Assembly: GCA_039594295.1 (NCBI GenBank)
Contig: JBCNNR010000018.1
Location: 15,619-79,618 of the forward strand
Source of the DNA: Bdellovibrio sp.
GTDB lineage: Bacteria; Bdellovibrionota; Bdellovibrionia; Bdellovibrionales; Bdellovibrionaceae
DNA length: 64,000 nt
Reading direction: 5' to 3'
How positions within the stretch are numbered: position 1 is the stretch's first letter; each line of letters opens with the position of its first letter. Of the stretch, positions 1 through 64,000 are shown piece after piece. The notes under the pieces are model-generated. The model did not search any database. It had not been told where the DNA came from and saw only the letters and a list, made by a program, of their open reading frames with translations. The translations under genes and the position numbers were made by a program.

Positions 1-429
1 CAATTCAGAGTCAGCATCAATGCAAAGGATGAATTCATAACGGCTCGCCATTGCTCCCAAAGTCAAAGCCGCTGCTTTACCGCGGTTTTGCACCAGGTTA
101 ATAACGCGCATGTGGGGACGAGACATTGCTAATTTTTCCAGAACAGCTTGAGTTTTGTCGCGGCTGCCGTCGTTGATCGCGATGATTTCGCATTTATCAG
201 AAGGCAAGTGATCCAAAGAAAGGATCGTCGCTTCAGCGCAGTTTTCCTCGTTGTAGCACGGAATCAGAATTGTATAGGGCTGCTCTGAAAACTCAGTCAG
301 GACCTGACGTTTACGTTCTCTTTTGAAATAGAAAACGAAAGCACCTGTGATCCAAATCAAAGGCAGCATGAATGGCACAACCAGGAACAAGAATTTTAAT
401 AGTGCAGGCAGATAAGATAAAACGATCAT
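1..429 (-). CDS. pgaC: Poly-beta-1,6-GlcNAc synthase-like GT2 glycosyltransferase (PgaC/IcaA family), 5' part only, runs off the window
   Basis: Not in the ORF track. Translated by hand from ATG at 429, overlapping the pgaB stop (ATGA): MIVLSYLPALLKFLFLVVPFMLPLIWITGAFVFYFKRER...ILIPCYNEE...IIAINDGSRD...QNRGKAAAL...FILCIDADSEL. N-terminal TM helix plus GT2 motifs (PCYNE, DGS.D, N.GKA.AL, DAD). Confidence 0.85.
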   Translation of the reverse strand, partial: MIVLSYLPALLKFLFLVVPFMLPLIWITGAFVFYFKRERKRQVLTEFSEQPYTILIPCYNEENCAEATILSLDHLPSDKCEIIAINDGSRDKTQAVLEKLAMSRPHMRVINLVQNRGKAAALTLGAMASRYEFILCIDADSEL

Positions 430-2066
430 TTCGCCTCTCCCTTGTGTTGAGGGATGCTTTTAATAACCGAAAACAGATTTTTAAAATCTGCATCTGGCTC
501 AAATCCTTTGAAGTTCACATCATAATATAAATTGTAATAACCCTGAGCGATCAGATGGGAGGCATCTGACTTGTAGTCTTTCGGTAAGGCTACGATTTCT
601 TTGGCTGGAACAATTCCCGCACCAGGAAGAGATTTGACGGACTCCAGCTGTTTATTGGTTAAAATAACAAAATCAAAAATGTCTGGATTCACGGGTTGTT
701 GTCCAATCAGACCAAACTTTAATTCTGGGCGCATCGAGCGACCCGCAGACTTTAAGGTTTCGAATGGGATGTCAGTTAGCTTTTCTTTGGCCGAGACTTC
801 AAAAAACAATCCATCGATATCTGTGAATTTCGCAAGATCGCGAATCACGGCCGCCGCGTTTTGTGTGTCGCTGAGGAGCGACACTGGAAGACGGGCATAG
901 GCATATGCCACGCGCGCACGATTTTTCATTGTGTGGGCAGCACGGTTTAGATAATCACCGCGCATTTTCATTTTGTCGGTTACGAAGTAGGCTTCGCCAT
1001 TATCAGATATGGCTTGTAACAGGACGGCACTGGGTCCTAGGTTTAATCCTTTTTCCAGTAAGTCACCAAGGCCTTGCTCAGTTTCCGATTCAGATGTTTT
1101 CCAGATGCTATCAATATCGACACGGATCATGCGTTTTGGAAACTGATCCATAAAGGCATTTTCCAGAGCGGCGGCAAATTGGGGCATTTCCATCGTCGCC
1201 AGAACCAAACCTCGGCCAATGGTGGAAATATCTTTGGCGTTATTTAAGCCCGGGCGCAAAGTCATTTGAATCGTCATTCCCGCGTCGATAGCCGCTTGGC
1301 GAGAAAGACCATTGGATTGACCATAGGGCCAAACGATAACGGTATTATCTTTACCCAGATGTTTTTTAATAACTTCGTTGCTCTTTTTGAGGTCGGTACG
1401 AACGCGCTCAGTGAATTCTTCTTCGCTTTGATAGGTCTTAGTGTTGTGATCGTATCTTAAAAAGCCAGCGACGGCGGCTTCATTGCCCTGGGGATTAAAG
1501 ATTTGCCCCTGATGTAAATTGTAGGTGTGAGAAACGACTTCAACCAGGCCTGATTTTGTCATCTCATTAAGTTGCTTCCAAGTCGCCATTTTAGGATTGG
1601 AATCTTTAAATCCATAATCGGGAGCCGCACCATCTTCGGTCCATTTGCCCACAATGGCAAAGACTGCTGGAAATTTGTACTGCTTTAATAATGGAAAAAC
1701 GATGTCATAAAAAGACCCTAAGCCGTCATCAACCGTGATTAACACCGCTTTGGGAGGCAGAGTTTTCTTACCGTTGTGAGCATCGATAATGTCTTGAAGA
1801 CTTACGACGTTGTAGTGGGCTTTCAGGTAATCAAATTGTTCAATGAAGTCTTTTTTACGAGTGCTGTATTCGTTGCCCACGAAGCCATTGCTGATGTCAT
1901 GATAGCAAAGAACAGCGAATGAATTGGGCGGAGCAGATGAGATGTCAGGATTTTTATACGTTTGTGCAAAGGAACTAAGACTGAAAAATAGCAGAAGCGA
2001 GGTGATAAGAACTCGGGCTGATTTCAGCATCAAATTTAGTAAGTTCACGTCTTGGACGGAAATCAT
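426..2066 (-). CDS. pgaB: PNAG de-N-acetylase PgaB-like protein (CE4 domain plus shortened C-terminal GH153/GHL13-like domain)
   Basis: LCYHD, LPPKAVLITVDDG, SHTYNLH..NPQGN and VWPYG motifs match the PgaB deacetylase domain; RGDYLNRAAH and DIDGLFF resemble the PgaB C-terminal domain. Directly upstream of the GT2 gene. True start may be 2030 (MLKSARV...SFA/Q signal peptide). Confidence 0.85.
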   Translation of the reverse strand: MISVQDVNLLNLMLKSARVLITSLLLFFSLSSFAQTYKNPDISSAPPNSFAVLCYHDISNGFVGNEYSTRKKDFIEQFDYLKAHYNVVSLQDIIDAHNGKKTLPPKAVLITVDDGLGSFYDIVFPLLKQYKFPAVFAIVGKWTEDGAAPDYGFKDSNPKMATWKQLNEMTKSGLVEVVSHTYNLHQGQIFNPQGNEAAVAGFLRYDHNTKTYQSEEEFTERVRTDLKKSNEVIKKHLGKDNTVIVWPYGQSNGLSRQAAIDAGMTIQMTLRPGLNNAKDISTIGRGLVLATMEMPQFAAALENAFMDQFPKRMIRVDIDSIWKTSESETEQGLGDLLEKGLNLGPSAVLLQAISDNGEAYFVTDKMKMRGDYLNRAAHTMKNRARVAYAYARLPVSLLSDTQNAAAVIRDLAKFTDIDGLFFEVSAKEKLTDIPFETLKSAGRSMRPELKFGLIGQQPVNPDIFDFVILTNKQLESVKSLPGAGIVPAKEIVALPKDYKSDASHLIAQGYYNLYYDVNFKGFEPDADFKNLFSVIKSIPQHKGEAK

Positions 2067-2278
2067 TGTTCTTCAACCTACGTGGAGGAAATTCCCCACT
2101 ATTTTTTAGTGGCAGATTTGTAATCCAATTTGACCGAGGCGTCAACAAATGTCCGATGGGAAACTCGCGTATGAAGAGAACCTCGCAAACAGATAAAAAT
2201 CTTTTAATCTGGCGAGGCCGGGAACGAACCTGGAGGGTTATAGCTCGAGGGGGCTCAAGGCCTTTTGGAATATTTGCA

Positions 2279-4192
2279 TTAAAAGACGGCCTCCAAAAAC
2301 TTAAGCTGGCGGGCACGGTAAGGGCGGAGGTGGGCCGCATCGACATAGACCGGCCCCTCGGTGCCCCAGTTCGGGCAGAGGTCATGGGGGCAGAGTTCGG
2401 GAATGGGGGACAAATAGACCGCACCGGATTCTTGCGCCAGGGCGGCAAGTTTTCGATTGATCACATGCACTTGAACATCAACGTCGCGCAGGGGAACTTC
2501 GAGGACTTGCTTTTCAAAAAGGTTTTTGAAGACATTGCGATTGATAATGAATTTAGGATTGAGCAGGGCCGCGACGGGCATGTTGCCGATCAGGTAAACC
2601 GAAGAACCTGCCTTTTTATAATCTTGAATTTGCTTGCGAAGCTCACCGAGCCATCGATCAAAATGGGCGCCTTCACCACCCATGAAAATCTTTTCGCCAT
2701 TCACTAAAAGATAGTGCTGGGACTCCACGTAATAGCCGCGCCAGAAGGCACCCAATACCACGCGTTTAATTCCGTGATCACGAATAAGGTCCTCTGCAGT
2801 TTCAACCAGATTGTTGCACCAGGTGGCATCTGTGCGCCAAAAATTTCTGAAAGGGGCGCAGCCTCCTCCTGTCGCGAAAATGGCACTGCGGTGGTTGTCA
2901 TTTTGAATTGCGGCTTCGACTGCGGGGCCGTATTGCTCGACATTGGAGTCGCCCATAAAAAGCACAGTGTCGGGCGTGATTTCTTTGCCCATCAAAATGA
3001 AACCATGATTTTTATAGACGGTGATCTGGGGATTTTTAGGCGGGAATCCCCAATCGTTAAAGGCTTGGGTGACGTCAGCGAAATTAAGACGATGAGAATA
3101 GGGATAAATTCTCTGTGAATCCATCAAAAGACCTGTCATGCCGATCAATACGCTCGCGGTGGCAAGTGAGATCCACGTTGATGTTCTTTTAAACGAAAGA
3201 GTGCGAATCACCCATTCTGTGAGTGCCGAAATGATGAAAGCCAGCACCAGACACAGAGCCGTCCAGCCTGGTGTTTCCAAATTCATCATCTTGCGGAATA
3301 CCAAGAGGGGCCAATGCCATAAATAAAGCGGGTAGCTGAGTTTCCCTAACTGAAGCATCAGGCGGTTTTCAAAGAGCAAGCTTGAAACATAATTATTCGA
3401 AGCGGCGATCACCGCTGCCGCTCCCAACGTCGGAAGGAGAGCTGCGAAGCCTGGAATGGGCGTGATCTCGGAATAGCAAATCACAGATGCCATTATTGCC
3501 GTGACTCCCACACAGAAAATCCACGGGCTCAGTTGGGGTGGTGTTGAAAATCGGTCACGCACAAGAGCAAGCGCCAGGAGGCAGCCGATGATCAGTTCCC
3601 ACATACGCGAGTCGGGCCAATAAAAGGCATGCAAGGGATTATGTTGAACCCAATAGACCGAGCACGCAAACGAGGTTGCGAAAAGCACCGTCAGAGTTTT
3701 ACCGAGATGCTTTGATCCACAGACAAGAAATATCAGAGGTAAGAAGACATAAAACTGCTCTTCGACTCCTAAGGACCAGAGATGGATCAATGGCTTTACA
3801 TGGGCATTGACATCGAAATACCCGGCTTGTTGGGGATAGAGAAAATTGCTGAAAAATGCGATGCCAGCAAGGGCCTCCTGACCCAGGGCTTTAAATTCAT
3901 GATCAAAGAAAATCCACCAGCCTGTGCCTAAGATAAAACTCAGCATCAACAGCAGGTGTGGGAATATCCTGCGTACTCGGCGCATCCAAAAGCGCAGCGG
4001 TGAAAAGGGCGCAGATTCAAGATCCAAAAGGATCAGACGGGTGATCAAGAATCCAGAGATCACAAAAAAGATATCAACACCGGTATAGCCACCGGGTACT
4101 ACAGAGGGAAATGCGTGATAAAACATCACTGCTAAAATCGCAAAGGCGCGAAGTCCATCGATCTGGGGGAGGTAGTTTTTTGTCTTCACCAA
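2279..4192 (-). CDS. OafA/OatA-type O-acyltransferase (acyltransferase-3 membrane domain plus SGNH domain)
   Basis: IDGLRAFAIL..MFYH, GGYTGVDIFFVISGFLIT, RR..RIFP, HLWSLGVEEQFY, SYPLYLWHWP; C-terminal GDSN and D..H SGNH motifs. Confidence 0.9.
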   Translation of the reverse strand: MVKTKNYLPQIDGLRAFAILAVMFYHAFPSVVPGGYTGVDIFFVISGFLITRLILLDLESAPFSPLRFWMRRVRRIFPHLLLMLSFILGTGWWIFFDHEFKALGQEALAGIAFFSNFLYPQQAGYFDVNAHVKPLIHLWSLGVEEQFYVFLPLIFLVCGSKHLGKTLTVLFATSFACSVYWVQHNPLHAFYWPDSRMWELIIGCLLALALVRDRFSTPPQLSPWIFCVGVTAIMASVICYSEITPIPGFAALLPTLGAAAVIAASNNYVSSLLFENRLMLQLGKLSYPLYLWHWPLLVFRKMMNLETPGWTALCLVLAFIISALTEWVIRTLSFKRTSTWISLATASVLIGMTGLLMDSQRIYPYSHRLNFADVTQAFNDWGFPPKNPQITVYKNHGFILMGKEITPDTVLFMGDSNVEQYGPAVEAAIQNDNHRSAIFATGGGCAPFRNFWRTDATWCNNLVETAEDLIRDHGIKRVVLGAFWRGYYVESQHYLLVNGEKIFMGGEGAHFDRWLGELRKQIQDYKKAGSSVYLIGNMPVAALLNPKFIINRNVFKNLFEKQVLEVPLRDVDVQVHVINRKLAALAQESGAVYLSPIPELCPHDLCPNWGTEGPVYVDAAHLRPYRARQLKFLEAVF

Positions 4193-4284
4193 TTAGAATA
4201 TTGTTTGGCGAATTCAGAAAATTTGTCTATCGCTTATTAATAATAAAATGTGACATTGTACCCAAACTTTTGAATCATATCCTT

Positions 4285-4704
4285 ATGACAACATTTCTTA
4301 TTCTTATTAGCATCCTTGCTTCCTCTATCGTCCAAGCTCAGGTCAAGCCTCACTGTTTTGCACAGCCCTGTTCAATCCAGGGTGATTTCGACGGAGATAA
4401 AAAAGAAGACACGGCAGAGTTGGTGGAAAACCAACACCAACGTGGCATTCGTGTGAAGTTTGGCAACGGCAAGGAAGTACTCGTCGGTGCTGGAAATAAA
4501 GAAATCAAAGGGCTCAATGACCTGAAGTGGATGAACACCTGGGAACTTCATAAAGGACCCATCGAAAAAGCGACACTTAAAGGATCGAAAAAAGCTCCCA
4601 CAGCAAAAGGTGATACTCTTAAACTCTCCGAAGAATATGCAACTTCAGGCACTCTTTACTGGGATGGCAAAGAGTTTAAATGGTACCTACAGCTCGGCAA
4701 ATAA
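4285..4704 (+). CDS. Secreted hypothetical protein with an FG-GAP/EF-hand-like DFDGDKKED motif
   Basis: ATG at 4285 gives a clean signal peptide (MTTFLILISILASSIVQA/Q). The track start at 4111 overlaps the acyltransferase gene. CxxxC then GDFDGDKKEDTA. Confidence 0.6.
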   Translation: MTTFLILISILASSIVQAQVKPHCFAQPCSIQGDFDGDKKEDTAELVENQHQRGIRVKFGNGKEVLVGAGNKEIKGLNDLKWMNTWELHKGPIEKATLKGSKKAPTAKGDTLKLSEEYATSGTLYWDGKEFKWYLQLGK

Positions 4705-4733
4705 GCAGCAACCGTCAACAAAAGGATCCATCT

Positions 4734-5354
4734 ATGTCATTGCTGGAAGCTCTTAAAAACCAAGATCAGATCATTATTCGTCAGCGCAAAGAGTTGGGGG
4801 AGTTACTTGGTTTTGAAACTCGCAATAAGTACGAAATTTGTGATCAGCGTGGCCAGGTTATTGGCTTCTGCGCGGAACAACAAAAGGGTTTATTAGGTCT
4901 TATGATCAGACAGTTTCTGGGGCATTGGCGCAGCTTTGAGTTGCATTTCTTTGATAGCCAACGTCAGCAGGTTTTTAATGTGAAACATCCCTTTAGAATC
5001 TTCTTTCAACGCCTGGAAGTCTTCACGGCCCGTGGGCAGTACATTGGAGCTCTTCAACAGCGCTTTGCGATCTTCAGAAAGAAATTCGATATCGAAACAC
5101 CGCAGGGTCGAGTGATCATGAATATGGAATCAGGCTTTTTGCAGTTCTGGACATTTCCGATCTTCAAGGGCTCCATGGAGGCCGCCGTCATCAGAAAAAA
5201 GTGGTCTGGTCTTTTAAAAGAGGCTTTTTTAGACGCTGATAATTTTCAAGTTGAGTTCGGTCGCGCTGAACTCAGCGAGGAAGAGCGCTCCCTGATCCTG
5301 GCCTCGGCGATTTTCATCGATCTTCAGTACTTTGAACGTAAAGCTGGTGATTAA
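4734..5354 (+). CDS. Phospholipid scramblase / tubby-C (LURP-one) family protein
   Basis: Q..E..E.L.GFETRNKYEI, RQF....R.F, KKWSGLLKEAF.DADNFQVEF, LILA..IFID..YFE patterns typical of the scramblase family. Start taken at MSLLEAL with AAGGA upstream. Confidence 0.75.
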   Translation: MSLLEALKNQDQIIIRQRKELGELLGFETRNKYEICDQRGQVIGFCAEQQKGLLGLMIRQFLGHWRSFELHFFDSQRQQVFNVKHPFRIFFQRLEVFTARGQYIGALQQRFAIFRKKFDIETPQGRVIMNMESGFLQFWTFPIFKGSMEAAVIRKKWSGLLKEAFLDADNFQVEFGRAELSEEERSLILASAIFIDLQYFERKAGD

Positions 5355-5434
5355 AATTCGTAAAATCGCCGGCTTTTTATTAAAATCTTCTCAAAATTCC
5401 TTCGCGGTGCGCCTTAAAAAGGGCGCCTAACGCT

Positions 5435-5485
5435 GGACACATCAAGGTTTGTCCGGACAAATCTTGGACAAAGTTTAGTCTGTCC
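5435..5485. promoter_or_regulatory. Tandem palindromic operator-like sites GGACA-N10-TGTCC (x2)
   Basis: GGACA-CATCAAGGTT-TGTCC at 5435-5454 and GGACA-AAGTTTAGTC-TGTCC at 5466-5485 (TTGGACA...TGTCCAA, 7-bp arms), plus a fifth half-site at 5455-5459; about 120-170 bp upstream of the 5606 gene. Confidence 0.65.
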
Positions 5486-5605
5486 AAAAATCAAAAATGA
5501 CCCTTTTATTTCAAATTTACTTTTCCCGCAGAAAAGTGGAAACACCGTCTCATTCGAAACGAACAAGTTTTTAAAACAAAAACACTTTTAACAAAGGGAA
5601 ATAAA

Positions 5606-6073
5606 ATGAAATTCGTAGCAATGATCGCTCTATTGGTTTCTTCTTCTGCATTCGCAGCTAACTACTCTGCTGACACTTCTTGGGAAGTTCTTGAAAAAGA
5701 CCCAACAATCAAAATCGAAGCTGGCACAGTATTCATGGGTTCTGCTATCGACTACACTTTCGTATGCGTAGACGGTGCTAACCTTCGCACTAAAAAACCA
5801 GTTGCTCAATACGATGTTATCACTATCGGTGACAACTACCGTAAAGAAGTTTACAAAGGTTCTAAATACTTGACTACTCCAATCAACTACACTCGCACTG
5901 CTTGGGAATGTGACTGGAATGTTAACGGTAAACACCGCACTTGCGCTGACAAAGTTATCTCTGGAACTTACGCTCTAACTGTAGACGCTAAAGTTTCTAA
6001 AGTTCTTAACACTAAAAACGGTTACGAAAAGTTCTTGTTCACAAAACAATTGAACGTACCAAACTGCCAGTAA
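5606..6073 (+). CDS. Secreted 155-aa hypothetical protein with 4 Cys, probably highly expressed
   Basis: Signal peptide MKFVAMIALLVSSSAFA/A; AAGGGA RBS; codons strongly skewed to TTC/AAC/TAC/GAC/ATC/GCT/ACT; followed by a hairpin. Confidence 0.85.
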   Translation: MKFVAMIALLVSSSAFAANYSADTSWEVLEKDPTIKIEAGTVFMGSAIDYTFVCVDGANLRTKKPVAQYDVITIGDNYRKEVYKGSKYLTTPINYTRTAWECDWNVNGKHRTCADKVISGTYALTVDAKVSKVLNTKNGYEKFLFTKQLNVPNCQ

Positions 6074-6091
6074 TTACTTGCTGTTAGTTAG

Positions 6092-6123
6092 GACTCCGGG
6101 GCTTGACACTAAGCCCCGAAGTC
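6092..6123 (+). terminator. Intrinsic terminator-like hairpin
   Basis: CGGGGCTT-GACACT-AAGCCCCG stem-loop about 20 bp after the 6073 stop, followed by GTTTGT. Confidence 0.6.
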
Positions 6124-6185
6124 GTTTGTCTCGTTGCATTGAACCCCGTCCTGAGATAGTGAGAGCCATCGATTGATGGGGAACA

Positions 6186-6977
6186 ATGGAAATTAACGTC
6201 GAACTAAACGAGCGCCAAACGGTAAGTTCAATTCCGGACCAAGTGTCCCAGGATATTGAGACTTACTTATTGCGTTTCAAGGACCCGAAAAAGGGTCTGA
6301 GTATGTTGGCGACGAAGTCCCAGATCCACGTAAAGACGCTGAACAGATTGCGCGAGAAATCTCACAATCCTAATTACTCCACTCTTTACAAACTTTATTC
6401 CTGCCTTTTGGACACCCAAGACATTGCACAGGTCGCAGCGAAAGCTCCTCCTTTAGTGCGTGAAAAGCTGGAAAAGACGGATCCTCAATTGAAGTCTTCG
6501 CCCCTTCATCGTTTCAATTTTGATCTGGCTGCAGATATGCAAAAAGATCCTTGTTTCGTGGAACTCTATGTTCTGTCTGAAACTCGCCCCTTCGATGCTA
6601 ATTTTGTCCAACAGAGATTCGGTTCTTATGGTCTTGGTGTGCTCGAACGCATGCTGGATCAAAAAGTTCTCCGACCCCTCGGGAATGGACTTTATGGTCA
6701 AGGCGAAGTACGGGCACATTTTTCTTCAGAGACAATTAAAGCCGTCGGAATGAAGCTGACGGAAAGATTCTTGAAACCGTCGAACTCTGATGTGAACTTT
6801 GCGAACTTAATGAACGTGTATTTTGAGTCCGTGAGTGAAGAAACATATCGCGAATGGATTTTGATCGAAGAACGTGCTTTTAACGAGCGCGTGAAGTTAC
6901 TTGAGAAGCCGAATGCTAAGGGGAAAATACCAGTTTTTGCATTTACGGCGATTGATACGCTTTTGGAGAATGAATAA
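6186..6977 (+). CDS. HTH transcription regulator, TIGR02147/DUF4423-like architecture
   Basis: N-terminal XRE-like HTH (LSMLATKSQIHVKTLNRL...PNYSTLYKLY); central winged-helix-like segment (FVQQRFGSYGLGVLERMLDQKVL); C-terminal beta-alpha-beta (VYFESVSEETYREW...VFAFTAIDTL) as in DUF4423. Recognised by pattern only. Confidence 0.55.
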   Translation: MEINVELNERQTVSSIPDQVSQDIETYLLRFKDPKKGLSMLATKSQIHVKTLNRLREKSHNPNYSTLYKLYSCLLDTQDIAQVAAKAPPLVREKLEKTDPQLKSSPLHRFNFDLAADMQKDPCFVELYVLSETRPFDANFVQQRFGSYGLGVLERMLDQKVLRPLGNGLYGQGEVRAHFSSETIKAVGMKLTERFLKPSNSDVNFANLMNVYFESVSEETYREWILIEERAFNERVKLLEKPNAKGKIPVFAFTAIDTLLENE

Positions 6978-7102
6978 TGAAACTATTTATCGCACTACTT
7001 ATCGCTTCTATTTTAGTTATTGGCGCTGGCCAAAGTGCATATGCAGGTGGTGGGTCTTCCGGTGGTTCTGGCAACCAACCTCCTCACGGAAACGGCAGAT
7101 AG
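6977..7102 (+). CDS. Small secreted peptide (41 aa; the frame continues past TAG to TGA at 7148-7150)
   Basis: Not in the ORF track. ATG overlaps the regulator stop (TAATG). MKLFIALLIASILVIGAGQSAYA/GGGSSGGSGNQPPHGNGR* has a classic Sec signal with an AYA cleavage site. Confidence 0.7.
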   Translation: MKLFIALLIASILVIGAGQSAYAGGGSSGGSGNQPPHGNGR

Positions 7103-7163
7103 CCGATTCCCTGGTCCGGTGACGGCAGAGAGCCGTTACCATTCAATTGATTTATAATTTTTC

Positions 7164-7194
7164 AAACCCGATGCAGTGATGTATCGGGTTTTTT
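7164..7194 (+). terminator. Intrinsic terminator
   Basis: AAACCCGATGCA-GTGA-TGTATCGGGTTT followed by further Ts; 13 nt after TGA at 7150. Confidence 0.8.
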
Positions 7195-7231
7195 GTTTTG
7201 TAGTGATCCCAAATACATTATGATTTTTTCT

Positions 7232-7819
7232 ATGAGAAAACTTCTATGCATCATAATGTTTATTCCTTTCTTAGGTTGTAAATCGCTGACCACGGATCAA
7301 AATCGGAGATCGGCCTCTGTGGTGACCGGTCACCAGTGCACAATCGCACCAGAAGAACAGCAGAAGCTTCTGGCTTTGGACTATAAGAGTTTTGATCAAA
7401 CGCTCCCAGATGGTGGTTGGAGAAGGTACGAGCAGGCAAACTGCTATGAATCGGCGGCAAATCTTATTGATCAATATGTCGCTCAAAATTTAAGCAAATT
7501 GCTTGAGTATCAGCGCCGGGGCATGACTTGGCATGCGGGACAGATGCATGCATTTGTGGGGCAAACGGAGCTCGCGGTTGCACGCTTCAAAAGTTCTTAT
7601 GACTTGAAAGTCGCACCAGAAGACACTTTTAAGTGGAATGCCTATGTGAAAGGCACGATCGCTTTCCTTGAACACGACATGAAATCTTTGATTGAAGCTC
7701 GTGATGAAATGGCCGCTGTGAGCGCGGATCAACGCAGTAAGAATTTTGCATTTATTGAAGCCTTTGTTCGTTGTTTCGACAAACCTTATAGCGAAGCGTA
7801 CAATACAAGCTGTAAGTGA
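7232..7819 (+). CDS. Hypothetical lipoprotein, helical/TPR-like
   Basis: ATG at 7232 gives MRKLLCIIMFIPFLG/C (lipobox-like); LALDY..FDQ...GGWR, WHAGQ and WNAYV.GT.AFL segments look like a conserved uncharacterised family. Confidence 0.65.
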   Translation: MRKLLCIIMFIPFLGCKSLTTDQNRRSASVVTGHQCTIAPEEQQKLLALDYKSFDQTLPDGGWRRYEQANCYESAANLIDQYVAQNLSKLLEYQRRGMTWHAGQMHAFVGQTELAVARFKSSYDLKVAPEDTFKWNAYVKGTIAFLEHDMKSLIEARDEMAAVSADQRSKNFAFIEAFVRCFDKPYSEAYNTSCK

Positions 7820-7867
7820 TACTGTTGCTTTGAATTGCAACAGTATTAAAACGGCTCCATTTACCAC

Positions 7868-7883
7868 TGGTACACGAATTGCT
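7868..7883 (+). promoter_or_regulatory. Sigma54-type promoter (-24/-12)
   Basis: TGGTACACGAATTGCT = GG-N10-GC with TGG...TTGC consensus, 56 bp upstream of the 7940 HTH gene; a 10-bp inverted repeat (ATACTGTTGC-N8-GCAACAGTAT, 7819-7846) lies just upstream. Confidence 0.6.
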
Positions 7884-7939
7884 TTTTATTCTTCATGAAC
7901 TTTGCAGGAGAGCAAAGTGACACTGAGGGGTAGGGGAAC

Positions 7940-8254
7940 GTGAGTCGAGTGCATCAAATTTTAAAATCTGCGTTAGAGCGCAGACAAAGCCTAAATCCAA
8001 AATATTCGTTACGCAATTTTGCAAAAGATCTCGCGGTCAATCCAAGTTTTGTCTCGCGCATTTTGACTGGCAAGCAGACCGTTCCCAGTTCTCGGCTGGA
8101 GCAAATCATTCAAACTCTGGAAATGGATTCGCATACGTCTAAGATGTTGAAAATTGAACTGATCAGAGACTATATGAAAGAGCTTGGTATCCACGAAAAA
8201 GAGCTCCTCAAAGAGGAGCTCTGGGAATCTGTCGTCGCAGAAGAGGTTACATGA
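7940..8254 (+). CDS. Stand-alone XRE-type HTH resembling the N-terminus of TIGR02147 proteins (no DUF4423 part)
   Basis: LERRQSLNPKYSLRNFAKDLAVNPSFVSRILTGKQ matches the NP.YSLR.FA..L...PS..S..L.GK pattern of that family; only 104 aa; stop overlaps the convergent S8 gene by 8 bp. Confidence 0.7.
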   Translation: MSRVHQILKSALERRQSLNPKYSLRNFAKDLAVNPSFVSRILTGKQTVPSSRLEQIIQTLEMDSHTSKMLKIELIRDYMKELGIHEKELLKEELWESVVAEEVT

Positions 8255-10796
8255 AGACGGCTTCACAGCGAATAGCAGCGGTGGGCGTCGTTTTCTTGCT
8301 GAAGATCGCCTTGGCTTCTTTTGTTTGAGTCGTGGCTTCTTTGGAGGTGCCCCATTTTTTAATACCTTCAGTCAGCATGCGAATAGTTACGACTGAAGAG
8401 TTCGGGCTGACCTTCGCCATGGCCATAACGTCTTTCACCACTTGTTCTGGCATCATGCTGGGGTGAAGGTAGACATCTTTCGAAGAAATATGCTCTTTGT
8501 GCATTTTCTGTACAAGATAATTTGCCAAGATGCCCGTGACTGTTGGAGTTGCCATCGAAGTGCCAGATAAATTCTGACGACCTAATGGCGCATCCAGGTG
8601 AAGTTTGATGGATATGGATTTTTTCAGGGATTCGATGACGCTTCCAGCTTCAAGAGCAAGGCCCTGTTTTCTGACCTTTTCCGTGAATTCAATATTTTCC
8701 TTATCATACGAACTACTAATAAGTAATTGAGCGGACGCTAAGCCATCAAATCCTTGAGCCACAAGTTTCGTCGAATTTGCGGAGTTCTTCGCTGGAACAG
8801 AAGAATAAATTTCTTCCCCTGTTGAAAAGATTTGTGGAACCTTGGGGTCGATTAAAATATTGGTAAATGCGGTGAGTGTCCCGTTGACGTTGACACTGCC
8901 CACGGCCAAAAGGTTTTTCACTGCGTTGTTCGGAGTGTCAGGAAGGTTTTTTCTTTTCGCAATTTCCAAGAAGCGAGTTGAAGTGATACCCACAGGGAAG
9001 CCGGCTTTTGTAACCCCGTCCAACCAACCACCATCATTGCCAGTGGCGACCACAAAAAGAGTTCCTGGTGCTTTGGTGTTCATGGTGTGACCGATTTTAT
9101 AGCGAACAAATTCAGAATATAGATCATTCACCATAGATTCATGTTTCTTTTCCAAACTGTGATCTTTTTGAAACGTGGTTCCAAGTGATACATTCGCCAG
9201 TTTCAATTGTTGCTCACCTGCGGCTTCGACCGCTTTTAGGACGTCGTTGATAAAGACAGCATCTAACGTGCCTTTCGGAGTGTTCAGGTAATCTTTAAGG
9301 ATACTTTCGGCGCGTTTGGGTGTCATTTTCATTCCCGAATACTCAGCGCTTACGACGTTCATCAACTCTGCGACGATGGGTAATTGCAGCCACTCGCTGA
9401 ACTCTGTGAGATACTGATCAACCAATGCTTTTCGTCTGATTGGCGCCAGGGCCACGGAAGATGTGGTGACGCGAATAGGAACGATGCGGATATTGGGGTT
9501 TTGATGGGCGATGACACCAGAGACGTGTGTCGCATGAATATTTCCGTTACTTTCTGAAGATAAATAAGGATGTTGTGTGCGGATCACATAGCGGCGCAAA
9601 TCGGATTTCATTTTTTTGTAGGCGGCAGGGTCGTTTTGCATATCTGTTAAACTTTGCGCAACGGCTTTAAGGTTATCAATATTGCGAATCGCTTTACGAA
9701 CGGCCTCTTTTTCTTCTTTTTTCAAAGAAGCGTCTTTTAAAAGGGCTTCATAGCGAGGTTTATTCTCTGAAATAATCGATTCAACCACTTCCAGTGGAGT
9801 TTTGTCATTCCAACGCGGACTGGATTTAATTTGTCGTTCGAATTGAACCAAAGGATCAAAACCGTCAGCTCCCCAGATGACCATGCTAAACGCCGCGTCC
9901 ATGGCTTTTAATGTTGCGGAGCGATTGATCGGAAGAATTGAATCAGTTTGCTGTATCTTTAAGTATGCAAGGAGATTTTCAAAGTTTTTGTTAAAACCTG
10001 TTTTTTGATCAGTGAATTCCAGGGAGCTTTTAAGTGCCTCATAAAAGCGTTTGGCATGTTCAATTCTTTCAGCATTTCGCATCATGTTCGGTGCGAAACG
10101 GTCGGGTCCTGTATAGAAGTCGAAGATTCGATTGTCTTTTATTTCTTGCTCAGTAAATGGGGTGACTTTGTCAACTTCGACCTGAAGTGCATCGATTGTA
10201 TAATTTCTTGTGAGGTCCAGAGCACCGCGAAGAGAAAGACTTTCTTTTGGAATTTTCGCAAAGAGACTTTGTTTTAGTTCCGGATCTGTTTGAAGTGCAT
10301 TATAGAAATGTTCCACGAAAGTATCGTTGGACTGTCTAATCAACTGCAATGGACTTTCTGCAGGTTCTACGATTAAGCCATTTTTTATTTCTTTGGCACC
10401 GAAAGCAAAAAGAGTTGGGTCCACCATGATGTGGGTTCCTGAAGGACCACCACCCATCACGTCGATACCTGCGCCAGCAACGCGACCATCGACGATGCGA
10501 TAATCAATTTGTGCTTGAAGATCTTTGTGCGCGATATCCACACCGCTGTCGATCACGCCGACGCGGAGTAAGTCTGTTCTGCGCGCATCTTTTTCCTGAC
10601 GGAGTACAATGGCATCGCGCTCTTTTTGTGAAAGCTCACGCACTTGGCTGCGCATCCACTCCAACTGGCGGGGGAATTTACCACTCCAAAACGAATCTCG
10701 GGGATCTTGCGAGGGTCCCGTTTTACAGGAAGGCAAGGCTAAGATAACGGCTAATGATAGCATCATAACGCGGCTTTTTGATTTCATTTTACTCAT
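8247..10796 (-). CDS. S8 (subtilisin-like) serine peptidase, lipoprotein, with a large insertion
   Basis: Catalytic motifs VGVIDSGVD, HATHVSG, VATGND, SGTSMATP; lipobox-like LALPS/C; about 300-aa helical insert between the Asp and His motifs. Confidence 0.9.
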   Translation of the reverse strand: MSKMKSKSRVMMLSLAVILALPSCKTGPSQDPRDSFWSGKFPRQLEWMRSQVRELSQKERDAIVLRQEKDARRTDLLRVGVIDSGVDIAHKDLQAQIDYRIVDGRVAGAGIDVMGGGPSGTHIMVDPTLFAFGAKEIKNGLIVEPAESPLQLIRQSNDTFVEHFYNALQTDPELKQSLFAKIPKESLSLRGALDLTRNYTIDALQVEVDKVTPFTEQEIKDNRIFDFYTGPDRFAPNMMRNAERIEHAKRFYEALKSSLEFTDQKTGFNKNFENLLAYLKIQQTDSILPINRSATLKAMDAAFSMVIWGADGFDPLVQFERQIKSSPRWNDKTPLEVVESIISENKPRYEALLKDASLKKEEKEAVRKAIRNIDNLKAVAQSLTDMQNDPAAYKKMKSDLRRYVIRTQHPYLSSESNGNIHATHVSGVIAHQNPNIRIVPIRVTTSSVALAPIRRKALVDQYLTEFSEWLQLPIVAELMNVVSAEYSGMKMTPKRAESILKDYLNTPKGTLDAVFINDVLKAVEAAGEQQLKLANVSLGTTFQKDHSLEKKHESMVNDLYSEFVRYKIGHTMNTKAPGTLFVVATGNDGGWLDGVTKAGFPVGITSTRFLEIAKRKNLPDTPNNAVKNLLAVGSVNVNGTLTAFTNILIDPKVPQIFSTGEEIYSSVPAKNSANSTKLVAQGFDGLASAQLLISSSYDKENIEFTEKVRKQGLALEAGSVIESLKKSISIKLHLDAPLGRQNLSGTSMATPTVTGILANYLVQKMHKEHISSKDVYLHPSMMPEQVVKDVMAMAKVSPNSSVVTIRMLTEGIKKWGTSKEATTQTKEAKAIFSKKTTPTAAIRCEAVFM

Positions 10797-10829
10797 GGAG
10801 ATTCTCCCTTTTTATATGTTCAGGAAGAA

Positions 10830-10845
10830 AGCAATTTGAAAGCCA
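10830..10845 (-). promoter_or_regulatory. Sigma54-type promoter for the S8 peptidase
   Basis: Minus strand TGGCTTTCAAATTGCT (GG-N10-GC), 33 bp upstream of the ATG, which has an AAGGGAG RBS. Confidence 0.6.
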
Positions 10846-10979
10846 CTGTTCATGAAATCAGAGGGTTTATCGTAAGTGTCTATGGAGACAGGGAAAAAAG
10901 ATTTTTTGAGGAATCTTGATAGGAGTGTTGCCTGGTATGAAACGACCAGGACTTAAAAGAGTGCCTTTTTTGGGAGGTC

Positions 10980-11024
10980 GTTGAGTAATTTGGTAAACAC
11001 TGTAATTACACCAAATTACTCAAC
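10980..11024. repeat. Perfect 15-bp inverted repeat with 15-nt spacer
   Basis: GTTGAGTAATTTGGT (10980-10994) / ACCAAATTACTCAAC (11010-11024). Confidence 0.85.
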
Positions 11025-11049
11025 ATTATTGAGAGGGAGCAAGAGGCGC

Positions 11050-12489
11050 TTAGTAGATCCCGAGAACCTTCCACCAAGCAGCACCCAAGCCCATCCAAAT
11101 CACAATATAAACGATGGAGAAAATGAACCCAATTCTCCACCAATCTTTCAGCTCGACATATCCGACGCCATAGAGAATCGGTGCAGGTCCGTGCGCATAG
11201 TGAGTCAGGACTCCCGAGAGAGAGCCGGTGAATCCCAACATCAAGGCGACAAGTTTTCCCTCGATGCCGACAGCTATGGCGACGGCAAGCATCGCAGAAT
11301 ACATCGCCGCCACGTGAGCTGTCGCACTCGCAAAAAGATAGCGAGTGTAGAAGTAAACCAGAATCACCGCAGGGAAAGCCCAGTACCACGGCAGATGTCC
11401 AAGTTCTGCTTTGACGATGCCGCTGAACCAACTGACGAAGCCCAGTTGGTTCAGGCCCTCCGCCATCATGACCAAGGCAGAGAACCACACCATGGTGTCC
11501 CATGCACCTTTTTCGCCTTTCACGTCTTCCCAAGTTAAAACGCCGCTTAATAGTAAGAACGACAGACCAATCATCGCACCTACGGTGGCATCGATTTTCA
11601 ATTGCGGTCCAAAGATCCACATCACCAAAAGCATCACAAACGCGACAATCATCAACCATTCATTGCGAGTGATGGCGCCGAGTTCTTTCAACTTGGTTTT
11701 GGTTTCCTGTTGAACGGAGCGAGTGTCTTTTAATTCGGGAGGGAAGATCTTAAATAGCAACCACGGCGTCAGTGCGAGACATACCAGCCCTGGTACCAAG
11801 GCTGCCATTGCCCAGCCGCCCCAAGAGATTTCAACTCCCAAGTCTTTTGCGAATTTTTGGCACATGGAATTGGAGGCCGTTCCGGTGATAAACATCGCCG
11901 CTCCCAAAAGATTCGCATAGTACGAGTTTAAAGTTAAATAAGCGCCCATGCGGCGGTGAGTTTTTGGATCTGCAGGATCAGAACCAAAGCCCATGGAAAT
12001 AGATTTCATAATCGGCATCAAGATACCGCCGGCTCGCGCGGTATTACTTGGAGTCGCCGGTGCCAGCACTAAATCAGAGAATGCCAAACCATAGGCAATC
12101 CCCAAGGGAGTTTTGCCAAGCTTCACGATAAACCAATAGGCGATTCTTTTTCCCAAACCTGTTTTGATAAATCCGCGCGAAATAAAAAACGCGATGGTGA
12201 TCATCCAGATGGTGCCGTTACCAAAACCACTCAAAGCCAACTTAACTGATTGAGACATATCTCCCGGAGCACGCAATTGCAGGGCGGCGACCAAGGCAAT
12301 CGAGATCATCGAAATGCTTCCCATTGTCGCGGCTTTAATGACGATTCCAAAGATGGCGGAGATAAAGATCGCAAATAAATGCCAAGCACCCTCTTTTAAA
12401 CCTGCCGGAGGAGGTGTGATCCAGATAAGCGCACCTAAAACAAGCACAGCAATCCAGGCTTTGTAGTTCATTTCCTGATCTTTATTCAT
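11050..12489 (-). CDS. DASS family di/tricarboxylate transporter (CitT/TtdT/DIT1-like anion permease)
   Basis: W.LFAIF, LSGFGN..IW, GF.KTGLG.RIA, TPSNTAR.GG, TSAMFITG-like AAMFITGT, LFAS.TAH..A, THYA.GPAPI..G.GYV, WWK.LG terminus. Start 12489 or 12471. Confidence 0.92.
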   Translation of the reverse strand: MNKDQEMNYKAWIAVLVLGALIWITPPPAGLKEGAWHLFAIFISAIFGIVIKAATMGSISMISIALVAALQLRAPGDMSQSVKLALSGFGNGTIWMITIAFFISRGFIKTGLGKRIAYWFIVKLGKTPLGIAYGLAFSDLVLAPATPSNTARAGGILMPIMKSISMGFGSDPADPKTHRRMGAYLTLNSYYANLLGAAMFITGTASNSMCQKFAKDLGVEISWGGWAMAALVPGLVCLALTPWLLFKIFPPELKDTRSVQQETKTKLKELGAITRNEWLMIVAFVMLLVMWIFGPQLKIDATVGAMIGLSFLLLSGVLTWEDVKGEKGAWDTMVWFSALVMMAEGLNQLGFVSWFSGIVKAELGHLPWYWAFPAVILVYFYTRYLFASATAHVAAMYSAMLAVAIAVGIEGKLVALMLGFTGSLSGVLTHYAHGPAPILYGVGYVELKDWWRIGFIFSIVYIVIWMGLGAAWWKVLGIY

Positions 12490-12611
12490 GCGAATCCTTT
12501 CACTAAGCATTATCAGCGTAAAGGACTTGTTTCAGAGTGTAAAGGAACTTGAGTTTAATAAAAAAAACTCTGTCATGCTAAATGTCAGATGTTTGCTCAG
12601 GGGGAGTTGCT

Positions 12612-12935
12612 ATGTATCATCTTTTGATGCGCATTCGACAAGTTGGTTTTTCATCACGCTTAAAGGCTCACCGCAAGCTCCTTACTTTGGAGACTTTAAA
12701 ATTTATCGTCGAGTATCTTCGGGATGGAAATGCGCGGCTGGCGGCGTTCCGTTCTGGCGTTCCTGAAAACTATGCTTCCAAGCAAGGTGCGTGGCTTAAA
12801 AAGCATCCCATCGTTTTAGCAGCGATGGAAGCCGAGGTTGATGAGCGCGATGCTTTGCGCTTGCAGAAAGCGGTCGCGGAAATCGATCGTCAGATGGATA
12901 TTTGTAAAGATATTTTAGGATTGCAGGATTTTTAA
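12612..12935 (+). CDS. Phage small-terminase-like protein (Terminase_2-type N-terminal HTH), orphan
   Basis: LTLETLKFIVEYLRDGNARLAAFRSGVPENYASKQGAWLKKHPIVLAAM matches the TerS pattern LT.KQ..F..EYL.D.NAT.AA.RAGYS...A...G..LL..P.V. GGGGAG RBS before ATG 12612. Confidence 0.6.
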   Translation: MYHLLMRIRQVGFSSRLKAHRKLLTLETLKFIVEYLRDGNARLAAFRSGVPENYASKQGAWLKKHPIVLAAMEAEVDERDALRLQKAVAEIDRQMDICKDILGLQDF

Positions 12936-13891
12936 TGAAAATGTCGTTTTCCATGTGGGCGTTTTTCTTGGTTGTGTTTTCCTCCGGGTTGGTTCGGGCG
13001 CAGATGTTTTCTGGATTGATGCCGCCATCCAAACAGCGCGGGACTTTGACTTACACGGGCTCGGTTCAACCTGATACCAAATTTGATACGTCTGATAACA
13101 AAGCAAGCCTCAATCGCGGAACCGTGATTGCTAACATTCCGGTTTATAAAACCGAGAAGGAAAGTTGGAGTGTCAGTTTACTGGGACACTGGTTGGATCT
13201 TTATCCTGATCAGGAGGCGATGCCGGATCTTTATCAAGCCGATGTCGGCGTGACTTACAGTCGCATGGTCGATGAAAAAGCGTATTGGGCTTTGAATGGA
13301 AGTTTTGGCTCTGCCAGTGATAAACCGTTTAAAGATCCTTCAGTCGACACGATCGGGGGAAATTTCTTTTACATTGATCCAGTGGACGCGACCGCCAGTT
13401 GGGTCTATCTGGTTAATTACTCCAATAATCGTCCCATTCTCAATGGAATCCCTCTGCCAGGTTTTGCCTATATGTATACGCCTTCCAAAAGTTTCCGCGG
13501 TACCTATGGTGTGCCTTTTGCGATGATTTATTGGGAGTTCGTTGATAAGTGGTCATTGAATTTGTTTACGCTGATCCCGTGGGTGATTAAGTCTTCCGTC
13601 GATTATTCGATTGCGGGGCCCATGAAGGCTTCGCTAGGTTTGGATTTTTCACAGTCGACCTTTTATCTGTATGGCCGAGTGAACCGCAAAGAACGCCTGT
13701 TTTATGATGAAAAGCGTTTGTATGTGGGATTTAAAACACCGTTGTCGCAGCAATTTATCGCGGAAGTGGAAGCGGGTTATTCGTTTGATCGTCGTTATTT
13801 CCAAGACGAAAATTATGACATCAGTCCCAAGGATGCGATTCACCTGGGGACAAGTCCCTATCTGAAGTTACAATTAACAGCTTTATTTTAG
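12935..13891 (+). CDS. Outer-membrane beta-barrel protein (DUF6268-like)
   Basis: Signal peptide ending VRA/Q, alternating amphipathic beta strands, C-terminal Phe (LQLTALF). ATG overlaps the upstream stop. Confidence 0.65.
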   Translation: MKMSFSMWAFFLVVFSSGLVRAQMFSGLMPPSKQRGTLTYTGSVQPDTKFDTSDNKASLNRGTVIANIPVYKTEKESWSVSLLGHWLDLYPDQEAMPDLYQADVGVTYSRMVDEKAYWALNGSFGSASDKPFKDPSVDTIGGNFFYIDPVDATASWVYLVNYSNNRPILNGIPLPGFAYMYTPSKSFRGTYGVPFAMIYWEFVDKWSLNLFTLIPWVIKSSVDYSIAGPMKASLGLDFSQSTFYLYGRVNRKERLFYDEKRLYVGFKTPLSQQFIAEVEAGYSFDRRYFQDENYDISPKDAIHLGTSPYLKLQLTALF

Positions 13892-13946
13892 TGATCAGAA
13901 GAAAGAAGGCGGTAAACTGAGTTGGAAGCGGAGGCAAAAAACACTG

Positions 13947-13968
13947 GCTTCTGCGTTTTTGCAGAAGC
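13947..13968. terminator. Hairpin between convergent genes (possible bidirectional terminator)
   Basis: GCTTCTGC-GTTTTT-GCAGAAGC between the 13891 and 14050 stops. Confidence 0.5.
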
Positions 13969-14049
13969 AATCTTCAAATAGCTGCTCAACAAAAGAGCCA
14001 AGAAGATAAAAAACCAATTACTTGGTGATAAGTGTAAAAGCATACGTTC

Positions 14050-14613
14050 CTAGGAGCTTTTTTTGCTCTTTAAGTAACCAAAATAGTATTCAATACCGCT
14101 TGTTATACTCAAAATGACGCTTACCCACAAGACCCCGTAGCCAACTTTGTCCAAATAAGGCACGTATTGGTCAATGTTTCCAATAATTACAATGGGAATG
14201 GCCACCATTTGCATGGCTGTCTTCCATTTACCCGCAGGTTTGGCGTCGATAATAATCTGATCCGCCGCAGCAACGGAGCGGATACCCCCGATAAAATTGT
14301 CGCGGGCCAGGATTATGATCACCATCCAGGCGTCGATTTTGCCCAGGGCCAAAAGCATCGCCAGGATGCTGGTCACCAGAATTTTATCTGCGATGGGATC
14401 CATGAATTTACCGAAGTTGCTAACGGCGCCGTATTTGCGGGCATAATAGCCATCGAAATAATCAGTGATGGAAGCGAGCATAAAGATCAACGCTGCGGCG
14501 ATATTCCAGGCTAATTTGTCGGGGTACATGGCCCCGACTACCAATGGCACCATAAAGATGCGGCTCATGGTAATTCTCATCGGCAGCTTTTTTTGCCACT
14601 CAGTGACTTGCAT
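14050..14613 (-). CDS. pgsA: CDP-diacylglycerol--glycerol-3-phosphate 3-phosphatidyltransferase
   Basis: ITMSRI, TDYFDGYYARKY...FGKFMDPIADK CDP-alcohol phosphotransferase motif; GKWKTAMQM. Confidence 0.95.
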   Translation of the reverse strand: MQVTEWQKKLPMRITMSRIFMVPLVVGAMYPDKLAWNIAAALIFMLASITDYFDGYYARKYGAVSNFGKFMDPIADKILVTSILAMLLALGKIDAWMVIIILARDNFIGGIRSVAAADQIIIDAKPAGKWKTAMQMVAIPIVIIGNIDQYVPYLDKVGYGVLWVSVILSITSGIEYYFGYLKSKKSS

Positions 14614-14682
14614 GCACTCTCCAAATCGCGCGAAAAAAATAATGCGTAGACTTAAACTAACAATTTAGTCTAGAAATAATCA

Positions 14683-15093
14683 ATGTTTATTCATCGTCAT
14701 AAAGTGCAGTTTTACGAAACAGACCTCATGGGTATTGTCCACCATAGCAATTACCTGCGTTTTTACGAAGAGGCGCGGGTGGCGTGGGCGATCGACAAGG
14801 GATTGATTGACTACCAAAAACCGGAATCAGCAAGTTACTTTGCGGTTTACGAAACCCAGGTCAAACATCTGAAGCCGACATTCTTTGGCGATGATCTGGA
14901 AATCGAAGTTCAAGCTCGTGTGGAGTTGAGTCGGTTGATTTTCCAGTACCGCATGCGCGGACGTGGAGGTAGCACCTGCTCCGTCGCCCAAACAGTGCAT
15001 GTGGCTTTGGACAAAGATTTAAAATTGATGAGATTACCGGCCGGAATCAAGGCCGCAGTGGAGAAAGAATCATGGACAGAAACCTGGCTTTAG
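14683..15093 (+). CDS. Acyl-CoA thioesterase, YbgC/FadM (4HBT) family
   Basis: VQFYETDLMGIVHHSNYLRFYEEAR motif. Confidence 0.9.
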   Translation: MFIHRHKVQFYETDLMGIVHHSNYLRFYEEARVAWAIDKGLIDYQKPESASYFAVYETQVKHLKPTFFGDDLEIEVQARVELSRLIFQYRMRGRGGSTCSVAQTVHVALDKDLKLMRLPAGIKAAVEKESWTETWL

Positions 15094-16040
15094 AATTTGT
15101 ACGTGTGACCGAGGCAGCAGCATTAGAATCCGCTCGTTGGATGGGGCGGGGCGATGAAAAAGCCGCGGATGCAGCGGCGGTGGATGCCATGAGAAAAGCT
15201 TTCGACGTTCTTCGCATGGACGGCACTGTGGTTATCGGTGAAGGGGAGCGCGACGAAGCGCCCATGCTTTATATCGGTGAAAAAGTGGGAACAAAAACGG
15301 ACGATGCCCCGGCATTGGACATCGCTTTAGATCCACTTGAAGGCACGACAATCTGTGCGACGGGTGGGCCTGGTTCTATTTCTGTGATCGCGGTTGCAGA
15401 AAAAGGAAAATTCCTTCATGCGCCGGACACGTACATGGATAAAATTGCCTGTGGTCCAGGAGCAAAAGGTCAGATCGATATCGATAAAACTCCGACTGAA
15501 AATGTGGAGGCTGTTGCTAAAGCGCTGGGTAAAAAAGTCAGTGACATGACGGTGGTGATTTTAAACCGTCCTCGCCACAAAGAATTAATTGATGAAGTTC
15601 GTAAAACGGGTGCACGTATCCAGTTGATCGGCGATGGCGACGTTTCTGCGGCGGTCTCTGCGGCTTGGCCTGATTCTGGTATTGATTTGTTGATCGGTAT
15701 TGGTGGCGCACCAGAAGGTGTGATCTCTGCGGCAGCGATGCAATGCTTGGGTGGGGACTTCCAGGGGCGCTTGAAATGGAGAAACGAAGAAGAAAGAGCC
15801 CGTGCTTCGAAAATGGGCCTTAAGGACCTCGACAAAAAATTCACTTGTGATGAGCTGGCTAGCGGCTCGGTGATGTTTGTCGCAACCGGGATCACGGATG
15901 GTTCATTGCTTAAAGGCGTTCGTTTCCTTCCCGATGGAAAAGCGAAAAGCCACTCGATTGTGATGCGTTCACAAACGGGCACAATCCGTACAATTGAAGC
16001 GTTCCATGATTTCACTTGGAAGAAAAACAAGAAGTCTTAA
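15072..16040 (+). CDS. glpX: Fructose-1,6-bisphosphatase class II
   Basis: MDRNLALEFVRVTEAAAL, VVIGEGERDEAPML, DPLEGT, APDTYMDK, DGDV, GGAPEGV motifs. Confidence 0.97.
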   Translation: MDRNLALEFVRVTEAAALESARWMGRGDEKAADAAAVDAMRKAFDVLRMDGTVVIGEGERDEAPMLYIGEKVGTKTDDAPALDIALDPLEGTTICATGGPGSISVIAVAEKGKFLHAPDTYMDKIACGPGAKGQIDIDKTPTENVEAVAKALGKKVSDMTVVILNRPRHKELIDEVRKTGARIQLIGDGDVSAAVSAAWPDSGIDLLIGIGGAPEGVISAAAMQCLGGDFQGRLKWRNEEERARASKMGLKDLDKKFTCDELASGSVMFVATGITDGSLLKGVRFLPDGKAKSHSIVMRSQTGTIRTIEAFHDFTWKKNKKS

Positions 16041-16043
16041 GTC

Positions 16044-16340
16044 ATGAGTGCAGTGCTTTTTTGTTTCAGTTGCAAAAAAGAGATGTCCTTCGCAGGGAAT
16101 ATCGGCCGTCGTGAGGAATGCCCTCACTGTCGTGCCGATGTGCACGTCTGTAAAAACTGCGATTTCTATGATCCAAAAGTTTATAACGAGTGCCGGGAAA
16201 CACAGGCCGATGTTGTGCGCGAAAAAGATCGTGCGAATTTTTGCGATTACTTTACTCCACGCAAAGGTGGGGCGGGTCCGGAAGATCAGGCGGCAAAACT
16301 TCGTGCCGCGGCAGATGCTTTGTTTAATTTCAAAAAATAA
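16044..16340 (+). CDS. Small Cys-rich (putative zinc-binding) conserved hypothetical protein
   Basis: CFSC, CPHC, CKNC, C and ANFCDYF; 3 nt after glpX. Confidence 0.75.
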   Translation: MSAVLFCFSCKKEMSFAGNIGRREECPHCRADVHVCKNCDFYDPKVYNECRETQADVVREKDRANFCDYFTPRKGGAGPEDQAAKLRAAADALFNFKK

Positions 16341-16486
16341 GGCGACCTTGGATGGGTCTCATGGACTTTCGTGGTTCTTTTTGCGTGATTCGAAATGCAA
16401 AAGGGGGCTTCTGTCCGTAGCCATTTCATTTTTATCTGATTAGGATTGTATTCGTAGCCTGCGAGATTTTCTTAAAGGAGGGCAAG

Positions 16487-16855
16487 ATGCCTAACAGAGA
16501 ACCTCAAAAACAGAATACAAAAATGCCGAAATCTGATGTTCCTCCGAAATTCTCTGAGGATACTCATAAACACTACAGTCAAGGTTCGGAGCAGGTGCCA
16601 GACGAAGAGTTTCAAGCCGATAGCAACTGGCCGGAAGAAAATGAAAATCCCGGTCAGCAAGCGTCTCAGCGAAATCCTGCAGGCGCAACCGAGGCGGATC
16701 GTTCATTGCGTGGTTCGCAAGTGAACCAGGCAAAAAAAGGTTCTGCTAAAGAAGCCTTTGATGTGAATGAGGAGACGGATTTTGAGCGCACTGGTCGAGA
16801 AAGTTTAATTGATGAAAAATCCAGCGAAAGACGTGGTAAAAATTCAACTCACTAG
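16487..16855 (+). CDS. Hydrophilic, probably disordered hypothetical protein
   Basis: AAGGAGGG RBS; very polar (E/N/Q/K/S/P-rich) 122 aa; followed by a terminator. Confidence 0.6.
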   Translation: MPNREPQKQNTKMPKSDVPPKFSEDTHKHYSQGSEQVPDEEFQADSNWPEENENPGQQASQRNPAGATEADRSLRGSQVNQAKKGSAKEAFDVNEETDFERTGRESLIDEKSSERRGKNSTH

Positions 16856-16907
16856 ACAAGAAATTGAATAGAGAGAAAGAGTTATATCAACGACGGACGC
16901 TCGAGTG

Positions 16908-16940
16908 AAAATGCACGACTTTAGAGTTGTGCATTTTCTT
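16908..16940 (+). terminator. Intrinsic terminator
   Basis: AAAATGCACGACT-TTAG-AGTTGTGCATTTT followed by CTTTTT. Confidence 0.7.
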
Positions 16941-17043
16941 TTTATCCATGCGTACAAATCTCAACCAAACTTCACCACACAATATTTAGAAATTGGAGTC
17001 GCGCTGATGACAGCATTTCGTACGTCTGTTAAGTTTTAATGAA

Positions 17044-18411
17044 ATGAAAGTACTGAGCCGTGCCGTTCTGGATAATATTGAATTGGATTTTTGCCGTCGT
17101 AGTAAGGCGGCCGCGATCGGCTTTATGGTGGTATTTTCAATTCTGCTTATTAAGCCTGTTGCAACCACTCCCTCCTATTATGTTTGGCACCAATTGGCGG
17201 CGGGGATTGCGTTATTCTGCAGTACGATTCGTTTAATTTTAGGAATTAAAGTCAGTCGTGAAGGTTTAAAAGCCATGTACAAATGGTCGCGTTTGCATGG
17301 TGTGCTTATTGTTATAAGTTCGACTTGCCTGGGGATTCTTTGTGCGATGGGTTTTTGGGATCCGCAAAATCCGGATTCAAAAATTTTCGTCACGAGTTTC
17401 TTGGTCAGTGCCATTATGGCGGGGTCTGCGACTTCGCTGTCGTTAAGTCCGCGCATCTCGGCCTACTTCTTACTTTTGGTTGGAGTCATTCCGGGGTTGT
17501 TTTTGGCCTTTTCCAGTCATAACGGGGATCTTCCTTATGGCGTTTGGACGGTTTTTGTATTTACTTTCGTGGTCTATGTTTATGGAAACTCGCGGGAGTT
17601 CTATCAAACCATGGTGACACGCTATGAGACCGAAGAGGCCCTGAACGTAGAAAAACAGAATTTAACTCTCGCCATTCAGCAACTGGAAAATACTCAAGAT
17701 GAGTTGTTGAATCAAAAATCCCGTGCGGAATATTCGGCAAAACTTGCCTCACTGGGAGAGATGGCCGGTGGTATTGCCCACGAGATCAACACTCCGTTGA
17801 ATGTGATTTTGTTATCCGCAGAACAACAGATGGAGCTTTTGGACGATAAGCAATTAGATCGACAAACGATGAGGGCTTCGATTGAGAAAGTTCAATCCAC
17901 CACCAATCGTATCGCGACGATTGTACGTGGACTTCGTACGTTTGCTCGCGACGGGGCGAAGGATCCGATCGAAGCCATTCCCGTACAAACATTGATTGAT
18001 AATACGCTGTCGCTTTGCTACGAAAAATTCAAGCTCGCCAATGTTGATTTGCGCTTGCCTGCGCCCACGAAATTGGTTTTGCGTTGTCGTCCCGTGCAGA
18101 TTTCGCAAGTGATGCTGAATCTGTTGAATAACTCCTTTGAAGCGATTCGCGATCTGCCGCAAAAGTGGATTGCAATTGATGTCTCGGATCTGGGAGAGCA
18201 AATTGAAATCCGTATCACCGACAGCGGCTCTGGAATTGCTCCGGAAATTCAGGCCGAGATCTTTAGGCCGTTTTATACGACAAAGGAAATCGGCAAGGGG
18301 ACGGGGTTGGGCTTAAGTATTTCCCGTGGCCTGATCGAGGCTCATCACGGACAGCTTTATGTTGATACGGATCACCAACATACGTCATTTGTGATTCGTT
18401 TGCCAAAATAG
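17044..18411 (+). CDS. Membrane sensor histidine kinase (multi-TM input, HisKA + HATPase)
   Basis: About 5-6 hydrophobic segments; LASLGEMAGGIAHEINTPL H-box; N, D/G and F boxes; TTKEIGKGTGLGLSIS. Confidence 0.95.
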   Translation: MKVLSRAVLDNIELDFCRRSKAAAIGFMVVFSILLIKPVATTPSYYVWHQLAAGIALFCSTIRLILGIKVSREGLKAMYKWSRLHGVLIVISSTCLGILCAMGFWDPQNPDSKIFVTSFLVSAIMAGSATSLSLSPRISAYFLLLVGVIPGLFLAFSSHNGDLPYGVWTVFVFTFVVYVYGNSREFYQTMVTRYETEEALNVEKQNLTLAIQQLENTQDELLNQKSRAEYSAKLASLGEMAGGIAHEINTPLNVILLSAEQQMELLDDKQLDRQTMRASIEKVQSTTNRIATIVRGLRTFARDGAKDPIEAIPVQTLIDNTLSLCYEKFKLANVDLRLPAPTKLVLRCRPVQISQVMLNLLNNSFEAIRDLPQKWIAIDVSDLGEQIEIRITDSGSGIAPEIQAEIFRPFYTTKEIGKGTGLGLSISRGLIEAHHGQLYVDTDHQHTSFVIRLPK

Positions 18412-18428
18412 CGACATGAGAGCGGAGA

Positions 18429-18794
18429 CTATGCGGGAAGGGCTTGTTTGACCATTTGCAAAAGCTCGGCACGGTTGACCGGTTTTGGGATAAAACCCAC
18501 ACAGTGCGGATTTTTGCGTAATTCATCTTCGTCGCCGCCCACATAACCAGAAATGAACATCACCCGGGTTTCATCGTCGGGAATGTCACTGATGCGCTTT
18601 AAAAGCTCAAAGCCATCACAAACGGGCATACGAATGTCACTGATAACTAAATCGGGGTTCCAGGTTTGGACCTTTTGAAAGCCCACGCAGCCATCTTCGG
18701 CCAGTGCGACCTCATAGTTTTCACGAGTCAGGAAGTAAGAGATCAAATCACGTAGGTCTTTTTCGTCATCGACGATCAAAATCTTTCGTTTCAT
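18429..18794 (-). CDS. Single-domain response regulator (CheY-like receiver)
   Basis: ILIVDDE, DLVISDIRMP, ISGY, KP motifs; AAGGAG RBS before ATG 18794. Confidence 0.93.
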   Translation of the reverse strand: MKRKILIVDDEKDLRDLISYFLTRENYEVALAEDGCVGFQKVQTWNPDLVISDIRMPVCDGFELLKRISDIPDDETRVMFISGYVGGDEDELRKNPHCVGFIPKPVNRAELLQMVKQALPA

Positions 18795-18957
18795 GATCCA
18801 CTCCTTTCCCCACGGTATATTCAAGGATTAGATGCTTGTCCAGTTAAGAGCCTGAGAGCGAACGCAACATTGTGTGGATGTAACATAAGGATGGGAGTAC
18901 CCCAGAGGTCTAGGCTAGCGTTGACTGTATGTGATCTGAAAGTCACAGTGATTGCAT

Positions 18958-19389
18958 ATGGCAAAAGCATCAACTACAGAAGTTTTCAACTGCACACCTG
19001 AACAATTTTTTAAAATCATCTCTGACTATGAAAAATACCATGAGTTTTTAGCAGAGGTTAAACAATGCAAAGTCCTTAAAACAGAAGGAAATCGTAAGCT
19101 CGTTGAATACAACGTAGCGGTCGTTAAAACCTTCAAATACGCATTGTGGATGACTGAAACACCTTCAACCGGCATCACGTGGGAGTTTGCTTCCGGTGAT
19201 ATGTTTAAAACCTCTGTGGGCTCTTGGAAGCTTCAGGATGAGGCTGGTAAAACCCGCGCCACTTATTCCGTTGAAGCCACTTTTAACATGTTTGTTCCAG
19301 GTCCTATTGCCAATGCATTGGTCAGTGTGAACTTGCCCAACATGATGAGCTCATACCACAAACGAGTGAAGCAGCTATATGGCGTCTGA
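18958..19389 (+). CDS. SRPBCC/START-fold protein (RatA/Coq10/polyketide cyclase family)
   Basis: F.II.DYEKY.EFL..VK.C.V...; GSWKL; T.ATY.V pattern. Confidence 0.8.
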   Translation: MAKASTTEVFNCTPEQFFKIISDYEKYHEFLAEVKQCKVLKTEGNRKLVEYNVAVVKTFKYALWMTETPSTGITWEFASGDMFKTSVGSWKLQDEAGKTRATYSVEATFNMFVPGPIANALVSVNLPNMMSSYHKRVKQLYGV

Positions 19390-19738
19390 TTCCGGCTCTA
19401 AGAAAGATGAAAAAGAAACCCCGACGGACATCAAAGGTCTTTTGGGAGACACCGTAAAGAAAGTATTTACGGCGGGTGTTTCTGCAGCTTTTATGAGTGA
19501 AGAAGGCCTGAAGTCTTATCTTTCCGAGCTCAAGCTTCCTAAAGAAGCGTTGAACTTGTTAATTCAGGGTGCGAATAAATCCAAAGACGAAATCACTCAG
19601 CGCGTGACCAAAGAAGTTGTCGGCATTATTCAAAAGATCGACTTCGTGAAAGAGTTTTCTAAGTTTGCCGAGACTCATAAATTCAAAATCACCGCGGAAA
19701 TCGACATCATAAAAAAAGACACTCACAAAGAATCTTAA
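19379..19738 (+). CDS. Conserved hypothetical protein, phasin-like helical pattern
   Basis: VKKVFTAGVSAAFMSEEGLKSYLSEL resembles the KK..LAG.GA....E motif of PHA granule-associated proteins; overlaps the upstream gene. Confidence 0.5.
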   Translation: MASDSGSKKDEKETPTDIKGLLGDTVKKVFTAGVSAAFMSEEGLKSYLSELKLPKEALNLLIQGANKSKDEITQRVTKEVVGIIQKIDFVKEFSKFAETHKFKITAEIDIIKKDTHKES

Positions 19739-19767
19739 TATTATAGCTTACTGGACTGTTGTCCGTC

Positions 19768-19794
19768 TCAAGTTGAGATAACTTCGACCGATAA
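19768..19794 (+). promoter_or_regulatory. Sigma28 (FliA)-type promoter
   Basis: TCAAG-N14-ACCGATAA immediately upstream of the 19802 gene; overlaps a TCTCA-AGT-TGAGA palindrome. Confidence 0.6.
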
Positions 19795-19801
19795 GTTTGT
19801 C

Positions 19802-20035
19802 ATGATGGAAACGGAAATCCTGACATTTTTATCGGTTGTGCTATTTTGTTTTTGTTGCCGCCAGTTGATTCATTCAGTGGTTGCACCCATTCCAATATTC
19901 GCCAATCAAAGGCCTTATGCACACAGAGCCATGCAGCTTGGCAAGGGCTATAAAATCATGGCGTGGGCGTTGATGACTTCCGTGTTTTTAGTCGGCACGG
20001 CTGTGTCATTTTATCAAGTGTTTACAACTCTCTAA
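19802..20035 (+). CDS. Small two-TM membrane protein
   Basis: 77 aa with two hydrophobic segments. Confidence 0.55.
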   Translation: MMETEILTFLSVVLFCFCCRQLIHSVVAPIPIFANQRPYAHRAMQLGKGYKIMAWALMTSVFLVGTAVSFYQVFTTL

Positions 20036-20086
20036 ACGTTGTGTTGAACTATCCTAGTCGGTTCCTGATCGATTGGGAGGTTTTCT

Positions 20087-21436
20087 ATGGCGTCTTTTTT
20101 TACAGTCAATCCTGCTACAGGTGAACAACTCAAAAAATTCGATCACGTCACTTGGGAACAAGCCGAGCTGATGATTCTGGATGCGAAAAAAGATTTTGAA
20201 AAATGGCGTAAAGCCTCTTTCGCAGAGCGCTCGAAAGTCCTTAATAATTTGGCGGCAAGTCTTCGTAAATACAGCGATGATCTCGCTTTGCAGATGAATT
20301 TGGAAATGGGAAAACTCATTCCTGAAGGAAAAGCGGAAGTTGAGAAATGTGCGGTCACTTGTGAATTTTACGCCAAAGAAGCGGCCAGCATGTTAGCCAA
20401 TCAAAAAAGTGCCTCCCCCTATAAAGATGCCGAGGTGAGCTTTCTGCCCTTGGGTGTGGTTTTTAGTGTGATGCCCTGGAATTTTCCATTGTGGCAAGTG
20501 ATTCGCTTCGCAGCACCCGCCTTGATGGCCGGAAATGTGATCATTCTTAAACACGCTGATTTAACCGCGGGTGTGGCTGAAAAAATTGGGAAAATATTTA
20601 AGGATCTGACGTCTGATTTCACGTTGCTGCGCAATTGTCAGGTCGATCACACGGTGGCCGAGAAAATTATTGCTCATCCCATTGTTCGGGGTGTGACATT
20701 TACCGGAAGCACGGAAGGCGGTCGGTCCGTTGCCACCACAGCGGCCAAGAATTTGAAAAAGATCGTGTTGGAACTTGGTGGCAGTGATGCTTACATCGTT
20801 TTGGAAGATGCGGATATTTTTAAGGCGGCCAAGGCCTGCGCAAAAACTCGATTGCAGAATTGCGGGCAAAGCTGCGTCGCGGGCAAACGTTTTATCGTCG
20901 TGGAAAAAGTTCTGCCGGAATTTCTCAATGCCATGGAGCATGAGATGAAAATTCTTCCTCTGGCTCCTTTGGCCAGTAAGCGATTCCAGGACACAATCAT
21001 CACCCAGGTGGAAAAATTGAAAAACTGGGGAGGCAAAGTGGTCTTTGGTGGGACGGCTCCGCAGGGACCAGCGGCCTTCTATCCAGCTTCGATGGTTTTA
21101 TTTGAGAAAAACAATGCTGATGTTCATCACGAAGAAGTCTTTGGCCCTGTCGCTTTGGTTTTCGTGGCAAAGGATGCTAGCGAAGCGATGCAAATTGCCA
21201 ATTCGTCTCCGTATGGATTGGGTGGAGGCATTTTCACTCGCGATTTGCAAAAGGGTAAAGAGCTTGTCGAAAAGGAAATGGAAGCGGGCTTTGTGGTGGT
21301 GAACGATTTTGTAAAATCAGATCCGCGTGTGCCCTTCGGTGGTGTGAAAGAATCAGGTTATGGTCGTGAATTGGGTCATTTTGGAATTATGGAATTTGTG
21401 AATATTAAAACCGTCGGCGTGGGAGCAGTGGAGTGA
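20087..21436 (+). CDS. NAD(P)-dependent succinate-semialdehyde dehydrogenase (Sad/GabD-like aldehyde dehydrogenase)
   Basis: VMPWNFPLWQV.RF.APAL, FTGS, ELGGSDA, QNCGQSC.A, EE.FGPV, PFGGVKESGYGRELG. Confidence 0.92.
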   Translation: MASFFTVNPATGEQLKKFDHVTWEQAELMILDAKKDFEKWRKASFAERSKVLNNLAASLRKYSDDLALQMNLEMGKLIPEGKAEVEKCAVTCEFYAKEAASMLANQKSASPYKDAEVSFLPLGVVFSVMPWNFPLWQVIRFAAPALMAGNVIILKHADLTAGVAEKIGKIFKDLTSDFTLLRNCQVDHTVAEKIIAHPIVRGVTFTGSTEGGRSVATTAAKNLKKIVLELGGSDAYIVLEDADIFKAAKACAKTRLQNCGQSCVAGKRFIVVEKVLPEFLNAMEHEMKILPLAPLASKRFQDTIITQVEKLKNWGGKVVFGGTAPQGPAAFYPASMVLFEKNNADVHHEEVFGPVALVFVAKDASEAMQIANSSPYGLGGGIFTRDLQKGKELVEKEMEAGFVVVNDFVKSDPRVPFGGVKESGYGRELGHFGIMEFVNIKTVGVGAVE

Positions 21437-22413
21437 AGAGAGTGACGGGAAGTCCGCGTCCCAAGCAGGATCTGGATCATCAAGTATGGAAATTGGTCAA
21501 AAAATTTGATTTGCAGGATAAGAAAATTCTGGTGGCTTTATCGGGTGGTGCGGACTCGGTTGCGACCTTGGCAGTGCTTGCAAAAATCATCAATCCTGAA
21601 AATCTGGGAGCTTGTTATTTTCATCACGGCGAAGATAAAAATCAGGAGTATCGCAAAGAGGCTCAGGTCTTTTGTGAAAAACTTTGTAAGAAGTTGAACG
21701 TCGAATTCTTTGTTTTGAAATCAAAGTCCCTGGCGAAATCCGAAGCGCAATATCGCGAGCAGCGCTATGAGGCCCTGGCACGACTGCAAAAAACGGAAGG
21801 CTTTGAGGTTTTGGCGACGGGACATCATGCGGATGACCTTTTGGAGACTCGTTTGATGCGTATTGTGCGCGGAACGGGGGCGCAAGGTTTGGTGGCTATG
21901 TCGTATTACAGCGGGGGTGTGTTTCGTCCTTTTTTGGAAACTCCTAAATCGGAACTTCGTAAATATCTGCGCGCTGAAAAACTACGCGCATTTGAGGATC
22001 CGTCAAATGCGCTCCTGGACCCGTTTAGAAATTGGGTTCGTGAAGACTGGCTTAAGTCCCTGGAGAAGCGCCAAAAGGGAGCTGTGAACAGTCTAGCTCG
22101 TTCTCTTGAGACACTGGCTCAAGAACTTCATTCTTTGGAGCACAAACCAGGAACTGATTTGCTGAGTCAAAATGAGGCTAATAAACCACAGGGTGTCTTA
22201 GGCTTGTCTCGTGCGTATTACCTCACATTAACTCCTTTTGAGCAGCGTCGTTTGCTGGCGCAGTATTTATTTTCCCTCGGAAAACGGGATTTTTCTCAAT
22301 CTCAGCTCGAAGAAATCCAAAAGCGCCTGGACAAACCGCAAAAAGTGATCAGCTTTAAGGTTAGTGGTTGTGATTGGGAAATTAACGCACAGCAAATCAA
22401 GGTCGAGTCTTGA
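21433..22413 (+). CDS. tilS: tRNA(Ile)-lysidine synthetase, short form
   Basis: VALSGGADS PP-loop, ATGHH.DD..ET, RPFL, EDPSN; directly upstream of ftsH. Confidence 0.92.
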   Translation: MKRVTGSPRPKQDLDHQVWKLVKKFDLQDKKILVALSGGADSVATLAVLAKIINPENLGACYFHHGEDKNQEYRKEAQVFCEKLCKKLNVEFFVLKSKSLAKSEAQYREQRYEALARLQKTEGFEVLATGHHADDLLETRLMRIVRGTGAQGLVAMSYYSGGVFRPFLETPKSELRKYLRAEKLRAFEDPSNALLDPFRNWVREDWLKSLEKRQKGAVNSLARSLETLAQELHSLEHKPGTDLLSQNEANKPQGVLGLSRAYYLTLTPFEQRRLLAQYLFSLGKRDFSQSQLEEIQKRLDKPQKVISFKVSGCDWEINAQQIKVES

Positions 22414-22553
22414 TTTGAGTCCAGTTTGCCCGCCCTTTAAGCGGAGGCATTCCCTCTCGAGAAAACTGCGTAAAGTTGCTTTAATTAGCTCCAGGCTTCT
22501 GTTAGTCTAAGATGGTTCTATCTGGATGAGAGAAGTGAGCGAAAGGAATCGAA

Positions 22554-24509
22554 ATGCGATCTACACAGAAAACACTCGCCTTATGGTTTTTCCTAATCAT
22601 CATGGCTGTATTTTTGTTTCAAGCCTACGAGAGCAAGCACCAAAGACTGATTGGTGAATTCAATTACTCTAAATTCACAGAAGCGGTAAAAGCTAAAGAA
22701 GTGGCTTCCGTAACTTTCCGTCAAGAGACAAGTGAAATCATCGGTGAGATGAAGCCTGACTATGAAAAGAAGTACAACGGCACGCATTTCCAAATCGTGG
22801 GTAATACCCAAGATGAGGGTTTCAAATTCTTGGAGGCGAATGGTATCACGCCGAATTACGAGCGCGCTGACAATGGCGGCTTCTTCCAGTCGTTGATTGT
22901 GAACTGGTTGCCATTGATTTTGATCGTGGCGATGTTCCTGTTTATTATGCGTCAGATTCAGGTCGGCGGTGGTAAGGCGATGTCCTTCGGTAAATCCCGT
23001 GCGCGTCTTTTAACTGAGCACAAAAATCGTGTGACGTTCAAAGAAGTCGCTGGTGTTGATGAAGCTAAAGATGACCTTCAAGAGATCGTAAGCTTCCTGA
23101 AAGATCCTAAGAAATATACAAAACTGGGTGGCCGTATTCCAAAAGGTGTTCTTTTGGTGGGTTCTCCAGGTACGGGTAAAACATTGCTTGCACGTGCGGT
23201 GGCAGGTGAAGCAGGTGTTCCATTCTTCACTATCTCGGGTTCTGACTTCGTTGAGATGTTCGTGGGTGTGGGTGCTTCCCGTGTTCGTGATTTGTTTGAA
23301 CAAGGTAAAAAGAATGCTCCTTGCTTGATCTTTATCGACGAGATCGATGCCGTAGGTCGCCATCGTGGTGCCGGCATGGGTGGTGGTCATGACGAGCGTG
23401 AGCAAACTCTGAATCAGCTTTTGGTTGAGATGGATGGTTTCGAATCCTCTGAAGGTGTGATCATGATCGCAGCGACGAATCGTCCTGACGTTCTGGATCC
23501 AGCACTTCTTCGTCCAGGTCGTTTCGACCGTCGCGTGGTGGTGAATAAACCTGACCTTAAGGGTCGTGAGCAAATCTTGGCTGTTCACACGCGTAAGACG
23601 CCGCTTGGTCCTGACGTGGATACTTCTAAAATCGCTCGTGGGACTCCGGGGTTCTCGGGAGCAGACCTTGAGAACCTTGTGAACGAAGCGGCCTTGGTGG
23701 CAGCTCGTACAGACAAAAAGTATCTTGAGATGGAAGACTTTGAAAAAGCGAAAGACAAAGTGATCATGGGTTCTGAAAGAAAATCCATGGTGATTTCTGA
23801 AGAAGATAAAAAAGTGACGGCGTACCATGAGGCAGGTCACACGCTTGTGAATAAAAAACTTGCAGGCTTGGATCCTATCCATAAAGTGACGATCATTCCT
23901 CGCGGCATGGCTTTGGGTGTAACGCAAACTCTTCCAGAAAAAGAATCCGTGTCTTTGTCGAAATCAACGGCTGAAAACATGATTGCCTTCTTGTTTGGTG
24001 GTCGTGCCGCTGAAGAAGTGATCTTTAAAGATGTGACGACAGGCGCTGGTAACGATATCGAGCGCGCAACTTCCATCGCTCGCCGTATGGTTTGCGAGTG
24101 GGGGATGTCGAAACTGGGTCCTTTGGCATTTGAGAAATCAGGTGGCGAAGTGTTCTTGGGTATGCAATACGGTCATCAAGGCCACAAAGAATACTCTGAG
24201 GCGAAAGCGGAAGAGATCGATGCGGAAGTTTCTAAAATCATCAACACAGGATATGCAACGGCGGTTAAGATCCTGACTGAGAACAAGCAAGCTCTTGAGT
24301 CATTGACTCAGGCTCTTCTTGAGTATGAAACGATTGATGGTCATGAAGTGGATATGATGATCAACGGCGCTGCGGTTTCTGAAATTGAAAAATACAGAAA
24401 CAACCGTCGTGATACAAACCTGGCTCTGGCGGAAGCAAAAGGGCTTGGTAAGAAAGATGATTCCTCTGGATCAGATCCAGTTGGAAACACCGGACCCGTT
24501 ACTATCTAA
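22554..24509 (+). CDS. ftsH: ATP-dependent zinc metalloprotease FtsH
   Basis: Two TM helices, GSPGTGKT Walker [10 protein letters not shown] Walker B, SRH ([10 protein letters not shown]), HEAGH zinc motif. Confidence 0.98.
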
Positions 24510-24521
24510 ATTGAATTATGG

Positions 24522-24548
24522 AAGCTCCGGGGAAACTCGGAGCTTTTT
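24522..24548 (+). terminator. Intrinsic terminator after ftsH
   Basis: AAGCTCCG-GGGAAACT-CGGAGCTT-TTT. Confidence 0.7.
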
Positions 24549-24587
24549 GTGCTTTAACCCCATTACTTTTTTTGATTGGGCATCTTG

Positions 24588-25400
24588 ATGTTGCAGCAGT
24601 TTTTAGACAACCTCATCTTTATCGTTCAGCACTTGCGTGTTCAAGATGCGATCGACATGATTCTGGTTTGGATGGTTGTGTATCGTATCCTGGTTCTGAT
24701 TAAAAGAACGGGAACGATTCAAATGCTCTCCGGTCTTGGAGTGTTGGCCATCGGCTACATTTTGAGTATCTGGCTGGAGCTCTTCACCTTCAACTGGATC
24801 CTGGAAAAATTCTTCTCTAATTTGTTCGTGATTGTGGTCGTCCTGTTCCAGGCCGAGATTCGCCGAGCCCTGGCTCATATCGGATCCAACCCATTCTTTA
24901 CAGATGCCTCTACAATCCAAGAAACGCAGGTTATCGAGGAGATTGCTAAAGGTATCATCCTGACCGCGCAAAAGGGCTTTGGCGCGCTTGTGGTGGTGGA
25001 GCGTGAAATCGTGATCGATTATCACATTGAATTCGGTACTGAGATGGAATCGAAAGTTTCAGCCGAATTGCTCGCTTCCATTTTCCATCCGGAAAGCCCG
25101 ATGCATGATGGAGCTGTGTTAATCCGCAACGGTCGAATTCATTCGGCGGGTTGTTTCCTGCCACTTTCTAAAAACCCCGCTCTGGATAAAAACTTGGGAA
25201 CACGTCACCGGGCTGCGATTGGTTTAACCGAAGAAACAGATGCCCTGGTTTTTGTGGTTTCTGAGGAAAACAAATCCATTGGGATCGTTCAAGGTGGTCA
25301 TTTAAGTCCTAACGTGGAGTTGGGTGATATTCGTAAGGCCTTGTATGAGACGTTTGGTCTTAAATATAAAGCTTTCTCACAGCAGGGGGATCTGTCATGA
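24588..25400 (+). CDS. cdaA: Diadenylate cyclase CdaA (DacA), 3 TM + DisA_N domain
   Basis: N-terminal TM helices, FQ.EIRR.L, HDGA and GTRHRAA catalytic motifs, SEE. Confidence 0.95.
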   Translation: MLQQFLDNLIFIVQHLRVQDAIDMILVWMVVYRILVLIKRTGTIQMLSGLGVLAIGYILSIWLELFTFNWILEKFFSNLFVIVVVLFQAEIRRALAHIGSNPFFTDASTIQETQVIEEIAKGIILTAQKGFGALVVVEREIVIDYHIEFGTEMESKVSAELLASIFHPESPMHDGAVLIRNGRIHSAGCFLPLSKNPALDKNLGTRHRAAIGLTEETDALVFVVSEENKSIGIVQGGHLSPNVELGDIRKALYETFGLKYKAFSQQGDLS

Positions 25401-25819
25401 GACGCCGTTGGTCTGATGCTGTGACTGAAAATTTTAGTTACAAAGTTGTAGCCTTGTTTATTTCTCTGATTCTGTGGTTGACCATTTTGGGTCGTCGCGA
25501 TTTTGTTTTAAGCAAAAACGTGGAAGTCGACCTGGTGACAGCTCCGGGAACCCATGTTGTGGCGCAGACAACTGACCACATCAAGGTAAAGGTTTCAGGG
25601 CCAAGAGCCGCTTTGAAGAAGTTTATGGAAAGCTCTTTGTCACAGAATATCAATCTTGATATCTCTCAAAAAGGCGAAGGCGTTGTCTATGTCGATATTC
25701 CATTGAATAAGATCGAGGTGCCACTCGGGGTGAAAATCCTGGGAGTGCGCCCGAATCAGATTCAGGTTGAAGTAGTGAAAATCAAAGGCGACGGAAATGA
25801 CGAACAAAAAGGTCACTAA
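25397..25819 (+). CDS. cdaR: CdaR/YbbR-like regulator (single YbbR domain)
   Basis: N..YKVVAL.I.L.LW anchor, V.V.V.GP..L, P.GV..L...P..I.V pattern; lies between cdaA and glmM. Confidence 0.85.
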   Translation: MRRRWSDAVTENFSYKVVALFISLILWLTILGRRDFVLSKNVEVDLVTAPGTHVVAQTTDHIKVKVSGPRAALKKFMESSLSQNINLDISQKGEGVVYVDIPLNKIEVPLGVKILGVRPNQIQVEVVKIKGDGNDEQKGH

Positions 25820-27197
25820 AGTGGAAAAGAAAGCAGCCAAACTTTTTGGCACAGATGGCATCCGTGGGACTGCCAATCAGTATCCTATGACTCCGGATAT
25901 GGTCGTTAAAATCGGTCAGGCGATCGGTTATATTTTGCAAAAACAAAAATACAATGCCCACCCCTCACTTCGTAAAGTGGTGATCGGGAAAGACACGCGT
26001 CTTTCCGGTTACATGATTGAACAAGCTCTGGCGAGTGGTCTTAACTCCATGGGTGTGGCGGTGCAATTAGTCGGTCCACTTCCAACTCCTGGTATCGGTT
26101 ATCTGACTCGCACCATGCGTGCCGTAGCGGGTATCGTGATTTCCGCTTCTCACAATCCTTTCCACGATAACGGGATTAAAGTTTTCGGTGCGGATGGTTT
26201 TAAAATTTCGGAAGAGATGGAGCGTGAAATCGAGCGTCTGGTTCTGGAAGAAGACCTGACAGCTCTGTTGCCGCCAAGTAAAGACATCGGTCGCACTCGT
26301 CGAATCGACGACTCTCAAGGTCGTTATATTGTTTATGTGAAATCAACTTTCCCCTTGGAATACACTTTGGACGGAATGCGTATCGTCCTCGATACAGCGA
26401 ATGGGGCGGCTTACAAAGTGGCTCCTTCAATTTTCCAAGAACTAGGTGCCGAAGTGATTCAATTGGGTGATGATCCCAATGGCACAAACATCAATGACAA
26501 AGTGGGGGCGTTGTATCCTGCGAAACTTGCGGAGGCTGTGGTTCAATACCGCGCGGATGTGGGTATCAGTCTTGATGGTGACGCGGACCGTGTGATCATG
26601 GTCGATGAAAAAGGTCAGATCGTAAATGGTGACAGAATTCTTGCGATCAGCGCTTTGAATATGAAAGAGCGTGGACTTCTTAAAAACAACACGTTGGTAG
26701 CGACACAAATGTCGAACTTCGGTCTTGAGAAAGCCATGAACGACGCCGGTATCAAGGTTGTTAAAGTTGGCGTGGGTGATAAATACGTGGTCGAAGAGAT
26801 GCGTAAAAATGGTTACAACCTGGGTGGTGAACAATCGGGTCATATCATTTTCCTGGATCACACCACAACAGGTGATGGTTGTATCGCGGCACTTGGTGTG
26901 TTGGCCGTGATGAAACAAACCAATAAGAAAATGAGCGAACTTGCGCGTGTGTTTGAAGACATGCCTCAAGTGTTGATCAATCTTCGTGTGAAGCGCCGTA
27001 TGGAACTTGAAGAGATCAAAGGCTATCATGATCTGATCACCCACATCGAAAAGAAACTGGCTGGCAACGGTCGTGTCTTTGTTCGCTTCTCTGGAACTGA
27101 GCCGGTGATCCGCGTTTTGGTTGAAGGTAAAGATAAATCCGAAATCTCTCAATACGCTGACGAGATTGCAGCATTCCTCGAGAAAGAACTAAGTTAA
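25797..27197 (+). CDS. glmM: Phosphoglucosamine mutase
   Basis: LFGTDGIRG, GKDTRLSGYM, VISASHNP, DGDADR, GGEQSGH, TTGDG, R.SGTEP. Confidence 0.97.
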   Translation: MTNKKVTKVEKKAAKLFGTDGIRGTANQYPMTPDMVVKIGQAIGYILQKQKYNAHPSLRKVVIGKDTRLSGYMIEQALASGLNSMGVAVQLVGPLPTPGIGYLTRTMRAVAGIVISASHNPFHDNGIKVFGADGFKISEEMEREIERLVLEEDLTALLPPSKDIGRTRRIDDSQGRYIVYVKSTFPLEYTLDGMRIVLDTANGAAYKVAPSIFQELGAEVIQLGDDPNGTNINDKVGALYPAKLAEAVVQYRADVGISLDGDADRVIMVDEKGQIVNGDRILAISALNMKERGLLKNNTLVATQMSNFGLEKAMNDAGIKVVKVGVGDKYVVEEMRKNGYNLGGEQSGHIIFLDHTTTGDGCIAALGVLAVMKQTNKKMSELARVFEDMPQVLINLRVKRRMELEEIKGYHDLITHIEKKLAGNGRVFVRFSGTEPVIRVLVEGKDKSEISQYADEIAAFLEKELS

Positions 27198-27922
27198 TGA
27201 AACATAAAATTCGCTTGGGCGTGAACGTCGATCACGTCGCTACACTTCGTCAGGTTCGTGGTGGCACAACGGCTTACCCGAACCTTTTGGATATGGTTAA
27301 AAAGTCTGTTAAGGGCGGAGCTGAACAAATCACGATTCACTTACGCGAGGACCGTCGACATATTCAATTAAGTGATTTGAAAGAACTCTCTAAGACTTGT
27401 CCGGTGCCATTGAATTTGGAAATGGCGGCGACTTCGCAAATGGTCGCGTTCGCGAAAAAGTACCGTCCTCAATGGGTGTGCTTTGTTCCCGAAAAACGTG
27501 CCGAGCTGACCACTGAGGGCGGCCTGGATGTTAAGAAGGGCTATAAAAAAATGCTTCCAATGGTTGAGAAGCTTCAACGTATCGGCATTGAGATCTCCAT
27601 GTTCATTGAGCCTTCCATCGAACAAGTGGAAGCCTCGTTTGAAGTGGGTGCAGATGCTGTCGAATTTCACACCGGCAAATGGGTTCACCTGAAAGGTGCA
27701 GCCAAAGCCAAAGAATGGAAACGGCTGGTGGAAGCTGCTGAATGGGCAAACTATTTGGGTTTGAATGTTCACGCGGGGCACGGCCTGGATTACGCTCATT
27801 CCAAAGAGATCAACAAGCTTCCTTATCTTCAGGAAGTGAATATCGGCCACTCGTTGGTTTGCTATGCGCTGGAAGATGGTATGGAAACAGCTGTTAAGAA
27901 AATGCGTAAAATCTTAAAGTAA
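27197..27922 (+). CDS. pdxJ: Pyridoxine 5'-phosphate synthase
   Basis: LGVNVDHVATLRQ, HLREDRRHI, VPEKR.ELTTEGGL, VEFHTG, HAGHGL, EVNIGH. Confidence 0.97.
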   Translation: MKHKIRLGVNVDHVATLRQVRGGTTAYPNLLDMVKKSVKGGAEQITIHLREDRRHIQLSDLKELSKTCPVPLNLEMAATSQMVAFAKKYRPQWVCFVPEKRAELTTEGGLDVKKGYKKMLPMVEKLQRIGIEISMFIEPSIEQVEASFEVGADAVEFHTGKWVHLKGAAKAKEWKRLVEAAEWANYLGLNVHAGHGLDYAHSKEINKLPYLQEVNIGHSLVCYALEDGMETAVKKMRKILK

Positions 27923-27928
27923 AGCTTC

Positions 27929-28378
27929 ATGTCTTCTATTCTGAACTCTCAACGTCACATTCATTCACAGCAGGAACTTAAAGTGTTTTGGCAGGAGTTT
28001 CTGCCACACTTAAGTGATCGCTGTGTTTTGCTTTTAAGTGGCGATGTGGGGGCAGGGAAGACCACCTCTGTTCAGGCTATCGCTGAAATATTAGGAATGA
28101 AAGACGTGCAGTCGCCGTCTTTCGCCATTCACCTGCGCTATGAAAATGCCCAAGGTAAATCCATGGATCACCTGGATTTATACCGTCTGGATGACGACGA
28201 CGATCTGGAAAGCTCGGGCTTTTGGGATCTGTTTGCCCCGAAAAAAGGCTTCGTTGTGATCGAGTGGGCCCAGCGCTTGGACTATGATTATCTCCCTTTA
28301 AACTGGCAACGAGTCGAAGTCAGTATCACCAAAGGCCCCTCTGAAACCGACCGAAATATCACCTGCCGTTTGCTCTAA
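27929..28378 (+). CDS. tsaE: tRNA threonylcarbamoyladenosine biosynthesis ATPase TsaE
   Basis: L.GDVGAGKTT, V.SPSF, H.DLYRL, VIEWA. Confidence 0.92.
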   Translation: MSSILNSQRHIHSQQELKVFWQEFLPHLSDRCVLLLSGDVGAGKTTSVQAIAEILGMKDVQSPSFAIHLRYENAQGKSMDHLDLYRLDDDDDLESSGFWDLFAPKKGFVVIEWAQRLDYDYLPLNWQRVEVSITKGPSETDRNITCRLL

Positions 28379-28532
28379 TTCTGCGTACTTGCCCGTTCTC
28401 CGGACAAGGAACAGGGACGTTTTTCGCTAACACCTGAGTTTGGGGTCAACATCTGTTAAGGCTCCTGATGGCCTATATTCGTTATAAGGCGGTATACCCC
28501 TTGCTTTGTACCTAGGCAAAGTAGAGGTAGTT

Positions 28533-31103
28533 GTGAAAAAGGTTTGTACACTTATAGTTACCATGTCTATCGCTTCCGCGGCTTTCGGGCAAGACGGGAT
28601 GAGCTCGGCTTACTCCTTCGGGGGAGCCTGTGCTTCGCAAGGGGTATGGACCCAAACAGCTCTTTCTGCGACTCAGAACCTTCGTAAGGTCACTATGCAA
28701 TTAAAGGATGATCCTAATTGTAAGGCCTTAGGCGTGTCTGTTCAGGCGGCTCTTCAAAATCTTGAGACGACGGTTAAAGACGCTTCTGATACCCCTCAAA
28801 GAGCCAGTCGTTTATCGCAATTGCCACAGGAAATCTCAGCTCTACGTAGTTTTCTTACGGCCGCTCCGGATATGAAACAACAAATTTTACGGACCATGAT
28901 GGATCGTTCGATTGAGAGTGCGACGTTATCTGCACAAGTCGATGAAACACAAAGAACTTCTTCCCCGGCACAAATGACAGCAGCCAGTGTTGGTGATTTC
29001 GGGGCGCGTTTGCAAAGAAGTACGAAGACAGGTCTTTCCCTGTTAAATCAAGTGGTGGATTCTGTTCCGCAATTGGATGAATGTTTAGCGGGCGATGGTC
29101 AACAGATGATCGGTGGTATTATCAGTGCTGCCGTTCAGGTGGCTTCGTCTTTTGCTTCCTCGGGACAGGATACGACGGGCAGTCAGATGGCGACGACAGT
29201 TGCTAAAATTTCCGCTTTAGTTCGCGAAAGAAAATATACCAAAGTTTTAAGAAAATTAAATCAGCAAGAGTTCATGACTTCAATGTCTTGTTTGATGGAA
29301 GTGACAAGTGAGTCTTATTGTCAGGCTCGTGATGGCATGCGCCTTTTTAAAAAGGGCATGGAAGATTTGAAAATTCAAAAAAGTAAAAATACAGAGTTGA
29401 GTGCGGGCAATCCTTTTGTGGGTTATTACATTCTGAATACTCATGTGCCGAATATCACTAAATGGCTTCAAAAAATTCAAATTGGTGTGGATCCAAAGCT
29501 TCCAACGGATGCTTTGTTTCAAAATAAAATCCAACAGGAAGTTGTGGATTTCTATAAAGGGGCAAAAGTTCTTCAAGGGGATTTCAGTTCTTTGGTAGCA
29601 ACGATCAAAGCTCAGCCAAGCCTTGAAGCTAGAAAACAAGGGGTTTTGAAGCTGTTGATTCAGACGGCGGACTCCATGACGGGTCAGGTTAATGGCTTTA
29701 ATCGCGACGACGGGAAAACAAACTTTTTTACCATGAGTGTGAATCCAGTTCGCATCCCATTTGATTTGATCGGTATGCAAGTTCCGGATCGTGTTTTGGG
29801 TACGGGCGGCGTGGTACCTATGTCATATGATGATTGGCTTCGTGCCAATATCGATAGTATCCCTGCGTTCAATGATCCCATCGCATTGGCAGATACTATT
29901 GGACAGAACATGAATGCCATCATCCGATCTGCCAATATTTCAGCGATCGAGTACTTCAATCGTTGGTATATCGTGGATAAAGCCGCCTTGGTGAATGAAT
30001 CTACAATTGATATCAACTACACGGTTCAAGACAGCTTAAAAGCGATAAATAAATATCTTGAAGAAGAAAAAGCGCGAATTGCAAAATATGGTGGCAATGT
30101 AGCGATCGTGCCCACAATCGTAGACACTCAAATTCGTATCAATACTGTTTTGAAAGCCTATGAAGGCATCGAAAAGATGGGCAGACTGGCGCTTGTCGAT
30201 AAGGATGGTTTGAATGCTTCCGAGGAAAAAGTCAGAGAGACTGCTGAAGCATATGATAAATTTGTGACGACGGTTTATGAGCAGTTCAACGTGATGTTGT
30301 CCCGATCTGGTTTTCTTGCGAATCGTATGGTGAATTTTGTTTACCAGGACTATGTGACCTTGATTAAAAACAAAGTTGATTTTACTCCTTATCAGCAGGA
30401 CCTGTTCGTATCATCAGGGATGGCTTCATTGGACAAAATGTTGCAAATGTACAATGGGAACCCCGCCAATATTCAAACTGATCTCAATATGGCTTTACGT
30501 GTGAACAAAGGTAATTTGGAAGCGCTGGACGGCCTTTTGAAGGACAATATCATCGGAACGATCGCTGACTTGGATCGCGTGAAAAAAGACGAAGATCCGG
30601 GCTTTGGAAGTACTTATGGTCGTGTTTTGAATGATCGCACGGATGACTGGGTGGCGACGGCAAAAGATAAAAATCCGACGGTTCGTAAGATTCTTGGAGC
30701 TCTCCACAAGTATTCCTTGGGGAATATTGTGGGCTCGACATGGTACTGGTTCAAACATTCAGATCGTTACTCTGATAATTCAGGTTCATCCTCAAGCCCT
30801 CAAAGTGAATTTGATGATGCCAGCAATGTTCAGGCTCAGTTCTGTATTCAGGCTCTGGCCTTTTATGATCAAAATGGTATCAGAGATCTTTGTCAGGGTG
30901 CCGTGCTGAAAAGCCCGTTGGCAGCAGATGTTAAAGGGATGAATGTTTCTTATGATCAGAAACTGAATGCCTACCTGAATGACTCGAAACTCACGCCAGA
31001 GAACAGAAAGGCGTACAACCACTCCGACAGAATCTGTGCCTTCCGCGATTTCAATATCCGCAACATGGCAAGATTTATGTCTTTAAATAAAAATCAGAAT
31101 TAA
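28533..31103 (+). CDS. Large secreted hypothetical protein (about 856 aa), helical, several Cys
   Basis: GTG at 28533 with GAGG RBS gives a signal peptide ending AFG/Q; long uninterrupted ORF; no motif I recognise. Confidence 0.8.
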   Translation: MKKVCTLIVTMSIASAAFGQDGMSSAYSFGGACASQGVWTQTALSATQNLRKVTMQLKDDPNCKALGVSVQAALQNLETTVKDASDTPQRASRLSQLPQEISALRSFLTAAPDMKQQILRTMMDRSIESATLSAQVDETQRTSSPAQMTAASVGDFGARLQRSTKTGLSLLNQVVDSVPQLDECLAGDGQQMIGGIISAAVQVASSFASSGQDTTGSQMATTVAKISALVRERKYTKVLRKLNQQEFMTSMSCLMEVTSESYCQARDGMRLFKKGMEDLKIQKSKNTELSAGNPFVGYYILNTHVPNITKWLQKIQIGVDPKLPTDALFQNKIQQEVVDFYKGAKVLQGDFSSLVATIKAQPSLEARKQGVLKLLIQTADSMTGQVNGFNRDDGKTNFFTMSVNPVRIPFDLIGMQVPDRVLGTGGVVPMSYDDWLRANIDSIPAFNDPIALADTIGQNMNAIIRSANISAIEYFNRWYIVDKAALVNESTIDINYTVQDSLKAINKYLEEEKARIAKYGGNVAIVPTIVDTQIRINTVLKAYEGIEKMGRLALVDKDGLNASEEKVRETAEAYDKFVTTVYEQFNVMLSRSGFLANRMVNFVYQDYVTLIKNKVDFTPYQQDLFVSSGMASLDKMLQMYNGNPANIQTDLNMALRVNKGNLEALDGLLKDNIIGTIADLDRVKKDEDPGFGSTYGRVLNDRTDDWVATAKDKNPTVRKILGALHKYSLGNIVGSTWYWFKHSDRYSDNSGSSSSPQSEFDDASNVQAQFCIQALAFYDQNGIRDLCQGAVLKSPLAADVKGMNVSYDQKLNAYLNDSKLTPENRKAYNHSDRICAFRDFNIRNMARFMSLNKNQN

Positions 31104-31217
31104 ATCTGATTTTTATAGAGCTTGGTCTAATAAGATTTTGTTTTTACTCAAAAATAAACCCCTTTTTCTCCATTCGAGAACAAGGGGTTTAAAATGAGAA
31201 GCATCAGGAGGAAGAGT

Positions 31218-31337
31218 ATGGACAGTAAATCCTCTGACACAAAAGATACCATCACTCCTAAATCAGAAAACCCCAAAAAATTTGCATGGCGGATCTTCCT
31301 GCAGGCCGGAGAAAGAGGAAAACACTTCTTCAATTAA
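31218..31337 (+). CDS. Putative 39-aa small protein
   Basis: Not in the ORF track. CAGGAGGAAGAGT-ATG; MDSKSSDTKDTITPKSENPKKFAWRIFLQAGERGKHFFN*. Confidence 0.4.
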   Translation: MDSKSSDTKDTITPKSENPKKFAWRIFLQAGERGKHFFN

Positions 31338-31431
31338 AAAGGTGCCTGCCACTTTCTGGGTGTGCAGCGTGTTAGCAAAAATGCATCTGCGATGTTTTGC
31401 ATAAAAGCTGTGTCCCGAGTATTCTGGCTCT

Positions 31432-31989
31432 ATGTTGTCACAAAAACCGCTGCCCTCTGTTTTAAAAAGTCCCCGGATTACATTGGAAAGACATACCTCT
31501 GCCTTGGCGCCCGAAATGTTTAAGACGATTGATGCCAATCGTGAGCATCTTCAGTTCATGCCGTGGACTCAATTCACCAAAACTGTTGAAGACTCCAAGA
31601 AATGGATCGATGTGACTTTGGCTGAATGGGACAACCTGACGTTGTTCGACTATGGGATTTATTTCGAAGGTCGCTATGTTGGCAGTGCCGGTGTTCATAG
31701 TATCAACTGGGATTTTAAAAACTGCGAACTGGGTTATTGGATTTCAAAGGAATTCGAAGGTCGCGGTATCGTCAGTGAAGTCGTTAAGCTCTTAGAGTCT
31801 GCCTGTTTTAAACAAGGATTCCACAGAGTGGAGATTCGCTGTGCCGGTTTCAATGAGGCGTCAGCTCGTGTGGCTCTTAAAAACGGCTATAAACTTGAAG
31901 GGGAGCTGCGCGAAGACTCTTTAATTAACGGAGAGTATCGCAGCACCAAGGTGTTTGGAAAGCTTCGTCGTGAATGGGAAGTCGCTTAG
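31432..31989 (+). CDS. GNAT acetyltransferase, RimJ/RimL family
   Basis: NREHL..MPW, ELGYWI...FEGRGI, RVEIRC...N.AS..VA.K.G..LEG.LR. Confidence 0.9.
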   Translation: MLSQKPLPSVLKSPRITLERHTSALAPEMFKTIDANREHLQFMPWTQFTKTVEDSKKWIDVTLAEWDNLTLFDYGIYFEGRYVGSAGVHSINWDFKNCELGYWISKEFEGRGIVSEVVKLLESACFKQGFHRVEIRCAGFNEASARVALKNGYKLEGELREDSLINGEYRSTKVFGKLRREWEVA

Positions 31990-31998
31990 CTGGTCTAC

Positions 31999-32017
31999 AC
32001 TCCGGCGTTACCGGAGT
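31999..32017. terminator. Hairpin between convergent genes
   Basis: ACTCCGG-CGTTA-CCGGAGT between stops at 31989 and 32022. Confidence 0.45.
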
Positions 32018-32021
32018 CGGA

Positions 32022-33554
32022 TTAAGCGGCTTGAAGGCCCTTGGTGAATTCGCTGGAAAGTCTTTCTGCCAGGCCTAAGGAGACCTTGTTGTAAGCAGAT
32101 TTTTCTGCAAAGCCCATCAGCATTCCCACCAATTTTTCATTGATAACGATCGGTGTGATAGTCACATGATCTGGGATCGCACCCTGGTTCCATTGTTCAA
32201 AGAAGTTCTCGTTCAGATCATTCAAAGAGATGTAACCATGGAAAGGTTTTTGTGTCGAAGCCACGATCTTAAAGATGCTTGGTGATTCCAAAGGAATGCG
32301 CATCGAAGTGTCTTTAATATCCTGGAAATTTTCATCCCATGCAAAGGCTGTCACTTGCGATTCCTGCTCATCCAGGGTCAAAATCATGGATTTTTCAAAG
32401 TGAGCTTTCATTTCTGAAAGAACGCGTTTTACTTTGTCAGCGATAATGCCACTGTTTTTCTTTTTCAATTTTTCCAAAGAAAAGCTGCCGCTTGCAACCG
32501 GGTTCATCGTTGGTTTTGCAACACCTGTAGGACGGGAAACGATCGGAGTGATTGGTTTGTTGCCAAAACTCTCTTCGCTTAAATCAGGCAAATCATCTTT
32601 GGGAGGCGGTGGTGGACCACCAGCTTTGGAAGCTGCCGGTGCCGTCTCTGGCAGAGAAGCTGCCGCAGCCGGAGCTGGTTCAGATTTCTTTTCCAGAACG
32701 GGTTCTAATTTCGCAAGACTTGGACGAGGATCGACAACGGTTCTGTCGAAAGTTTTTTGCATTTCTTCGTCACTTGCGGATTCGGAATTCAAAATATCAT
32801 CGACCGGAGTGTCTTCTGGTAATGTTGTGGGAGGAGTTGCAGCCGCCGAAGCAGCCTCTTGGCCTTCTGCAGAAGTGAACGCCTGAAGTTTTACAACCGG
32901 TGCATCAAGCAGACCTTCAAGTCCGCCCATTTCTTCACCCGCAGACTCACCATGTTCTTCGGAAGAAGATTCTTGGTCAGAACTCGATTCGTCGGAAGCG
33001 ACGTCACCCAAATCTTCGAATGAAAAACTATCGCCAGATTTTTTAGCAGTGGGAGCCTGCAAAGCAGCTTCAAGGCCTTCGGGCATTCCTGACTCAGCCG
33101 CCGCCGATTTTGCCGGAGCTGAGCTTGGAATTTTAGCTGCAACTTTAGCTGCAACTTGGGGATTCCAAGTATTCCAGCATTGTTCTAAGGCCTCCTGAGG
33201 AGCTAAAACAAAAACACAAGTTGGTGAAGAAGGGAAATCCTGCGGCGGTTGCAGACATGCCACTACCAGAATGCCATCCCACTCCGCCACAGGCAGACAC
33301 TCCACCGTCCATGAGTAATGAGTCGCCCACTTAGCGTACATTTCCTTGCGAGGAGGAGTTTCTGTAAAAAATCTTGCCTGAAGACGAGGGAGTTTATAAT
33401 GAGCCATGGCCCAAGGAAAATATTCCTCAGCTGTGAGTTGATTTTCCTTCAAGGCATAGGCGAGAAGGCTCAATGGCGATCCACCTGCCGTATGAGAATC
33501 GGTAAGTCCTTGAAGTTTATGTTTAAAATGCTCAAACCATTCTAAAGTGCTCAT
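32022..33554 (-). CDS. Hypothetical multidomain protein: GspE/MshE-N-like N-terminus, long acidic Pro/Ala linker, GAF-like C-terminus
   Basis: CLPVAEWDGILVVAC..PP resembles T2SSE_N; low-complexity middle; PSIF..V......F.G, ..PI.INEKLVGML.G resembles GAF. Start set at MSTLEWF (33554). Confidence 0.55.
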   Translation of the reverse strand: MSTLEWFEHFKHKLQGLTDSHTAGGSPLSLLAYALKENQLTAEEYFPWAMAHYKLPRLQARFFTETPPRKEMYAKWATHYSWTVECLPVAEWDGILVVACLQPPQDFPSSPTCVFVLAPQEALEQCWNTWNPQVAAKVAAKIPSSAPAKSAAAESGMPEGLEAALQAPTAKKSGDSFSFEDLGDVASDESSSDQESSSEEHGESAGEEMGGLEGLLDAPVVKLQAFTSAEGQEAASAAATPPTTLPEDTPVDDILNSESASDEEMQKTFDRTVVDPRPSLAKLEPVLEKKSEPAPAAAASLPETAPAASKAGGPPPPPKDDLPDLSEESFGNKPITPIVSRPTGVAKPTMNPVASGSFSLEKLKKKNSGIIADKVKRVLSEMKAHFEKSMILTLDEQESQVTAFAWDENFQDIKDTSMRIPLESPSIFKIVASTQKPFHGYISLNDLNENFFEQWNQGAIPDHVTITPIVINEKLVGMLMGFAEKSAYNKVSLGLAERLSSEFTKGLQAA

Positions 33555-33696
33555 TGTGTTGTTTATCGGCCTAAAAGGGGGAAAACCTGAGTCTAGGTCT
33601 AGGGTGCTTGAATTTTTTGCAGCATTGCGTACTGAATAGACGCTAAAAATATAGAGGTTTTCAATACTTAGCAAATGTGGTAGTCTCCGCCCACTT

Positions 33697-34902
33697 ATGC
33701 TTCAGACCAAAATCCTCCACTATTTCGACCACAATGCGACCACTCCGGTTTGCGCGGAAGTGATCGCCGCTCTGCCTGAGTTTGCGACCGCTGGTGGGAA
33801 TCCCAGTTCGATTCATTGGGGTGGAAGACAGCCAAAAAATCTGATTCGTGATGCGCGTAAATCCATCGCTGAAGCCTTAAACATTTCTCCACTGGAAATC
33901 GTTTTCACGTCTGGTGGCAGTGAAGCGAACAACACCGTGCTAAAGGGGTTGTTCGATTACTATCACACGGCTCAATTCCTGACGCCGGAACAACGTCGTC
34001 GCACTCACTTCATGAGTTCCGCGGTCGAGCATCCCAGTATTATGAAAACCATGGCTCATTTGGAAGCGATGGGCGCACGGGTGAGCTACATTCCGGTCAG
34101 CCGTGAAGGTGTGATTGATATGAAGTTCTATCAGGAGCACTTGTCCGAAGATACGGCTTTGGTTTCCGTGATGTTTGCGAACAACGAAACGGGCACCTTA
34201 TTTCCAATTAAGCAAATGGCCGAGATGGCGCATGCAAAGGGTGCTTTGTTTCACACGGATGCCGTTCAGGGATTTGGCAAAGCCCCATTGAATTTGAAAG
34301 AGTTGAATGTCGATTTCGCTTCCATCTCAGGTCACAAGTTTTATTCGATCAAAGGCACAGGCGTGCTTTATATGAAAAAAGGGACCAACGTGAGTCCTTT
34401 GATTCATGGAGGCGGTCAGGAACGTCATCGTCGTGGTGGCACTGAAAATACTTTGGGTATTGCGTGTCTGGGCTTGATGGCACAACGTGCGCCACTGGTT
34501 GCTGACAAGGCATTCGAGGTGAGTCAGTTGCGTGATCACATGGAAGCTCGCATCTTGTCAGAAATTCCTGAAGTAACGATCACGGCCGTCGAAACTCCAC
34601 GTTTGGGTAATACCAGCTCTTTGGTTATCAAAGGGGCAGATGGAGAGACGATGCTGATGTCCTTGGATATCAAGGGCTACGCAGTCAGCACGGGCGCGGC
34701 TTGCTCTAGTGGAAATCCGGAACCAAGTCCGGTGTTGTTGGCGATGGGACTTTCCCGTCAGGAAGCGCAGAACAGTTTGCGTGTGAGCTTAGGTTGGGAA
34801 ACGACCTTGGCGGAAGTTGATGGATTTGTTGAAGCATTGAAAGCGGTCGTCACTCGTTTGCGATCGATCGAACATGAAGAGGGAGAGACATATCATGTCT
34901 AA
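33697..34902 (+). CDS. Cysteine desulfurase (IscS/NifS family)
   Basis: [54 protein letters not shown]. Confidence 0.95.
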
Positions 34903-36004
34903 GGGAATAGCTACTTCGACGGAGTCGAAGGGCAGAGTGCTTGTTGCTATGAGCGGAGGCGTGGACAGTTCTGCCGCGGCTGCGCTGTTAGTGGAACAGG
35001 GCTATGAAGTTATCGGGGCTACTATGCAAGTCTGGGATTACTCAACTTGTGATATCGAGGAAGGCAATGGCACATGCTGTTCTTCTATCGATGTGGATGA
35101 TGCGCGCGCAGTTGCGGATCGTTTGGGTATTCCGTTTTATGTACTAAATTGCGAAGCGAAATTCCGCGCCGCAGTTATTGATCCTTTCTTGAAAGCGTAT
35201 CTTGAAGGACAAACACCACTTCCGTGTGTGAACTGTAACACCTATTTAAAGTTCGACCATCTGGTGAAAAAGATGAAAGAGCTTGAGTGTGATTACTTAG
35301 CCACGGGTCACTACGCAAAAATCGTAACCGATGAAAATGGTAAAGCCTCAATCCATACATCCACGGATGACTGGAAAGACCAAACGTATTTCTTGTTCAC
35401 GATTGATCCAGAGCTTGTGCCGAAATTGTTATTCCCAATTGGCGATATGAAAAAGCCCCAGGTGCGTGAGTACTCTGAGAAAATGGGCTTGGTCACAGCT
35501 AAGAAAAAAGACTCTCAAGGCATTTGTTTTGTGGGTGGCATTGGTTATCAAAACTTTATCAAGGGCCAAGTTCCAAAAGCTGTTTTGGATTCTAAAAAAG
35601 GTCTGATCAAACGCTTCCCAACAGGAGAAGTGATGGCCAAGCACGAAGGTATTCATAACTACACTTACGGTCAAAGTAAGGGGTTGGGGATGGATCACCA
35701 CGAAAAGCTTTTTGTGATCAAAATTGATTCTGCTGACAACACTGTTTGGGTTGGTGACGAAGAGCACTTATTTGCCCATGAAGTGGATGTTGTGGATCCT
35801 CACATGTTGGGTGATTTACAAGACGGCGAGTTGATGAACGTGAAAATCCGTTATCAACACAAAGGTTCTCCGGCTTTGGTTTTCAAAACCGAAACTGGTT
35901 TCAAACTTAAATTCCAACAACCTCAGCGTGCTGTGACTCCAGGTCAAGCGGCTGTGTTTTATCGCGAGCGCGAACTTGTAGGGGGCGGATGGATCACTCT
36001 GTAA
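34895..36004 (+). CDS. mnmA: tRNA 2-thiouridylase MnmA
   Basis: [50 protein letters not shown]. Confidence 0.97.
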
Positions 36005-37350
36005 TCAACCCTCGCGAGGTAAAATATCAAGTTCATACTTTCGGTTGTAAGGTGAATACTTACGATGCAGGTCTTATTCAAAAGAACCTGAATGCCAACG
36101 GCTTTGCTCCGGTGATCCGTGGCGAGAAAGACGCGCGCATTCACGTTTTGAATACCTGTGCTGTAACCGCAGAGGCGACTAAAGAAGCTGTTCGCTATAT
36201 CCGTCGCTTAAAAGTTAAAGATCCCTTCTGTACGATCGTAGTTACTGGCTGTGCCGCTCAGGTAGATACAGGTTCTTTCTCGGCATTGCCGGGTGCGGAT
36301 CTGATTGTGGCGAATTCACACAAAGGCAATTTGCCGGACTTGCTGAATAAGCATTTCCGTGGCGAGCTGACAGAAAAGGTTTTTAAATCCAATATCTTTA
36401 AAAAAGAAGATTTGGAAATGGGTGGTGGTATTGAAAAACACCACACGCGTACGTTCTTAAAAATTCAAGACGGCTGTAACAGTTTCTGCACTTACTGCAT
36501 TATTCCCTATGCTCGCGGTAAGTCTCGTTCGATTTCTATCGCGAACCTGGTTCAGCGTATCAATGATCTTTACAATGAAGGTTCCCGCGAGGTCGTATTG
36601 ACCGGCGTTCATATCGGCGACTATGAAGACGAAGTGAACGGCAAAAAAATGGTGATGGAAGATCTGATTGAAAATCTTTTGGTCAGAACCCAAATGCCAC
36701 GTTTCCGTTTGTCTTCCTTGGAGCCTGTGGAAGTTTCTGAAAGACTTTTGGATTTGTATTCTGATTCCCGTCTTTGTCCTCATTTTCATATGAGCATTCA
36801 AAGTGCGAACACCGACGTGCTTCACCATATGAAGCGCAAATACACTCAAGACGATGTTCGTAAGTCTTTGCTGGCGATCGAAAAACGCGTTCCGAATTCC
36901 TTTGTGGGTATGGATGTGATCACCGGTTTCCCGACGGAAACAGAAGAACAGTTCGAAGACACTTACAAGTGCCTGGCAGAACTTCCGTGGACGAAGCTGC
37001 ATGTATTCCCTTACAGCGAACGTCAGGGGACTCGTGCCGCAGCCATGGATGTTTCAGTCTATCCGCATGTGCGTGCTGAGCGCGGGGCTAAGCTGCGGGA
37101 TCTTAGTATTGCTCGTTACACTGAACAGGCCAATTTACAAATTGGAACTATCAAAAAAGTTCTGGTTTTAAAAAATGCGGCTAAAGGTGGTCAGGGTTTA
37201 AGTCATGACTACTGGCCAGTGGATATCGCGGGTGCGGAAGCATTTCTGACTCACTGGGCGGGACAAGAAGTTGAAGTCAAAATCACGGGTTATGACCATT
37301 CCAATAAATCTCATATGGAAGGTCATTTGATCGGGGAGGTTCTGTCGTGA
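35989..37350 (+). CDS. mtaB: tRNA t6A37 methylthiotransferase MtaB (radical SAM)
   Basis: [53 protein letters not shown]. Confidence 0.93.
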
Positions 37351-38036
37351 ACTCTCTTGAACAACGCCTGGGATATAAGTTTAAAAACATGGCTCTTTTA
37401 GCCAGAGCTCTGACTCATAAAAGTTATGCCAATGAACTTAAGAACCATACCGAGCATAATGAAAAGCTTGAGTTCTTAGGTGACGCTGTTTTGGATCTGG
37501 TCGTGGGTGAGTTTCTGTATGAGAAATATCCACAAGACACAGAAGGTGGCTTGTCGAAAAAACGGGCCTCGATCGTCAATGAAGAGATTTTGTTTGAGCT
37601 GGCTCGCGATATGGAGCTGAACAAAATCCTGCAATTAGGAAAAGGTGAGGCACAAACAGGTGGTGCCTTAAAACCACGTCTCCTGGCTTCTTCCTTGGAA
37701 GCTGTTATTGGGGCGATGTATTTGGATGGCGGTTTTACCGCAGCTCAAGCATTCGTGCGCAAAGAGTTCTTACCACTTTGTGATAAGACCTGTGCGAACG
37801 AAGACTTCGAGCGAGACTACAAAACAAGACTGCAGGAGCTGGTGCAAAAGGCGATGAAAGAAACGCCTAAGTACGAGGTTTTGGCCGAAGAGGGACCTCC
37901 TCATGATCGTCAGTTTGTGGTGTGTGTGAAAGTGAAAGAAGAAATCTGGTCCAAGGGGCGCGGACGCAGTAAAAAAAATGCCGAACAAGATGCGGCGAAA
38001 AGCGCTTTAGATGCAAAGTTTAAGGAGACGAATTAG
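37347..38036 (+). CDS. rnc: Ribonuclease III
   Basis: ALTHKS, NEKLEFLGDAVL, LEA.IGA.YLDGG, DYKT.LQE, dsRBD (GPPHD..F, G.G.SKK.AEQ.AA). Confidence 0.97.
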   Translation: MNSLEQRLGYKFKNMALLARALTHKSYANELKNHTEHNEKLEFLGDAVLDLVVGEFLYEKYPQDTEGGLSKKRASIVNEEILFELARDMELNKILQLGKGEAQTGGALKPRLLASSLEAVIGAMYLDGGFTAAQAFVRKEFLPLCDKTCANEDFERDYKTRLQELVQKAMKETPKYEVLAEEGPPHDRQFVVCVKVKEEIWSKGRGRSKKNAEQDAAKSALDAKFKETN

Positions 38037-38038
38037 TT

Positions 38039-38947
38039 ATGAGTTATAAGGCAGGATTTTTAGGATTAATCGGGCAGCCAAATGCCGGGAAGAGCACGTT
38101 GATGAACTTCCTTGTGGACGAAAAGGTGTCCATCGTCTCCGCGAAGCCGCAGACCACACGCCGTCGTATTTTGGGTATGTGGACTTCAGATGCGGGCCAG
38201 GTTGTGTTCGTGGATGCTCCAGGTTTGATTAAAGCGGATAAAGGATTGAATGCCTTCCTAGCGAAAGAAGCTGATGAAGTTATTAAAAACTCGGACGCCT
38301 TGGTGGCCGTTGTGAGTGTTGATGAAGCAAAGTCTGATGACGCTGAAAAGATCATCAACTTGGTTTCCGGTTCCAGAAAGCCTTGGATCGGTATCGTGAC
38401 GAAAACAGATATCGAAGACAAAGCTCACCGTGTTTTGATTCTTAAAAAAATGATCGAAGAAAAGGGCGGGAAAGCCATTTCCGTTTCTGCAAAAACATAT
38501 GCGAATGACGCCGAAGAGCGCGAAGCGATTTTGATCGAGTGCTTGTCTATTTTGCCGGAATCGCCAGCTCCGCTTTATGATATCGAGCTTTTCACCAATG
38601 AAAATGTTCGTGACATGGTTTGCGAAATCATCCGTGAAAAGTGTTTTGATAATCTTCACCATGAAGTTCCGTACCATATTGCGGTACGTATCATAAAATT
38701 TGATGAAACGGGCGTTATGCCAAAAATTTACGCTGAGATCCTGGTGGCGCGCGAAAGCCAAAAAGCCATTGTGATCGGTAAGGGTGCTTCCGTGATCAAA
38801 CAAATCGGCATGGAAGCTCGTAAAGAGATTGAAAAGTTGGTCGATGGAAAAGTGTTCTTGGATTTGAAAGTTCAAGCAAAACCAGAGTGGTTTGATAATA
38901 AACGTATTATGAAGGAGTTGGGTTATGTCACAGAATCAGAGGACTGA
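38039..38947 (+). CDS. era: GTPase Era
   Basis: G.PNAGKSTL, K.QTTR, D.PG, EIIREK, EVPY, SQK.IVIGK KH domain. Confidence 0.97.
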   Translation: MSYKAGFLGLIGQPNAGKSTLMNFLVDEKVSIVSAKPQTTRRRILGMWTSDAGQVVFVDAPGLIKADKGLNAFLAKEADEVIKNSDALVAVVSVDEAKSDDAEKIINLVSGSRKPWIGIVTKTDIEDKAHRVLILKKMIEEKGGKAISVSAKTYANDAEEREAILIECLSILPESPAPLYDIELFTNENVRDMVCEIIREKCFDNLHHEVPYHIAVRIIKFDETGVMPKIYAEILVARESQKAIVIGKGASVIKQIGMEARKEIEKLVDGKVFLDLKVQAKPEWFDNKRIMKELGYVTESED

Positions 38948-40274
38948 GTTCGCTCCTAAGGTGGCGATCATTGGTCGCCCCAACGTCGGTAAATCGACTC
39001 TTTTCAATATTATCACTGAAACTCGTAAAGCCGTGGTTAAAAACCAGGCGGGCGTTACTCGCGATATCATGATTGAACCCGTGGATATCTGGGGTAAGCA
39101 ATTTGACTTGATCGATACAGGCGGTATCACCGAAGCCGGTGATATCTTTTCCAAATTGATCAAAGAGCAAGTTTCTGAATTCCTTCACTCCGTTGATTAT
39201 ATTATCGCGGTGATGGATGGTCGTGCCGGTTTGATTCCTGAGGACCGTGACATCATCCGTGTGGCAAAACAAACGGGTAAACCGTTCCTTTTGGTTATCA
39301 ATAAAGTCGATAGCTCTCAGGACGAAGAAATTGCGAAAACTGATTTCTATGAATTTGGTGTGGATATTATTTCGGCGGCCTTTGAGCAACGTCGTGGTAT
39401 CGGTCAAATTCTTGAATGGGTTGTCGAGCAAATTCCAGAACAAGAATTCACTTACGATAAAGGGATGAAAATCGCGATCGTGGGTAAACCAAACGTGGGT
39501 AAGAGCTCTATCTGCAATCGCATCCTGGGTGTAAACCGTATGATGGTTTCTGATATCGCCGGGACAACAATTGATGCTGTCGACTCTCCGTTTGTTTATA
39601 ACGGTAAGAACTATACTTTGGTGGATACCGCGGGTTTGCGTAAATCGCGTCGTCGTGAAGAAGATCTTGAGATCATCTCTGCGTTTAAATCCCAAGAGTC
39701 TATTCGTCGTGCAGATTTGATTTTGTTGATGGTTGACGGCACGGTGGGTCCTACGGATCAAGATGCGCGTATTATGCAATCCATTTTGGAAGACCATAAA
39801 GGTGTGATCGTGGTTGCCAATAAATCAGATATTGGTGGCGCGGAAATTCCTGAATACCGCAAAACTTTCCGTGAGCAATGTGAACGCGTATTCCACTTTT
39901 TCACGGACGTGAATGTGGTGTTTACAAGTGCTAAATCCGGTCAGGGTATTGATGACTTGTTCGAGATGATTGAAAAAGTCTCTGAACAAATCAACTTCCG
40001 TATCCCGACTCGCGAAATGAATGATTTCTTCTTTGAGACGATTCGAAAAACTCCAGCTCCGGTTTGGGGAACGACGAACGTGAAGTTCTATTACGTGACT
40101 CAGACTTATCAACGTCCTCCGGCGTTTATCGCGTTTGCGAATCACCCGGATGGCGTGACCAATTCATATCGTCGCTTCTTGATTAAACACATCAAGGAAA
40201 AATGGGATCTTCATGGTTTGCCGATCCGTATTTTCTGTATGAAATCTCGCCGTGGTGCGAACATCGAGGAATAA
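38925..40274 (+). CDS. der: Ribosome biogenesis GTPase Der (EngA)
   Basis: Two tandem G domains (GRPNVGKSTLFN; GKPNVGKSS) and a C-terminal KH-like domain (PP.F..F.N). Confidence 0.97.
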   Translation: MSQNQRTEFAPKVAIIGRPNVGKSTLFNIITETRKAVVKNQAGVTRDIMIEPVDIWGKQFDLIDTGGITEAGDIFSKLIKEQVSEFLHSVDYIIAVMDGRAGLIPEDRDIIRVAKQTGKPFLLVINKVDSSQDEEIAKTDFYEFGVDIISAAFEQRRGIGQILEWVVEQIPEQEFTYDKGMKIAIVGKPNVGKSSICNRILGVNRMMVSDIAGTTIDAVDSPFVYNGKNYTLVDTAGLRKSRRREEDLEIISAFKSQESIRRADLILLMVDGTVGPTDQDARIMQSILEDHKGVIVVANKSDIGGAEIPEYRKTFREQCERVFHFFTDVNVVFTSAKSGQGIDDLFEMIEKVSEQINFRIPTREMNDFFFETIRKTPAPVWGTTNVKFYYVTQTYQRPPAFIAFANHPDGVTNSYRRFLIKHIKEKWDLHGLPIRIFCMKSRRGANIEE

Positions 40275-41644
40275 TGCTTAAGCGCGGCTCGTGGAGAACA
40301 CGTTTTGGATTTTATCTTTTGGCCGTGGGCTCTGCCTGCGGTCTGGGTAATCTCTGGCGTTTTCCCTACGTGGTGGGTGAAAACGGGGGCGGAGCTTTTA
40401 TCCTGCTTTACGTTTTTCTTGCTTTGGCCGTGGGCGCTCCGCTTTTGATTGCCGAGTTGATGTTGGGTAAAAACACCCGTCGCTCGGTGATTGTGGCCAC
40501 AGATATGATGGGCCAGAATGCCAAGCTCCCACTTCGCTGGGTGGGGCGTCTGGCCGTTTTAGTGACCGTGGTCGTGTTTTCTTATTACGCCGTGATCAGC
40601 GGTTGGGTTCTGCATTTCATGACCCAATTCTTTATTTCTCTGTTTCTGGATGTCGAGGGGGCTGCCAACAAAACCAATCTGGCAGCTTTGATGTCGAACG
40701 GGTGGTTGCAGGTGATGCTCGCAAGTGCGCACATCCTGATCACCGTTGTCGTTGTTTTAAAAGGTGTTCAAGAAGGTTTGGAGAAGTGGATCAGTTATAT
40801 GATGCCACTGTTTGCGGCGCTGGTGGCGATCTTGCTATTTAAATCTTTCTCGTTGCCATCCACTCCCGAAGTTATGCGCTTCCTTTTTTATCCTGATTTC
40901 TCCAAGCTGACTTTGTCGTCATTGGGGCATGCTTTGGGGCATGTGTTCTTTACGCTCTCGGTGGGCTTTGGAACGATGGTGACATTTGGTTCTTATCTGC
41001 GCGAGGAAGACCATGTTCCGACGGCAGGTTTCCGTGTGGCCTTGGTGGATACTTTGATTTCGTTATTGGCCGTGGTGATGATCTTTCCCGTGGCTTTCCA
41101 GGCGTCCAATGTGCCGTTAACGGATCCGGCTTTGATGTTCGAAGTTTTGCCAAGATACCTTCTGGGAATTCCAGGTGGAGCCTTGTTTGGACTGGCTTTC
41201 TTTGTTTGTCTTTATCTCGCAGCCTTGAATGCCAGTATCGGCTTGCTGGAAGTTGTGGTTTCGAATCTGGTGGATAGAAATAAAAAAATGGAACGTCAGA
41301 AGGCCACGTGGCTTTCTGGTGCTGCGGCTTTGGCGTTGGCTGTTTTACCGGCTTTATCGAGCTCTGTGCTTAAAACAGTGCGTATTAACGGACGTTCATT
41401 GATTGAGTCTCTGGATTCGTTATTGATCAATTGGTTGTTGCCATTGGTAGCGCTGGGGATTTTGTGGGCCTTTTATAAAGGCACTTCTGAAAAAGAAAAA
41501 GAGACGAGCTTCATCGATCGCGAGAAGTTCGTCAGCTATTCCATGTATTCGCATTGGATTGTGATCTTAAAGTGGATCGCACCTGCGGTGATCCTGATCG
41601 GATTCCTGTTGCAGGTGGTGGCGTTATTCCAGAACGTCTATTAG
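40274..41644 (+). CDS. Sodium-dependent transporter, NSS/SNF (LeuT-like) family
   Basis: R.GF.L.AVGSA.GLGNLWRFPY..GENGGGAF, SYY.VI.GW, FFTLS.G.G.M.T.GSY. ATG overlaps the der stop. Confidence 0.93.
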   Translation: MLKRGSWRTRFGFYLLAVGSACGLGNLWRFPYVVGENGGGAFILLYVFLALAVGAPLLIAELMLGKNTRRSVIVATDMMGQNAKLPLRWVGRLAVLVTVVVFSYYAVISGWVLHFMTQFFISLFLDVEGAANKTNLAALMSNGWLQVMLASAHILITVVVVLKGVQEGLEKWISYMMPLFAALVAILLFKSFSLPSTPEVMRFLFYPDFSKLTLSSLGHALGHVFFTLSVGFGTMVTFGSYLREEDHVPTAGFRVALVDTLISLLAVVMIFPVAFQASNVPLTDPALMFEVLPRYLLGIPGGALFGLAFFVCLYLAALNASIGLLEVVVSNLVDRNKKMERQKATWLSGAAALALAVLPALSSSVLKTVRINGRSLIESLDSLLINWLLPLVALGILWAFYKGTSEKEKETSFIDREKFVSYSMYSHWIVILKWIAPAVILIGFLLQVVALFQNVY

Positions 41645-42423
41645 AAGTTCATCCCTAAAATGAACGTAAAGTCATAGAAGTCACCGGAAAGGTTCTTTTC
41701 CAGCTTCTCAGTGCCTTGGACGTAAGATTTATTTTCATCCGAGAAATTCACATAGTGATAAGCCGCCTGAAGGCCCAGATAGGCTTTCTTACGCATCAAT
41801 GGGATCTCTACACCGGCACCGATATCAAAACCCATGGTCGAGTCACGAGAGTAAGAGTCGATACCAGAGATTGTGTAGGTGCGATAGAACTGACCCAGAC
41901 CACCTAAGATGTAGGGATTTAGATCCGCCAATCCGCGCGTGACGTTTTGTGTGTTCAAGTAGTACTTTAAGTCAAAATTGATCGAGGTGATTGACACGTT
42001 ACCAGTATAGTTCGTCACATTTCCGGCGTTTAAGGTCGAAAACTTCACCGCGTGGTCACCGGTTTGGAATCCCAAAGTCAGGGCCAAACGAAGATCGAAG
42101 AAATAACTTAAGAACAAACCGAAAGAAGGCGCTGCCGAGTATTGGTCAGCAAAGTTGCCGGTAAAGCCCGTGTAACCACCAGCAAGACCGACGGTAAAGA
42201 AGCGACCGTTGCGGAAGAAGTTGACGTCCGCTTCCTCGTCAGAATCTTCATCAAATTCAGAGTAATCAGAGAAGGGGTCGAAGGCCTCGTCTGGATCATT
42301 TTGGGCGATAAGATAATGTTTTTGATCCGAGCTTTGGGCATGAGAGTGCAAAGGTAAAAGTACTCCCGCAGCCAACAATAAAGCCAGAAGGCCAGAATGT
42401 AGAATATTTCCGGTGGTTTTCAC
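41641..42423 (-). CDS. Outer-membrane beta-barrel protein (8-strand OMP type) with acidic N-terminal extension
   Basis: Signal peptide ending SHA/Q; NPY..GGLG, G...GAGVE strands; C-terminal LGMNF. Confidence 0.8.
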   Translation of the reverse strand: MKTTGNILHSGLLALLLAAGVLLPLHSHAQSSDQKHYLIAQNDPDEAFDPFSDYSEFDEDSDEEADVNFFRNGRFFTVGLAGGYTGFTGNFADQYSAAPSFGLFLSYFFDLRLALTLGFQTGDHAVKFSTLNAGNVTNYTGNVSITSINFDLKYYLNTQNVTRGLADLNPYILGGLGQFYRTYTISGIDSYSRDSTMGFDIGAGVEIPLMRKKAYLGLQAAYHYVNFSDENKSYVQGTEKLEKNLSGDFYDFTFILGMNF

Positions 42424-42532
42424 AGTTCCCCCTAAGATTATTATCGAGTGAAACTGTCAAAAACTTCAGGGAAATTTGTCAAATCCGCTCGTTCAGTGAG
42501 ACAGTGTCTCAGAGTGAAACACTGTCGATCTT

Positions 42533-43138
42533 CTAGAGAGGTTCGTTGAGTGCTTTTTCGATAGCCTCAACAATTTTATCAGAGGAAGGTTTGGTAATCG
42601 AGGTCCAGCGATCCACAACCTGTCCCTTGCGATTCACTAAAAACTTCTCAAAATTCCAACTCACATCTTTAAAAATCAACCCCGGTTTTTGCTCTGTCAA
42701 AAACTGATAAACCGGTTGTTTATCTTTCCCAGTTACTGGTGCCTTATCAAAAAACGGAAACGTACATCCATACTCTTTTTTAGCAAAAGATTGAACCTCG
42801 GTATTGTCACCTTTCTCCTGCTTGAAATCATTCGAAGGAAAAGCCAAAACCACAAATCCACGATCCGCATACTTTTTGTAAAGCATCTCCAGATCCTTCA
42901 ATTGCGGAGTAAACCCACACTGAGAAGCCGTATTAACAACCAAAATCACTTTCCCACGATAAGTAGAAAAATGAACCTTCTTCCCAGAAATATCATTCGC
43001 CGAAAGCTCAAAAAAATTCCCCGGCTTACTCTCCGAAGAACCCTTATCCGGCGCCGAATCCGCCGCCTTCCCAACTGAAATTCCAAACAAACTCAAAAAC
43101 ATAGAAGTTACAATGAAAGCAGAAAAAGAACGAAACAT
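42533..43138 (-). CDS. Glutathione peroxidase family protein with signal peptide
   Basis: GKV.LVVNTASQCGFTPQ, FP.N.F..QE, WNFEKFLV motifs. Confidence 0.93.
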   Translation of the reverse strand: MFRSFSAFIVTSMFLSLFGISVGKAADSAPDKGSSESKPGNFFELSANDISGKKVHFSTYRGKVILVVNTASQCGFTPQLKDLEMLYKKYADRGFVVLAFPSNDFKQEKGDNTEVQSFAKKEYGCTFPFFDKAPVTGKDKQPVYQFLTEQKPGLIFKDVSWNFEKFLVNRKGQVVDRWTSITKPSSDKIVEAIEKALNEPL

Positions 43139-43255
43139 AACATCTCCAAGAAATGAGATTTTAAAATCACCAACAAATCATCACCCTAACCCCGAACGAA
43201 AACAACTCCAATGAAGCACCCGCATTGACAAAACTGCTAAATAAAACAGCACCTC

Positions 43256-43390
43256 GTAGGGCGAAGCTCTGTGGGGAAGGGGATGCAGTGACCTCCGTCG
43301 GCGCAGGATGCGCGAACCGGCAAAGCCGGCGACGGTGAGCCAAGGATGGCTGTCACGGAATCCCCTTCCCCACAGAGCTTCGCCCGCTAC
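43256..43390. repeat. GTAG-terminated REPIN/MITE-like palindromic element (135 bp)
   Basis: Arms GTAGGGCGAAGCTCTGTGGGGAAGGGGAT... and ...ATCCCCTTCCCCACAGAGCTTCGCCCGCTAC; internal hairpins GCGCA-GGA-TGCGC, CCGGC-AAA-GCCGG, AGCCA-AGGA-TGGCT. Confidence 0.8.
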
Positions 43391-43503
43391 CCAGAGCTAT
43401 TTAAGAAGGCAGTTTTTCCAATGTCGCGGTGCGAATCTTTGACTTGGGAGGTGTTCGAATTTCTAATTGATTTGAATACTTAGCTAAGTTTTGGAGTGTC
43501 TAG

Positions 43504-44805
43504 ATGGAGCTGCGCAGTCCGATCGTCATAGTGTCCGCTTTCGGCCGAGGTCATTGGTTGGCCGCCGCACTTTCGCGCGAAGGAATTAAGACGACTGTTC
43601 TTGATGTGTCTTCGAAACTTGGCGTGTGGCCCTCGGAAGACCTCGAAGGTCCTTTTGGTTTTTTCCGCAACGAAAGAATTTCTGAATCACAAATGGAGCG
43701 CTTGTACTCCGATGATTCTTTCGAAGAATTGCACAATGGTTTCACCATGTGGTTGCCGGAGGGACCTCTTGAATGCAAAGGTCCTTTGACAAAATTCAAA
43801 GTCGACAATTCTGATCTGGTTCCGCAAGTGAAAGATGTTTTGCTGTCGAATGCTCCTGATAAATTACAACGAGCTGTCAGTCGCAACGTCACATCTTTTG
43901 AATTTGAACAAAGCTGGCTTTTACATTTCGCCCATCAATGGGCGGGAACAACTTTTAAACCCAATGCACTGGCTGCCACCGAAGGGGAGGCACTGCCGAT
44001 CTTTTCTTCATTCCTGGTTCGTCAGGCGACGCGTGATGGTTTAGAGAAATCCTTTGCGTGGTTACGCGACAAAGGTGTCGAAGTTATTCAGCCGCAAAAG
44101 ATAGTGGATGCTTCATTCGGTGCAGGCAAAACAGTGACGGGTCTTGAGATCGCTGGTGAAAATCAAGGTCTTTTGAAGTTGGAACAGCTGGTGTGGATGC
44201 TTTCCAGCGAGGAGACGTATTTCTTAAACGAGCGTTTGGGGAAATATCTTTTTAGCGAAGGTCCGCTGGAATCGGAGTGGTGTTGGGTTCGTTACCGCGT
44301 GTCTTTGCAGACTTGCACGGAGCGCGATGCTCTTCCACTTCATACGGTGCTTTTGGATGATGTGAACTCGCCGTGGACTCATGAAAACATGATGGTCTTG
44401 CAAAGAACTTCTTCAGCTGAACAGTTTGACGTGTGGATGCGCATGCCGACAGTTCAACGTTTCAACAAGGAATATCTCACCAGCCGGAGCATGCGTATGA
44501 AGGATATTTTACTTCGTCGTATGTCTTTGGCGCAGCCGGAAGTTTTAAGCTTCCCTCAAGAATACTATTACACTTATGCACAACTGGGAGCTCCGCGCTT
44601 TCCGGTGTTTTCGGCAAAACACTCTTCACGTCGTGGCAGAGTGGCCTATGGAAACCTTCATCTGGATGGTCCAGAAGTGTGGCCTCATTATTCGTGGACG
44701 GCGATGTTTGCGCGCAATGAAATCTCACAGATGCACATTCAAAACTGGTGGAAAGAAAAACTTCTGAAAGAGCAAAAAGAGAAACGAAAGGAAGCCGGTC
44801 AGTGA
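43504..44805 (+). CDS. Conserved hypothetical protein with degenerate FAD/NAD Rossmann-like N-terminus
   Basis: IVIVSAFGRGHWLAAAL...G.KT.VLD has the beta-alpha-beta spacing of a dinucleotide fold but lacks GxGxxG; stop overlaps the purB start. Confidence 0.6.
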   Translation: MELRSPIVIVSAFGRGHWLAAALSREGIKTTVLDVSSKLGVWPSEDLEGPFGFFRNERISESQMERLYSDDSFEELHNGFTMWLPEGPLECKGPLTKFKVDNSDLVPQVKDVLLSNAPDKLQRAVSRNVTSFEFEQSWLLHFAHQWAGTTFKPNALAATEGEALPIFSSFLVRQATRDGLEKSFAWLRDKGVEVIQPQKIVDASFGAGKTVTGLEIAGENQGLLKLEQLVWMLSSEETYFLNERLGKYLFSEGPLESEWCWVRYRVSLQTCTERDALPLHTVLLDDVNSPWTHENMMVLQRTSSAEQFDVWMRMPTVQRFNKEYLTSRSMRMKDILLRRMSLAQPEVLSFPQEYYYTYAQLGAPRFPVFSAKHSSRRGRVAYGNLHLDGPEVWPHYSWTAMFARNEISQMHIQNWWKEKLLKEQKEKRKEAGQ

Positions 44806-46091
44806 TCGAACGTTACACGCGCCCCGAGATGGGCCTTATTTGGGATGCAGATCAACGATTTGGCAAGATGATGCAAGTTGAAATCACGGTGGCGCAGGTT
44901 CAGGCTCAATTGGGTTTGATTCCAAAAGTGGCAGCCAAGGCAATTGCACAAAAAGCTCGCTTTAGTGTAAAGCGCATCTCTGAAATTGAAAAAGAAACCA
45001 AGCATGATGTGATCGCGTTCGTCAGCAATGTTGCTGAAAATGTCGGGCCTCATGGCAAATACATCCACTTCGGCATGACATCTTCGGATGTTTTAGATAC
45101 CGCATTCAGTTTGCAAGTGCGTGAAGCCGGGCAAGTGTTGATGGGATCCATCGTGCGCATGGAAAAATCTCTCCAAGCATTGGTAAAAAAGCACGCGGAA
45201 ACCATGTGTGCAGGTCGTACACATGGAATGTTTGCCGAGCCAACGACATTCGGTTTTAAAATGGCGGGATTCTTAACTGAACTTCGTCGTAATAAAAAGC
45301 GTGTGAAAGATGCTTTGGAAAATATGAACATCTGCAAGCTGAGTGGTGCGGTGGGAACATTCTCCAGTCAGTCACCTAAAGTTGAAGCAATGGTGGCGCG
45401 TAAGCTGGGTTTAAAGCCTGAGCCGATTGCGACCCAGGTGATTCCTCGTGATCGCCATGCCGAAATGATATTGTCTTTGGCAATGATTGGAACAGGTCTT
45501 GAGCGTCTGGCGGTGGAGCTTCGTCATTTGCAACGCAGTGATGTGGGGGAAGTGACGGAAGGATTTACCAAAGGGCAAAAAGGTTCGTCAGCGATGCCTC
45601 ATAAGAAAAATCCTATCAGCGCTGAAAATATCACGGGGCTGTCTCGTTTGCTTCGTGGATATGCCGTGGCAGCCATGGAAGATGTGGCTTTGTGGCATGA
45701 GCGTGATATCAGCCACTCGTCGGTTGAGCGTGTGATTTTTCCGGACGCCTTTATTGTGGCGGATTATGCGATTCACCGCATGAGCATTTTGCTTGATGGT
45801 TTGGAAGTGAATAAAAAGCGCATGCTGGATAATATCGAAAGTTCGCAAGGACAGCTGTTTAGTTCTCATGTGCTGTTGGCCTTGGTTGCTAAAGGCATGC
45901 GCCGCGAAGATGCCTATGCTTTGGTGCAAAGACTTTGTCATACCTTGGGTTATGGCGAACATTTGAAAGACAAACTCATGGGCAGCGATGAAGCTCGCGA
46001 GCTTTTAAAGCCGAAGGAGATCGAAGAGATCTTTGCCGGCAAGAAGCACAAAAAGTCTATCAAAGATATTATCAAGAGAGTGAAAGTCTAA
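44802..46091 (+). CDS. purB: Adenylosuccinate lyase
   Basis: MIERYTRPEM (GTG 44802), T.HDV.AF, H.G.TSSD..DTA, GRTHG..AEPTTFG, GSSAMPHK.NP, WHERDISHSS.ER. Confidence 0.97.
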   Translation: MIERYTRPEMGLIWDADQRFGKMMQVEITVAQVQAQLGLIPKVAAKAIAQKARFSVKRISEIEKETKHDVIAFVSNVAENVGPHGKYIHFGMTSSDVLDTAFSLQVREAGQVLMGSIVRMEKSLQALVKKHAETMCAGRTHGMFAEPTTFGFKMAGFLTELRRNKKRVKDALENMNICKLSGAVGTFSSQSPKVEAMVARKLGLKPEPIATQVIPRDRHAEMILSLAMIGTGLERLAVELRHLQRSDVGEVTEGFTKGQKGSSAMPHKKNPISAENITGLSRLLRGYAVAAMEDVALWHERDISHSSVERVIFPDAFIVADYAIHRMSILLDGLEVNKKRMLDNIESSQGQLFSSHVLLALVAKGMRREDAYALVQRLCHTLGYGEHLKDKLMGSDEARELLKPKEIEEIFAGKKHKKSIKDIIKRVKV

Positions 46092-46092
46092 A

Positions 46093-47025
46093 ATGGCGCG
46101 TTGGAAGTTTTTGCAAGAAGGCGATGTGATTGATGTGGTGGCTCCGGGCTATCCATCGCAGCCTCATGAGGTGGAAGGATCTCGGGATTTCCTTTTAAAG
46201 TGGAATCTGGTTCCGCGTATTCCTAAAAATATCATCAAGCCTCATTTTCTTCATGCCAATGAAGATCAAGCTCGTTTTGATTTTTTAAAAGCAGCTATTG
46301 AGGCCAAAGATTCCAAGGTGATTTGGGCCATGCGTGGCGGATACGGAAGCAATCGCCTGCTACCGATGCTCGCCAAACTTAAAAAGCCTAAAGAAGCAAA
46401 ACTATTGATTGGAATCAGTGACATCTCGTCCTTGCACACCTTTTTCACTCAGGAATGGGGTTGGAGCACATTGCATGCTCCATTGTTGGATCGTCTGGGA
46501 CGTGGCTTAGTCGAGCCAAAATTTGAAAAGGAATTGCATTCTATTCTTTTTGGCCAGCAAGTGAATATTGAATTTAAAAAATTGAAACCACTGAATGATC
46601 AGGCACGTAACATAAAACTTTTAAAGTCACGTGTTGTTGGTGGCAATCTGTCTGTCTTACAAACCACTTTGGGAACTCCTTGGCAAATCGATGCCAGGAA
46701 GTCATTGTTGTTTCTTGAGGACTGGGGTGAGCGCGGGTATCGCATTGATAAAATGCTGGAACATATGCGCCAGACGGGCGTGTTTAAACAATGCCACGGA
46801 TTGATTTTGGGAGATTTCCTTGGTGGTCACGAGCCCGGCACTGATCAAAATAATTTTAAACAAGTATTTAAGCGTTGGTCTGAAGATTTAGATCTTCCCA
46901 TCTTTCAGGGATTGGAAGCGGGCCATGGCGTTGTTCAACGACCAGTACCTTTTAACACTTCATGCGTTCTGACTCAAAAGAACGGCAAGGTGCTGCTCAG
47001 TATCGATACGGGAGGAAAAGCGTAA
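46093..47025 (+). CDS. ldcA: LD-carboxypeptidase (peptidase S66)
   Basis: RGGYGS.R, G.SD.S.L, GGNLS.L, LFLED.GE..YRID.ML, GH. Confidence 0.9.
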   Translation: MARWKFLQEGDVIDVVAPGYPSQPHEVEGSRDFLLKWNLVPRIPKNIIKPHFLHANEDQARFDFLKAAIEAKDSKVIWAMRGGYGSNRLLPMLAKLKKPKEAKLLIGISDISSLHTFFTQEWGWSTLHAPLLDRLGRGLVEPKFEKELHSILFGQQVNIEFKKLKPLNDQARNIKLLKSRVVGGNLSVLQTTLGTPWQIDARKSLLFLEDWGERGYRIDKMLEHMRQTGVFKQCHGLILGDFLGGHEPGTDQNNFKQVFKRWSEDLDLPIFQGLEAGHGVVQRPVPFNTSCVLTQKNGKVLLSIDTGGKA

Positions 47026-48086
47026 TGAAATTTTCAGTTCTGGAAAAGAATCTGATTTCGCAATTGGAGGATCGCATCCGCGACACCACGCCTGGGGTGA
47101 TGGTGCGTGCTTATCAGGGTGGTCGTATTATTTGTGACGTTGCTGTCGGTAACACCTACGCTTATTACGATTTGGCGAGTGTGACCAAAGTCATCTTTAC
47201 TCAGCAAGCGATGATGTATGCCTATGAGTTGGGTAAATGGAATTTTGAAACCAAAGTTTCTCAATTCTTGCCATGGTTTCCGTCGACAGAAACTAAAATC
47301 ACCGAGCTTTTGACTCACAGTTCAGGTTTGCCTTGGTGGATGCCATTCTATCAAGAGATCAATATGAATTTGTCTTTGGAGAAACGTCGCGATCAGTTGC
47401 GCGATATCATCAAGGGTTTGAAACTTGAGAAAAGCGAAACGGCGGTTTATTCCGACGTGGGTTTCCTGGTTTTGGGTTATATCCTTGAGGTGATTTTTGA
47501 AAAGCCGCTTTTGGATGTTTGGACGGACACTAAGAATAAATTCTATGCAGGGACGACTTTGGAGTTCCACCCGAACAACATGACGAACACCAAAATCTCG
47601 TTGTTTGCACCCACAGAAGAATGCCCGGTTCGTAAAAAACTGGTGCAAGGCGAGGTCCATGACTTGAATGCGTGGTCTTTTGGTGGTGTTTCCACTCACG
47701 CGGGTCTTTTCGGAAGCATTGATGACCTGGGTTGGTATTCACTTCATCTGCGTTCGCAGCTTTTGGGGATCGCAAGATACAGCATTCGTCAAAAGACGGC
47801 GCAACTGTTTGCAAAACGAGCGTTACCTGAAGGGAAAGGTGACTGGGCTATGGGCTATATGATGCCAACACCAGGTGCTGCAAGCTGTGGCAGTTATTTC
47901 TCGTTGGATTCTATTGGGCATACAGGGTTCACTGGAACATCGATTTGGTATGATCCTAAGATGGATATGAGTGTGAATATTCTTTCGAATCGAGTTTTGT
48001 ACGGTTCAGAGAACAAGGCCTTTGCAAAATTGCGTTCCGACATTCACAATTGGATTGTTGAAAATTATCGCAGAAGCGGAGTTTAA
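47025..48086 (+). CDS. Serine hydrolase, beta-lactamase/AmpH (PBP-like) family
   Basis: YDLASVTK (SxxK), LLTHSSGL, YSDVGF, G..HAGLF, GHTGFTGT. ATG overlaps the ldcA stop. Confidence 0.9.
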   Translation: MKFSVLEKNLISQLEDRIRDTTPGVMVRAYQGGRIICDVAVGNTYAYYDLASVTKVIFTQQAMMYAYELGKWNFETKVSQFLPWFPSTETKITELLTHSSGLPWWMPFYQEINMNLSLEKRRDQLRDIIKGLKLEKSETAVYSDVGFLVLGYILEVIFEKPLLDVWTDTKNKFYAGTTLEFHPNNMTNTKISLFAPTEECPVRKKLVQGEVHDLNAWSFGGVSTHAGLFGSIDDLGWYSLHLRSQLLGIARYSIRQKTAQLFAKRALPEGKGDWAMGYMMPTPGAASCGSYFSLDSIGHTGFTGTSIWYDPKMDMSVNILSNRVLYGSENKAFAKLRSDIHNWIVENYRRSGV

Positions 48087-48087
48087 G

Positions 48088-49497
48088 ATGGACTTGAAAC
48101 CTGGTAGTCATATTCACTTAATGGGGATTTGCGGGACAGCGATGGCGTCCTTGGCAGGTCTTTTGAAAGATCGCGGTTACAAAATCACAGGCAGTGATAT
48201 GAACCCGTACCCACCGATGTCCACGCAGTTGGAAAGCCTGGGAATCAATATTCAAAAAGGTTATAAAGCCGAGAACCTTCATCCAAAACCAGACTTTGTA
48301 ATCGTTGGAAATGTTATTTCCGCAAATAACGAAGAAGCTCAAGAATTGGTGAAGCTGGGTATTCCCTACACGTCTTTGCCAAAAGCAATGGGCGAGTTCA
48401 TCATTGAAAATCGCGAAAGCATCGTGATCTCAGGAACTCACGGAAAAACCACAACAACTTCCATGATGGCTTGGGTTGCGGAAAACGCAGGTAAGAAGCC
48501 TGGTTTCTTAATCGGTGGTATTCCGAAGAACTTCTCACAAAGCTTTAAAAATCCAGAAGGCAACTTGTTCGTTATCGAAGGTGATGAATACGATACGGCT
48601 TTCTTTGATAAAGTTCCAAAGTTCGTTCATTACAAACCAAAACATGCCGTTTTGACATCGGTGGAATTTGACCATGCGGATATCTATAAAGATCTGCAAG
48701 CGGTGAAAGACTCCTTTGCAAAACTCATGCATTTGATTCCCGTCGATGGAACTTTGTTGGCGTGTGCAGAAGACGCCAACGTGATGGAGCTTCGTAAGCT
48801 TTGTAAGGCTAAAAACAATTTCACCTATGGCTTTAAATCCGATGCTGATTTCAGAGCGAAAGTTCTTTTCCAGAATGAAAAAGGCGTGGGTTTCGAAGTT
48901 CACCATAAAGGTGAAATCATGGGGCCTTACAACATGCAGATCACAGGAGATTATAACATCCTGAATGCGACAGCAGTTGTGGCGATGTCTAAAATTCTGG
49001 GCTTTTCAGAAAACAGAATTCAAATCGCGATGGAATCTTTTGAAGGCGTTAAGCGCCGCCAGGAGATCCTGGGGGAGCCGAATGGCATTCTGGTGATCGA
49101 AGACTTCGCCCATCATCCAACAGCGGTGCGTGAGACGGTCAAAGGCATTCAAAAGAAATACCCGGGTCGTAAAGTGTTCTCGGTCTTTGAGCCAAGAAGC
49201 GCAACATCTCGTCGTAAGGTTTTCCAAAAAGATTACGTGGAAGCTTTCAAAGGTTCTCACGAGGTCATGTTGGCCAAGGCCTTTGACCAATCAAAGATCG
49301 ATGCGGAAAATCGTTTTTCATCTCATGAATTGGTTTCTGATCTTAAATCCGCCGGCGTAACCGCGGAAGATTTCGACAGTGCTGATCAAATCGTGACGGC
49401 CCTAAAGACCCGCGCCAAACGCGGTGATGTGATCCTGATTATGTCCAATGGTGGTTTTGATGGGATCTACACGAAGCTTATGAAGGCACTTGAATAG
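48088..49497 (+). CDS. mpl: Murein peptide ligase Mpl (UDP-MurNAc:L-Ala-gamma-D-Glu-mDAP ligase)
   Basis: IH..GICGTAM..LA, SGTHGKTTTTSM, FLIGG.P.NF, EGDEYDTAFFDK.PKF.HY, EFDHADIY, .DFAHHPTA, FEPRS, .MSNGGF. Confidence 0.95.
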   Translation: MDLKPGSHIHLMGICGTAMASLAGLLKDRGYKITGSDMNPYPPMSTQLESLGINIQKGYKAENLHPKPDFVIVGNVISANNEEAQELVKLGIPYTSLPKAMGEFIIENRESIVISGTHGKTTTTSMMAWVAENAGKKPGFLIGGIPKNFSQSFKNPEGNLFVIEGDEYDTAFFDKVPKFVHYKPKHAVLTSVEFDHADIYKDLQAVKDSFAKLMHLIPVDGTLLACAEDANVMELRKLCKAKNNFTYGFKSDADFRAKVLFQNEKGVGFEVHHKGEIMGPYNMQITGDYNILNATAVVAMSKILGFSENRIQIAMESFEGVKRRQEILGEPNGILVIEDFAHHPTAVRETVKGIQKKYPGRKVFSVFEPRSATSRRKVFQKDYVEAFKGSHEVMLAKAFDQSKIDAENRFSSHELVSDLKSAGVTAEDFDSADQIVTALKTRAKRGDVILIMSNGGFDGIYTKLMKALE

Positions 49498-49509
49498 CAA
49501 AGCTCTTAG

Positions 49510-49539
49510 AAGCCCGGCGATATGCGCCCGGGCTTTTTT
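49510..49539. terminator. Bidirectional intrinsic terminator
   Basis: AAGCCCGG-N10-CCGGGCTT-TTTT between the convergent mpl and ABC genes. Confidence 0.7.
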
Positions 49540-50878
49540 ATCGGTGGCGTACTTCAACAATCACTTTCTCTTTGCTGATCTTATTCAGAATTTCATTTAT
49601 CTTTAAAATATTTTCCTGATCCAGATTCGCGTCCCATTCGTCCAGCAACAGATATTTGTTATCTAATAAAGCTGCGTACTCAATATGCTTTAGCATCTTT
49701 TGTCCTGTAGATCCTTCTTGAGCTCCATCAATTTCGAATTGTGGATGAGCTGGTATATAGAATGAGGATTCCAAGGACTCATTTAAATGAAGCATTAATG
49801 TTGATTTTCCAGATCCATTTGAGCCTCTGATTTGAATTCGTGTTGGACCAGAATGGGAAATATTTTTAGAAAGATCTTCGAGGCTGCTATATACCTGATC
49901 TTCAACGCTGATGTTTTTAATTGAAATGCGCGACGATAAATTTGGTTCGTTCAGAATGGCGTTGTCTTGCATGGTTTTGAATTTCGCTTCAAATGAAACC
50001 AAAGACGACACGGTTTGAAAGATGGTTCTAAATGTCGCTAGCATATTTAGTTGACGAGGAATCGCCGCTAAAAGCGCAGCCATCACCTTGACATCACCAT
50101 TGTGACGACTAATGACGACAAAGATTGCGATAATTACCGGAACACTAGCGATAAAAGTTAAGGCTGCGACCATCGTCTCACTCATCAGGGATGAATGGCG
50201 GGATTTTATCTTGGCGTTATTAAAATGCAGATTGAAATTCTTGAGGTAGTTCGCGACAACTTCAGAGTTTTTGAAAAAGATATTTTCCCAGGCTTTAAAT
50301 AAATAGCTCTCAAGTTTGCTTCTTGATTGCTGTTCGGATTCCGCAGCAGACTTTGCCATCTTTTGTAGATATTTAAACGCCGAAAAGGAAAGTAAGCCGG
50401 CGATGATATATGCCGGAATAAACGAAGTATCGAGCGTCAGTCCAATAGCCAAAACACCCAGACCGATGGAAAGAACGAAAGAAAATAGGTCCAAACCCAA
50501 AAAGATAATTACTGCCAAATAGTTCTCGGCTTCAGAGCCAATACAAGAAGTGAAGAGTTCTTTTTGATGTTTTTCCTGCCAGATGCCAGGTCTTTGAGAC
50601 TTGCTTAACAAGTTTTCTTCCAGAAATTTTTTATAAGCGGAAAATCCTAAATTTGTCTCGAGTGGACGTTGGATTAAACCAAAGAACGGTGTAAGTACAT
50701 GGCATATAAGGGCAATCGCTAGCCATATAATCAAGGCGTTCTGGTTTCCCAGGGCGAGCCCCGCTTGTATCAAGGCAAAGGTGCTTGTAACAGCAACAAG
50801 TTGTTGGCCAAGAGTCACTCCCATCAGTTTAAATTGGGAGACTTTATCGACATATTTTAAAATGGATGGAGAAAACAT
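49538..50878 (-). CDS. ABC exporter, fused TMD plus a very short ATPase domain
   Basis: N-terminal TM helices, E...RSKL-type coupling helix, Walker A GSNGSGKST, signature-like GSTGQ, Walker B LLLDEWDANLD, H-loop EVRH. Confidence 0.8.
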   Translation of the reverse strand: MFSPSILKYVDKVSQFKLMGVTLGQQLVAVTSTFALIQAGLALGNQNALIIWLAIALICHVLTPFFGLIQRPLETNLGFSAYKKFLEENLLSKSQRPGIWQEKHQKELFTSCIGSEAENYLAVIIFLGLDLFSFVLSIGLGVLAIGLTLDTSFIPAYIIAGLLSFSAFKYLQKMAKSAAESEQQSRSKLESYLFKAWENIFFKNSEVVANYLKNFNLHFNNAKIKSRHSSLMSETMVAALTFIASVPVIIAIFVVISRHNGDVKVMAALLAAIPRQLNMLATFRTIFQTVSSLVSFEAKFKTMQDNAILNEPNLSSRISIKNISVEDQVYSSLEDLSKNISHSGPTRIQIRGSNGSGKSTLMLHLNESLESSFYIPAHPQFEIDGAQEGSTGQKMLKHIEYAALLDNKYLLLDEWDANLDQENILKINEILNKISKEKVIVEVRHR

Positions 50879-51468
50879 TAGTTAGCCTCCTGGACAAGCC
50901 ATTCGGAAACAATGGTATAGCGATTCCAATTTTTAACTTTGGTTACACTGTGCCAGTTTGTATTGTCTGCAAAAAACAGCACCATTCTGTTTTCCAGTGG
51001 TTGAATAATTTTGGAGTCGTCTATTTGGGTTGCGATGTCATCTTGATGCAATAATAGTTCGCCACCGGATGCTGGATTCCAGTTTGGAGAAAGATAGTAG
51101 ATGCAGACGAGTGAACGTCCGTCTTCCTGATCATCGATATGAGGTGGCATTGGTGGAGAGTTGGGTGTCATCATTCGTAATTGAACGAGGCCCTCTTCGT
51201 AAATTTCAAGTTTCTGGTGAACTGTTTCTTCCAGAAAGGATTTAAATTTATCTCCTAGGAAAAATTTGGCCAGATCAAGATTAGGAAGAAACATAAAGTT
51301 CAGATCAAAGGAATCATTTTCTCTTTTCTGATAACCGTCCGCAACGGAGCAAAGATGCTTTTGGATAGCTTTGAAGTCTTTCTTAGGAAGAAAGTTGTCG
51401 ATTACAAAATGCTTCCAGGGAGTTTCAAATTGATCTACGGACGTCTTTTTAAGAAATGATGTGTTCAT
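50878..51468 (-). CDS. 2OG-Fe(II) oxygenase (prolyl-hydroxylase/Tpa1-like)
   Basis: HID facial-triad motif, .IYYLS..W....GGEL.L, P..NR.V.F, WHSV, R.T; coupled to the ABC gene (TAATG). Confidence 0.88.
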   Translation of the reverse strand: MNTSFLKKTSVDQFETPWKHFVIDNFLPKKDFKAIQKHLCSVADGYQKRENDSFDLNFMFLPNLDLAKFFLGDKFKSFLEETVHQKLEIYEEGLVQLRMMTPNSPPMPPHIDDQEDGRSLVCIYYLSPNWNPASGGELLLHQDDIATQIDDSKIIQPLENRMVLFFADNTNWHSVTKVKNWNRYTIVSEWLVQEAN

Positions 51469-51488
51469 GGATTGCTCTGGTTTGAAGT

Positions 51489-51524
51489 AAAAAAAAAGGG
51501 AGAGGAGGGGTTTTCTCTCCCTTT
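51489..51524 (-). terminator. Terminator/attenuator hairpin between the peptide gene and the oxygenase
   Basis: Minus strand AAAGGGAGAG-N10-CTCTCCCTTT followed by 6 more Ts. Confidence 0.75.
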
Positions 51525-51532
51525 GAAAGAAG

Positions 51533-51676
51533 TTAGTTTTTCTTTTTAGATTTGCGCGAATTCATGATGACTTGAATTTCCGCGGGGATGCTGGATTTCT
51601 CCAAAACTGCGCGAACGCCAGTTCCAGATTTGTTTCTCTCAGCGATAATGTTTTCAAAGATTTCGAATTTGTTCAT
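51533..51676 (-). CDS. 47-aa peptide, candidate RiPP precursor
   Basis: Not in the ORF track. AAAAGGAGATACC-ATG; MNKFEIFENIIAERNKSGTGVRAVLEKSSIPAEIQVIMNSRKSKKKN*; own promoter-like site and own terminator. Confidence 0.8.
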   Translation of the reverse strand: MNKFEIFENIIAERNKSGTGVRAVLEKSSIPAEIQVIMNSRKSKKKN

Positions 51677-51720
51677 GGTATCTCCTTTTGCCGTGATTGG
51701 CGTTGTTGATAAGGAGATAA

Positions 51721-51736
51721 AGCAGGAATAGTGCCG
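51721..51736 (-). promoter_or_regulatory. Sigma54-type promoter for the peptide gene
   Basis: Minus strand CGGCACTATTCCTGCT (GGCAC...TGC, GG-N10-GC), 44 bp upstream of ATG 51676. Confidence 0.55.
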
Positions 51737-51832
51737 CCGATTATCGGTGTTTAAAGTAATATATTAGAGATGGACTCGCGGGAAGTTCTAAATTATTGGA
51801 TTTGAGACTGGGTTTTCGGATCTCTGGTCGGA

Positions 51833-52939
51833 TTAGACCGAGGCGATGAATTTAACAGTCACAGTTGTTGGGAAGTAATAGCCTTTGCGATCGCGCAGAA
51901 TAAAGCTCGGGGAGTTGGAGTCGGGCTCAAGCAGGGTGCGCAGGCGTTTGATGGATACATAGATTAAATTATCGTGGACCTCAGGATCGTAAGGGTAATC
52001 CCAAACTTTTTCGATCAAATAGGATTTCGTAAATCGATGTCCCTGGTTTTGTGCGAACAGTTTTAAAAGGTCGAACAGGATATGTTGATTTTTAAAATCA
52101 ACATATCCTTTGTTGTGGGCTTTTACTTTAAAATTATTCGAATCGATGATTAGATCCGGATCGGATGTGACGTGATTCTCTTTGACGAGTTGAGCTTTCA
52201 CGCTGCGAAGTCTTGTCGAACCTTCGCTGTCCATGCCCTTCATCGCAAGCGAACGATAAATCGCCGCTTCATTGCGTTTGCCTTGAGCCTCGTAAACCGC
52301 TGCCATTTGTACAAGAATATACACGATCAAATAGTGCAGAGAGTTCTGTTGGGCTTTCTCGTAAGCCTTCCAGATCGCATCCAAAGCATCGTCAGCTCGT
52401 TTTTCATCCAAGAAGATATGACTTTTTACGACCAGGCAGCTGGTGTGAATCTCTTCCAGTTTTAACTCTTGAGTCAGAAGCAAAGCCTTGTCGAGGTACT
52501 TTAACGCCTCGATCGGGTTTTCTTTCATTGTGACGATAGCTAACTCCTGAAGAAGTCTGGAAACTGTCTCCAGATCCTGCGCCTGAGTGCACTCATGCAG
52601 GGCCTTTTGGAAATAGTCCTTGGCTTGAGAGTTTTCACCTAAAGCCATTTTCCATAAACCGATATTATGAAGGACTTGACCGTATGTTTCCGGCGAGGAG
52701 TGTTGCTTCTCGTAAACAAGGAGTTTATTGAAGTGCTTATTAAATTGCTCGAGTTTTCCCAGTTCCGAACTTGCCTGAATCAAAAAGCGCACGCCAAATA
52801 GCCAGCTTTGTAAATCTCCGATGGCTTCTGCTTCAAAACAGATTTTTTCGGAGTTTTCACAAGCTTCCTGGTAGTGGCCGCGCTGATAATTCAGCTTGGC
52901 AAGATTGATGTTGGAACTCATTTCACTCAACATGCGCAT
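51833..52939 (-). CDS. TPR-repeat plus C-terminal winged-helix (OmpR/Trans_reg_C-like) regulator
   Basis: Several TPR-like helical pairs (LHNIGL..MALGE...A..YFQKAL); C-terminal LL.L......G..F.K..LIEKVW........NLIYV.IKRLR..LE...........G.Y. Confidence 0.85.
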   Translation of the reverse strand: MRMLSEMSSNINLAKLNYQRGHYQEACENSEKICFEAEAIGDLQSWLFGVRFLIQASSELGKLEQFNKHFNKLLVYEKQHSSPETYGQVLHNIGLWKMALGENSQAKDYFQKALHECTQAQDLETVSRLLQELAIVTMKENPIEALKYLDKALLLTQELKLEEIHTSCLVVKSHIFLDEKRADDALDAIWKAYEKAQQNSLHYLIVYILVQMAAVYEAQGKRNEAAIYRSLAMKGMDSEGSTRLRSVKAQLVKENHVTSDPDLIIDSNNFKVKAHNKGYVDFKNQHILFDLLKLFAQNQGHRFTKSYLIEKVWDYPYDPEVHDNLIYVSIKRLRTLLEPDSNSPSFILRDRKGYYFPTTVTVKFIASV

Positions 52940-53131
52940 CTAAATAGATATTTGTCGGTGAATCGTCAAGATCTTACAGAAAGTGAAATGAGAAAATGTT
53001 CCGAAATCCCAATATATAGGCATGACCACTCGTGACGTCGCTCTCAAATTGAGACGCGTTGGACTCATATTTATCTTCTGTTTAGTTTTTCCGATACGTA
53101 AGGCGAGTTTTTAACGATTAAAGGTGGGACA

Positions 53132-54805
53132 ATGAAGCAGAGTTCATGGTTTAAGGGGATTAAAGGAAAGCTATTGGTCGCGGCGTTGTTGCCTCTGATT
53201 GGCTTTGCAGTTCTGGGATTTGTTTCTTTCACGGGACTTTCTTCCATCAGTGGAATGCTGGGATCCTCTTACACTCATATTATTCCAAATGTCGATGCAT
53301 TGGGACAGATTGAAGGCGGTCGTGCGCGCATTGGTCAGTACTTATGGGGAGCCATCGCGAATTTGAATTTCGAAAAACGTCGTAATATTTATATCGAAAA
53401 ATTAGAGCAGGCATTGAAAGAGTATAATGATGCGGTTGCGGCCTACGAAGCAGCTCCAGATCTTGAGGGCGAGGAGCAGATCTATAAACCCATGAAGGAC
53501 AGTCACGCAAGCTACGTGGCTCACGTGGAGGAATTCGTTCAGCTTCTAAAGACACCGACTCCTGAGAACTACGAAAAGGTTCGTGCGGCGGCGGCTGAGG
53601 GTGCGTATCAGCAGGAATCGGTTCAAATTAAAGGGACTGTTGGAAAAATCACAGCGATGTATACGGACGCCGTGAAGAAAAATAATCTGGAGCAAAAAGC
53701 CGAGACTGAAAAAGTCTTTAAGATGCTGGTGGGCATTGGTCTGGCTTGTAGTTTTGGTGTGTTTTTCGCATTGATAACTATTGCCTCTCGTTTGAGTAAA
53801 AATGTTTCTGAAGTGGTCAATCAGCTTTCTGATTCATGCAATCAGGTGAATATGGCTATCTCGCAGTTGAGCGAAGCAGGACAAAGCTTATCGCAGTCTT
53901 CGACAACGTCAGCGGCTTCGTTAGAGGAGACCGTGGCGGCATTGGAAGAAATGAGTTCAATGGTTTCCATGAATTCCGACAATGCGAAGCAAGCTGCGAG
54001 TTTATCGCAGGCTTCCCGTTCTGCGGCTGAAGACGGTGAGCAGGAGATGCAAAAACTGGTCACTTCTATGCACGGAATTTCTCAGTCTTCTAAAAAGATC
54101 GAAGAGATTATCAATGTCATCGACGATATCGCCTTTCAAACGAATTTGTTGGCCTTGAATGCGGCGGTGGAAGCTGCGCGCGCGGGAGAACAAGGCAAAG
54201 GCTTTGCCGTGGTGGCTGAAGCTGTTCGCAGTTTGGCGCAAAGATCCGCAGTCGCTGCAAAAGACATCAATGGTTTAATCAAAGACTCTGTTAATCAAGT
54301 CGACGATGGATCTAAGATTGCAGATAAAGCCGGTGAGGTTCTTAAGAATATTGTGAACTCGATTAAGAAAGTCTCTGATTTGAATAACGAGATCTCAGCG
54401 GCCAGCTCCGAACAAACGACAGGCATTCAGCAGATCAGCAAAGCCATGAATCAGTTGGATCAAAGTTCCCAAGCGAATGCGGCGTCCTCCGAAGAAATCG
54501 CGGCGACATCAGAGGAAATGGCAGCGCAATCAAAACAAATGTACAACGTCGTGATCACGCTATCGAATGTGGTGATGGGTGGTCACAGCGAAGGCATCGC
54601 AATGGAGTCCCAATCCGAAGCGGTAGAAAACAAGAAGGTTTCTGTCAAAGGTAAGCCTGTTATGTCTGTGCCTAAGAAAGCAGCAAATAATGTCGTAAAA
54701 TTTAAACCACCTGCGAAAGCGGGTAATTCCGGAGAAGTCAAAGCTTCTGAATTGATTCCTTTTGACGACGATACGCGAAAAGTCGGTAATACCGACGGTT
54801 TTTAA
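53132..54805 (+). CDS. Methyl-accepting chemotaxis protein (4HB periplasmic sensor)
   Basis: TM1, four-helix periplasmic region, TM2, [35 protein letters not shown] signalling hairpin, C-terminal NTDGF. Confidence 0.96.
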
Positions 54806-54831
54806 TAGTTAAACAGAGCTTTAAATAAAAT

Positions 54832-54861
54832 AAAAAGGGGAGTCTTAAGGCTCCTCTTTTT
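54832..54861 (+). terminator. Intrinsic terminator
   Basis: AAAAAGGGGAGTC-TTAA-GGCTCCTCTTTTT. Confidence 0.75.
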
Positions 54862-54937
54862 ATTTCAAAACAAGCGGCGCGTTATTGGTGTTTTGTGAGT
54901 GAAACGGGTGGGTGAGGTGGGGTAGTTTTTTGAGCCT

Positions 54938-57466
54938 ATGTCAGCGAATCTTACACCACTAATGAAGCAGTACTGGGACATTAAATCTGTCCATCAAGAT
55001 AAGATCCTTCTTTTCCGCATGGGGGACTTTTTTGAGATGTTCTTTGATGATGCGGTTAAAGCAGCACCCGTTTTGGGTATTGCACTTACTCAAAGAAACA
55101 AAAAATCCCAAGACGAAACTCCGATGTGCGGGATGCCTCACCACTCTGTTGCGGGTCCGATCAATAAACTTTTGGCCCATGGGTTTAAAGTTGCGATCTG
55201 TGACCAACTTGAAGATCCAAAGGCCGCAAAGGGGATCGTAAAACGCGGAGTCACCCGTGTTCTGACTCCGGGTATGGTGTATGACTCTGACACTTTGGAT
55301 GGTACAAAGCCTCATTACCTGGTAAGTATTGATCAAACTTCGATCAGCTTCCTGGATTCAACAACCGGCGAGGCGTTCTTCTTTAAATCGAAAAACTCTC
55401 AAGAGCTTTTGCGCTTTGTACAGATCTTGCCGGTGGCGGAGATCGTGATCGCGAAAGAGCATGAAGCTTTGCTTGCAGGTCTGGATAATATTTTGATCAG
55501 CCATCACGAAGAAATGATGGATGCAGGAAATGATCTTCTTAAAAATGCAGCCCAGGCTTCGGCGGCAAGACTTTTGAGTTATGTTCTGCAGTTATCCGGC
55601 GAGGAAGCGTTGAAGACTCTTTCTCCGTTCGTGGAAAGAGATCTCGAGCATCGTTTGGAAATTTCCAGTACGACCTTAAGACACTTGGAAGTGTTCTCGA
55701 CTTATAAAGGCGAAGGTTTGGGGAGTTTGTTTCATGCGATCAATCGCACGCAAACTTCAGCAGGCAGTCGTATGCTTCGCCAGTGGTTGAGTTTCCCTTT
55801 GCGTGATGTGAAAGCGATCGAAAATCGCCTGGATTCAGTCGAGTTCTGGCGCAGTCATGTTTTGGAATTAAAGCGCGCTCGGCAAATCCTTGGCCAGATG
55901 GGCGATATCGAACGTCGTCTGGGTAAGATTTCTCAGCCTCAATGCAATGGTCGTGATCTATTGGCCTTAGCTGGCAGTGTTCATGCGGGCGTCAGTGCTT
56001 TGGAGGTTTTTGTTCAAGCGAGTGGTTCAACTGCGAATTTCGAGAGTTTGCGTGAACTTGCTTATAAGATCGAAAGAACACTGGTAGAGGATCCACCTCT
56101 GGCTACGAAGCAGGGTTACCTGATCCGTCAAGGCGTTTCTTCCGAGTTGGATGAGCTGATTGATCTTTCCACGAACGCGCAAGCGTTGGTGGCGAAGATG
56201 GAAGCAGAAGAGAAAGAGAAAACTGGAATCTCCAGTTTGAAAATCCGTTATAACAATGTTTTCGGTTATTATATCGAAATCACAAATTCTCATAAAGACA
56301 AAGTGCCTGCGAACTATCAACGTAAGCAGACTTTGACGAATGCAGAACGCTATTGCACGGACGAATTGGTGGAGCTGGAAAGAAAAGTACTTTCCGCGAA
56401 CACCAAGCGTGCAGATCTTGAGTTTGAATTCTTCGAAACTCTTCGTAAAGAAATTCTCACTCAATGTCCGGCGTTGTTAACACTGGCGCATGAGTGCAGT
56501 GAAATGGATGTGATCTCAAGTCTTGCTTGGTTGAGCCTTGAAGAGAAATATGCGCGCCCTCAATTTACTGAGAACAATTCATTGCAGCTGAAGGCCAGCC
56601 GTCATCCCGTGGTCGAGCAAACGGTGAAAACAAGTTTCGTGGCAAACGATATCGAACTTCATCCGCACTCCTGTCTATTGTTAACTGGACCGAATATGGC
56701 CGGTAAATCGACTTTGATGCGTCAGGTGGCATTGAATGCAATCATGGCGCAAATGGGTTCTTTTGTTCCTGCAGATGAAGCAAAACTTCCGATCTTTGAT
56801 GCGATCTTCACTCGTATCGGGGCAAGCGATCAATTGTCAGAAGGTCTTTCCACTTTCATGGTAGAGATGACTGAGACTTCAGCGATGCTAAAAAATGCGA
56901 CTAAAAACTCTCTGGTGATTCTGGATGAGGTGGGTCGCGGAACCAGCACGTTTGATGGCATGTGTTTGGCGCAATCGATCCTGGAGCACTTGTTAAGCGA
57001 AGTGAAAGCATTAACCTTCTTTGCGACTCACTATCATGAATTGACGACTTTGGATCAAAGCTATGGTCAGATCACAAATTCTCATATGACAGTGGCCGAA
57101 AGAAACGGCGAAATTCGTTTCCTGCATACCTTGGTGAAAGGTCCTGCTTTGAAGTCTTACGGGGTTCAAGTGGCGGAACTTGCCGGTTTGCCAGCGACTG
57201 TCACTAAGCGTGCAAAAAGCTTGTTGCGAGAGATTGAATCAAAACGTGTTCAAGCCAGCAGCCAATTGTCTCTTCTGGACCATGTGGATGAATCCCATGT
57301 GGAAATGGCAGCGGCTTCCGTGGTTGAAGTTCCAGTGATCCCTGAAGGTGTGAAGTCTTTGATGGATGAATTGCAAAAGTATCCGTTGTTGCAATCAAGT
57401 CCACTTGAAGTCATGGGTCAGGTTGCCAAATGGAAAGCCATCGCTGAAAACACCAGCTTGCAATAG
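54938..57466 (+). CDS. mutS: DNA mismatch repair protein MutS
   Basis: TP.M.QY..IK, FRMGDFFE.F, TPG, R.KQTL.NAERY, HPVVE, TGPNMAGKST, STFMVEM, DE.GRGTST.DG, ATHYHEL, SYG..VA.LAG. Confidence 0.98.
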   Translation: MSANLTPLMKQYWDIKSVHQDKILLFRMGDFFEMFFDDAVKAAPVLGIALTQRNKKSQDETPMCGMPHHSVAGPINKLLAHGFKVAICDQLEDPKAAKGIVKRGVTRVLTPGMVYDSDTLDGTKPHYLVSIDQTSISFLDSTTGEAFFFKSKNSQELLRFVQILPVAEIVIAKEHEALLAGLDNILISHHEEMMDAGNDLLKNAAQASAARLLSYVLQLSGEEALKTLSPFVERDLEHRLEISSTTLRHLEVFSTYKGEGLGSLFHAINRTQTSAGSRMLRQWLSFPLRDVKAIENRLDSVEFWRSHVLELKRARQILGQMGDIERRLGKISQPQCNGRDLLALAGSVHAGVSALEVFVQASGSTANFESLRELAYKIERTLVEDPPLATKQGYLIRQGVSSELDELIDLSTNAQALVAKMEAEEKEKTGISSLKIRYNNVFGYYIEITNSHKDKVPANYQRKQTLTNAERYCTDELVELERKVLSANTKRADLEFEFFETLRKEILTQCPALLTLAHECSEMDVISSLAWLSLEEKYARPQFTENNSLQLKASRHPVVEQTVKTSFVANDIELHPHSCLLLTGPNMAGKSTLMRQVALNAIMAQMGSFVPADEAKLPIFDAIFTRIGASDQLSEGLSTFMVEMTETSAMLKNATKNSLVILDEVGRGTSTFDGMCLAQSILEHLLSEVKALTFFATHYHELTTLDQSYGQITNSHMTVAERNGEIRFLHTLVKGPALKSYGVQVAELAGLPATVTKRAKSLLREIESKRVQASSQLSLLDHVDESHVEMAAASVVEVPVIPEGVKSLMDELQKYPLLQSSPLEVMGQVAKWKAIAENTSLQ

Positions 57467-57493
57467 GGGTTAATTTAGCTGATCATTTTAAGT

Positions 57494-59839
57494 ATGGCAG
57501 CTAAGACGTATCTTACCAGCGAGCAGCTTGTTCAGGCTCAAGAAATTATAAATCCACCACTTATGACACCTGATGGAGATGTCCGTCAGGTGTTTTGTTT
57601 TTCCAGCCAGAGTTTTTCCCTGTGGTTGGGGGCAAAGCTCGAGGAATCGCTAAAAAGCAATCCGTTGTGGCGAGATACTCATCCCATTATGTTGGGGTCT
57701 TGGGCCCGTGGCGAGTTGAGTCCGAAGTCTGATATCGATATTCTATTTTGTGGTGACGAAGAAAAGGTTCGTGAATTCACCAATCAGCTGCAAGAACTGG
57801 GTTTAAAACTCCGCTATCGCATGCCTGCAAATCCCGAAGATTGGACCGAGGGAGTGGAGGCTTTTGATGTCTTAGCTCTTTTAAAAGCGAAGCCCTTAAC
57901 GCCCGAAGGTGCGCGAAAACTATATGAGCAACAAAAGCGCATCTGGTCTAAGAAAAACATGTGGCGCAAGGTTTTACTGAGAGCTGTTAAAGAAGAACGC
58001 AAAGCCCGTGAAAACCGTTTTGATTCCATCACCAATTATCTTGAACCCAATTTGAAGTATGGTCCGGGTGGCTTGCGTGATTTAGAGCAAGGTTTGCAAA
58101 TCTACGAAATGTTTGCAGAACGCTTTACCAATCCCGGGCATGCCTTGAATGTTTTGAATTACTATCGTGATTATCTGTTAAGTCTTCGCCAGAAGCTTCA
58201 TCTGGAGGGTCACAGCGATATTTTGTCTAGTTCCGCGCAATTTGATTTAGGTAAATGGATGGGATTTAAATCCCACAAAGACTTTATGCGCAGTCTGCAG
58301 CGTGGTTTGTCCCGCGTGAATTTCTATTCCGATTGGATCATCGCCGTGGCGGATGCACCAGAAGAAGTTTTAAAGAAAATCGAACGTTCGGAGTTTTATA
58401 AGCCGAGTGATTTATTTTCTGCTCTAGAGAAAAACTCCAGTGTTTTAATGCAAAAGAAAGTCCGTGAAGAGTTAGATCATCTTTTGCCAGCCACGGAAAT
58501 AAAAAAACTCGGAAAGCTGCGCGGTCAGGAATTAGATCAAGTCCTTAGTGTAAAGGCCAAGGATGAATTCCTTTATAGCATTTTTAGATCTCGGTTGATC
58601 GACAAGTTGGTTCCAGAAATCACACGTCTGGTGGGTTATGTTCAACACGATCAATACCATCGTTACACGGCCGATTCGCATATCATGCAGGCTTGCCGAG
58701 AAATCAAACGTGTCTTTGCAAAACCCAAAGAGCTGGGTCCCTTGCAAGAGGTCGCTAAATCTTTAAATCCTTATGATTGGCAGGTGCTTTCTTGGACCTG
58801 CATGTATCACGATTTAGCAAAAGGGATTGATAGCGGAGATCATTCCGAAGCAGGCACGAATATCGTGACTCGAGACTTTAAAGCTTTTGGTTTTAAAAAG
58901 AAATTTACCGACGACGTCAAATGGATGGTGAAAAATCATTTGGAACTTTCCCAGGCAGCCTTCCGTAAAAACTCCAAGGACCCGCGCGTGTGGCAGGAAC
59001 TTCGTGATAAAGGTGTCGAGGGCAGTGCTTTAAAGCGTCTGGCGATCTTTACTGCAGTGGATATTCGCGCGACCAATCCGGAAGCCTGGAATGAATGGAA
59101 GGCACGGTTGCTCGCCGAGCTCGTAGAAAATCTGGAAAGTAAAAAAGCGCAAGACTATTTCGCTTTCAGAACGTTAAAGGCAAAAAAACATCTGCATATT
59201 TCCGAAGAGATTTATGAAGAGTTGGGGCCGGTCTTAGTTGATAGTCTTTCAATGAATGACCTGGTTGAAGATTTAAAAAAGGCCGAGGATTCCAGTGAAT
59301 CCTTGCCTCCCAAGATCATGCAAACCAAGGAAGGCGACATTTGGGTGCGCATGCACCAGAAGCGCGATCGCAAGGGAATTTTGGCTGACTATGTCGGGCA
59401 GTTTTACTCATTGGGATTGGGAATTCGCCATGCCTCGATTCATACACTTCCCAAAGTGGGCGTTTATGATTGGTTCCAGATCTCCACTCAGAAAAATCTA
59501 AAAACACTGGAACAGCTTTTAAAGAGTTCTCAGTTGAAAGAGAAAGAAATTCCGCAAGTGCGCTTTGACGACATTCAGTTAATGAGTGCGCATGACAAGG
59601 AGTGGGTCATCAGCTTCCGTGGGCCCGATCAGGCTGGTTTGTTAGCGGCGGCGGCCAAAGCCCTGAGTGATTGCAACGTCAGCGTAAAATCTGCGCGCGT
59701 GCACACGTGGGGTCGTCAGGTGGACGATATTTTTATGATCAAAGCTGAGGGTGATCCGCAGGATTTGATCCAGTTACTAAGAGGGAAATTTAATCTATCC
59801 CTGTCGATGGTCAGCACTAGTCAGGAAGAAATTGTCTGA
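57494..59839 (+). CDS. glnD: PII uridylyltransferase/uridylyl-removing enzyme GlnD
   Basis: G...RGELSP.SDIDIL NTase motif, EPN.K..PGGLRDL, Q.DQYH.YT.D.H and HD.AKG HD domain, two ACT-like domains (D..G.L, T.G...DD.F). Confidence 0.9.
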   Translation: MAAKTYLTSEQLVQAQEIINPPLMTPDGDVRQVFCFSSQSFSLWLGAKLEESLKSNPLWRDTHPIMLGSWARGELSPKSDIDILFCGDEEKVREFTNQLQELGLKLRYRMPANPEDWTEGVEAFDVLALLKAKPLTPEGARKLYEQQKRIWSKKNMWRKVLLRAVKEERKARENRFDSITNYLEPNLKYGPGGLRDLEQGLQIYEMFAERFTNPGHALNVLNYYRDYLLSLRQKLHLEGHSDILSSSAQFDLGKWMGFKSHKDFMRSLQRGLSRVNFYSDWIIAVADAPEEVLKKIERSEFYKPSDLFSALEKNSSVLMQKKVREELDHLLPATEIKKLGKLRGQELDQVLSVKAKDEFLYSIFRSRLIDKLVPEITRLVGYVQHDQYHRYTADSHIMQACREIKRVFAKPKELGPLQEVAKSLNPYDWQVLSWTCMYHDLAKGIDSGDHSEAGTNIVTRDFKAFGFKKKFTDDVKWMVKNHLELSQAAFRKNSKDPRVWQELRDKGVEGSALKRLAIFTAVDIRATNPEAWNEWKARLLAELVENLESKKAQDYFAFRTLKAKKHLHISEEIYEELGPVLVDSLSMNDLVEDLKKAEDSSESLPPKIMQTKEGDIWVRMHQKRDRKGILADYVGQFYSLGLGIRHASIHTLPKVGVYDWFQISTQKNLKTLEQLLKSSQLKEKEIPQVRFDDIQLMSAHDKEWVISFRGPDQAGLLAAAAKALSDCNVSVKSARVHTWGRQVDDIFMIKAEGDPQDLIQLLRGKFNLSLSMVSTSQEEIV

Positions 59840-59927
59840 GGATGTTCAAAGAATTCTCGACGACTGTCTAAAATATTTAGAGTGATGAGCGCGATTCATT
59901 GCTCTTCAGCTGAGTCCTGATCTTGCA

Positions 59928-60620
59928 ATGAAATTTAAAATGCAGAAACTCCCGCAAGTTCATCGCACGGTTTTGTCTTTGGTCTCCGCAAAAACGCTGT
60001 CTCATTTTGGGAATTCCTTTCAGGGGAGTTCTTTGCGGCAATGTCACAGTCTGGAGAGTCTTAAAACTCAGCTAAAGCAGAATCAACGGGTGATTATCGT
60101 GGCAGAGTTTTCCCGCTGCACCTCCCGCCATGTGGATGCGTTTATGTCCTTAATAAAGGACTTGCCTGTGAATAACCAACATCCCCTGAAATTGATTGTC
60201 TTTGCTAAAAGCATTGATTCCAGTGTGTATCAAAAGTTTGCACGTCATCCTGGATTGCTTTTGATTTTAGAGGCTGATGCTTTGACTGCTCCGTATTTAA
60301 CTAGCAAGTTTCTGCAGGGGAATCCGGTGTTCTTGCGTTCAATTCCGCGGCAGCAGATGACGGCACCTGTTTTGGTGAAAACTACGAACTGGGTCAGTCA
60401 GGTGAATCTCTTGCAAAAGAAGGGTCGCTTCTTGGATTTCACGTCGCAAGGAGCACGTCTTTACCTGCCGCAGAGATTATTTAAACCCAAAGACTACGTT
60501 TCCGTTTTATATCAGTTAGCCACACAGGAATGGATCACAGTTGAGTGCCAGCTTCGCTGGGAGTCATCAACTCCCGATGGGGGTCAGTTGCTGGGAGTGC
60601 AATTTTTGGCGATCGCATAG
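59928..60620 (+). CDS. PilZ-domain protein with degenerate receiver-like N-terminus
   Basis: RSIPR (RxxxR) and DFTSQG (D/NxS/TxxG) motifs; C-terminal .GVQF. Confidence 0.75.
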   Translation: MKFKMQKLPQVHRTVLSLVSAKTLSHFGNSFQGSSLRQCHSLESLKTQLKQNQRVIIVAEFSRCTSRHVDAFMSLIKDLPVNNQHPLKLIVFAKSIDSSVYQKFARHPGLLLILEADALTAPYLTSKFLQGNPVFLRSIPRQQMTAPVLVKTTNWVSQVNLLQKKGRFLDFTSQGARLYLPQRLFKPKDYVSVLYQLATQEWITVECQLRWESSTPDGGQLLGVQFLAIA

Positions 60621-61817
60621 CTATCGTTGAATGGCGGGTTTGGCATTTCGCCCCAGCCAGAATGCGAGAACTGCGATCACCGTGCCCACAGAAAGAACTG
60701 TGCAGACGCCGGTCCATTGACCCATATTCCAAGCGTAAGAAGCCACAAGGGAGCCAAGGGCTCCGCCCATAAAATAAGAAAACATATAGACCGTGTTTAA
60801 GCGACTGCGAGCATCCTCGCGTAATGCAAAGACTCGGGTTTGGTTCGAGATATGGGCCGCTTGAATGCCGAAATCCAAAATAAAAATACCAATGATCAAA
60901 CCCAGAATGCTCTCACCTGATCCCCAAAGAATCAGAACCGACAATGCCAAAACACTCAGGCCAATGGCGACACCTGTGCGCGGGCCCTTTTTATCTGCAA
61001 CTCGGCCAACTACGGGGGCCGCCATCGCGCCAGCTGCGCCTAAGAGTCCAAACAAGCCAACTTCTTTTGCGCCCATTGCAAAATGCGGAGACGACAAAAG
61101 GAAAATCAATGTTGCCCAGATAGAACTGAAAACTCCAAAGATCATTGCGCCGACCACAGCGGATTCACGTAAGATGGGTTCTTCCTTCACCAACGTGCCA
61201 ATGGATTTAATCAGTCCAAAGTAAGAACCTTTGTAAGTCACTTCACTTGCAGGCAAAACGAACCAAAGACAGCTGGCCAAAACGATCATCAATCCTGCGG
61301 CCGAATAAAATACGGTTCTCCAACCGAAAAGATCTCCTAAAAATCCCGAGATCGTGCGTGAACACAAGATACCAATCAACAAACCACTCATAATAATGCC
61401 GATGACTTTGCCACGGTTTTCGTTGCTGGCTAAATGTGCCGCAAAGGGAATGATCAACTGAGGCACCATGGTGAAAAGGCCAATCAATAAACTCGCAATA
61501 ACCATGATCCACAGACTGTGAGCGGTCGCTGCCATGATCAAAGCACCAGTCACCGCCAAGGATGTGATCACAATTAATTTTCTTCGCTCAAACATATCAC
61601 CCATCGGAACCAGGAACAGCATACCCAAGGCATAACCCACTTGAGTCAGGGTCGGGATGATGCCGACTTCTTTAACGGTCACGCCGAATTCTTTTTGTAG
61701 TTCAGCTAGGAGTGGTTGGTTGTAGTAAAGATTGGCCACACTAAGACCCGTGGCGATCGCCATGATCCAAACAGTGGTGGAGGAAAGTTTATTTGCGGAT
61801 GGGTGAGATTCGGTCAT
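60621..61817 (-). CDS. MFS transporter (YnfM-like)
   Basis: ANLYYNQPLL, P.GD..ERRK, G..MSGLL.GIL.SRT, R.R.N..YM..YF.GGA.GS. Start moved to 61817 because the track start lies inside a terminator. Confidence 0.93.
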   Translation of the reverse strand: MTESHPSANKLSSTTVWIMAIATGLSVANLYYNQPLLAELQKEFGVTVKEVGIIPTLTQVGYALGMLFLVPMGDMFERRKLIVITSLAVTGALIMAATAHSLWIMVIASLLIGLFTMVPQLIIPFAAHLASNENRGKVIGIIMSGLLIGILCSRTISGFLGDLFGWRTVFYSAAGLMIVLASCLWFVLPASEVTYKGSYFGLIKSIGTLVKEEPILRESAVVGAMIFGVFSSIWATLIFLLSSPHFAMGAKEVGLFGLLGAAGAMAAPVVGRVADKKGPRTGVAIGLSVLALSVLILWGSGESILGLIIGIFILDFGIQAAHISNQTRVFALREDARSRLNTVYMFSYFMGGALGSLVASYAWNMGQWTGVCTVLSVGTVIAVLAFWLGRNAKPAIQR

Positions 61818-61840
61818 AGATGAAAGCCTGCAAGTCGAAG

Positions 61841-61871
61841 AAAGAAAAACACCCACTTTGAGGGTGGGTGT
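61841..61871 (-). terminator. Intrinsic terminator after the 64-aa gene
   Basis: Minus strand ACACCCAC-N7-GTGGGTGT followed by TTTTCTTT. Confidence 0.7.
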
Positions 61872-61880
61872 CTGTAAGAA

Positions 61881-62075
61881 CTAATTTGATTTTTTCTTAG
61901 GGGCGCCCGTGATCCCTGTGTGATTGCGCCAGTTGTATTGAGGATCTGTTTTCGTGCGGTTGTGCCAAGCTTCCCATTTTTTCTTAGGGAGCTTGTGGGA
62001 AACATTACCCTTTTCGTCGAAAATATCTGGGTCTTTACCAACTAGGAATTCAAGTACGGATTTCATGATGCCCAT
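61881..62075 (-). CDS. Small 64-aa hypothetical protein
   Basis: GAAGGAG RBS; Trp/Lys-rich; followed by a terminator. Confidence 0.65.
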   Translation of the reverse strand: MGIMKSVLEFLVGKDPDIFDEKGNVSHKLPKKKWEAWHNRTKTDPQYNWRNHTGITGAPKKKSN

Positions 62076-62162
62076 GTGCGCTGCTCCTTCAATAAATACA
62101 GGAGCCAGTATAATGCAGGACCTCGTACGGGGGAATAGGAAATCCTGCCTCGATGCGTTGAA

Positions 62163-62426
62163 TTAAGAGCGTGGGTTCGCGCAAACGTCGATAATGTCGA
62201 GGCCGCGGTCTTCGGAGACTTTGCCAGCGCCTTTGAAGTGGTTAAAGCATTGTTGGGCAGCAACCTGGAAGGCGTCCTCATAGCTCGCTGCTTTCTTTTT
62301 AAACTCAAAAGATTCGCCAGAAAGCTTATATTTGAACGTATATTCCTTTTGAACCGCTTCTGTAGAGATCCATGCAAAGGAACTGCAAGAATAAGCGAGT
62401 ACGAAGATAGTCAAAAATGCTTTCAT
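62163..62426 (-). CDS. Small secreted protein with a Cys pair
   Basis: Signal peptide ending SFA/W; A.Q.CF..F and DIIDVCANPR. Confidence 0.75.
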   Translation of the reverse strand: MKAFLTIFVLAYSCSSFAWISTEAVQKEYTFKYKLSGESFEFKKKAASYEDAFQVAAQQCFNHFKGAGKVSEDRGLDIIDVCANPRS

Positions 62427-62431
62427 ATAAA

Positions 62432-62706
62432 CCCCTTCCGCCTTCGCTTAAAGCTTCGGCGTGACTTTGTCCGCTTTTGGCGGCTGTTGTTACTGTTAGG
62501 TAAAGCACGTGGTGTGCCAAAGAATCTTGCAGGAACCTCAAAAAGACCTTTGTAAGTCTGTGAAATTGCTGCTCTAATCGGTCTCAATTTGAACCGCCCA
62601 GGTGGCCTGTTTACTAGTGAGACAGGTGCCGTGAATGGTGCACCCCCTGTCCAGGGTTTAGGCAGGGGACTCGTCACGCCGAAGCTTTAAGCGAAGGCGG
62701 AAGGGG
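62432..62706. repeat. 34-bp perfect inverted repeat pair enclosing 207 bp (REPIN-like)
   Basis: CCCCTTCCGCCTTCGCTTAAAGCTTCGGCGTGAC (62432-62465) and its exact reverse complement (62673-62706). Confidence 0.9.
62504..62520 (-). promoter_or_regulatory. Sigma54-type promoter inside the inverted-repeat interval, pointing at the 62426 gene
   Basis: Minus strand TTGGCACACCACGTGCT (TGGCAC, GG-N10-GC). Confidence 0.6.
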
Positions 62707-62711
62707 AAGTT

Positions 62712-63503
62712 ATGAAAAAGTTTTTAGTTTCCTTTGTATTGTTCTTGGTGGGCTTCGCGGCCTCGGCGCAAACTATCGTCATCAGTGATATCGACGATAC
62801 GCTTCGCCCTCAGTATGTGCAGGATCTGTCCGATTCTGCAAAATATGTTTTTGATAAAGACAGCTTGTTCATGGGCATGAGTGAGCTTTTGAACGTGGTG
62901 GTCCAAGACACCAATGCTCGTATGTTTTACGTTTCTCGTGCTCCCGAATGGTTGATGGGGCATACGCACACAGAGGCCCTGGAGCGCGGCGGGTTCCCTT
63001 CAGGTGTCTATTTCCCTCGCACGGTTTATTCTAAGGATGAGCACAAGATCAGAGTCATTGTACAGATCCTGGATAAAACTCATCCGACAGATGTGATCAT
63101 GTTGGGAGATAACGGGGAGGTTGATCCCGATGTCTACAGCACGATTGCTCAGGCTTATCCGAAAATTCGTTTTCACCAGTTTATCCGTGATGCCTACAAC
63201 ACGCCTAAATTTGGTGGTGAGGGTTCTTCGCTTTCCCTGGGGCAGCAGTACTTTGTGACTCCCGTGGAAGTCGCTTTAGAGTTAAATAAGCGCGGCTTTT
63301 TGAAAAATAGTTCCGTCCAGCTTTTAGTTGATTACTTGGTACCTCGAATTGTGGCAGAAACGGGGAAACCAAAGCGAGGCATCATGGCCTTCCCTTATTT
63401 TGTGGAATGCCGCGATTTTGTCTGGTCCTGGAATCAGGAAATATCAGACTATCCTTTGCTTAAAAATCTCAAAGCGAAGATCGAAAACCGCTGCTATAAT
63501 TAA
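62712..63503 (+). CDS. App1-like (DUF2183) phosphatidate phosphatase, HAD fold, with signal peptide
   Basis: VISDIDDTL (DxDxT), FYVS..P, .LGDNGE.DP.VY..I...YP; N-terminal signal peptide ending ASA/Q. Confidence 0.8.
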   Translation: MKKFLVSFVLFLVGFAASAQTIVISDIDDTLRPQYVQDLSDSAKYVFDKDSLFMGMSELLNVVVQDTNARMFYVSRAPEWLMGHTHTEALERGGFPSGVYFPRTVYSKDEHKIRVIVQILDKTHPTDVIMLGDNGEVDPDVYSTIAQAYPKIRFHQFIRDAYNTPKFGGEGSSLSLGQQYFVTPVEVALELNKRGFLKNSSVQLLVDYLVPRIVAETGKPKRGIMAFPYFVECRDFVWSWNQEISDYPLLKNLKAKIENRCYN

Positions 63504-64000
63504 TGATTTTAAAATACCAGCTTCCGCAAGTTTACCAAAACCTTCTCCCTCGTGAGATCCTGCAGTTTGAACCGCAGGAAAAAAAGGCCACCTGTGATAC
63601 TTGCGCGATGTCTCGTCCTCGTGAAAAAGGTCCGATCCATTATCGCGAGGATTTAAAATGCTGTACCTTTCATCCGTTCATTCCTAACTTCATGGTGGGG
63701 GCTTTGTTCAGCGATCCCAATGCCACGGAAGCTCATCGTATCTTTCGTACTAAAATGGCCAACCGTGAGTATGCTTTGCCCATCGGTATGGTGGCTCCGG
63801 TTAAGTTTCAAGTGGCCTTCAATAATCGTCAGGAAGGCGATTTCGGCCAACGCGAAGACTGGTTGTGCCCGTACTACAATAAAGAAAAACAGAACTGCAA
63901 CGTGTGGAGAAATCGCGGTGTGGTCTGTACAACGTTCTTCTGTAAAAGCTCCTACGGGGAGCGCGGGATTGAGTTTTGGGATCATTTAAATAACTACCTT
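63503..64000 (+). CDS. Cys-cluster (YkgJ/CxxCxxCC-like) putative Fe-S or Zn protein, runs off the window
   Basis: Not in the ORF track. ATG overlaps the upstream stop: MILKYQLPQ...ATCDTCAM...LKCCTFHP...LCPYY....NCNVWRNR..VCTTFFC. Confidence 0.75.
   Translation, partial: MILKYQLPQVYQNLLPREILQFEPQEKKATCDTCAMSRPREKGPIHYREDLKCCTFHPFIPNFMVGALFSDPNATEAHRIFRTKMANREYALPIGMVAPVKFQVAFNNRQEGDFGQREDWLCPYYNKEKQNCNVWRNRGVVCTTFFCKSSYGERGIEFWDHLNNYL

Follow-up and report, generated by a model that had tools for sequence, protein, structure and literature searches.

A candidate autoregulated operon for a secreted protein in Bdellovibrio, with a conserved short peptide gene related to the 5′ part of longer genes in the phylum

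The RRNPP pairs, which include PlcR-PapR, NprR-NprX, Rap-Phr, AimR-AimP and Rgg-SHP, belong to Firmicutes and their phages; their mature peptide is taken up again through Opp and alters the activity of the receptor by binding to it. A different set of HTH proteins, those of the TIGR02147/DUF4423 type, is of unknown function and has expanded in Bdellovibrio and Fibrobacter; few paralogous families without a known role are as large in predatory bacteria. Here we describe a locus with likenesses to both, found in a 64,000-nucleotide stretch of DNA from Bdellovibrio sp. (hereafter the window, from whose first letter all positions are counted). As in RRNPP systems, the locus has an HTH regulator gene and, next after it, an ORF of ~40 aa with a secretion signal, within one transcription unit that has palindromic, here putative, operators. 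An earlier note on this DNA had proposed an exported-peptide sensing system analogous to RRNPP.

All genes of the operon lie on the plus strand, and the order is twin palindromes, sec155, hairpins, reg263, a 41-aa sORF and a terminator. Every element of the anatomy given in the earlier note (palindromes, secreted-protein gene, regulator gene, sORF joined through TAATG, single terminator) was present, and the features are as follows.

5435..5454, no strand: palindrome 1, GGACA-N10-TGTCC, putative operator (genome count and relatives)
5455..5459, no strand: additional GGACA half-site between the palindromes (read in the sequence; conservation in relatives only partial)
5466..5485, no strand: palindrome 2, GGACA-N10-TGTCC, putative operator, which begins 31 nt after palindrome 1 does
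5486..5605, plus strand: sec155 promoter and 5′ leader, with TTTAC(A/T) / TTGAAT and GGAA(A/T)CA blocks, then a Shine-Dalgarno sequence (20-locus alignment)
5606..6073, plus strand: sec155, 155 aa, predicted to be secreted
6092..6123, plus strand: GC-rich hairpin 3′ of sec155, then an imperfect U-tract; probable leaky terminator or attenuator
6137..6188, plus strand: hairpin pairing the Shine-Dalgarno sequence and start codon of reg263 (fold and relatives)
6186..6977, plus strand: reg263, 263-aa cytoplasmic regulator with HTH (~16-97), winged helix (~114-172), then C-terminal helices
6977..7045, plus strand: sORF, signal-peptide part, 23 aa, MKLFIALLIASILVIGAGQSAYA (read in the sequence)
7046..7102, plus strand: sORF, mature part, 18 aa, GGGSSGGSGNQPPHGNGR, then the TAG stop
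7164..7200, plus strand: intrinsic terminator, 12-bp stem then TTTTGTTTTGT (terminator scan)

The TAA of reg263 and the ATG of the sORF have one base in common in the TAATG overlap, and both gene order and sORF are kept in all close loci. The terminator that had been placed at 7164-7194 was found again by the scan, as a hairpin and T-run at 7164-7191, and terminator-like hairpins stand at the equivalent place in relatives. An Rfam search of 5200-8300 returned nothing relevant. We propose that the operon is specific to the lineage of Bdellovibrio and Pseudobdellovibrio and is locally regulated.

The regulator had been described as DUF4423-like, an assignment that failed as a direct family match and held as a remote relationship. 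Searches of NCBIfam and Pfam, TIGR02147 and DUF4423 included, gave no match for reg263 at E ≤ 1; TIGR02147, for which the NCBIfam membership cut-off is 50 bits, matched none of 87 diverse members of the reg263 family at E ≤ 0.01, and PF14394 none of 31 members at E ≤ 10. A genome-wide TIGR02147 scan yielded 62 matches (~50 paralogues), and reg263, which is single-copy in this genome, was not among them. When a profile of 87 reg263-family sequences was aligned with 35 TIGR02147 paralogues of the same genome, the two were matched by hhalign at 97.6% (E 3.6e-12, 211 columns), residues 32-244 of reg263 being collinear with residues 36-267 of the paralogues; a shallow reg263 profile reached 54% only. 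All reg263 homologues come from Bdellovibrionota. Judging from these profile comparisons, the reg263 family is a distinct, distant sister of TIGR02147/DUF4423 that is restricted to Bdellovibrionota.

In the AF2 model of reg263 (pLDDT 72), an HTH and a winged helix are accompanied by a few helices. Neither the model nor a Foldseek search against the PDB revealed TPR or any other repeats that could be recognised as a peptide-binding domain, and the analogy with RRNPP systems is therefore one of layout only. Foldseek returned HTH and winged-helix matches alone (SinR, DdrO, C.Esp1396I and lambda cI) and none over the full length, ComR being aligned via its HTH at a probability of 0.23. A PDB profile search similarly gave HTH-level matches only, including HigA and HTH_3. 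Weak HTH_3 hits were also obtained for 12 of 31 family members.

GGACA-N10-TGTCC sites occur twice in the 4.1-Mb genome, both times at this locus, against a composition-based expectation of ~3 scattered sites. Their arms are invariant and their spacer variable in all Bdellovibrio and Pseudobdellovibrio loci, and a phasing of 31-32 nt is kept in all close relatives across the two genera. More distant loci have degenerate copies at the same position, and where the upstream sec155 is missing (L056, L064, L069 and L071) similar sites lie directly 5′ of the regulator gene. Being unique in the genome, conserved and found in the company of the regulator gene, the palindromes behave, as far as sequence comparison can tell, like operators of the regulator, as had been suggested. 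We infer that reg263 binds both phased palindromes as a dimer of dimers. The centres of the half-sites lie 15 bp apart, an uncommon distance for a simple HTH dimer and one that counts against the operator model. Because the palindromes lie ~120 nt 5′ of the sec155 start codon, their position indicates neither repression nor activation.

A promoter scan found no sigma-70 consensus upstream of sec155, where no FliA-like or sigma-54-like motif was seen by eye. Downstream of this gene, the fold of 6066-6190 has an energy of -46 kcal/mol (z = -3.97). The stem at 6092..6123 is preserved by compensatory changes in relatives, one of which, L089, has a full U-tract, and the hairpin at 6137..6188 shows covariation, CCCCGUCC/GAUGGGG being changed to CCCCUUCC/GAAGGGG in relatives. 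A leaky terminator and a hairpin masking the ribosome-binding site would separate sec155 from reg263.

The sORF, which the earlier note had called unannotated, is in fact annotated as Bd1643 (NP_968525) in HD100 and called as a protein in several records. It gave no match in NCBIfam and Pfam searches, and a protein search returned no more than 2 clusters, since ORFs of this size seldom enter protein sets. It lies 3′ of the regulator in all loci examined in Bdellovibrio and Pseudobdellovibrio, with a Shine-Dalgarno sequence before each start and 1- or 4-nt overlaps or short gaps to the regulator gene, and the two genera agree in its length (39-44 aa), the place of its stop codon and its basic C-terminus. 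The N-terminus appears to be a Sec signal peptide, in which K2 is followed by a hydrophobic core and by a small-x-small cleavage motif (A-x-A) kept in nearly all relatives; the peptide would thus be exported and cleaved, to leave a mature part in which a GGG(S/T)(A/S)GG core and basic C-terminus are conserved in ~20 loci. The ratio pN/pS is 0.05-0.11 for the mature peptide vs 0.26-0.34 for the signal-peptide part, and in the mature part pS (0.42-0.62) is far above pN (0.03-0.05). The sORF is a real gene under purifying selection, which is strongest on the mature part. Given such conservation and selection, it is likely that the peptide has a function.

Two further readings of the sORF were rejected. 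A general sorting tag is at odds with the combination of signal peptide and GGGSxGG being found once in the genome, and amber read-through with an in-frame extension past the TAG that is not conserved, the closest relative being frame-shifted with a second TAG and others lacking the duplication.

Across the phylum, an ORF with a signal peptide and a G-x-G-G-x-x-G-G motif lies 3′ of the regulator in all 29 loci of the reg263 family. That homologues are systematically followed by signal-peptide ORFs had been anticipated, and it extends to the true TIGR02147 paralogues that this genome carries, in at least 15 cases out of 35. The downstream partner is long in 19 loci (130-193 aa, predicted to be secreted), where a domain homologous to sec155 follows the motif, and short in 10 (39-44 aa, in Bdellovibrio and Pseudobdellovibrio), all of which belong to one family-level clade, that of the window's locus. 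The 18-aa mature peptide aligns to the motif that follows the signal peptide in the long partners. The 41-aa ORF thus corresponds to the 5′ part (signal peptide and glycine motif) of what is, in relatives, a secreted protein of 130-193 aa, an outcome that the earlier note had itself named as refuting its proposal. The glycine-rich peptide is of low complexity, and part of its likeness to the long-partner motif could be compositional. Two loci, L060 and L095, are intermediates, having sec155 upstream and, at the same time, a partner of the long type downstream.

The sec155 product is predicted to be all-beta (AF2 model, pLDDT 71), and its four Cys, which probably form two disulfides, are invariant among relatives. 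NCBIfam and Pfam searches with sec155 gave no match, and neither did Foldseek with its model. Aligned with the long downstream partners (hhalign 99.3%, E 1e-20), it lacks the glycine motif, which is their sole extra segment; on this alignment sec155 and the globular domain of the downstream partner, in its ancestral form, are homologues. Its effective number of codons, 27.1, is the second lowest among 3413 ORFs of ≥150 aa, below EF-Tu and ribosomal proteins, and bears out the earlier description of the gene as codon-optimised. Codon usage of this kind implies that the protein is made in very large amounts once the operon is switched on. In HD100, the orthologues Bd1643 (sORF), Bd1644 (reg263) and Bd1645 (sec155) were scored silent in attack phase and in 3-h growth phase, with RPKM of 0-11.6 (PMC3627812, Table S1), so that standard predation shows no high expression. 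An extreme codon bias in a gene whose HD100 orthologue is nevertheless silent suggests that Bdellovibrio has a secretion programme of high output, as yet unstudied, that runs under specific conditions. The main texts of the literature make no mention of Bd1643-1646, which are also not listed in the proteome and Tn-seq supplements as available, and DUF4423 appears in one proteome paper only.

The reading that we consider most likely, with slightly better than an even chance of being right, is that of an autoregulated operon for a secreted protein, in which the peptide is a leftover that still has a function. The ancestral downstream gene would have encoded a signal peptide, the G-x-G-G-x-x-G-G motif and a sec155-like domain, and would then have been split, the domain being now encoded upstream and the signal peptide and motif still translationally coupled to reg263. 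The sec155 product would be an exported beta-protein and the output of the operon, and reg263 would control transcription of sec155 and, via read-through, of reg263 and the sORF, whether as repressor or as activator. That the glycine module has remained beside the regulator and under strong selection, with the globular domain relocated, argues that the motif matters to the relationship between regulator and partner, and the function of the peptide may be tied to the regulator. The cassette offers a testable system, with one regulator, a genome-unique operator pair, one output gene and a synthesisable 18-aa partner.

An alternative, which we regard as unlikely, is that the glycine-motif peptide is exported, possibly trimmed, and then sensed, either directly after re-import or indirectly via an envelope sensor, so that it switches the activity of reg263 and couples sec155 expression to cell density, bdelloplast confinement or secretion status. 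This would account for the translational coupling of regulator and peptide having been kept in two genera although the globular domain moved upstream, and for purifying selection being strongest on the mature peptide. Two related regulator families, moreover, have partners that always carry a glycine motif after the signal peptide and whose globular domains are unrelated, motif proteins in this genome occur almost only beside these regulators, and the silence of the operon in standard conditions suggests that it is conditionally switched. However, reg263 contains neither TPR nor any other domain known to bind peptides, the ancestral partner is a protein of 130-193 aa rather than a pro-peptide, and the cassette encodes neither importer nor sensor. 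In being Gly/Ser-rich and low in complexity the peptide also departs from known pheromones, and it shows no strain-level ‘pherotype’ diversification, being nearly invariant within clades. A shade less likely again is the stricter proposal that the glycine motif is an exported cue read back by the co-translated regulator, in a Gram-negative counterpart of RRNPP signalling. If this were true, Bdellovibrionota would carry dozens of orthogonal pairs of DUF4423-superfamily regulator and exported ligand in which the receptor is of a non-TPR kind. The 18-aa peptide of the Bd1643 type would then be their minimal form, a ligand freed from its carrier domain, and the cue would set the timing of bursts in which predatory proteins are secreted.

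The sORF could also lack any peptide function and be a leftover 5′ stub, either slowly decaying or kept for cis effects such as positioning of the terminator or translational coupling that protects the 3′ end of the regulator mRNA. That relatives have a longer gene whose 5′ end is homologous to the sORF would fit such a stub, as would the variable tandem duplication and small hairpins around the sORF stop codon. We nevertheless hold this to be improbable, since a purely cis-acting role would leave the amino acids unconstrained, against the excess of pS over pN described above, and since the two genera have both kept the length of the sORF, the place of its stop and its basic C-terminus. The least probable alternative, to which we give very little credence, is an uncleaved N-terminus, which would make the product a 41-aa single-pass membrane protein, a small membrane modulator or a toxin-like partner of an Xre-type ‘antitoxin’, after the manner of autoregulated modules made of two overlapping genes. 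Its size and shape are common to many small membrane proteins, the first of the overlapping genes encodes an HTH autoregulator with palindromic operators, and the HigA antitoxin is among the best PDB profile matches, at the HTH level only. Such a protein is hard to reconcile with a small-x-small cleavage motif directly before the glycine motif in nearly all homologues, with long-form partners that, from their sequences, are clearly exported globular proteins, or with a 263-aa regulator whose two extra domains are unlike those of antitoxins.

Compared with known systems, the autoregulated operon that we favour comes close to the TIGR02147 (‘Fsuc_second’)/DUF4423 proteins, which share with reg263 a length of ~260-290 aa, an N-terminal Xre-type HTH and a central domain, and whose gene likewise ends in an overlap with the start codon of the next, which encodes a secreted glycine-motif protein; UniProt names the HD100 orthologue of reg263 ‘DUF4423 domain-containing’. 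For at least 15 of the 35 TIGR02147 paralogues the start of the partner overlaps the regulator's stop or lies a few nt from it, and 4 more have theirs as a divergent neighbour. The partners differ in their globular part, 217-358-aa HE(xxH) proteins with no match in NCBIfam and Pfam searches as opposed to the small sec155-like beta domain, and in the motif, x-N-G-G-(G/D) as opposed to the bipartite G-x-G-G-x-x-G-G. The RRNPP regulators PlcR, NprR, Rgg, AimR and PrgX have an N-terminal HTH, as does reg263, but RRNPP receptors carry TPR, which reg263 lacks, and their hosts are Firmicutes or phages rather than a Gram-negative predator. The ‘propeptide’ in the window, unlike those of RRNPP systems, is a truncated secreted protein with a Gly/Ser-rich mature part that is not diversified between strains. 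A type II toxin-antitoxin system (Xre/HigA), which pairs a small HTH antitoxin with a toxin of the cytoplasm, was rejected, the regulator having 263 aa in three regions and the partner a Sec-type signal peptide and, in relatives, the form of an exported beta protein; no toxin family was matched in NCBIfam and Pfam searches of the cassette. Local regulators of the XRE or MarR type encoded in the operon of their target resemble the locus in autoregulation and in phased, locus-unique palindromes that travel with the regulator. The reg263 superfamily differs from these in its fixed translational coupling to an exported partner, in a target whose codon bias exceeds that of ribosomal protein genes, and in a partner that appears to have been split into two exported products.

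The cassette is best read as a locally regulated operon in which a regulator of an undescribed sister family of TIGR02147/DUF4423 is joined to a split exported partner. No account of the regulator family, of the pairing or of the HD100 orthologues Bd1643-1645 was found in the searchable literature. The layout put forward in the earlier note, with a secreted-protein gene (sec155), a regulator gene, a small ORF (sORF), twin palindromes and a terminator, was found in full in the window, which corresponds to C10:15619-79618 of a 4.1-Mb Bdellovibrio genome.

Features of the cassette, its surroundings and related genes of the same genome (C-numbers are contigs)
4680-5354, Scramblase-family gene, 224 aa (strong full-length match to Pfam PF03803, E 9e-42)
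5435-5454 and 5466-5485, palindromes GGACA-N10-TGTCC
5606-6073, sec155, ORF of 155 aa with an N-terminal signal sequence
6092-6123, GC-rich hairpin with an imperfect U-tract
6137-6188, second hairpin, pairing the Shine-Dalgarno and start codon of the regulator
6186-6977, regulator ORF, 263 aa
6977-7102, sORF, 41 aa, one base being common to its ATG and the regulator TAA
7164-7191, terminator, 12-bp hairpin and T-run (pattern scan)
7193-7819, putative lipoprotein gene, about 200 aa, flanked by the sORF terminator and the HTH-only gene
7940-8254, HTH-only ORF, 104 aa (N-terminal 60 residues of TIGR02147 alone matched, E 1e-5)
C7:22310-22792 and C35:21498-21971, sec155-family genes, 161 aa each, about 40% identical to sec155
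C26:14184-15960, C4:32922-31830 and C18:37741-36720, examples outside the window of TIGR02147 genes coupled to a secreted-protein gene

In the closest relatives the Scramblase-family gene keeps its syntenic place 5′ of the cassette, and the HTH-only ORF adjoins the cassette too; in the window, the 3′ end of this ORF abuts a convergent 849-aa secreted protease-like gene (8247-10796). The putative lipoprotein gene is apparently a local insertion, as it is missing at the equivalent position in the related loci examined.

The regulator had been proposed to be a TIGR02147/DUF4423 protein, which holds for remote kinship and not for membership. HMM searches with these models gave no match for the window regulator or for 31 close and 87 remote homologues, and the gene was missed by a genome-wide TIGR02147 scan which recovers about 50 paralogues. 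A deep regulator profile did match the 35 TIGR02147 paralogues of the same genome in a profile-profile comparison (97.6%, E 3.6e-12, 211 columns collinear), an earlier shallow profile having reached just 54%. Because the homology is of this remote kind, the family is a sister of TIGR02147, and the regulator is, as judged from sequence, a remote relative outside the family proper. An exhaustive profile search recovered 290 clusters at 50% identity, mostly of 250–300 aa, with members in 75 of 301 Bdellovibrionota genomes and at most 9 copies per genome; the regulator is single-copy in its own genome and found in 15 of the 37 genomes of the genus. An AlphaFold2 model (pLDDT 72) has an Xre-type HTH (residues 16–97), a disordered linker, a winged helix (114–172) and C-terminal helices, and a Foldseek search with it returned HTH and winged-helix domains alone, and no TPR receptor.

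GGACA-N10-TGTCC occurs at two sites genome-wide, both of them here, where about three scattered sites would be expected from base composition, and other spacings of the same arms have 0–5 matches genome-wide. In Bdellovibrio and Pseudobdellovibrio every locus, those of HD100 and 109J among them, keeps both palindromes with invariant arms, variable spacers and 31–32-nt phasing, and more distant loci have palindromes with one or two mismatches at an unchanged position. Homologous loci (L-numbers) which lack sec155 5′ of the regulator have similar sites directly upstream of the regulator gene, namely two sites 30 nt apart in L056, one exact palindrome in L064, and GGACA-N11-TGTCC in L069 and L071. 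Since they are present there in the absence of sec155, the palindromes go with the regulator and not with sec155; they behave as expected of the regulator's own operator, and from these sequence patterns we infer that it binds them.

The sec155 product has four invariant cysteines, is predicted to adopt an all-beta fold for which structure and sequence-profile searches gave no PDB relative, and is 99% identical to that of the nearest genome, versus 90% for the regulator. Among 3413 ORFs, only its C7 paralogue (26.9) has a lower effective codon number than sec155 (27.1); EF-Tu, S2, EF-Ts, GroEL and flagellin come next, which bears out the measure. The C7 paralogue is monocistronic with its own terminator, tail to tail with a TIGR02147 gene. 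In HD100, RPKM values in attack phase and 3-h growth phase are 0 and 11.6 for Bd1645 (sec155), 0.4 and 2.6 for Bd1644 (regulator) and 0 and 0 for Bd1643 (sORF), and all three genes are flagged 'silent' (PMC3627812 Table S1). Their microarray ratios shift together, at about 0.8–1.0 in one set and about 0.25–0.47 in the other (PMC2797640 supplement). Codon usage built for very high output in a gene which is off in standard conditions implies tight conditional control. Bd1645 is annotated with 174 aa in the HD100 record (L052); other B. bacteriovorus records have a 154-aa start with a normal signal peptide, and the 174-aa version probably reflects an error in start calling. The spacer between sec155 and the regulator folds far below shuffled controls (z = -3.97) and both its stems are preserved through compensatory changes in relatives; the hairpins fit high sec155 output with an attenuated, translationally damped regulator and peptide.

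The sORF is a real gene. ORFs of 41–44 aa lie directly 3′ of the regulator in eight loci of public genomes and share one plan, MK(L/F)FIAL..., A-x-A, GGGS(S/A)GG... and Arg as the last residue; in related genomes the sORF is still found 3′ of regulator orthologues down to 35% identity, and in B. bacteriovorus 109J and HD100 it is already a called gene (Bd1643 / NP_968525). Each start has a Shine-Dalgarno 5′ and overlaps or abuts the regulator stop codon. Within three clades, pS in the mature peptide is up to 0.42–0.62 and pN 0.00–0.05 (pN/pS 0.11, 0.05 and 0); in the two larger clades the signal peptide is under weaker constraint (0.26–0.34). Amber read-through is unsupported, because the in-frame extension beyond the TAG is unconserved; in the nearest relative the frame is shifted and another TAG is present. 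At 7085-7150 the 3′ end of the sORF is duplicated in tandem (GGAAACGGCAGATAG... / GGTGACGGCAGAGAG...), with a small hairpin per copy whose loop holds the stop codon, or GAG; other small hairpins surround the sORF stop in relatives.

As the earlier note had anticipated, homologous regulators are followed by signal-peptide ORFs: in all 29 loci fetched across the phylum, an ORF that starts -22 to +15 nt from the regulator stop encodes both a signal peptide and a G-x-G-G-x-x-G-G motif. The earlier note had also named, as a finding that would refute its proposal, relatives in which the sORF is the 5′ stub of a much longer secreted protein, and this is what relatives show. The partner has 130–193 aa in 19 of these loci and 39–44 aa in the other 10, all 10 from Bdellovibrio or Pseudobdellovibrio. 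In L060 (a second paralogous cassette, Bdellovibrio sp. NC01) and L064 (a metagenomic relative) the downstream ORFs of 165 and 159 aa encode a signal peptide, GGGGSAGG... and a globular part related to sec155. That of L057, from a different bacterial family (f12), has 102 aa and a globular part 66% identical to the upstream secreted protein of its own cassette, with no significant match to sec155. The sec155 alignment can be matched end to end with the long partners (99.3%, E 1e-20); the sole segment which these have in addition is the glycine motif, placed after the signal peptide and before the 'SWE' that opens the domain. In L060 and L095 a sec155 copy lies upstream of the regulator and a long partner downstream of it. 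In the simplest history, the partner gene would have been duplicated, giving an upstream copy without the motif, and the downstream copy would have lost its domain, so that signal peptide, motif and basic C-terminus remain. The stub has nonetheless long been retained under protein-level selection. In the bacterial family f2 (L061-L063, L096, L097), secreted Cys-rich proteins of 264–296 aa are encoded 5′ of the regulator homologues, in tandem cassettes without a downstream glycine-motif partner; the upstream gene and the regulator gene of L096 overlap, end to start.

A parallel exists among true TIGR02147 genes. At least 15 of the 35 full-length paralogues of this genome are coupled to a gene for a secreted protein of 217–358 aa, whose start overlaps or lies within a few nt of the regulator stop (mostly a 4-nt ATGA overlap). 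These partners carry (R/K)(V/I)xNGG(G/D) just past the signal peptide, have an HE or HExxH motif, and fall outside all Pfam and NCBIfam models. Four further proteins of this kind are encoded beside TIGR02147 genes and divergently from them; the N-terminal pattern is otherwise rare in the genome, the remaining matches being mostly lipoproteins with poly-Gly linkers. The exact combination of signal peptide and GGGSxGG is found in this cassette only, genome-wide. As both pairings show, the partners of two related regulator families have in common a glycine motif behind the signal peptide, their globular parts being unrelated.

On balance, and with modest confidence, we favour an operon autoregulated via the twin operators, through which the regulator would act on sec155 and, by read-through past sec155, on its own gene and the sORF, the latter giving an exported 18-aa peptide functionally tied to the regulator. 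The persistent coupling of regulator and peptide genes and the selection on the peptide would also suit exported-peptide feedback or signalling, which we consider unlikely given a regulator without a peptide-binding domain, a protein-sized ancestral partner and a peptide of low complexity. A sORF acting only in cis, or decaying as a stub, is less probable still in view of its selection pattern, and the conserved cleavage motif and the export of the long forms make an uncleaved small membrane protein or a TA-like module very improbable. A minority reading, in which the exported glycine motif would be sensed by its regulator, would if true be categorically new.

The analogy with RRNPP systems drawn in the earlier note stands for the arrangement of the genes and fails for the regulator. 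The TPR feature which defines RRNPP systems is absent here, and the likeness of this cassette to them is one of layout only.

Follow-up and report, generated by a model that had tools for sequence, protein, structure and literature searches.

A truncated small-terminase homologue maintained as a cellular gene in the Bdellovibrionaceae

The TerS-like gene and its surroundings

The window analysed here is a 64,000-nt stretch of the genome of Bdellovibrio sp. GCA_039594295.1 (contig JBCNNR010000018.1, positions 15,619-79,618 of the forward strand), and all coordinates below are positions within it unless stated otherwise. It contains an intact open reading frame on the forward strand at 12612..12935, 107 aa in its longest reading, that encodes a protein resembling the small subunit of phage terminases (TerS). 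Upstream and divergent from it lies a gene for a DASS transporter (Na+/sulfate-dicarboxylate symporter; 11050..12510, reverse strand), which is identified by a strong match to Na_sulph_symp (E 1e-155) and adjoins the TerS-like gene in the closest relatives only. Within the first codons of this transporter frame (12487-12510), a second ATG at 12489 (MNKDQEM...) is preceded by a GAAAGGA ribosome-binding box, and the corresponding frames of relatives open with MNKDQEM or MNNEKEM; the real DASS start is probably 12489, the longest-frame start at 12510 being less likely. Downstream lies a gene for a beta-barrel-like protein of 318 aa with a signal peptide (12935..13891, forward strand).

The first-pass annotation had placed the TerS-like gene between a DASS transporter and an outer-membrane barrel gene to which it was said to be translationally coupled. 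This arrangement was borne out, with the limit that the barrel assignment comes from weak matches to DUF6268 and YaiO that fall below the Pfam cut-offs. Coupling receives mixed support: the TAA stop of the TerS-like gene overlaps the ATG of the barrel gene as TAATG, and this overlap is retained in the four closest species, but the neighbours differ in most species, the barrel-like gene being adjacent only in the nearest clade and at two further loci (L008 and L012). The barrel-like protein also evolves much faster, with 69% identity where the TerS-like protein keeps 93%. The wider neighbours, encoding a subtilase, a CDP-alcohol phosphatidyltransferase (PgsA), a 4HBT thioesterase, a GlpX fructose-bisphosphatase and a histidine kinase, are ordinary cellular DNA, and no Rfam match was found between 10500 and 14800. 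As a separate observation, glpX is immediately followed by a gene for a cysteine-rich protein of 98 aa (CxxC...CPHC...CKNC; 16044-16340) without a Pfam match, and this holds for every relative that has retained the pgsA-thioesterase-glpX block (76-96% identity).

Comparison with orthologs bears on where translation begins. The orthologous proteins are almost all 102 aa long and open with MRIRQ(V/M)GFS. Because orthologs in more than 30 species start at the methionine of MRIRQ, which is Met6 in the present frame (ATG 12627), the real product is probably a protein of 102 aa rather than 107 aa; in many orthologs a Shine-Dalgarno box lies directly before this codon. The most likely coding sequence thus runs from 12627 to 12935 on the forward strand, stop included (MRIRQVGF...GLQDF), and its ortholog in B. 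bacteriovorus HD100 is Bd1909. The five extra codons of the longer reading (MYHLL; 12612..12626) are conserved only in the two closest genomes, homology begins at residues 4-6, and the codons lie in the spacer of a putative promoter and are probably untranslated. The 107-aa form keeps some plausibility because a GGGGGAG box stands 5 nt upstream of the 12612 ATG. The description of an intact 107-aa frame is therefore right as to the frame and probably five residues too long as to the protein.

The putative promoter (12592..12620, forward strand) was recognized by conservation and consists of a -35 box TTTGCT (12592-12597), a 17-nt spacer and a -10 box TATCAT (12615-12620). The TATCAT and TTGC boxes are conserved in loci L001-L005 and L034 while the surrounding bases vary; a consensus scanner did not call this -35/-10 pair. 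With TATCAT 6 nt before ATG 12627, the mRNA may be leaderless or nearly so. Reading the TTGC box as a sigma-54 element was ruled out, the GG-to-GC spacing being wrong. Between the divergent DASS and TerS-like genes stand two copies of AG(C/T)GTAAAGGA (12515..12546, forward strand), 21 bp or two helical turns apart. Both copies occur in the nearest relative (L002) and one copy, GTAAAGAAGCTTTGG, in L003-L005. Genome-wide, the GTAAAGGA repeat has 39 matches at up to one mismatch where about 18 would be expected under uniform base composition, and the 12-mer is not clearly enriched. The pair is a possible operator or regulator site. Across the upstream regions of the different species no conserved operator was found, and the only shared motif was the TTGC-type -35 box.

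A small terminase reduced to its front part

The protein is homologous to the Terminase_2 small terminases and is, by homology, a member of the TerS superfamily. Pfam Terminase_2 (PF03592) matches it with 24.9 bits (E 3.5e-5) over profile positions 5-58 of 141 only, so that neither it nor the representative of its cluster (21.6 bits) reaches the gathering cut-off of 26.1 bits; some orthologs carry a precomputed PF03592 match. The PHROG TerS families 51 and 641 match the same part, and an NCBIfam search with the protein returned no match. When a profile of 18 family members was used, the three best PDB sequences were the small terminase G1P of Bacillus phage SF6 and its DNA-binding domain (E 0.005-0.03). 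An AlphaFold2 model (pLDDT 83 overall, above 90 across the helix-turn-helix (HTH) domain and terminal helix, low in the N-terminal arm) was matched best by Foldseek to the SF6 G1P DNA-binding domain (TM 0.78-0.85 normalized to the target, 33-34% identity, probability 1.0), and against viral models the named top matches were nearly all small terminases.

Sensitive profile comparison gave the clearest result. In a search of 1.8 billion representatives the family formed a single 50%-identity cluster whose next relatives are true TerS proteins. An hhalign comparison with 19 of these, all 19 of which pass Pfam Terminase_2, gave a probability of 99.4% (E 1e-21, 80 columns) and aligned family residues 22-101 (107-aa numbering) with TerS profile positions 4-86 of 139. 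The TerS-type HTH signature proposed from the letters alone thus proved to reflect real homology by Pfam, PHROG, PDB, Foldseek and hhalign. A scan of the genome with the Terminase_2 model found no second TerS. The nearest relatives from outside the family (P0126, P0128, P0132 and P0135; G032:C1:638962-639171) include true Terminase_2 TerS proteins of 260-380 aa, which carry two or three tandem HTH copies before one oligomerization core.

The same alignments define what has been kept. Three parts can be distinguished in the 102-aa form. Residues 1-20 (12627..12686, forward strand) form a basic arm with a pI of 12 and six Lys or Arg residues; it is family-specific, almost invariant in 18 diverse family members, lies outside the hhalign match and has no counterpart in phage TerS. 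It is followed by a four-helix, TerS-type HTH DNA-binding domain (12687..12830, forward strand), which corresponds to Pfam positions 5-58, resembles SF6 G1P in sequence and fold and is modelled with pLDDT above 90. The last part is an amphipathic helix with an invariant cysteine (12843..12917, forward strand), homologous by hhalign to the first core, or oligomerization, helix of TerS. The model shows it as a single helix at residues 78-102 (107-aa numbering), and all seven of its heptad a and d positions are hydrophobic (A, L, V, I, M, C, L), which upholds the earlier description of a short coiled-coil-like tail.

Beyond this helix the protein stops. The cysteine of the first core helix is conserved in both the family and TerS, and the polypeptide ends nine residues after it, so that the last ~55 residues of TerS are missing: the second core helix, the beta region and the C-terminal TerL-binding tail. 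The alignment ends at position 86 of 139; the complete oligomerization core, the helical hairpin and beta region that build the 8-11-mer ring, is not present, nor is the segment that engages the large terminase (TerL). The protein is therefore the front 60% of a small terminase, HTH and first core helix only.

The SF6 protein provides a reference for what such a fragment might do. On its own, its DNA-binding domain contacts DNA weakly and without specificity, the ring being the source of avidity, and its Lys48 is essential for DNA binding (Greive et al., PMC4737164). In the Bdellovibrio family, Lys48 aligns with the near-invariant histidine of a K-K-H-P motif, directly after two invariant lysines. 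Because the Lys48 position falls within this conserved basic patch, the DNA-binding surface looks preserved. Since the isolated SF6 domain binds DNA weakly, avidity would have to come from oligomerization or added contacts, and the family appears to offer a heptad helix and a pI-12 arm in place of the lost ring-forming part.

Vertical inheritance without packaging machinery

When 25 genomes of the genus were searched in six frames, 22 yielded one intact copy of the gene, with identities of 64-97%. In a phylum sample of 301 genomes, including 18 of the genus and 18 from other genera of the family, the gene was present in 16 of the 18 Bdellovibrio genomes, in 13 of the 18 other-genus family genomes and in a few other Bdellovibrionota families, always as a full-length match (E 1e-47 to 1e-59). 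The reading frame is intact in all ~36 genomes that have the gene. Even with the threshold relaxed to E ≤ 1, nothing was matched in at least four near-complete genomes of the family; some lineages have thus lost the gene, and any role must be dispensable there.

Where the gene persists it is under strong purifying selection. Nei-Gojobori dN/dS was 0.007-0.07 in the 11 pairs with estimable dS, synonymous sites being saturated in the other 55 pairs, and dN did not exceed 0.15 in any comparison with the gene of this window. Between species, the identity of the gene to its orthologs changes in step with that of pgsA, the thioesterase gene and glpX. In nine genomes, including the present one, the pgsA-glpX block follows the TerS-like gene in the same orientation at a distance of 0.1-8 kb, the genes in between varying; more distant species have other neighbours. 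Among the 20-kb neighbourhoods of 15 species there was no constant gene partner, the barrel gene, the DASS gene and a pair of genes for an Smr-domain protein and a 317-aa protein each being clade-specific. No relative was detected by tblastn against 50,697 phage records or by a scan of IMG/VR with family motifs. Taken together, the gene is vertically inherited and cellular rather than mobile.

One of these clade-specific arrangements has a recurring layout. At three loci (L022, 9818-13497 of that locus, L023 and L026) the TerS-like gene is the last of a co-oriented run, after a gene for an unknown protein of 310-319 aa with an HEQNHR motif and no Pfam match. The run is headed by an Smr-domain gene in two of the three, L026 having an unrelated gene there, and it is divergent from a gene for a DEDD (RNase_T) exonuclease. 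In the present genome the Smr, 317-aa and DEDD genes are unlinked, on contigs C60, C49 and C40.

The first-pass annotation had reported no large terminase, portal, capsid or integrase in the window, and the wider search confirmed this across the genome for TerL, portal and HK97 capsid and across the contig for integrases. The present genome, which is 99.97% complete, has no match to Terminase_6N, TerL_ATPase, Terminase_3, GpA_ATPase, Phage_portal or the HK97 capsid, while named control genomes matched each TerL, portal and capsid family searched. Its four tyrosine recombinases are all on contigs other than that of the TerS-like gene, which carries neither an integrase nor a tyrosine recombinase. 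When the four TerL families were scanned in this genome and 25 relatives, the only matches within the genus were to Terminase_6N, in three of its 16 genomes, and one of these three (G005) lacks the TerS-like gene; the distribution of TerL across the genus does not follow that of the TerS-like gene. Tailed prophages are uncommon in Bdellovibrio. Weak Terminase_3 matches in five Bdellovibrio genomes, HD100 among them, were rejected as TerL: they fall in a DEAD-box helicase encoded beside redoxin and GidB genes. In HD100 (L017, 7719-9140 of that locus, at ~0.303 Mb) this helicase is a false-positive trap for prophage screens.

The gene accordingly sits among cellular neighbours in a genome with no portal or capsid, not in the packaging module of a phage, prophage or satellite. 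Nor does it look like an anti-phage defence gene, which would be expected to belong to a known family, to lie in an island and to be patchy and fast-evolving: PADLOC gave no match for the protein, the neighbours are housekeeping genes with no defence-island context, distribution is family-wide and dN/dS is about 0.02. It is an uncharacterized, lineage-restricted TerS variant that has neither the ring core and TerL-binding end of a small terminase nor a TerL partner or a phage context.

Expression and possible function

The HD100 ortholog Bd1909 (NP_968768, CAE79761; 1826590..1826898 of that genome) is both transcribed and translated. Its RPKM rises from 2.9 in attack phase to 108 in growth phase, and it was scored as growth-phase specific (Karunker et al. 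2013, PMC3627812 Table S1); as roughly two in three HD100 genes are induced in growth phase, this pattern is unspecific. The protein was detected in all four whole-cell measurements at an iBAQ of ~1.6e6, on a scale where typical proteins lie at 1e7-1e8 and a histone-like protein, ~1000-fold above Bd1909, at ~2e9 (Hocher et al. 2023, PMC10627809 source data). On this basis Bd1909 is translated and scarce, and its low abundance is in keeping with a specific factor rather than with a bulk nucleoid protein. No transcription-start entry for Bd1909 was found in the supplements of Karunker et al., the gene is not mentioned in the text of the literature searched, and it was not among the available entries of the Tn-seq and predation-proteome supplements. 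Bd1909 has so far gone unstudied.

We consider it rather probable that the gene encodes an exapted, C-terminally truncated TerS that acts as a low-copy, growth-phase-expressed cellular DNA-binding regulator and has no part in packaging. According to this model, an ancestor of the Bdellovibrionaceae would have captured a Terminase_2-type TerS gene, after which everything beyond the HTH and first core helix (second core helix, beta region and TerL-binding tail) would have disappeared from the lineage, and an invariant basic arm would have been acquired at the N-terminus. The product is a basic cytoplasmic protein of ~11.7 kDa whose C-terminal amphipathic helix probably assembles it into a small coiled-coil oligomer, a dimer or tetramer, that binds DNA, with the basic arm adding affinity; HTH domains and arm together would then bind specific DNA sites, as expected of a low-copy regulator. 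We infer the DNA binding, the helix-based oligomerization and the regulatory role; indirect support for a sequence-specific regulator comes from the basic patch at the position of SF6 Lys48, the low abundance, the heptad helix and the basic arm. Domestication of a TerS, as the first-pass annotation had it, is well supported by the real homology, the family-wide vertical inheritance, the purifying selection and the lack of surrounding phage genes.

Three functions had been suggested for the domesticated protein, and a plain DNA-binding regulator is the only one that fits the evidence, but no conserved operator was found upstream across species. Promotion of host-DNA transduction can be set aside: there is no TerL in the genome, TerL presence does not track the gene, and the ring-forming and TerL-engaging parts are missing, so nothing is left to let the protein promote it. 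Poisoning or redirection of phage packaging is argued against by the dN/dS of about 0.02, the single-copy conservation across the family, the lack of a PADLOC match and the lack of a defence island.

A different cellular role, in which the protein does not control transcription, was also considered. TerS proteins are matchmakers between DNA and an enzyme, and the HTH could recruit a non-terminase enzyme (a nuclease, ATPase or recombinase) to DNA, or the protein could act as a minor nucleoid protein that shapes DNA locally during filamentous growth or chromosome partition. Growth-phase expression agrees with such a role, as do the three species in which an Smr-domain gene and the 317-aa gene precede the TerS-like gene and face the DEDD exonuclease gene. 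However, this neighbourhood occurs in those three species only, the same genes being on other contigs here; the protein lacks the segment through which TerS contacts its enzyme; and a bulk nucleoid protein would be more abundant. We regard this explanation as unlikely.

Less probable again, and in our view very unlikely, is that the truncated TerS serves as a packaging decoy, competing at pac sites or co-assembling with the TerS of an incoming pac-type phage without recruiting TerL and so providing constitutive, dominant-negative immunity. A DNA-binding domain and first core helix without the TerL-binding end is the layout expected of a dominant-negative fragment, and satellites do interfere with the TerS of their helpers. 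Against this, the dN/dS of about 0.02 and a sequence that hardly varies across family-level divergence are the reverse of what an arms race would leave, and the single-copy distribution is core-like rather than patchy. The protein has neither a PADLOC match nor a defence-island context, tailed prophages are rare in the genus, and the nearest phage TerS is only ~30% identical, which makes co-assembly with diverse phage rings implausible. The broader proposition that a lineage-wide, dominant-negative TerS gives the Bdellovibrionaceae built-in immunity to pac-type tailed phages has, we think, a very slim chance of being correct; if true, it would be a chromosomal, non-mobile counterpart of the packaging-interference proteins of satellites.

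Two further readings, both highly improbable, are effectively excluded. The label 'terminase small subunit' that the NCBI and JGI pipelines give to some orthologs would agree with a working TerS of a prophage, satellite or gene transfer agent elsewhere in the genome, but the 99.97%-complete genome contains none of the four TerL families and neither a portal nor an HK97 capsid, relatives show no correlation between having a TerL and having this gene, and the ring-forming and TerL-binding parts are missing. Least probable of all is a functionless, decaying prophage remnant, as the truncated form of a phage protein might suggest: the frame is intact in all ~36 genomes, dN/dS is 0.007-0.07, the HD100 protein is detected by mass spectrometry, the chromosomal position beside housekeeping genes is conserved, and the single intact copy across the family contradicts the strain-specific scar that the first-pass annotation had named as its alternative.

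The regulator model can be placed beside several known systems. With the Terminase_2 small terminases of Bacillus phages SF6 and SPP1 (G1P; PDB 3ZQQ, 4ZC3 and 2CMP) the protein shares the four-helix HTH and the first core helix with its cysteine; it differs in lacking the last ~55 residues, in having the extra, invariant, basic 20-residue N-terminal arm, and in being encoded by a chromosomal, vertically inherited, single-copy gene without a TerL, portal or capsid partner. Proteins of phage satellites (SaPI TerS, PICI Rpp and SaPI Ppi) are likewise resident outside phages and related to, or acting on, TerS, and interference with packaging is in principle conceivable for a truncated TerS as well. 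Satellite proteins, however, are patchily distributed and belong to mobile, integrase-bearing islands, whereas the Bdellovibrio gene has a housekeeping context, no integrase on its contig, a family-wide distribution and a history of strong purifying selection.

The TerS of the gene transfer agent RcGTA (gp1) is likewise a TerS domesticated by a bacterial lineage. It has reportedly kept oligomerization and interaction with TerL and lost the classical DNA-binding domain. The Bdellovibrio protein is the reverse, with the DNA-binding domain kept and the rest lost, and no GTA-like structural cluster is present. It shares its layout with the N-terminal domain of LysR and its linker helix and with CII of phage lambda, which pair a compact HTH with a single long helix that forms dimers or tetramers. 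This likeness is an analogy of architecture only: small HTH regulators gave weak echoes (Foldseek E 0.3-1, TM ~0.4-0.49; CII sequence E 0.3-0.4), no sequence or fold match was significant, and the HTH is clearly of the TerS type.

For annotation, the label 'terminase small subunit' on some orthologs wrongly suggests prophage content in Bdellovibrio genomes. To our knowledge, the TerS proteins described from phages, satellites and gene transfer agents all have a packaging motor beside them. The family described here is a clear example of a DNA-recognition module of viral origin that has become a host protein and is carried near-unchanged, without the motor, across a family of predatory bacteria. 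If it has a regulatory role, the protein would be a regulator specific to its lineage, in a bacterium whose change from attack to growth phase is poorly understood.

What the first reader, a model, noticed from the sequence alone, without database searches (positions are those of the whole stretch)
49538..52939. RiPP-like or modified-peptide signalling cassette: TPR-wHTH regulator, 47-aa peptide, 2OG-Fe(II) oxygenase, ABC exporter
Seen in sequence: four co-oriented genes inserted between mpl and an MCP gene; the oxygenase and ABC genes look visibly more AT-rich than the backbone. The unannotated 47-aa ORF has a strong AGGAG RBS, a sigma54-type site upstream and a terminator hairpin downstream. 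The oxygenase and exporter are translationally coupled. Established knowledge: precursor gene, stem-loop, tailoring enzyme and exporter is the standard RiPP layout, giving excess precursor transcript; 2OG oxygenases hydroxylate peptide residues; TPR regulators often sense peptides. Inference: a minimal RiPP class whose only tailoring enzyme is a prolyl-hydroxylase-like oxygenase. The peptide has no signal peptide, no Cys and no double-glycine motif; it has one Pro, several Asn/Lys/Arg and a basic tail (NSRKSKKKN). It could be an antimicrobial or an autoinducer for the TPR regulator.
Basis: partly seen in the sequence, partly recalled or inferred. Interest (0 to 1): 0.8.

Follow-up and report, generated by a model that had tools for sequence, protein, structure and literature searches.

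The report
Peptide, hydroxylase and exporter module
A three-gene unit in some Bdellovibrio predatory bacteria (a 47-residue peptide, a prolyl-hydroxylase-like oxygenase and an unusually compact ABC exporter, behind a sigma-54 promoter) is real, conserved and uncharacterised, and probably makes an exported hydroxylated peptide; the neighbouring TPR regulator is not part of it.

Summary
Most of the sequence observations hold. The 47-aa ORF, its AAGGAG ribosome-binding site, a sigma-54 -24/-12 element, a hairpin with a T-run after the ORF, a TAATG overlap between oxygenase and ABC genes, and low GC are all present.

Comparative data change the anatomy. Only three genes (peptide, oxygenase, ABC; about 49530-51832) form the inserted module. 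The TPR-wHTH regulator and the MCP gene are backbone genes. Three related genomes have mpl-REG-MCP-mutS with no module, and the regulator family occurs in all 41 genomes searched across the order.

The trio recurs in 12 of 37 Bdellovibrio genomes of the first survey, and in further genomes and metagenome contigs. It sits at different chromosomal sites, always in the same order.
- 25 distinct peptides share an invariant Gly20 and Pro31, and dN/dS is 0.04-0.18.
- 12 of 13 loci have the sigma-54 element; 11 of 13 have the hairpin.
- The oxygenase keeps HxD...H plus Arg, and its nearest solved relatives are prolyl hydroxylases.
- The ABC protein has a peptide-exporter fold but a nucleotide-binding domain of only about 125 residues.

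Best reading (about 0.5): a minimal RiPP-like system making a hydroxylated, exported peptide. The modified residue, the export and the biological role are all unproven. No publication or curated family describing the module was found.

The parts
51757..51766 (-). Palindrome TAATATATTA about 21 nt upstream of the -24 element; candidate operator, activator or IHF site
   Evidence: Read. CCAATATATTGG and CAATATATTG occur in the closest loci, and AATATAT-like sequences at a similar place in most others. Function is inferred only.
51721..51736 (-). Sigma-54-type promoter element CGGCAC-N5-CTGCT (-24 GG, -12 GC)
   Evidence: 12 of 13 loci have a GG-N10-GC site, 11 of them matching at least 8 of 11 consensus positions, 44-67 nt before the peptide ATG. 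The background rate for such sites is 3e-4 per position in the window. rpoN is present in the genome.
51690..51701 (-). 5'UTR mini-hairpin GCC-AATCAC-GGC between promoter and RBS
   Evidence: The stem changes on both sides (GGG...CCC) with loop AATCA kept in L043, L045 and L047. Function unknown.
51682..51687 (-). Ribosome-binding site AAGGAG of the peptide gene
   Evidence: An AAGGAG-like site precedes the ORF in the other loci.
51533..51676 (-). 47-aa peptide gene (MNKFEIFENIIAERNKSGTGVRAVLEKSSIPAEIQVIMNSRKSKKKN), the presumed substrate or precursor
   Evidence: It lies immediately upstream of the oxygenase gene in all loci. There are 25 distinct homologues with invariant G20 and P31. dN/dS is 0.04-0.18. 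The model gives helix 3-17, loop 18-31, helix 32-45. No Pfam or NCBIfam family matches.
51489..51524 (-). Hairpin (10-bp stem) plus T-run between the peptide and oxygenase genes; likely attenuating terminator
   Evidence: dG -14.6, z -4.9. A stable hairpin with a different sequence occurs in 11 of 13 loci, z from -2.7 to -5.2.
50878..51468 (-). 196-aa 2OG-Fe(II) oxygenase of the prolyl-hydroxylase-like branch
   Evidence: PF13640 scores 53.5 bits and PF13661 47.1 bits, both above cut-off. H110, D112, H173 and R183 are invariant. The best PDB sequence hits are OGFOD1 (8e-13), PHD/EGLN and P4H. The YhhC hit of 47 bits is far below its cut-off of 150.
49538..50878 (-). 446-aa compact ABC exporter (6 TM helices plus a nucleotide-binding domain of about 125 aa), translationally coupled to the oxygenase gene
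   Evidence: TAATG overlap. Walker A, S-x-G-[EQ], LLDEWDANLD and EVRH are invariant. The AF2 model has pLDDT 79.6. Foldseek top hits are the PCAT1 core, MsbA, Sav1866, McjD and ComA.
51833..52939 (-). TPR + OmpR-type wHTH regulator: an adjacent backbone gene, NOT part of the module
   Evidence: Orthologues lie directly next to mpl, with no trio, in G022, G017 and G004. The family occurs in 41 of 41 genomes of the order. GC is 0.443, backbone-like. No regulator lies beside the trio in 9 other loci.

Best explanation
A self-contained accessory three-gene module of about 2.3 kb has been inserted between the mpl terminator and the 3' end of a resident regulator gene.

Proposed mechanism:
- A sigma-54 promoter transcribes a highly translated 47-aa peptide gene.
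- A hairpin with a T-run after the peptide gene lets only part of the transcripts continue into the translationally coupled oxygenase and ABC genes. This would give an excess of peptide over enzyme and exporter.
- The prolyl-hydroxylase-like 2OG-Fe(II) oxygenase hydroxylates the peptide. The conserved loop G20-P31 between two predicted helices is the likely contact region. The invariant Pro31 is the leading candidate site in the Bdellovibrio family.
- The compact ABC exporter moves the modified, cationic, leaderless peptide across the inner membrane.

Shown here: the gene content, its conservation as a unit, purifying selection, the conserved promoter, hairpin and coupling, intact catalytic and ATPase motifs, and the exporter fold.

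Inferred: that the peptide is the oxygenase's substrate, the modified residue, that the ABC protein exports it, and any role as a signal or antimicrobial.
For: - The trio has the same order in all 12 first-survey genomes (one of them with the oxygenase gene mostly deleted) and in G411, G350, G203 and metagenome contigs, at unrelated chromosomal sites.
- The insert has the lowest GC of any 2.3-kb stretch of the window, and empty sites exist.
- Peptide dN/dS is 0.04-0.18. G20 and P31 are invariant among 25 distinct sequences.
- The model places the conserved segment in a loop between two helices.
- The oxygenase catalytic residues are invariant, and its nearest solved relatives all hydroxylate peptidyl proline.
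- Its nearest curated family is a RiPP Asp hydroxylase, YhhC (PMC12186529).
- The ABC protein keeps its ATPase motifs, and its best fold matches include the peptide exporters PCAT1, McjD and ComA.
- The sigma-54 element and the hairpin are conserved, and the oxygenase and ABC genes are translationally coupled.
- A more distant genus has the oxygenase and ABC homologues in a larger cluster with an aKG-HExxH-like peptide hydroxylase relative and a second oxygenase.
- Distant oxygenase relatives are again preceded by a small ORF carrying the same G-V-[RQ]-x-x-[LI] motif.
Against:
- No leader or core boundary, double-glycine motif, protease, C39 domain or RRE was found.
- No membrane-fusion or outer-membrane partner lies in the module, so export beyond the periplasm is unexplained.
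- The peptide is conserved along its whole length, is single-copy and looks like a small helix-loop-helix protein. G20 and P31 could therefore be structural: a turn and a helix N-cap.
- Pro31 is not kept in the distant small ORFs, which share only the G-V-R/Q motif. Those pairs lack an ABC gene.
- One genome lost the oxygenase gene but keeps intact peptide and ABC ORFs.
- The shortened nucleotide-binding domain has no characterised precedent that I could find.
Confidence: 0.5

Rival explanations
1. The 47-aa product is a small intracellular helix-loop-helix protein. Its hydroxylation by the oxygenase, dependent on O2, Fe and 2OG, would serve as a regulatory or sensing switch, as with PHD-type hydroxylases. 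Alternatively it is a partner subunit of the oxygenase. The ABC protein would then transport something else.
For: - The peptide is conserved along its whole length under strong purifying selection, and is more conserved than its enzymes among close relatives: 91% against 78-84%.
- It is predicted as two helices and a loop.
- It is single-copy, with no leader or cleavage features.
- Peptide-oxygenase pairs exist without any ABC gene in distant lineages.
- The nearest solved relatives, PHD and OGFOD1, modify folded cellular proteins.
Against: - In the Bdellovibrio loci and in contig L099 the ABC exporter gene is fused into the operon and close-set or overlapping with the oxygenase gene.
- The precursor, hairpin, enzyme, exporter layout gives an excess of peptide, which fits a product better than a regulator.
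- The module is patchy and mobile within the genus, as accessory secreted-product loci usually are.
Confidence: 0.22
2. The peptide is an unmodified or only optionally modified leaderless cationic antimicrobial or membrane-active peptide. The ABC protein would be its exporter and self-immunity pump, and the oxygenase a dispensable accessory.
For: - The peptide has net charge about +5 and a Lys-rich tail, with helical segments and no leader.
- An ABC exporter gene is adjacent.
- A natural variant lacks the oxygenase gene but keeps intact peptide and ABC ORFs.
- The trio diverges much faster than its flanks at the same mpl locus: 48-50% against 91-95% identity in L041.
Against: - The peptide is quite hydrophilic and lacks the Trp-rich hydrophobic face typical of leaderless bacteriocins.
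- The oxygenase is retained, with intact catalytic residues, in all but one locus.
- Peptides are highly conserved among close relatives rather than diversifying.
Confidence: 0.13
3. This is the first reader's four-gene cassette: the TPR-wHTH regulator senses the modified peptide as an autoinducer and controls the operon.
For: The regulator is adjacent and co-oriented in the window and in three close relatives. TPR domains can bind peptides; this rests on general knowledge.
Against: - Regulator orthologues (67-78% identity) sit next to mpl without the trio in G022, G017 and G004. In G022 and G017 the trio is elsewhere in the genome, and G004 has none.
- The regulator family is in every genome of the order searched.
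- No homologue lies within 6 kb of the trio in 9 other loci.
- The regulator has backbone GC.
- The peptide promoter is sigma-54 type. Such promoters require an AAA+ enhancer-binding protein, and this regulator has no such domain.
Confidence: 0.05
4. The peptide is a scaffold or precursor for a small molecule, or the oxygenase acts on a small metabolite that the ABC protein exports, with the peptide only a co-transcribed accessory.
For: Only two residues are invariant. No protease or leader logic is visible. Many PF13640 proteins have unknown substrates.
Against: - No protease, ligase or other gene needed to release or build a small molecule is in the module.
- The peptide-oxygenase adjacency is kept across very distant relatives, and a shared peptide motif is kept in most of them.
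Confidence: 0.07

Closest known systems
RiPP pathways with Fe(II)/2OG hydroxylases as tailoring enzymes (YhhC in triceptides, CinX/DurX in lanthipeptides, SmaO in graspetides)
   Same: A small ribosomal peptide gene lies next to a 2OG-Fe(II) oxygenase and an ABC exporter. The oxygenase's best curated-family hit is YhhC. A hairpin separates the precursor gene from the downstream genes.
   Different: In those systems the oxygenase is secondary to a class-defining enzyme (radical SAM, lanthionine synthetase or ATP-grasp), and the precursors have leaders (PMC12186529). Here no other tailoring enzyme, leader motif, protease or RRE is present. The YhhC score of 47 bits is far below its cut-off of 150.
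Protein prolyl hydroxylases of the PF13640/PF13661 branch (OGFOD1/Tpa1, PHD/EGLN, collagen-type P4H)
   Same: These are the best solved-structure sequence matches. The HxD...H triad and the 2OG-binding Arg are present. The candidate substrate has an invariant Pro in a predicted loop.
   Different: Those enzymes act on unlinked cellular proteins (ribosomal protein uS12, HIF, collagen; general knowledge). Here the presumed substrate is encoded immediately upstream and an exporter follows. Proline as the target is unproven, and the Pro is absent in distant peptide homologues.
Peptide-exporting ABC transporters (PCAT1, ComA, McjD)
   Same: The predicted six-helix type IV exporter fold and half-transporter layout match these. 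NCBIfam gives weak hits to peptide and bacteriocin exporters.
   Different: There is no C39 peptidase domain. The nucleotide-binding domain is only about 125 residues, with most of the helical subdomain missing. No Pfam ABC_membrane hit was found, and ABC_tran scores below its cut-off.
RRNPP-type peptide quorum sensing (a TPR regulator senses an exported peptide)
   Same: A TPR-containing transcription factor gene lies next to a small peptide gene and an exporter in this window.
   Different: The regulator has a C-terminal OmpR-type wHTH. It is a backbone gene unlinked to the trio in other genomes, and it cannot activate a sigma-54 promoter by the known mechanism.

Membership tests
RiPP biosynthetic gene cluster (generic definition) | Ribosomally encoded precursor peptide gene clustered with its modifying enzyme | tested here: met
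   The small ORF lies immediately upstream of the oxygenase gene in every locus, and it is under purifying selection.
RiPP biosynthetic gene cluster (generic definition) | Post-translational modification of the precursor demonstrated | not testable with these tools
   This needs mass spectrometry of the co-expressed peptide and oxygenase.
RiPP biosynthetic gene cluster (generic definition) | Leader (or follower) and core regions with a recognition element and proteolytic release | tested here: not met
   There is no GG or other cleavage motif, no protease or C39 domain, and no RRE/PqqD-like domain in the module. Conservation is spread over the whole peptide.
Triceptide YhhABC-type system | Radical SAM/SPASM cyclophane-forming enzyme next to the precursor | tested here: not met
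   The module holds only peptide, oxygenase and ABC genes, and the neighbours are housekeeping genes.
Triceptide YhhABC-type system | Oxygenase reaches the NF041706 (YhhC) equivalog cut-off | tested here: not met
   47.4 bits against a cut-off of 150.
2OG-Fe(II) oxygenase, prolyl-hydroxylase-like (PF13640/PF13661) | Scores above the Pfam gathering threshold | tested here: met
   53.5 and 47.1 bits against a threshold of 27.
2OG-Fe(II) oxygenase, prolyl-hydroxylase-like (PF13640/PF13661) | HxD...H iron triad and a basic 2OG-binding residue | tested here: met
   H110, D112, H173 and R183 are invariant in 12 close sequences, and the equivalent residues in 18 close and distant sequences.
2OG-Fe(II) oxygenase, prolyl-hydroxylase-like (PF13640/PF13661) | Hydroxylates peptidyl proline | not testable with these tools
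   The evidence is only indirect: the nearest solved relatives are prolyl hydroxylases and P31 is invariant. However, YhhC-type relatives hydroxylate Asp, and distant peptide homologues lack the Pro.
ABC exporter (type IV fold half-transporter) | Six-helix exporter transmembrane domain | tested here: met
   The AF2 model shows long TM helices. All top Foldseek hits are type IV exporters with probability 1.00, although TM-scores are only 0.4-0.5.
ABC exporter (type IV fold half-transporter) | Canonical nucleotide-binding domain of about 200-240 residues with Walker A/B, signature, Q-, D- and H-loops | tested here: inconclusive
   Walker A, the signature-like S-x-G-[EQ], Walker B plus D-loop (LLDEWDANLD) and the H-loop (EVRH) are invariant. 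The domain is only about 125 residues, the Q-loop Gln is not invariant, and PF00005 scores 23.3 against a cut-off of 25.
Peptidase-containing ABC transporter (PCAT) | N-terminal C39 peptidase domain and a double-glycine leader in the cargo | tested here: not met
   The protein starts directly with TM1, and no C39 hit was found. The peptide has no GG motif.
Sigma-54-dependent promoter | GG and GC doublets 10 nt apart matching TGGCAC-N5-TTGCW, with rpoN in the genome | tested here: met
   The site CGGCAC-N5-CTGCT is conserved in position in 12 of 13 loci against a background of 3e-4 per position. rpoN was found. The transcription start and the dependence on sigma-54 were not tested.

The most novel reading that the evidence does not exclude
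The module is the founding example of a minimal RiPP class in which a prolyl-hydroxylase-like 2OG-Fe(II) oxygenase is the only, class-defining tailoring enzyme. It would act on a leaderless peptide of about 35-50 residues that a new type of compact ABC exporter secretes. Predatory Bdellovibrio would use it, under sigma-54 control, as a signal or a weapon. Related peptide-oxygenase pairs, with a methyltransferase or with HExxH hydroxylases, would extend the class to other phyla.
Probability: 0.35. Interest if true: 0.75.

Novelty: new variant of a known kind. Interest (0 to 1): 0.6.

Why it matters
- **Organism.** Bdellovibrio are studied as living antibiotics, yet little is known of their peptide signals or secreted small products. 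A conserved, horizontally moving, sigma-54-driven peptide module is a concrete and easily testable candidate.
- **RiPP biochemistry.** A pathway whose only tailoring step is a P4H-like hydroxylation of a leaderless peptide would be a new minimal architecture. It would also supply a genetically linked enzyme-substrate pair for a large family of 2OG oxygenases with unknown substrates.
- **Transporter.** The exporter belongs to a widespread, uncharacterised family of ABC half-transporters with a nucleotide-binding domain about half the usual size. That is of interest for transporter mechanism in its own right.

Tried and rejected
- **Regulator as part of the cassette.** Rejected on empty sites and on its distribution.
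- **Known families for the peptide.** Pfam, NCBIfam and PADLOC gave nothing for it.
- **Known defence system.** PADLOC gave only generic domain-level hits for the other proteins.
- **Known RNA families.** Rfam over 49300-53300 gave only a chance-level hit.
- **Homology of the 53-aa ORF in the distant genus G329.** There is a motif resemblance (VPDELLKLL), but the profile E-value is 4.8, so it is left as a candidate only.
- **Deducing the modified residue from conservation.** Only G20 and P31 are invariant in the Bdellovibrio family. Only the G-V-[RQ] motif is shared with distant pairs. No Asp, Asn, Arg or Lys column is invariant, so this is unresolved.
- **Earlier notes of this scan.** Nothing relevant.
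- **Literature.** Searches for Bdellovibrio/RiPP/oxygenase, YhhC, and hydroxyproline RiPPs found no description of this module.

Full report
**What is in the sequence**

- REG, 51833-52939, 368 aa;
- PEP, 51533-51676, 47 aa;
- OXY, 50878-51468, 196 aa;
- ABC, 49538-50878, 446 aa.

Pfam gives TPR repeats plus a C-terminal OmpR-type Trans_reg_C domain for REG. It gives nothing for PEP, and 2OG-FeII_Oxy_3 and 2OG-FeII_Oxy_4 above threshold for OXY. For ABC it gives only sub-threshold ABC and P-loop hits.

NCBIfam adds two things. OXY has a weak hit to YhhC, at 47 bits against a cut-off of 150. ABC has weak full-length alignments to peptide, bacteriocin and lipid A exporters.

The finer features are all present:
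- AAGGAG lies 5 nt before the PEP start.
- CGGCAC-TATTC-CTGCT lies at 51721-51736.
- A 10-bp hairpin with a T-run lies at 51489-51524, with dG -14.6 and z -4.9 against shuffles.
- The OXY stop and the ABC start overlap as TAATG, with GGAGG just upstream.
- PEP, OXY and ABC have GC of 0.39-0.40 against 0.457 for the window. The 2.3-kb stretch 49530-51832 is lower than every one of 309 sliding windows of that size. REG, at 0.443, looks like backbone.

**What is inserted and what is backbone**

The organism is a Bdellovibrio, judging from the named relatives.

In three genomes of the genus (G022, G017, G004) the backbone runs purB-like gene, LD-carboxypeptidase, beta-lactamase-like gene, mpl, REG, MCP, mutS, with no trio. 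There, mpl and REG converge on one shared terminator hairpin. G022 and G017 carry the trio elsewhere in their chromosomes. G004 has none.

REG-like proteins occur in all 41 genomes searched across the order. No REG homologue lies within 6 kb of the trio in nine other loci.

In the window lineage (also G027, G019, G411) the trio sits between the mpl terminator and the REG stop codon. The inserted unit is therefore PEP, OXY and ABC with its own promoter. REG and the MCP gene are residents.

A sigma-54 promoter needs an AAA+ enhancer-binding protein; this is established knowledge. REG has no such domain. The proposed link between regulator and peptide is not supported.

**The trio is a conserved unit**

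A six-frame search of 37 genomes of the genus found OXY in 12, and a remnant of it in one more. In all of these an ABC homologue follows directly, and a small ORF of 34-49 aa with an AAGGAG-like site precedes.

Further examples come from G411, G350 and G203 and from metagenome contigs. The flanking genes differ from case to case: malQ and lamB, polA and eno, mpl and mutS. No regulator, protease or membrane-fusion gene travels with the trio.

At the mpl locus of G016 the trio is only 48-50% identical to the window's, while mpl and mutS are 91-95% identical. This points to an accessory, exchangeable module.

**The peptide**

A profile search of 5.8 billion proteins found 19 clusters, all annotated as hypothetical and all without a Pfam domain. 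The named ones are from Bdellovibrio. Together with the loci this gives 25 distinct sequences.
- M1, G20 and P31 are invariant.
- R14, L25 and I30 are nearly invariant.
- The C-terminal tail is usually Lys-rich.

Among close relatives the ORF shows 4-10.5 synonymous against 1-4.5 non-synonymous differences, giving dN/dS of 0.04-0.18. It is therefore a protein-coding gene under constraint. It is more conserved (91%) than OXY (78%) or ABC (84%) in the same genome pair.

AlphaFold2 with 21 sequences predicts helix 3-17, a loop 18-31 that holds the conserved G-V-R...L....I-P segment, and helix 32-45. Mean pLDDT is 76 and pTM is low.

The genome holds a single copy.

**The oxygenase**

H110, D112, H173 and R183 are invariant in 12 close sequences. 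The equivalent residues are invariant in 18 close and distant sequences.

A profile search of PDB sequences gives human OGFOD1 first (8e-13). HIF prolyl hydroxylases and collagen-type P4Hs follow.

The nearest curated bacterial family is YhhC. The literature describes YhhC as an Asp beta-hydroxylase of triceptide RiPPs (PMC12186529).

The enzyme is thus an intact peptide or protein hydroxylase of the P4H-like branch. Its residue specificity cannot be read from sequence.

In 1.84 billion representative proteins, only 27 clusters reach E<1e-30.

**The ABC protein**

All 13 orthologues keep these motifs:
- Walker A, G-x-N-G-x-G-K-S-T;
- a signature-like S-x-G-[EQ];
- Walker B with the D-loop, LLDEWDANLD;
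- a terminal EVRH, the H-loop.

The whole nucleotide-binding domain spans only about residues 320-446.

The AF2 model (pLDDT 79.6) shows six long transmembrane helices and a minimal RecA-like core. All top Foldseek hits are type IV ABC exporters, led by the PCAT1 core and including MsbA, Sav1866, McjD and ComA. Probability is 1.00 and TM-scores are 0.4-0.5.

Relatives of similar length (440-476 aa) number 616 at E<1e-5. They occur in Chlamydiales, Calothrix and Oligoflexales, in unrelated neighbourhoods without an oxygenase. The compact exporter is therefore a wider family, and one branch of it is tied to this peptide system.

**Regulatory anatomy**

A GG-N10-GC site lies 44-67 nt before the peptide ATG in 12 of 13 loci. 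Eleven of those sites match at least 8 of the 11 specified consensus positions. Such sites occur at 3e-4 per position in the window. The genome encodes sigma-54.

A stable hairpin of differing sequence follows the peptide stop codon in 11 of 13 loci, mostly with a T-rich tail. The OXY and ABC genes overlap or are close-set in every locus.

Two further conserved elements have no known role:
- an AATATATT-type palindrome about 21 nt upstream of the -24 element;
- a 5'UTR mini-hairpin whose stem changes on both sides (GCC/GGC to GGG/CCC) while its AATCA loop is kept.

**Wider relatives**

- In another genus of the family (G329), an OXY relative and an ABC relative sit in a larger cluster. It also holds a TP-methylase-like gene, two HExxH proteins and a second P4H-like oxygenase. 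One HExxH protein hits the aKG-HExxH peptide beta-hydroxylase model just below its cut-off. This resembles an elaborated peptide-modification cluster.
- All five more distant oxygenase relatives whose contigs could be read are directly preceded by a small ORF: 59-66 aa in four, and 38 aa (not called as a gene) in L099. In four of the five this ORF matches the peptide profile (E from 1.6e-6 to 0.014 within those loci). It carries the same G-V-[RQ]-x-x-[LI] motif.
- Two of these loci have a class-I methyltransferase upstream and no ABC gene. One, L099, is a full trio.
- The Pro is not kept in the distant ORFs that lack an ABC gene.
- One Bdellovibrio genome (G007) has lost about 510 bp of the oxygenase gene while the peptide and ABC ORFs stay intact.

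**Interpretation**

The most economical reading is a minimal RiPP-like system. The peptide is made in excess. The oxygenase hydroxylates it at or near the conserved loop, with Pro31 the leading but unproven candidate. The ABC protein then exports it.

I put this at about 0.5. The linkage, the layout, the intact motifs and the exporter fold are shown. The enzyme-substrate relation, the modified residue and export are inferred.

The main rival, at about 0.22, is that the peptide is a small intracellular helix-loop-helix protein. Its hydroxylation would be regulatory, or it would be a partner of the enzyme. Supporting points:
- it is conserved along its whole length;
- it has no leader or protease logic;
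- ABC-less pairs exist;
- G20 and P31 could be structural, forming a turn and a helix cap.

**Comparison with known systems, and novelty**

The module works like RiPP pathways that use Fe(II)/2OG hydroxylases. It fails the membership tests for the triceptide YhhABC system: it has no radical SAM enzyme, and OXY scores below the equivalog cut-off. It also fails the tests for PCAT-type export, having no C39 domain and no GG leader.

No curated family and no paper in the searchable library describes the peptide, the trio or the compact exporter. I class it as a new variant of a known kind. It could prove to be a new RiPP class if the oxygenase is shown to be the sole tailoring enzyme.

**Limits**

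- Co-folding of the peptide with the oxygenase was not possible.

Noticed in passing
window 49538-50878 (- strand); relatives P0216-P0289: The ABC protein belongs to a widespread uncharacterised family of compact half-transporters of 440-476 aa. Their nucleotide-binding domain is only about 125 residues yet keeps the Walker A, signature-like, Walker B/D-loop and H-loop motifs. Members occur in Chlamydiales, Calothrix and Oligoflexales, in neighbourhoods without any 2OG oxygenase.
   Followed up: partly
window 51757-51766 (- strand): The palindrome TAATATATTA lies about 21 nt upstream of the sigma-54 -24 element. Perfect CCAATATATTGG and CAATATATTG occur in the closest loci, and AATATAT-like sequences in most others. 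It may be an activator, IHF or operator site.
   Followed up: partly
window 51690-51720 (- strand): The 5'UTR mini-hairpin GCC-AATCAC-GGC appears in other loci as GGG-AATCAC-CCC or GGGAA-TGA-TCCC, so both stem sides change while the loop is kept. A CTCC just after the -12 element can also pair with the GGAG of the RBS in several loci. This may be translational control. No Rfam match was found.
   Followed up: partly
L048 (G007) about 5990-6160, compared with L082: This is a natural deletion of about 510 bp that removes nearly all of the oxygenase gene while the peptide and ABC ORFs stay intact. A near-identical metagenome contig has the intact oxygenase gene.
   Followed up: yes
L077 (G329) 5111-9958: A high-GC relative of another genus has an expanded cluster. 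It holds a candidate 53-aa ORF, a TP_methylase-like gene, a P4H-like oxygenase, an HExxH protein, the compact ABC homologue, an aKG-HExxH-like protein (TIGR04267, 32.9 bits against a cut-off of 40) and a second oxygenase.
   Followed up: partly
L095, L097, L098, L100 (metagenome contigs): Distant oxygenase relatives are each preceded by a 59-66 aa ORF with the motif G-V-[RQ]-x-x-[LI] near its N-terminus. Two also have a class-I methyltransferase upstream. Some lie near mobile-element genes (TniQ, integrase), and none has an ABC gene.
   Followed up: partly
window 49498-49537; L088-L090 mpl/REG junction: In genomes without the trio, mpl and the regulator gene converge on a single shared bidirectional terminator hairpin. 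In the window this hairpin stays with mpl, and its T-run abuts the ABC stop codon. The regulator is left without an obvious terminator before the peptide promoter.
   Followed up: yes
window 52077-52109 (inside the regulator coding sequence): A perfect 15-bp inverted repeat with a 3-nt loop (AGGATATGTTGATTT-TTA-AAATCAACATATCCT) lies within the REG ORF. This is unusual for coding sequence.
   Followed up: no
alignment A1 and peptide alignments (L043, L045, L047 against the others): The short peptides of 34-35 aa, which lack the N-terminal helix, go with oxygenases that carry an extra N-terminal segment of about 10 residues and a longer C-terminus. This may be co-variation between the peptide and enzyme termini.
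   Followed up: no

Follow-up and report, generated by a model that had tools for sequence, protein, structure and literature searches.

Inverted REP-like hairpins around a conserved divergent control region with a predicted sigma-54 promoter in Bdellovibrio

The analyzed stretch of DNA, referred to as the window, comprises 64,000 nucleotides of a Bdellovibrio sp. genome (assembly GCA_039594295.1, contig JBCNNR010000018.1, forward-strand positions 15,619 to 79,618), and coordinates are given as positions of the window. Two divergent genes for secreted proteins lie on either side of an intergenic region that is bracketed by the arms of an inverted repeat. The features of the locus are listed below from left to right.

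62163 to 62426, minus strand: gene for a small secreted protein of 87 aa (open reading frame with signal peptide and two Cys)
62432 to 62465, minus strand: left arm in the small-gene leader, a REP-like hairpin with a TTTAA loop that belongs to the bulged-A GTCACGCC subfamily
62466 to 62672, no strand: interior of 207 bp, of which interior positions 22 to 202 are an ancestral intergenic control region
62469 to 62484, minus strand: leader hairpin GCCGCCAAAAGCGGAC, immediately 5' of the left arm
62504 to 62519, minus strand: sigma-54 type -24/-12 element TGGCAC-N5-GTGCT, facing the small gene
62580 to 62668, no strand: palindrome-rich block conserved in ten species, upstream of the predicted sigma-54 promoter
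62580 to 62623: palindrome GGTCTCA...GTGAGAC
62606 to 62626: palindrome CCTGT-N11-ACAGG
62644 to 62668: palindrome CCCCTGTC-N9-GGCAGGGG
62673 to 62706, plus strand: right arm in the APP1_cat leader, a REP-like hairpin with the same sequence as the left arm
62712 to 63503, plus strand: gene for a secreted APP1_cat-domain protein of 263 aa (Pfam PF09949, E=4e-19)

The 87-aa protein matched no Pfam family, and its gene was found beside the same intergenic block in nine other species and on one JGI contig. According to the downstream gene calls, the APP1_cat gene is the first of an operon and is followed by genes for a 271-aa protein and for SufE.

A read-out of the sequence and a repeat finder placed the two arms 207 nt apart, with complementarity at 34 of 34 positions. 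Both have the sequence GTCACGCCGAAGCTTTAAGCGAAGGCGGAAGGGG, on the plus strand for the right arm (62673-62706) and as the exact reverse complement for the left arm (62432-62465). When the window was shuffled 100 times with its dinucleotides preserved, the arm match was reproduced in 0 cases. Both arms stop 5 nt short of a start codon (CAT at 62424-62426 on the left, ATG at 62712 on the right), and each folds as (UC)[A]CGCC-GAA-GCU/UUA/AGC-GAA-GGCG(GA) with -10.9 kcal/mol, while the AAGGGG beside the start codon stays unpaired. The perfect 34-bp repeat, the equal distances to the divergent start codons and the small hairpin within each arm had all been claimed in a preliminary description of this DNA, and all three were found. 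At 80% identity the repeat reached 66 nt in the repeat finder (62400-62465 and 62673-62738). This extension consists of the starts of two similar signal peptides (MKAFL.. and MKKFL..) and is also present in relatives that carry no arms. Next to the left arm, the leader hairpin GCGGAC-NNN-GTCAC is similar to a 5' extension in other copies of the repeat family described below and stands where relatives have another hairpin, CTTCAAAACTGAAG.

The arms had also been thought to supply the ribosome-binding sites of both genes. However, G-runs 5-6 nt before each ATG are already present in arm-less relatives (AAGGGG on the left and GGGGG on the right), and the core of the REP-like element stops at GGCGGA. 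The G-run ribosome-binding sites are older than the arms, which do not supply them, and the outer AAGGGG is a pre-existing Shine-Dalgarno run.

The 207-bp interior was single-copy in this genome by blastn, and its positions 22-202 had counterparts of 77-89% identity in nine further species of the genus. Its most conserved minus-strand element consists of TGGCAC (62519-62514), ACCAC and GTGCT (62508-62504), and the GG and GC of this element are invariant in ten species. The motif occurs on the minus strand only, and the genome encodes one RpoN and 14 sigma-54 activator proteins. By motif and conservation, TGGCAC-N5-GTGCT is a predicted sigma-54 promoter for the small secreted-protein gene, in agreement with the leftward-only promoter that had been proposed. 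The conserved palindromes sit 90-165 bp upstream of it. Across ten species, RNAalifold and pair counting gave 0 compensatory pairs for a non-coding RNA in the interior and shuffles equaled the observed values, which lends a structured RNA no support. Since compensatory substitutions are lacking, the palindromes are read as protein-binding sites and not as structured RNA, and they are probably candidate activator (bEBP) binding sites (UAS) and/or the App1 leader. An Rfam scan of 61800-63200 at E<=10 returned only three sub-threshold chance matches. In a weak match to narK, the promoter-like 5' end of the match corresponds to the sigma-54-like sequence. A scan of 62100-62800 found no consensus sigma-70 promoter, including for the App1 gene.

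While the exact 34-mer occurs at only two sites in the 4.10-Mb genome, and at the same two when up to 3 mismatches are allowed, a sensitive blastn search of the whole genome recovered gapped relatives of the arm, such as GTCACGCCGAAGCTTTAGCGAAGGCGGA, on five other contigs. A regular expression followed by an nhmmer profile identified about 43 family members in this genome, with the consensus ..GGSCYTGTC-CGCC-[G/A][A/T]A-GC-(3-6 nt loop)-GC-GA[A/C]-GG[C/T/A]GG-R. For copy counts, the strict pattern CGCCRWAGC-N3-6-GCGAMGGNGG was used. It was found 32 times in this genome against 0 for a reversed-pattern control, 0-20 times in 36 other species of the genus and 0 times in the 24 genomes that represent other genera within the order. 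The preliminary description had considered the arm a possible common dispersed REP, and the arms are indeed related to a dispersed REP-like repeat.

The closing base pair, which lies outside the search pattern, was T-A in 8 copies, C-G in 9, A-T in 2, G-C in 1 and T-G in 2, so that 22 of 25 copies were paired. This covariation establishes the family hairpin as real. Fold energies in the family ranged from -10.9 to -13.3 kcal/mol. A 3x3 internal loop is kept as GAA/GAA, GUA/GAA, AUA/GAC or AAA/GAC, in which G.A alternates with A.C, and the bulged-A subfamily comprises seven copies including both arms. The copies are mostly extragenic and occur after stops, before terminators and shortly before starts, with two or three located inside long open frames. 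In about one quarter of them, GGAGG or GGCGG stands 5-14 nt before a start codon. Relative to neighboring open reading frames, the orientation was the same in 14/10 and opposite in 12/6, without a clear bias; an initial impression of co-orientation with transcription did not hold against the opposite-strand control.

Inverted doublets with short spacers, minus copy first and plus copy second, were present elsewhere in the genome (e.g., C21:41243-41325 and C45:99984-100079), and several were found in relatives. Dispersal, extragenic bias and inverted doublets are behaviors of REP/BIME-type elements. The family combines a hairpin of kept structure with many dispersed extragenic copies and a lineage-restricted, varying number, and the arms are members of this dispersed REP-like family, which is confined to part of the genus, apparently Bdellovibrio. 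The genome contains 17-18 Y1_Tnp (PF01797) genes, and no family copy lies within 2.5 kb of any of 18 such genes. Over 37 genomes, the number of Y1_Tnp genes correlated only moderately with family copy number (rho 0.46, P=0.004, uncorrected for phylogeny). The hairpin matched no Rfam family, and a full-text search for Bdellovibrio with 'repetitive extragenic palindromic' yielded no paper on Bdellovibrio repeats. The family is apparently so far undescribed.

The short-spacer doublets, arranged minus-then-plus as at the locus, would suit a REPIN or MITE that moved as one unit with the 207-bp interior as its cargo. Against such a unit, the interior is single in the genome, is orthologous and syntenic in species without arms, and other lineages have one arm alone or one arm together with another partner. 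The pair is not a short-spacer inverted doublet that replicates as a unit, and we consider movement of the whole segment extremely improbable. The idea of a REPIN whose arms were co-opted as leaders, as raised in the preliminary description, is retained in part: the relation to a dispersed REP-like family and the position in both leaders were found, but the spacer is ancestral and the arms have separate histories.

The arms and the right-hand site were compared with other genomes and contigs as follows.

G049, G019, G047, G022, G055, G017, G056 and G004: no left arm; no copy at the right site
G054: no left arm; decayed ortholog of the right arm, GTGACGTCAAAGCTTCGGCGAGGCGTAAGGGGG, at the right site
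JGI 3300048929 contig (L055): left arm and leader identical to those of the window; right site with a REP of another subtype in opposite orientation
Logan SRR32367919/20 strain (~1% divergent): right site GTCACGCCAAAGCTGTAAGCGAAGGCGGAAGGGA, with 3 substitutions in the arm
Logan SRR28582078: both genes and the identical arm, present at left and right; contigs end 30 nt into each

The left arm is absent in nine other species and is identical in the JGI contig, whose small protein is 92% identical to that of the window. At the right site, this contig carries the reverse complement of CGCC-ATA-GC-TTCA-GC-AAC-GGCGG (ATA/GAC type). Both of its REPs point one way, so that the long inverted repeat is absent, and its interior is oriented as in the window. 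The SRR32367919/20 strain has an App1 protein identical to that of the window, and its contigs cross the right arm into 144 nt of the interior in the orientation of the window. The contig ends of SRR28582078 correspond to a k=31 graph at a 34-nt inverted repeat and show the presence of the arms, not the orientation. Among the genomes and contigs compared, the perfect arm pair was found in this genome only, and patterns of the exact arm and of the interior gave no matches in metagenome and genome contig collections. Arm presence is patchy across lineages.

The geometry of perfect inverted arms with an asymmetric promoter inside is suitable for an invertible switch. As proposed in the preliminary description, recombination between the 34-bp arms would flip the 207-bp interior, so that the sigma-54 promoter would face the App1 operon and no longer the small gene, leaving leaders and Shine-Dalgarno sequences intact. 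That the right arm differs from the ~1% divergent strain at more positions than expected also suggests sequence exchange between the arms. However, a comparison of orientations among strains and species, a check named in the same description, did not bear out a switch. In an alignment of ten species, the interior lies between the same two genes in one orientation in ten of ten, and together with two Logan strain contigs and one JGI contig a single orientation was found in 13 of 13 sequences. These cover ten species and two environmental lineages, with the two arm-bearing ones included. The interior is ancestral, and its orientation does not vary between strains and species. A single orientation in all strains combined with an arm that belongs to a dispersed REP, which the preliminary description had named as speaking against a switch, is what was found at the strain and species level.

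Further points stand against an inverton. Although a promoter does lie between inverted repeats, the perfect pair is confined to this genome and does not amount to a conserved switch, and the arms are ordinary members of a repeat family of about 40 copies. No tyrosine recombinase (PF00589) was found on contig C10; the genome has 3-4 matches, on C8, C61, C21 and C9, and two of these proteins have about 310 residues, a length that we take as typical of Xer proteins for chromosome resolution. No serine recombinase (PF00239) was found in the genome. A length of 34 bp is near the minimum for efficient RecA recombination; inversions would thus be infrequent and unregulated. We regard an invertible promoter as very unlikely.

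The identity of the arms calls for a separate account. Between the window and SRR32367919/20, 11 differences were counted over 1098 aligned bases, and 3 of these 11 fall within the 34 nt of the right arm (binomial P=0.004). At position 62681, SRR32367919/20 and G054 have A, and the window has G like its left arm. The left arm is unchanged in the JGI lineage, which is more distant than SRR32367919/20. These substitutions point to an identity that is recent and lineage-specific. Its simplest explanation is that the right arm is probably an older insertion, recently overwritten with the sequence of the left arm. Such apparent gene conversion between the arms implies that they interact by recombination, and crossovers would then also be possible. 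On this basis a nascent switch was considered, in which REPs homogenized by gene conversion would allow rare RecA-dependent inversion and alternate the promoter between the small protein and the App1-SufE operon. It has a very low probability in our judgment; if true, it would be a natural example of invertons arising from REPs.

A selected cis-regulatory leader was considered as well, in which the hairpin would be an operator for an RNA- or DNA-binding regulator that co-regulates both genes. The two arms are alike in position and orientation to their genes, and roughly one quarter of the family ends 5-14 nt before a start, with GGAGG as the Shine-Dalgarno sequence. The kept non-Watson-Crick GWA/GAA loop and the co-variation of G.A with A.C (ATA/AAA with GAC) suggest specific recognition. 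In addition, REPs landed at the App1 site at least twice, which could reflect selection for a leader hairpin beyond mere tolerance. On the other side, the family has no clear orientation bias to flanking genes, and some copies follow stops, precede terminators or lie within two long open frames. The REP at the right site of the JGI contig has the opposite orientation, eight species have the same genes without any copy, and the strict copy number varies from 0 to 32 among species, as for selfish DNA. The occurrence of copies in either orientation and of species without copies argues for tolerated selfish DNA, and a selected leader element is unlikely.

We therefore favor, with good confidence, two REP-like insertions around an old divergent sigma-54 control region, and not a switch. 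According to this reading, two REP-like copies would have been acquired separately, each in one of only two unconstrained spacers, a few bases long, that separate the conserved regulatory block from the G-rich Shine-Dalgarno sequence of the respective gene. Since the arms point outward, the pair is an inverted one. The 207-bp interior is the ancestral regulatory region and not cargo, and would hold the sigma-54 promoter, the activator palindromes and the App1 promoter or leader. The left arm may subsequently have been copied non-reciprocally, by gene conversion or template switching, onto a slightly different right copy. Both mRNA leaders would carry a stable hairpin (about -11 kcal/mol), with an unpaired Shine-Dalgarno sequence immediately 3' of it. 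The effect of these hairpins is likely neutral, or a modest change of mRNA stability or translation.

The family resembles enterobacterial REP/BIME and the RAYT-associated REP/REPIN elements of Pseudomonas, which are likewise imperfect palindromes of about 30 nt with dozens of dispersed, mostly intergenic copies. The occurrence as singlets and as inverted doublets of two subtypes, lineage-specific numbers and conserved hairpin mismatches are shared with these elements, as are copies between operon genes and near terminators. In contrast to RAYT-associated REPs, the search within 2.5 kb of Y1_Tnp genes gave no RAYT gene flanked by copies of this family. The window pair also differs from a REPIN in its spacing of 207 bp around ancestral DNA, and the family …TCCGCC-GWA-GC-NNNN-GC-GAA-GGCGGA… has no Rfam match. 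With its strictly conserved non-Watson-Crick loop, the family can serve as a marker, and its hairpins are candidate substrates of the many Y1 transposase paralogues in these genomes.

Small mobile repeats just upstream of genes and within mRNA leaders are also known as Correia/CREE in Neisseria and ERIC/IRU in enterobacteria, where they can alter mRNA stability or translation. Correia/CREE and ERIC/IRU are MITE-like elements of 100-150 bp with terminal inverted repeats and target-site duplications, whereas each unit in the window consists of one hairpin of roughly 30 nt. The locus shows REPs gathering in the only unconstrained bases of a dense control region, with inverted copies apparently homogenized.

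Inverted repeats around a promoter segment between genes are shared with E. coli fimS (FimB/FimE), Salmonella hin/hix and the invertons of Bacteroides. Such switches are served by a dedicated or global site-specific recombinase, their repeats are conserved, and both orientations can be detected. The window differs from them in having no nearby recombinase, a repeat pair in one lineage and one orientation in 13 sequences. Assemblies at k=31 break at perfect inverted repeats of such length, which may thereby mimic or hide structural variation.

The predicted promoter resembles sigma-54 promoters with upstream activator sites, such as glnAp2 and nifH, in its TGGCAC-N5-xTGCx form, its GG/GC and the distance of its upstream palindromes. 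It departs from the sigma-54 consensus in the -12 element, with GTGCT in place of TTGCW, and no activator gene is adjacent to the locus. The conserved region before the small secreted-protein gene offers a defined target for studies of RpoN-dependent regulation. A conserved TTGTAA-N17-TCTAAT at 62550-62578, directed rightward, was additionally spotted by eye and is listed as a candidate only.

The intergenic block of ~180 nt at window positions 62487-62667 was 77-89% identical over ten species, a conservation about equal to that of the flanking genes, and no activator gene adjoins it. The block and the leader of the small secreted-protein gene contain the following features:

62487-62667, block with the predicted sigma-54 promoter and three conserved palindromes
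62469-62484, hairpin directly downstream of the predicted sigma-54 start

Compared with the leader of the G049 locus (L034) and with those of other lineages, the sequence of the hairpin varied while its shape was kept. The stem and loop were CCGC-CAAAA-GCGG in the window, CTTC-AAAA-CTGAAG in three other species of the genus (G049, G019, and G054), and AACGAA-CCAA-TTCGTT in a fourth (G047). In the mRNA of the small gene, the hairpin could form a conserved stem-loop at the 5' end.

The locus of an environmental lineage (L055, JGI 3300048929) was compared with window positions 62365-62520 and 62530-62711. Between the signal-peptide codons and the sigma-54 promoter, left arm included, it was near-identical to the window, whereas to the right of this promoter it looked like G049. 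The mosaic pattern of the aligned sequences suggests a recombination breakpoint within the intergenic region.

On the other side of the block, App1 is followed by a gene for a 271-aa Cys-rich protein without a Pfam family and then by the SufE gene. A single operon combines a secreted APP1-like phosphatase with these two proteins. The stretch concerned is the following:

63503-64000 (827-2079 in another locus sequence, L052), one-base overlap (ATGA) of the App1 gene with the start of the 271-aa protein gene, then the SufE gene

Paralogues with a Y1_Tnp domain (IS200/RAYT-type HUH transposase, about 200 aa each) numbered 17-18 in the window's genome (G000), 16 in G054, 12 in G049, and 0-7 in most other species of the genus. 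None of the 17-18 in G000 was flanked by the REP family of the arms. Three of 18 places serve as examples:

C12:176255-176518, Y1_Tnp
C1:38815-39084, Y1_Tnp
C24:32036-32305, Y1_Tnp

Elsewhere in G000, the REP core was embedded in a longer composite repeat (...GATGCGCGAACCCGTCCGCCGTAGCTTTAGCGGAGGAGGGCGGGCGACGGTGAGCCNGGATGGCGTGTCG...) with at least four copies, which could be either a structured RNA or an element of larger size. REP-like sequences also occurred within two long open frames:

C1:139704-139743, composite repeat
C12:47813-47848, composite repeat
C23:32415-32450, composite repeat
C24:22498-22536, composite repeat
C36:32007-32054, REP-like, in a frame of 689 codons
C34:109189-109301, REP-like, in a frame of about 560 codons

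In frame, the latter two would encode Ala-rich linker segments (…PAEASAKVG… in C36 and …ATAKASATAV… in C34). Either the resemblance is due to chance, or REPs were inserted in frame into the linkers of these proteins.
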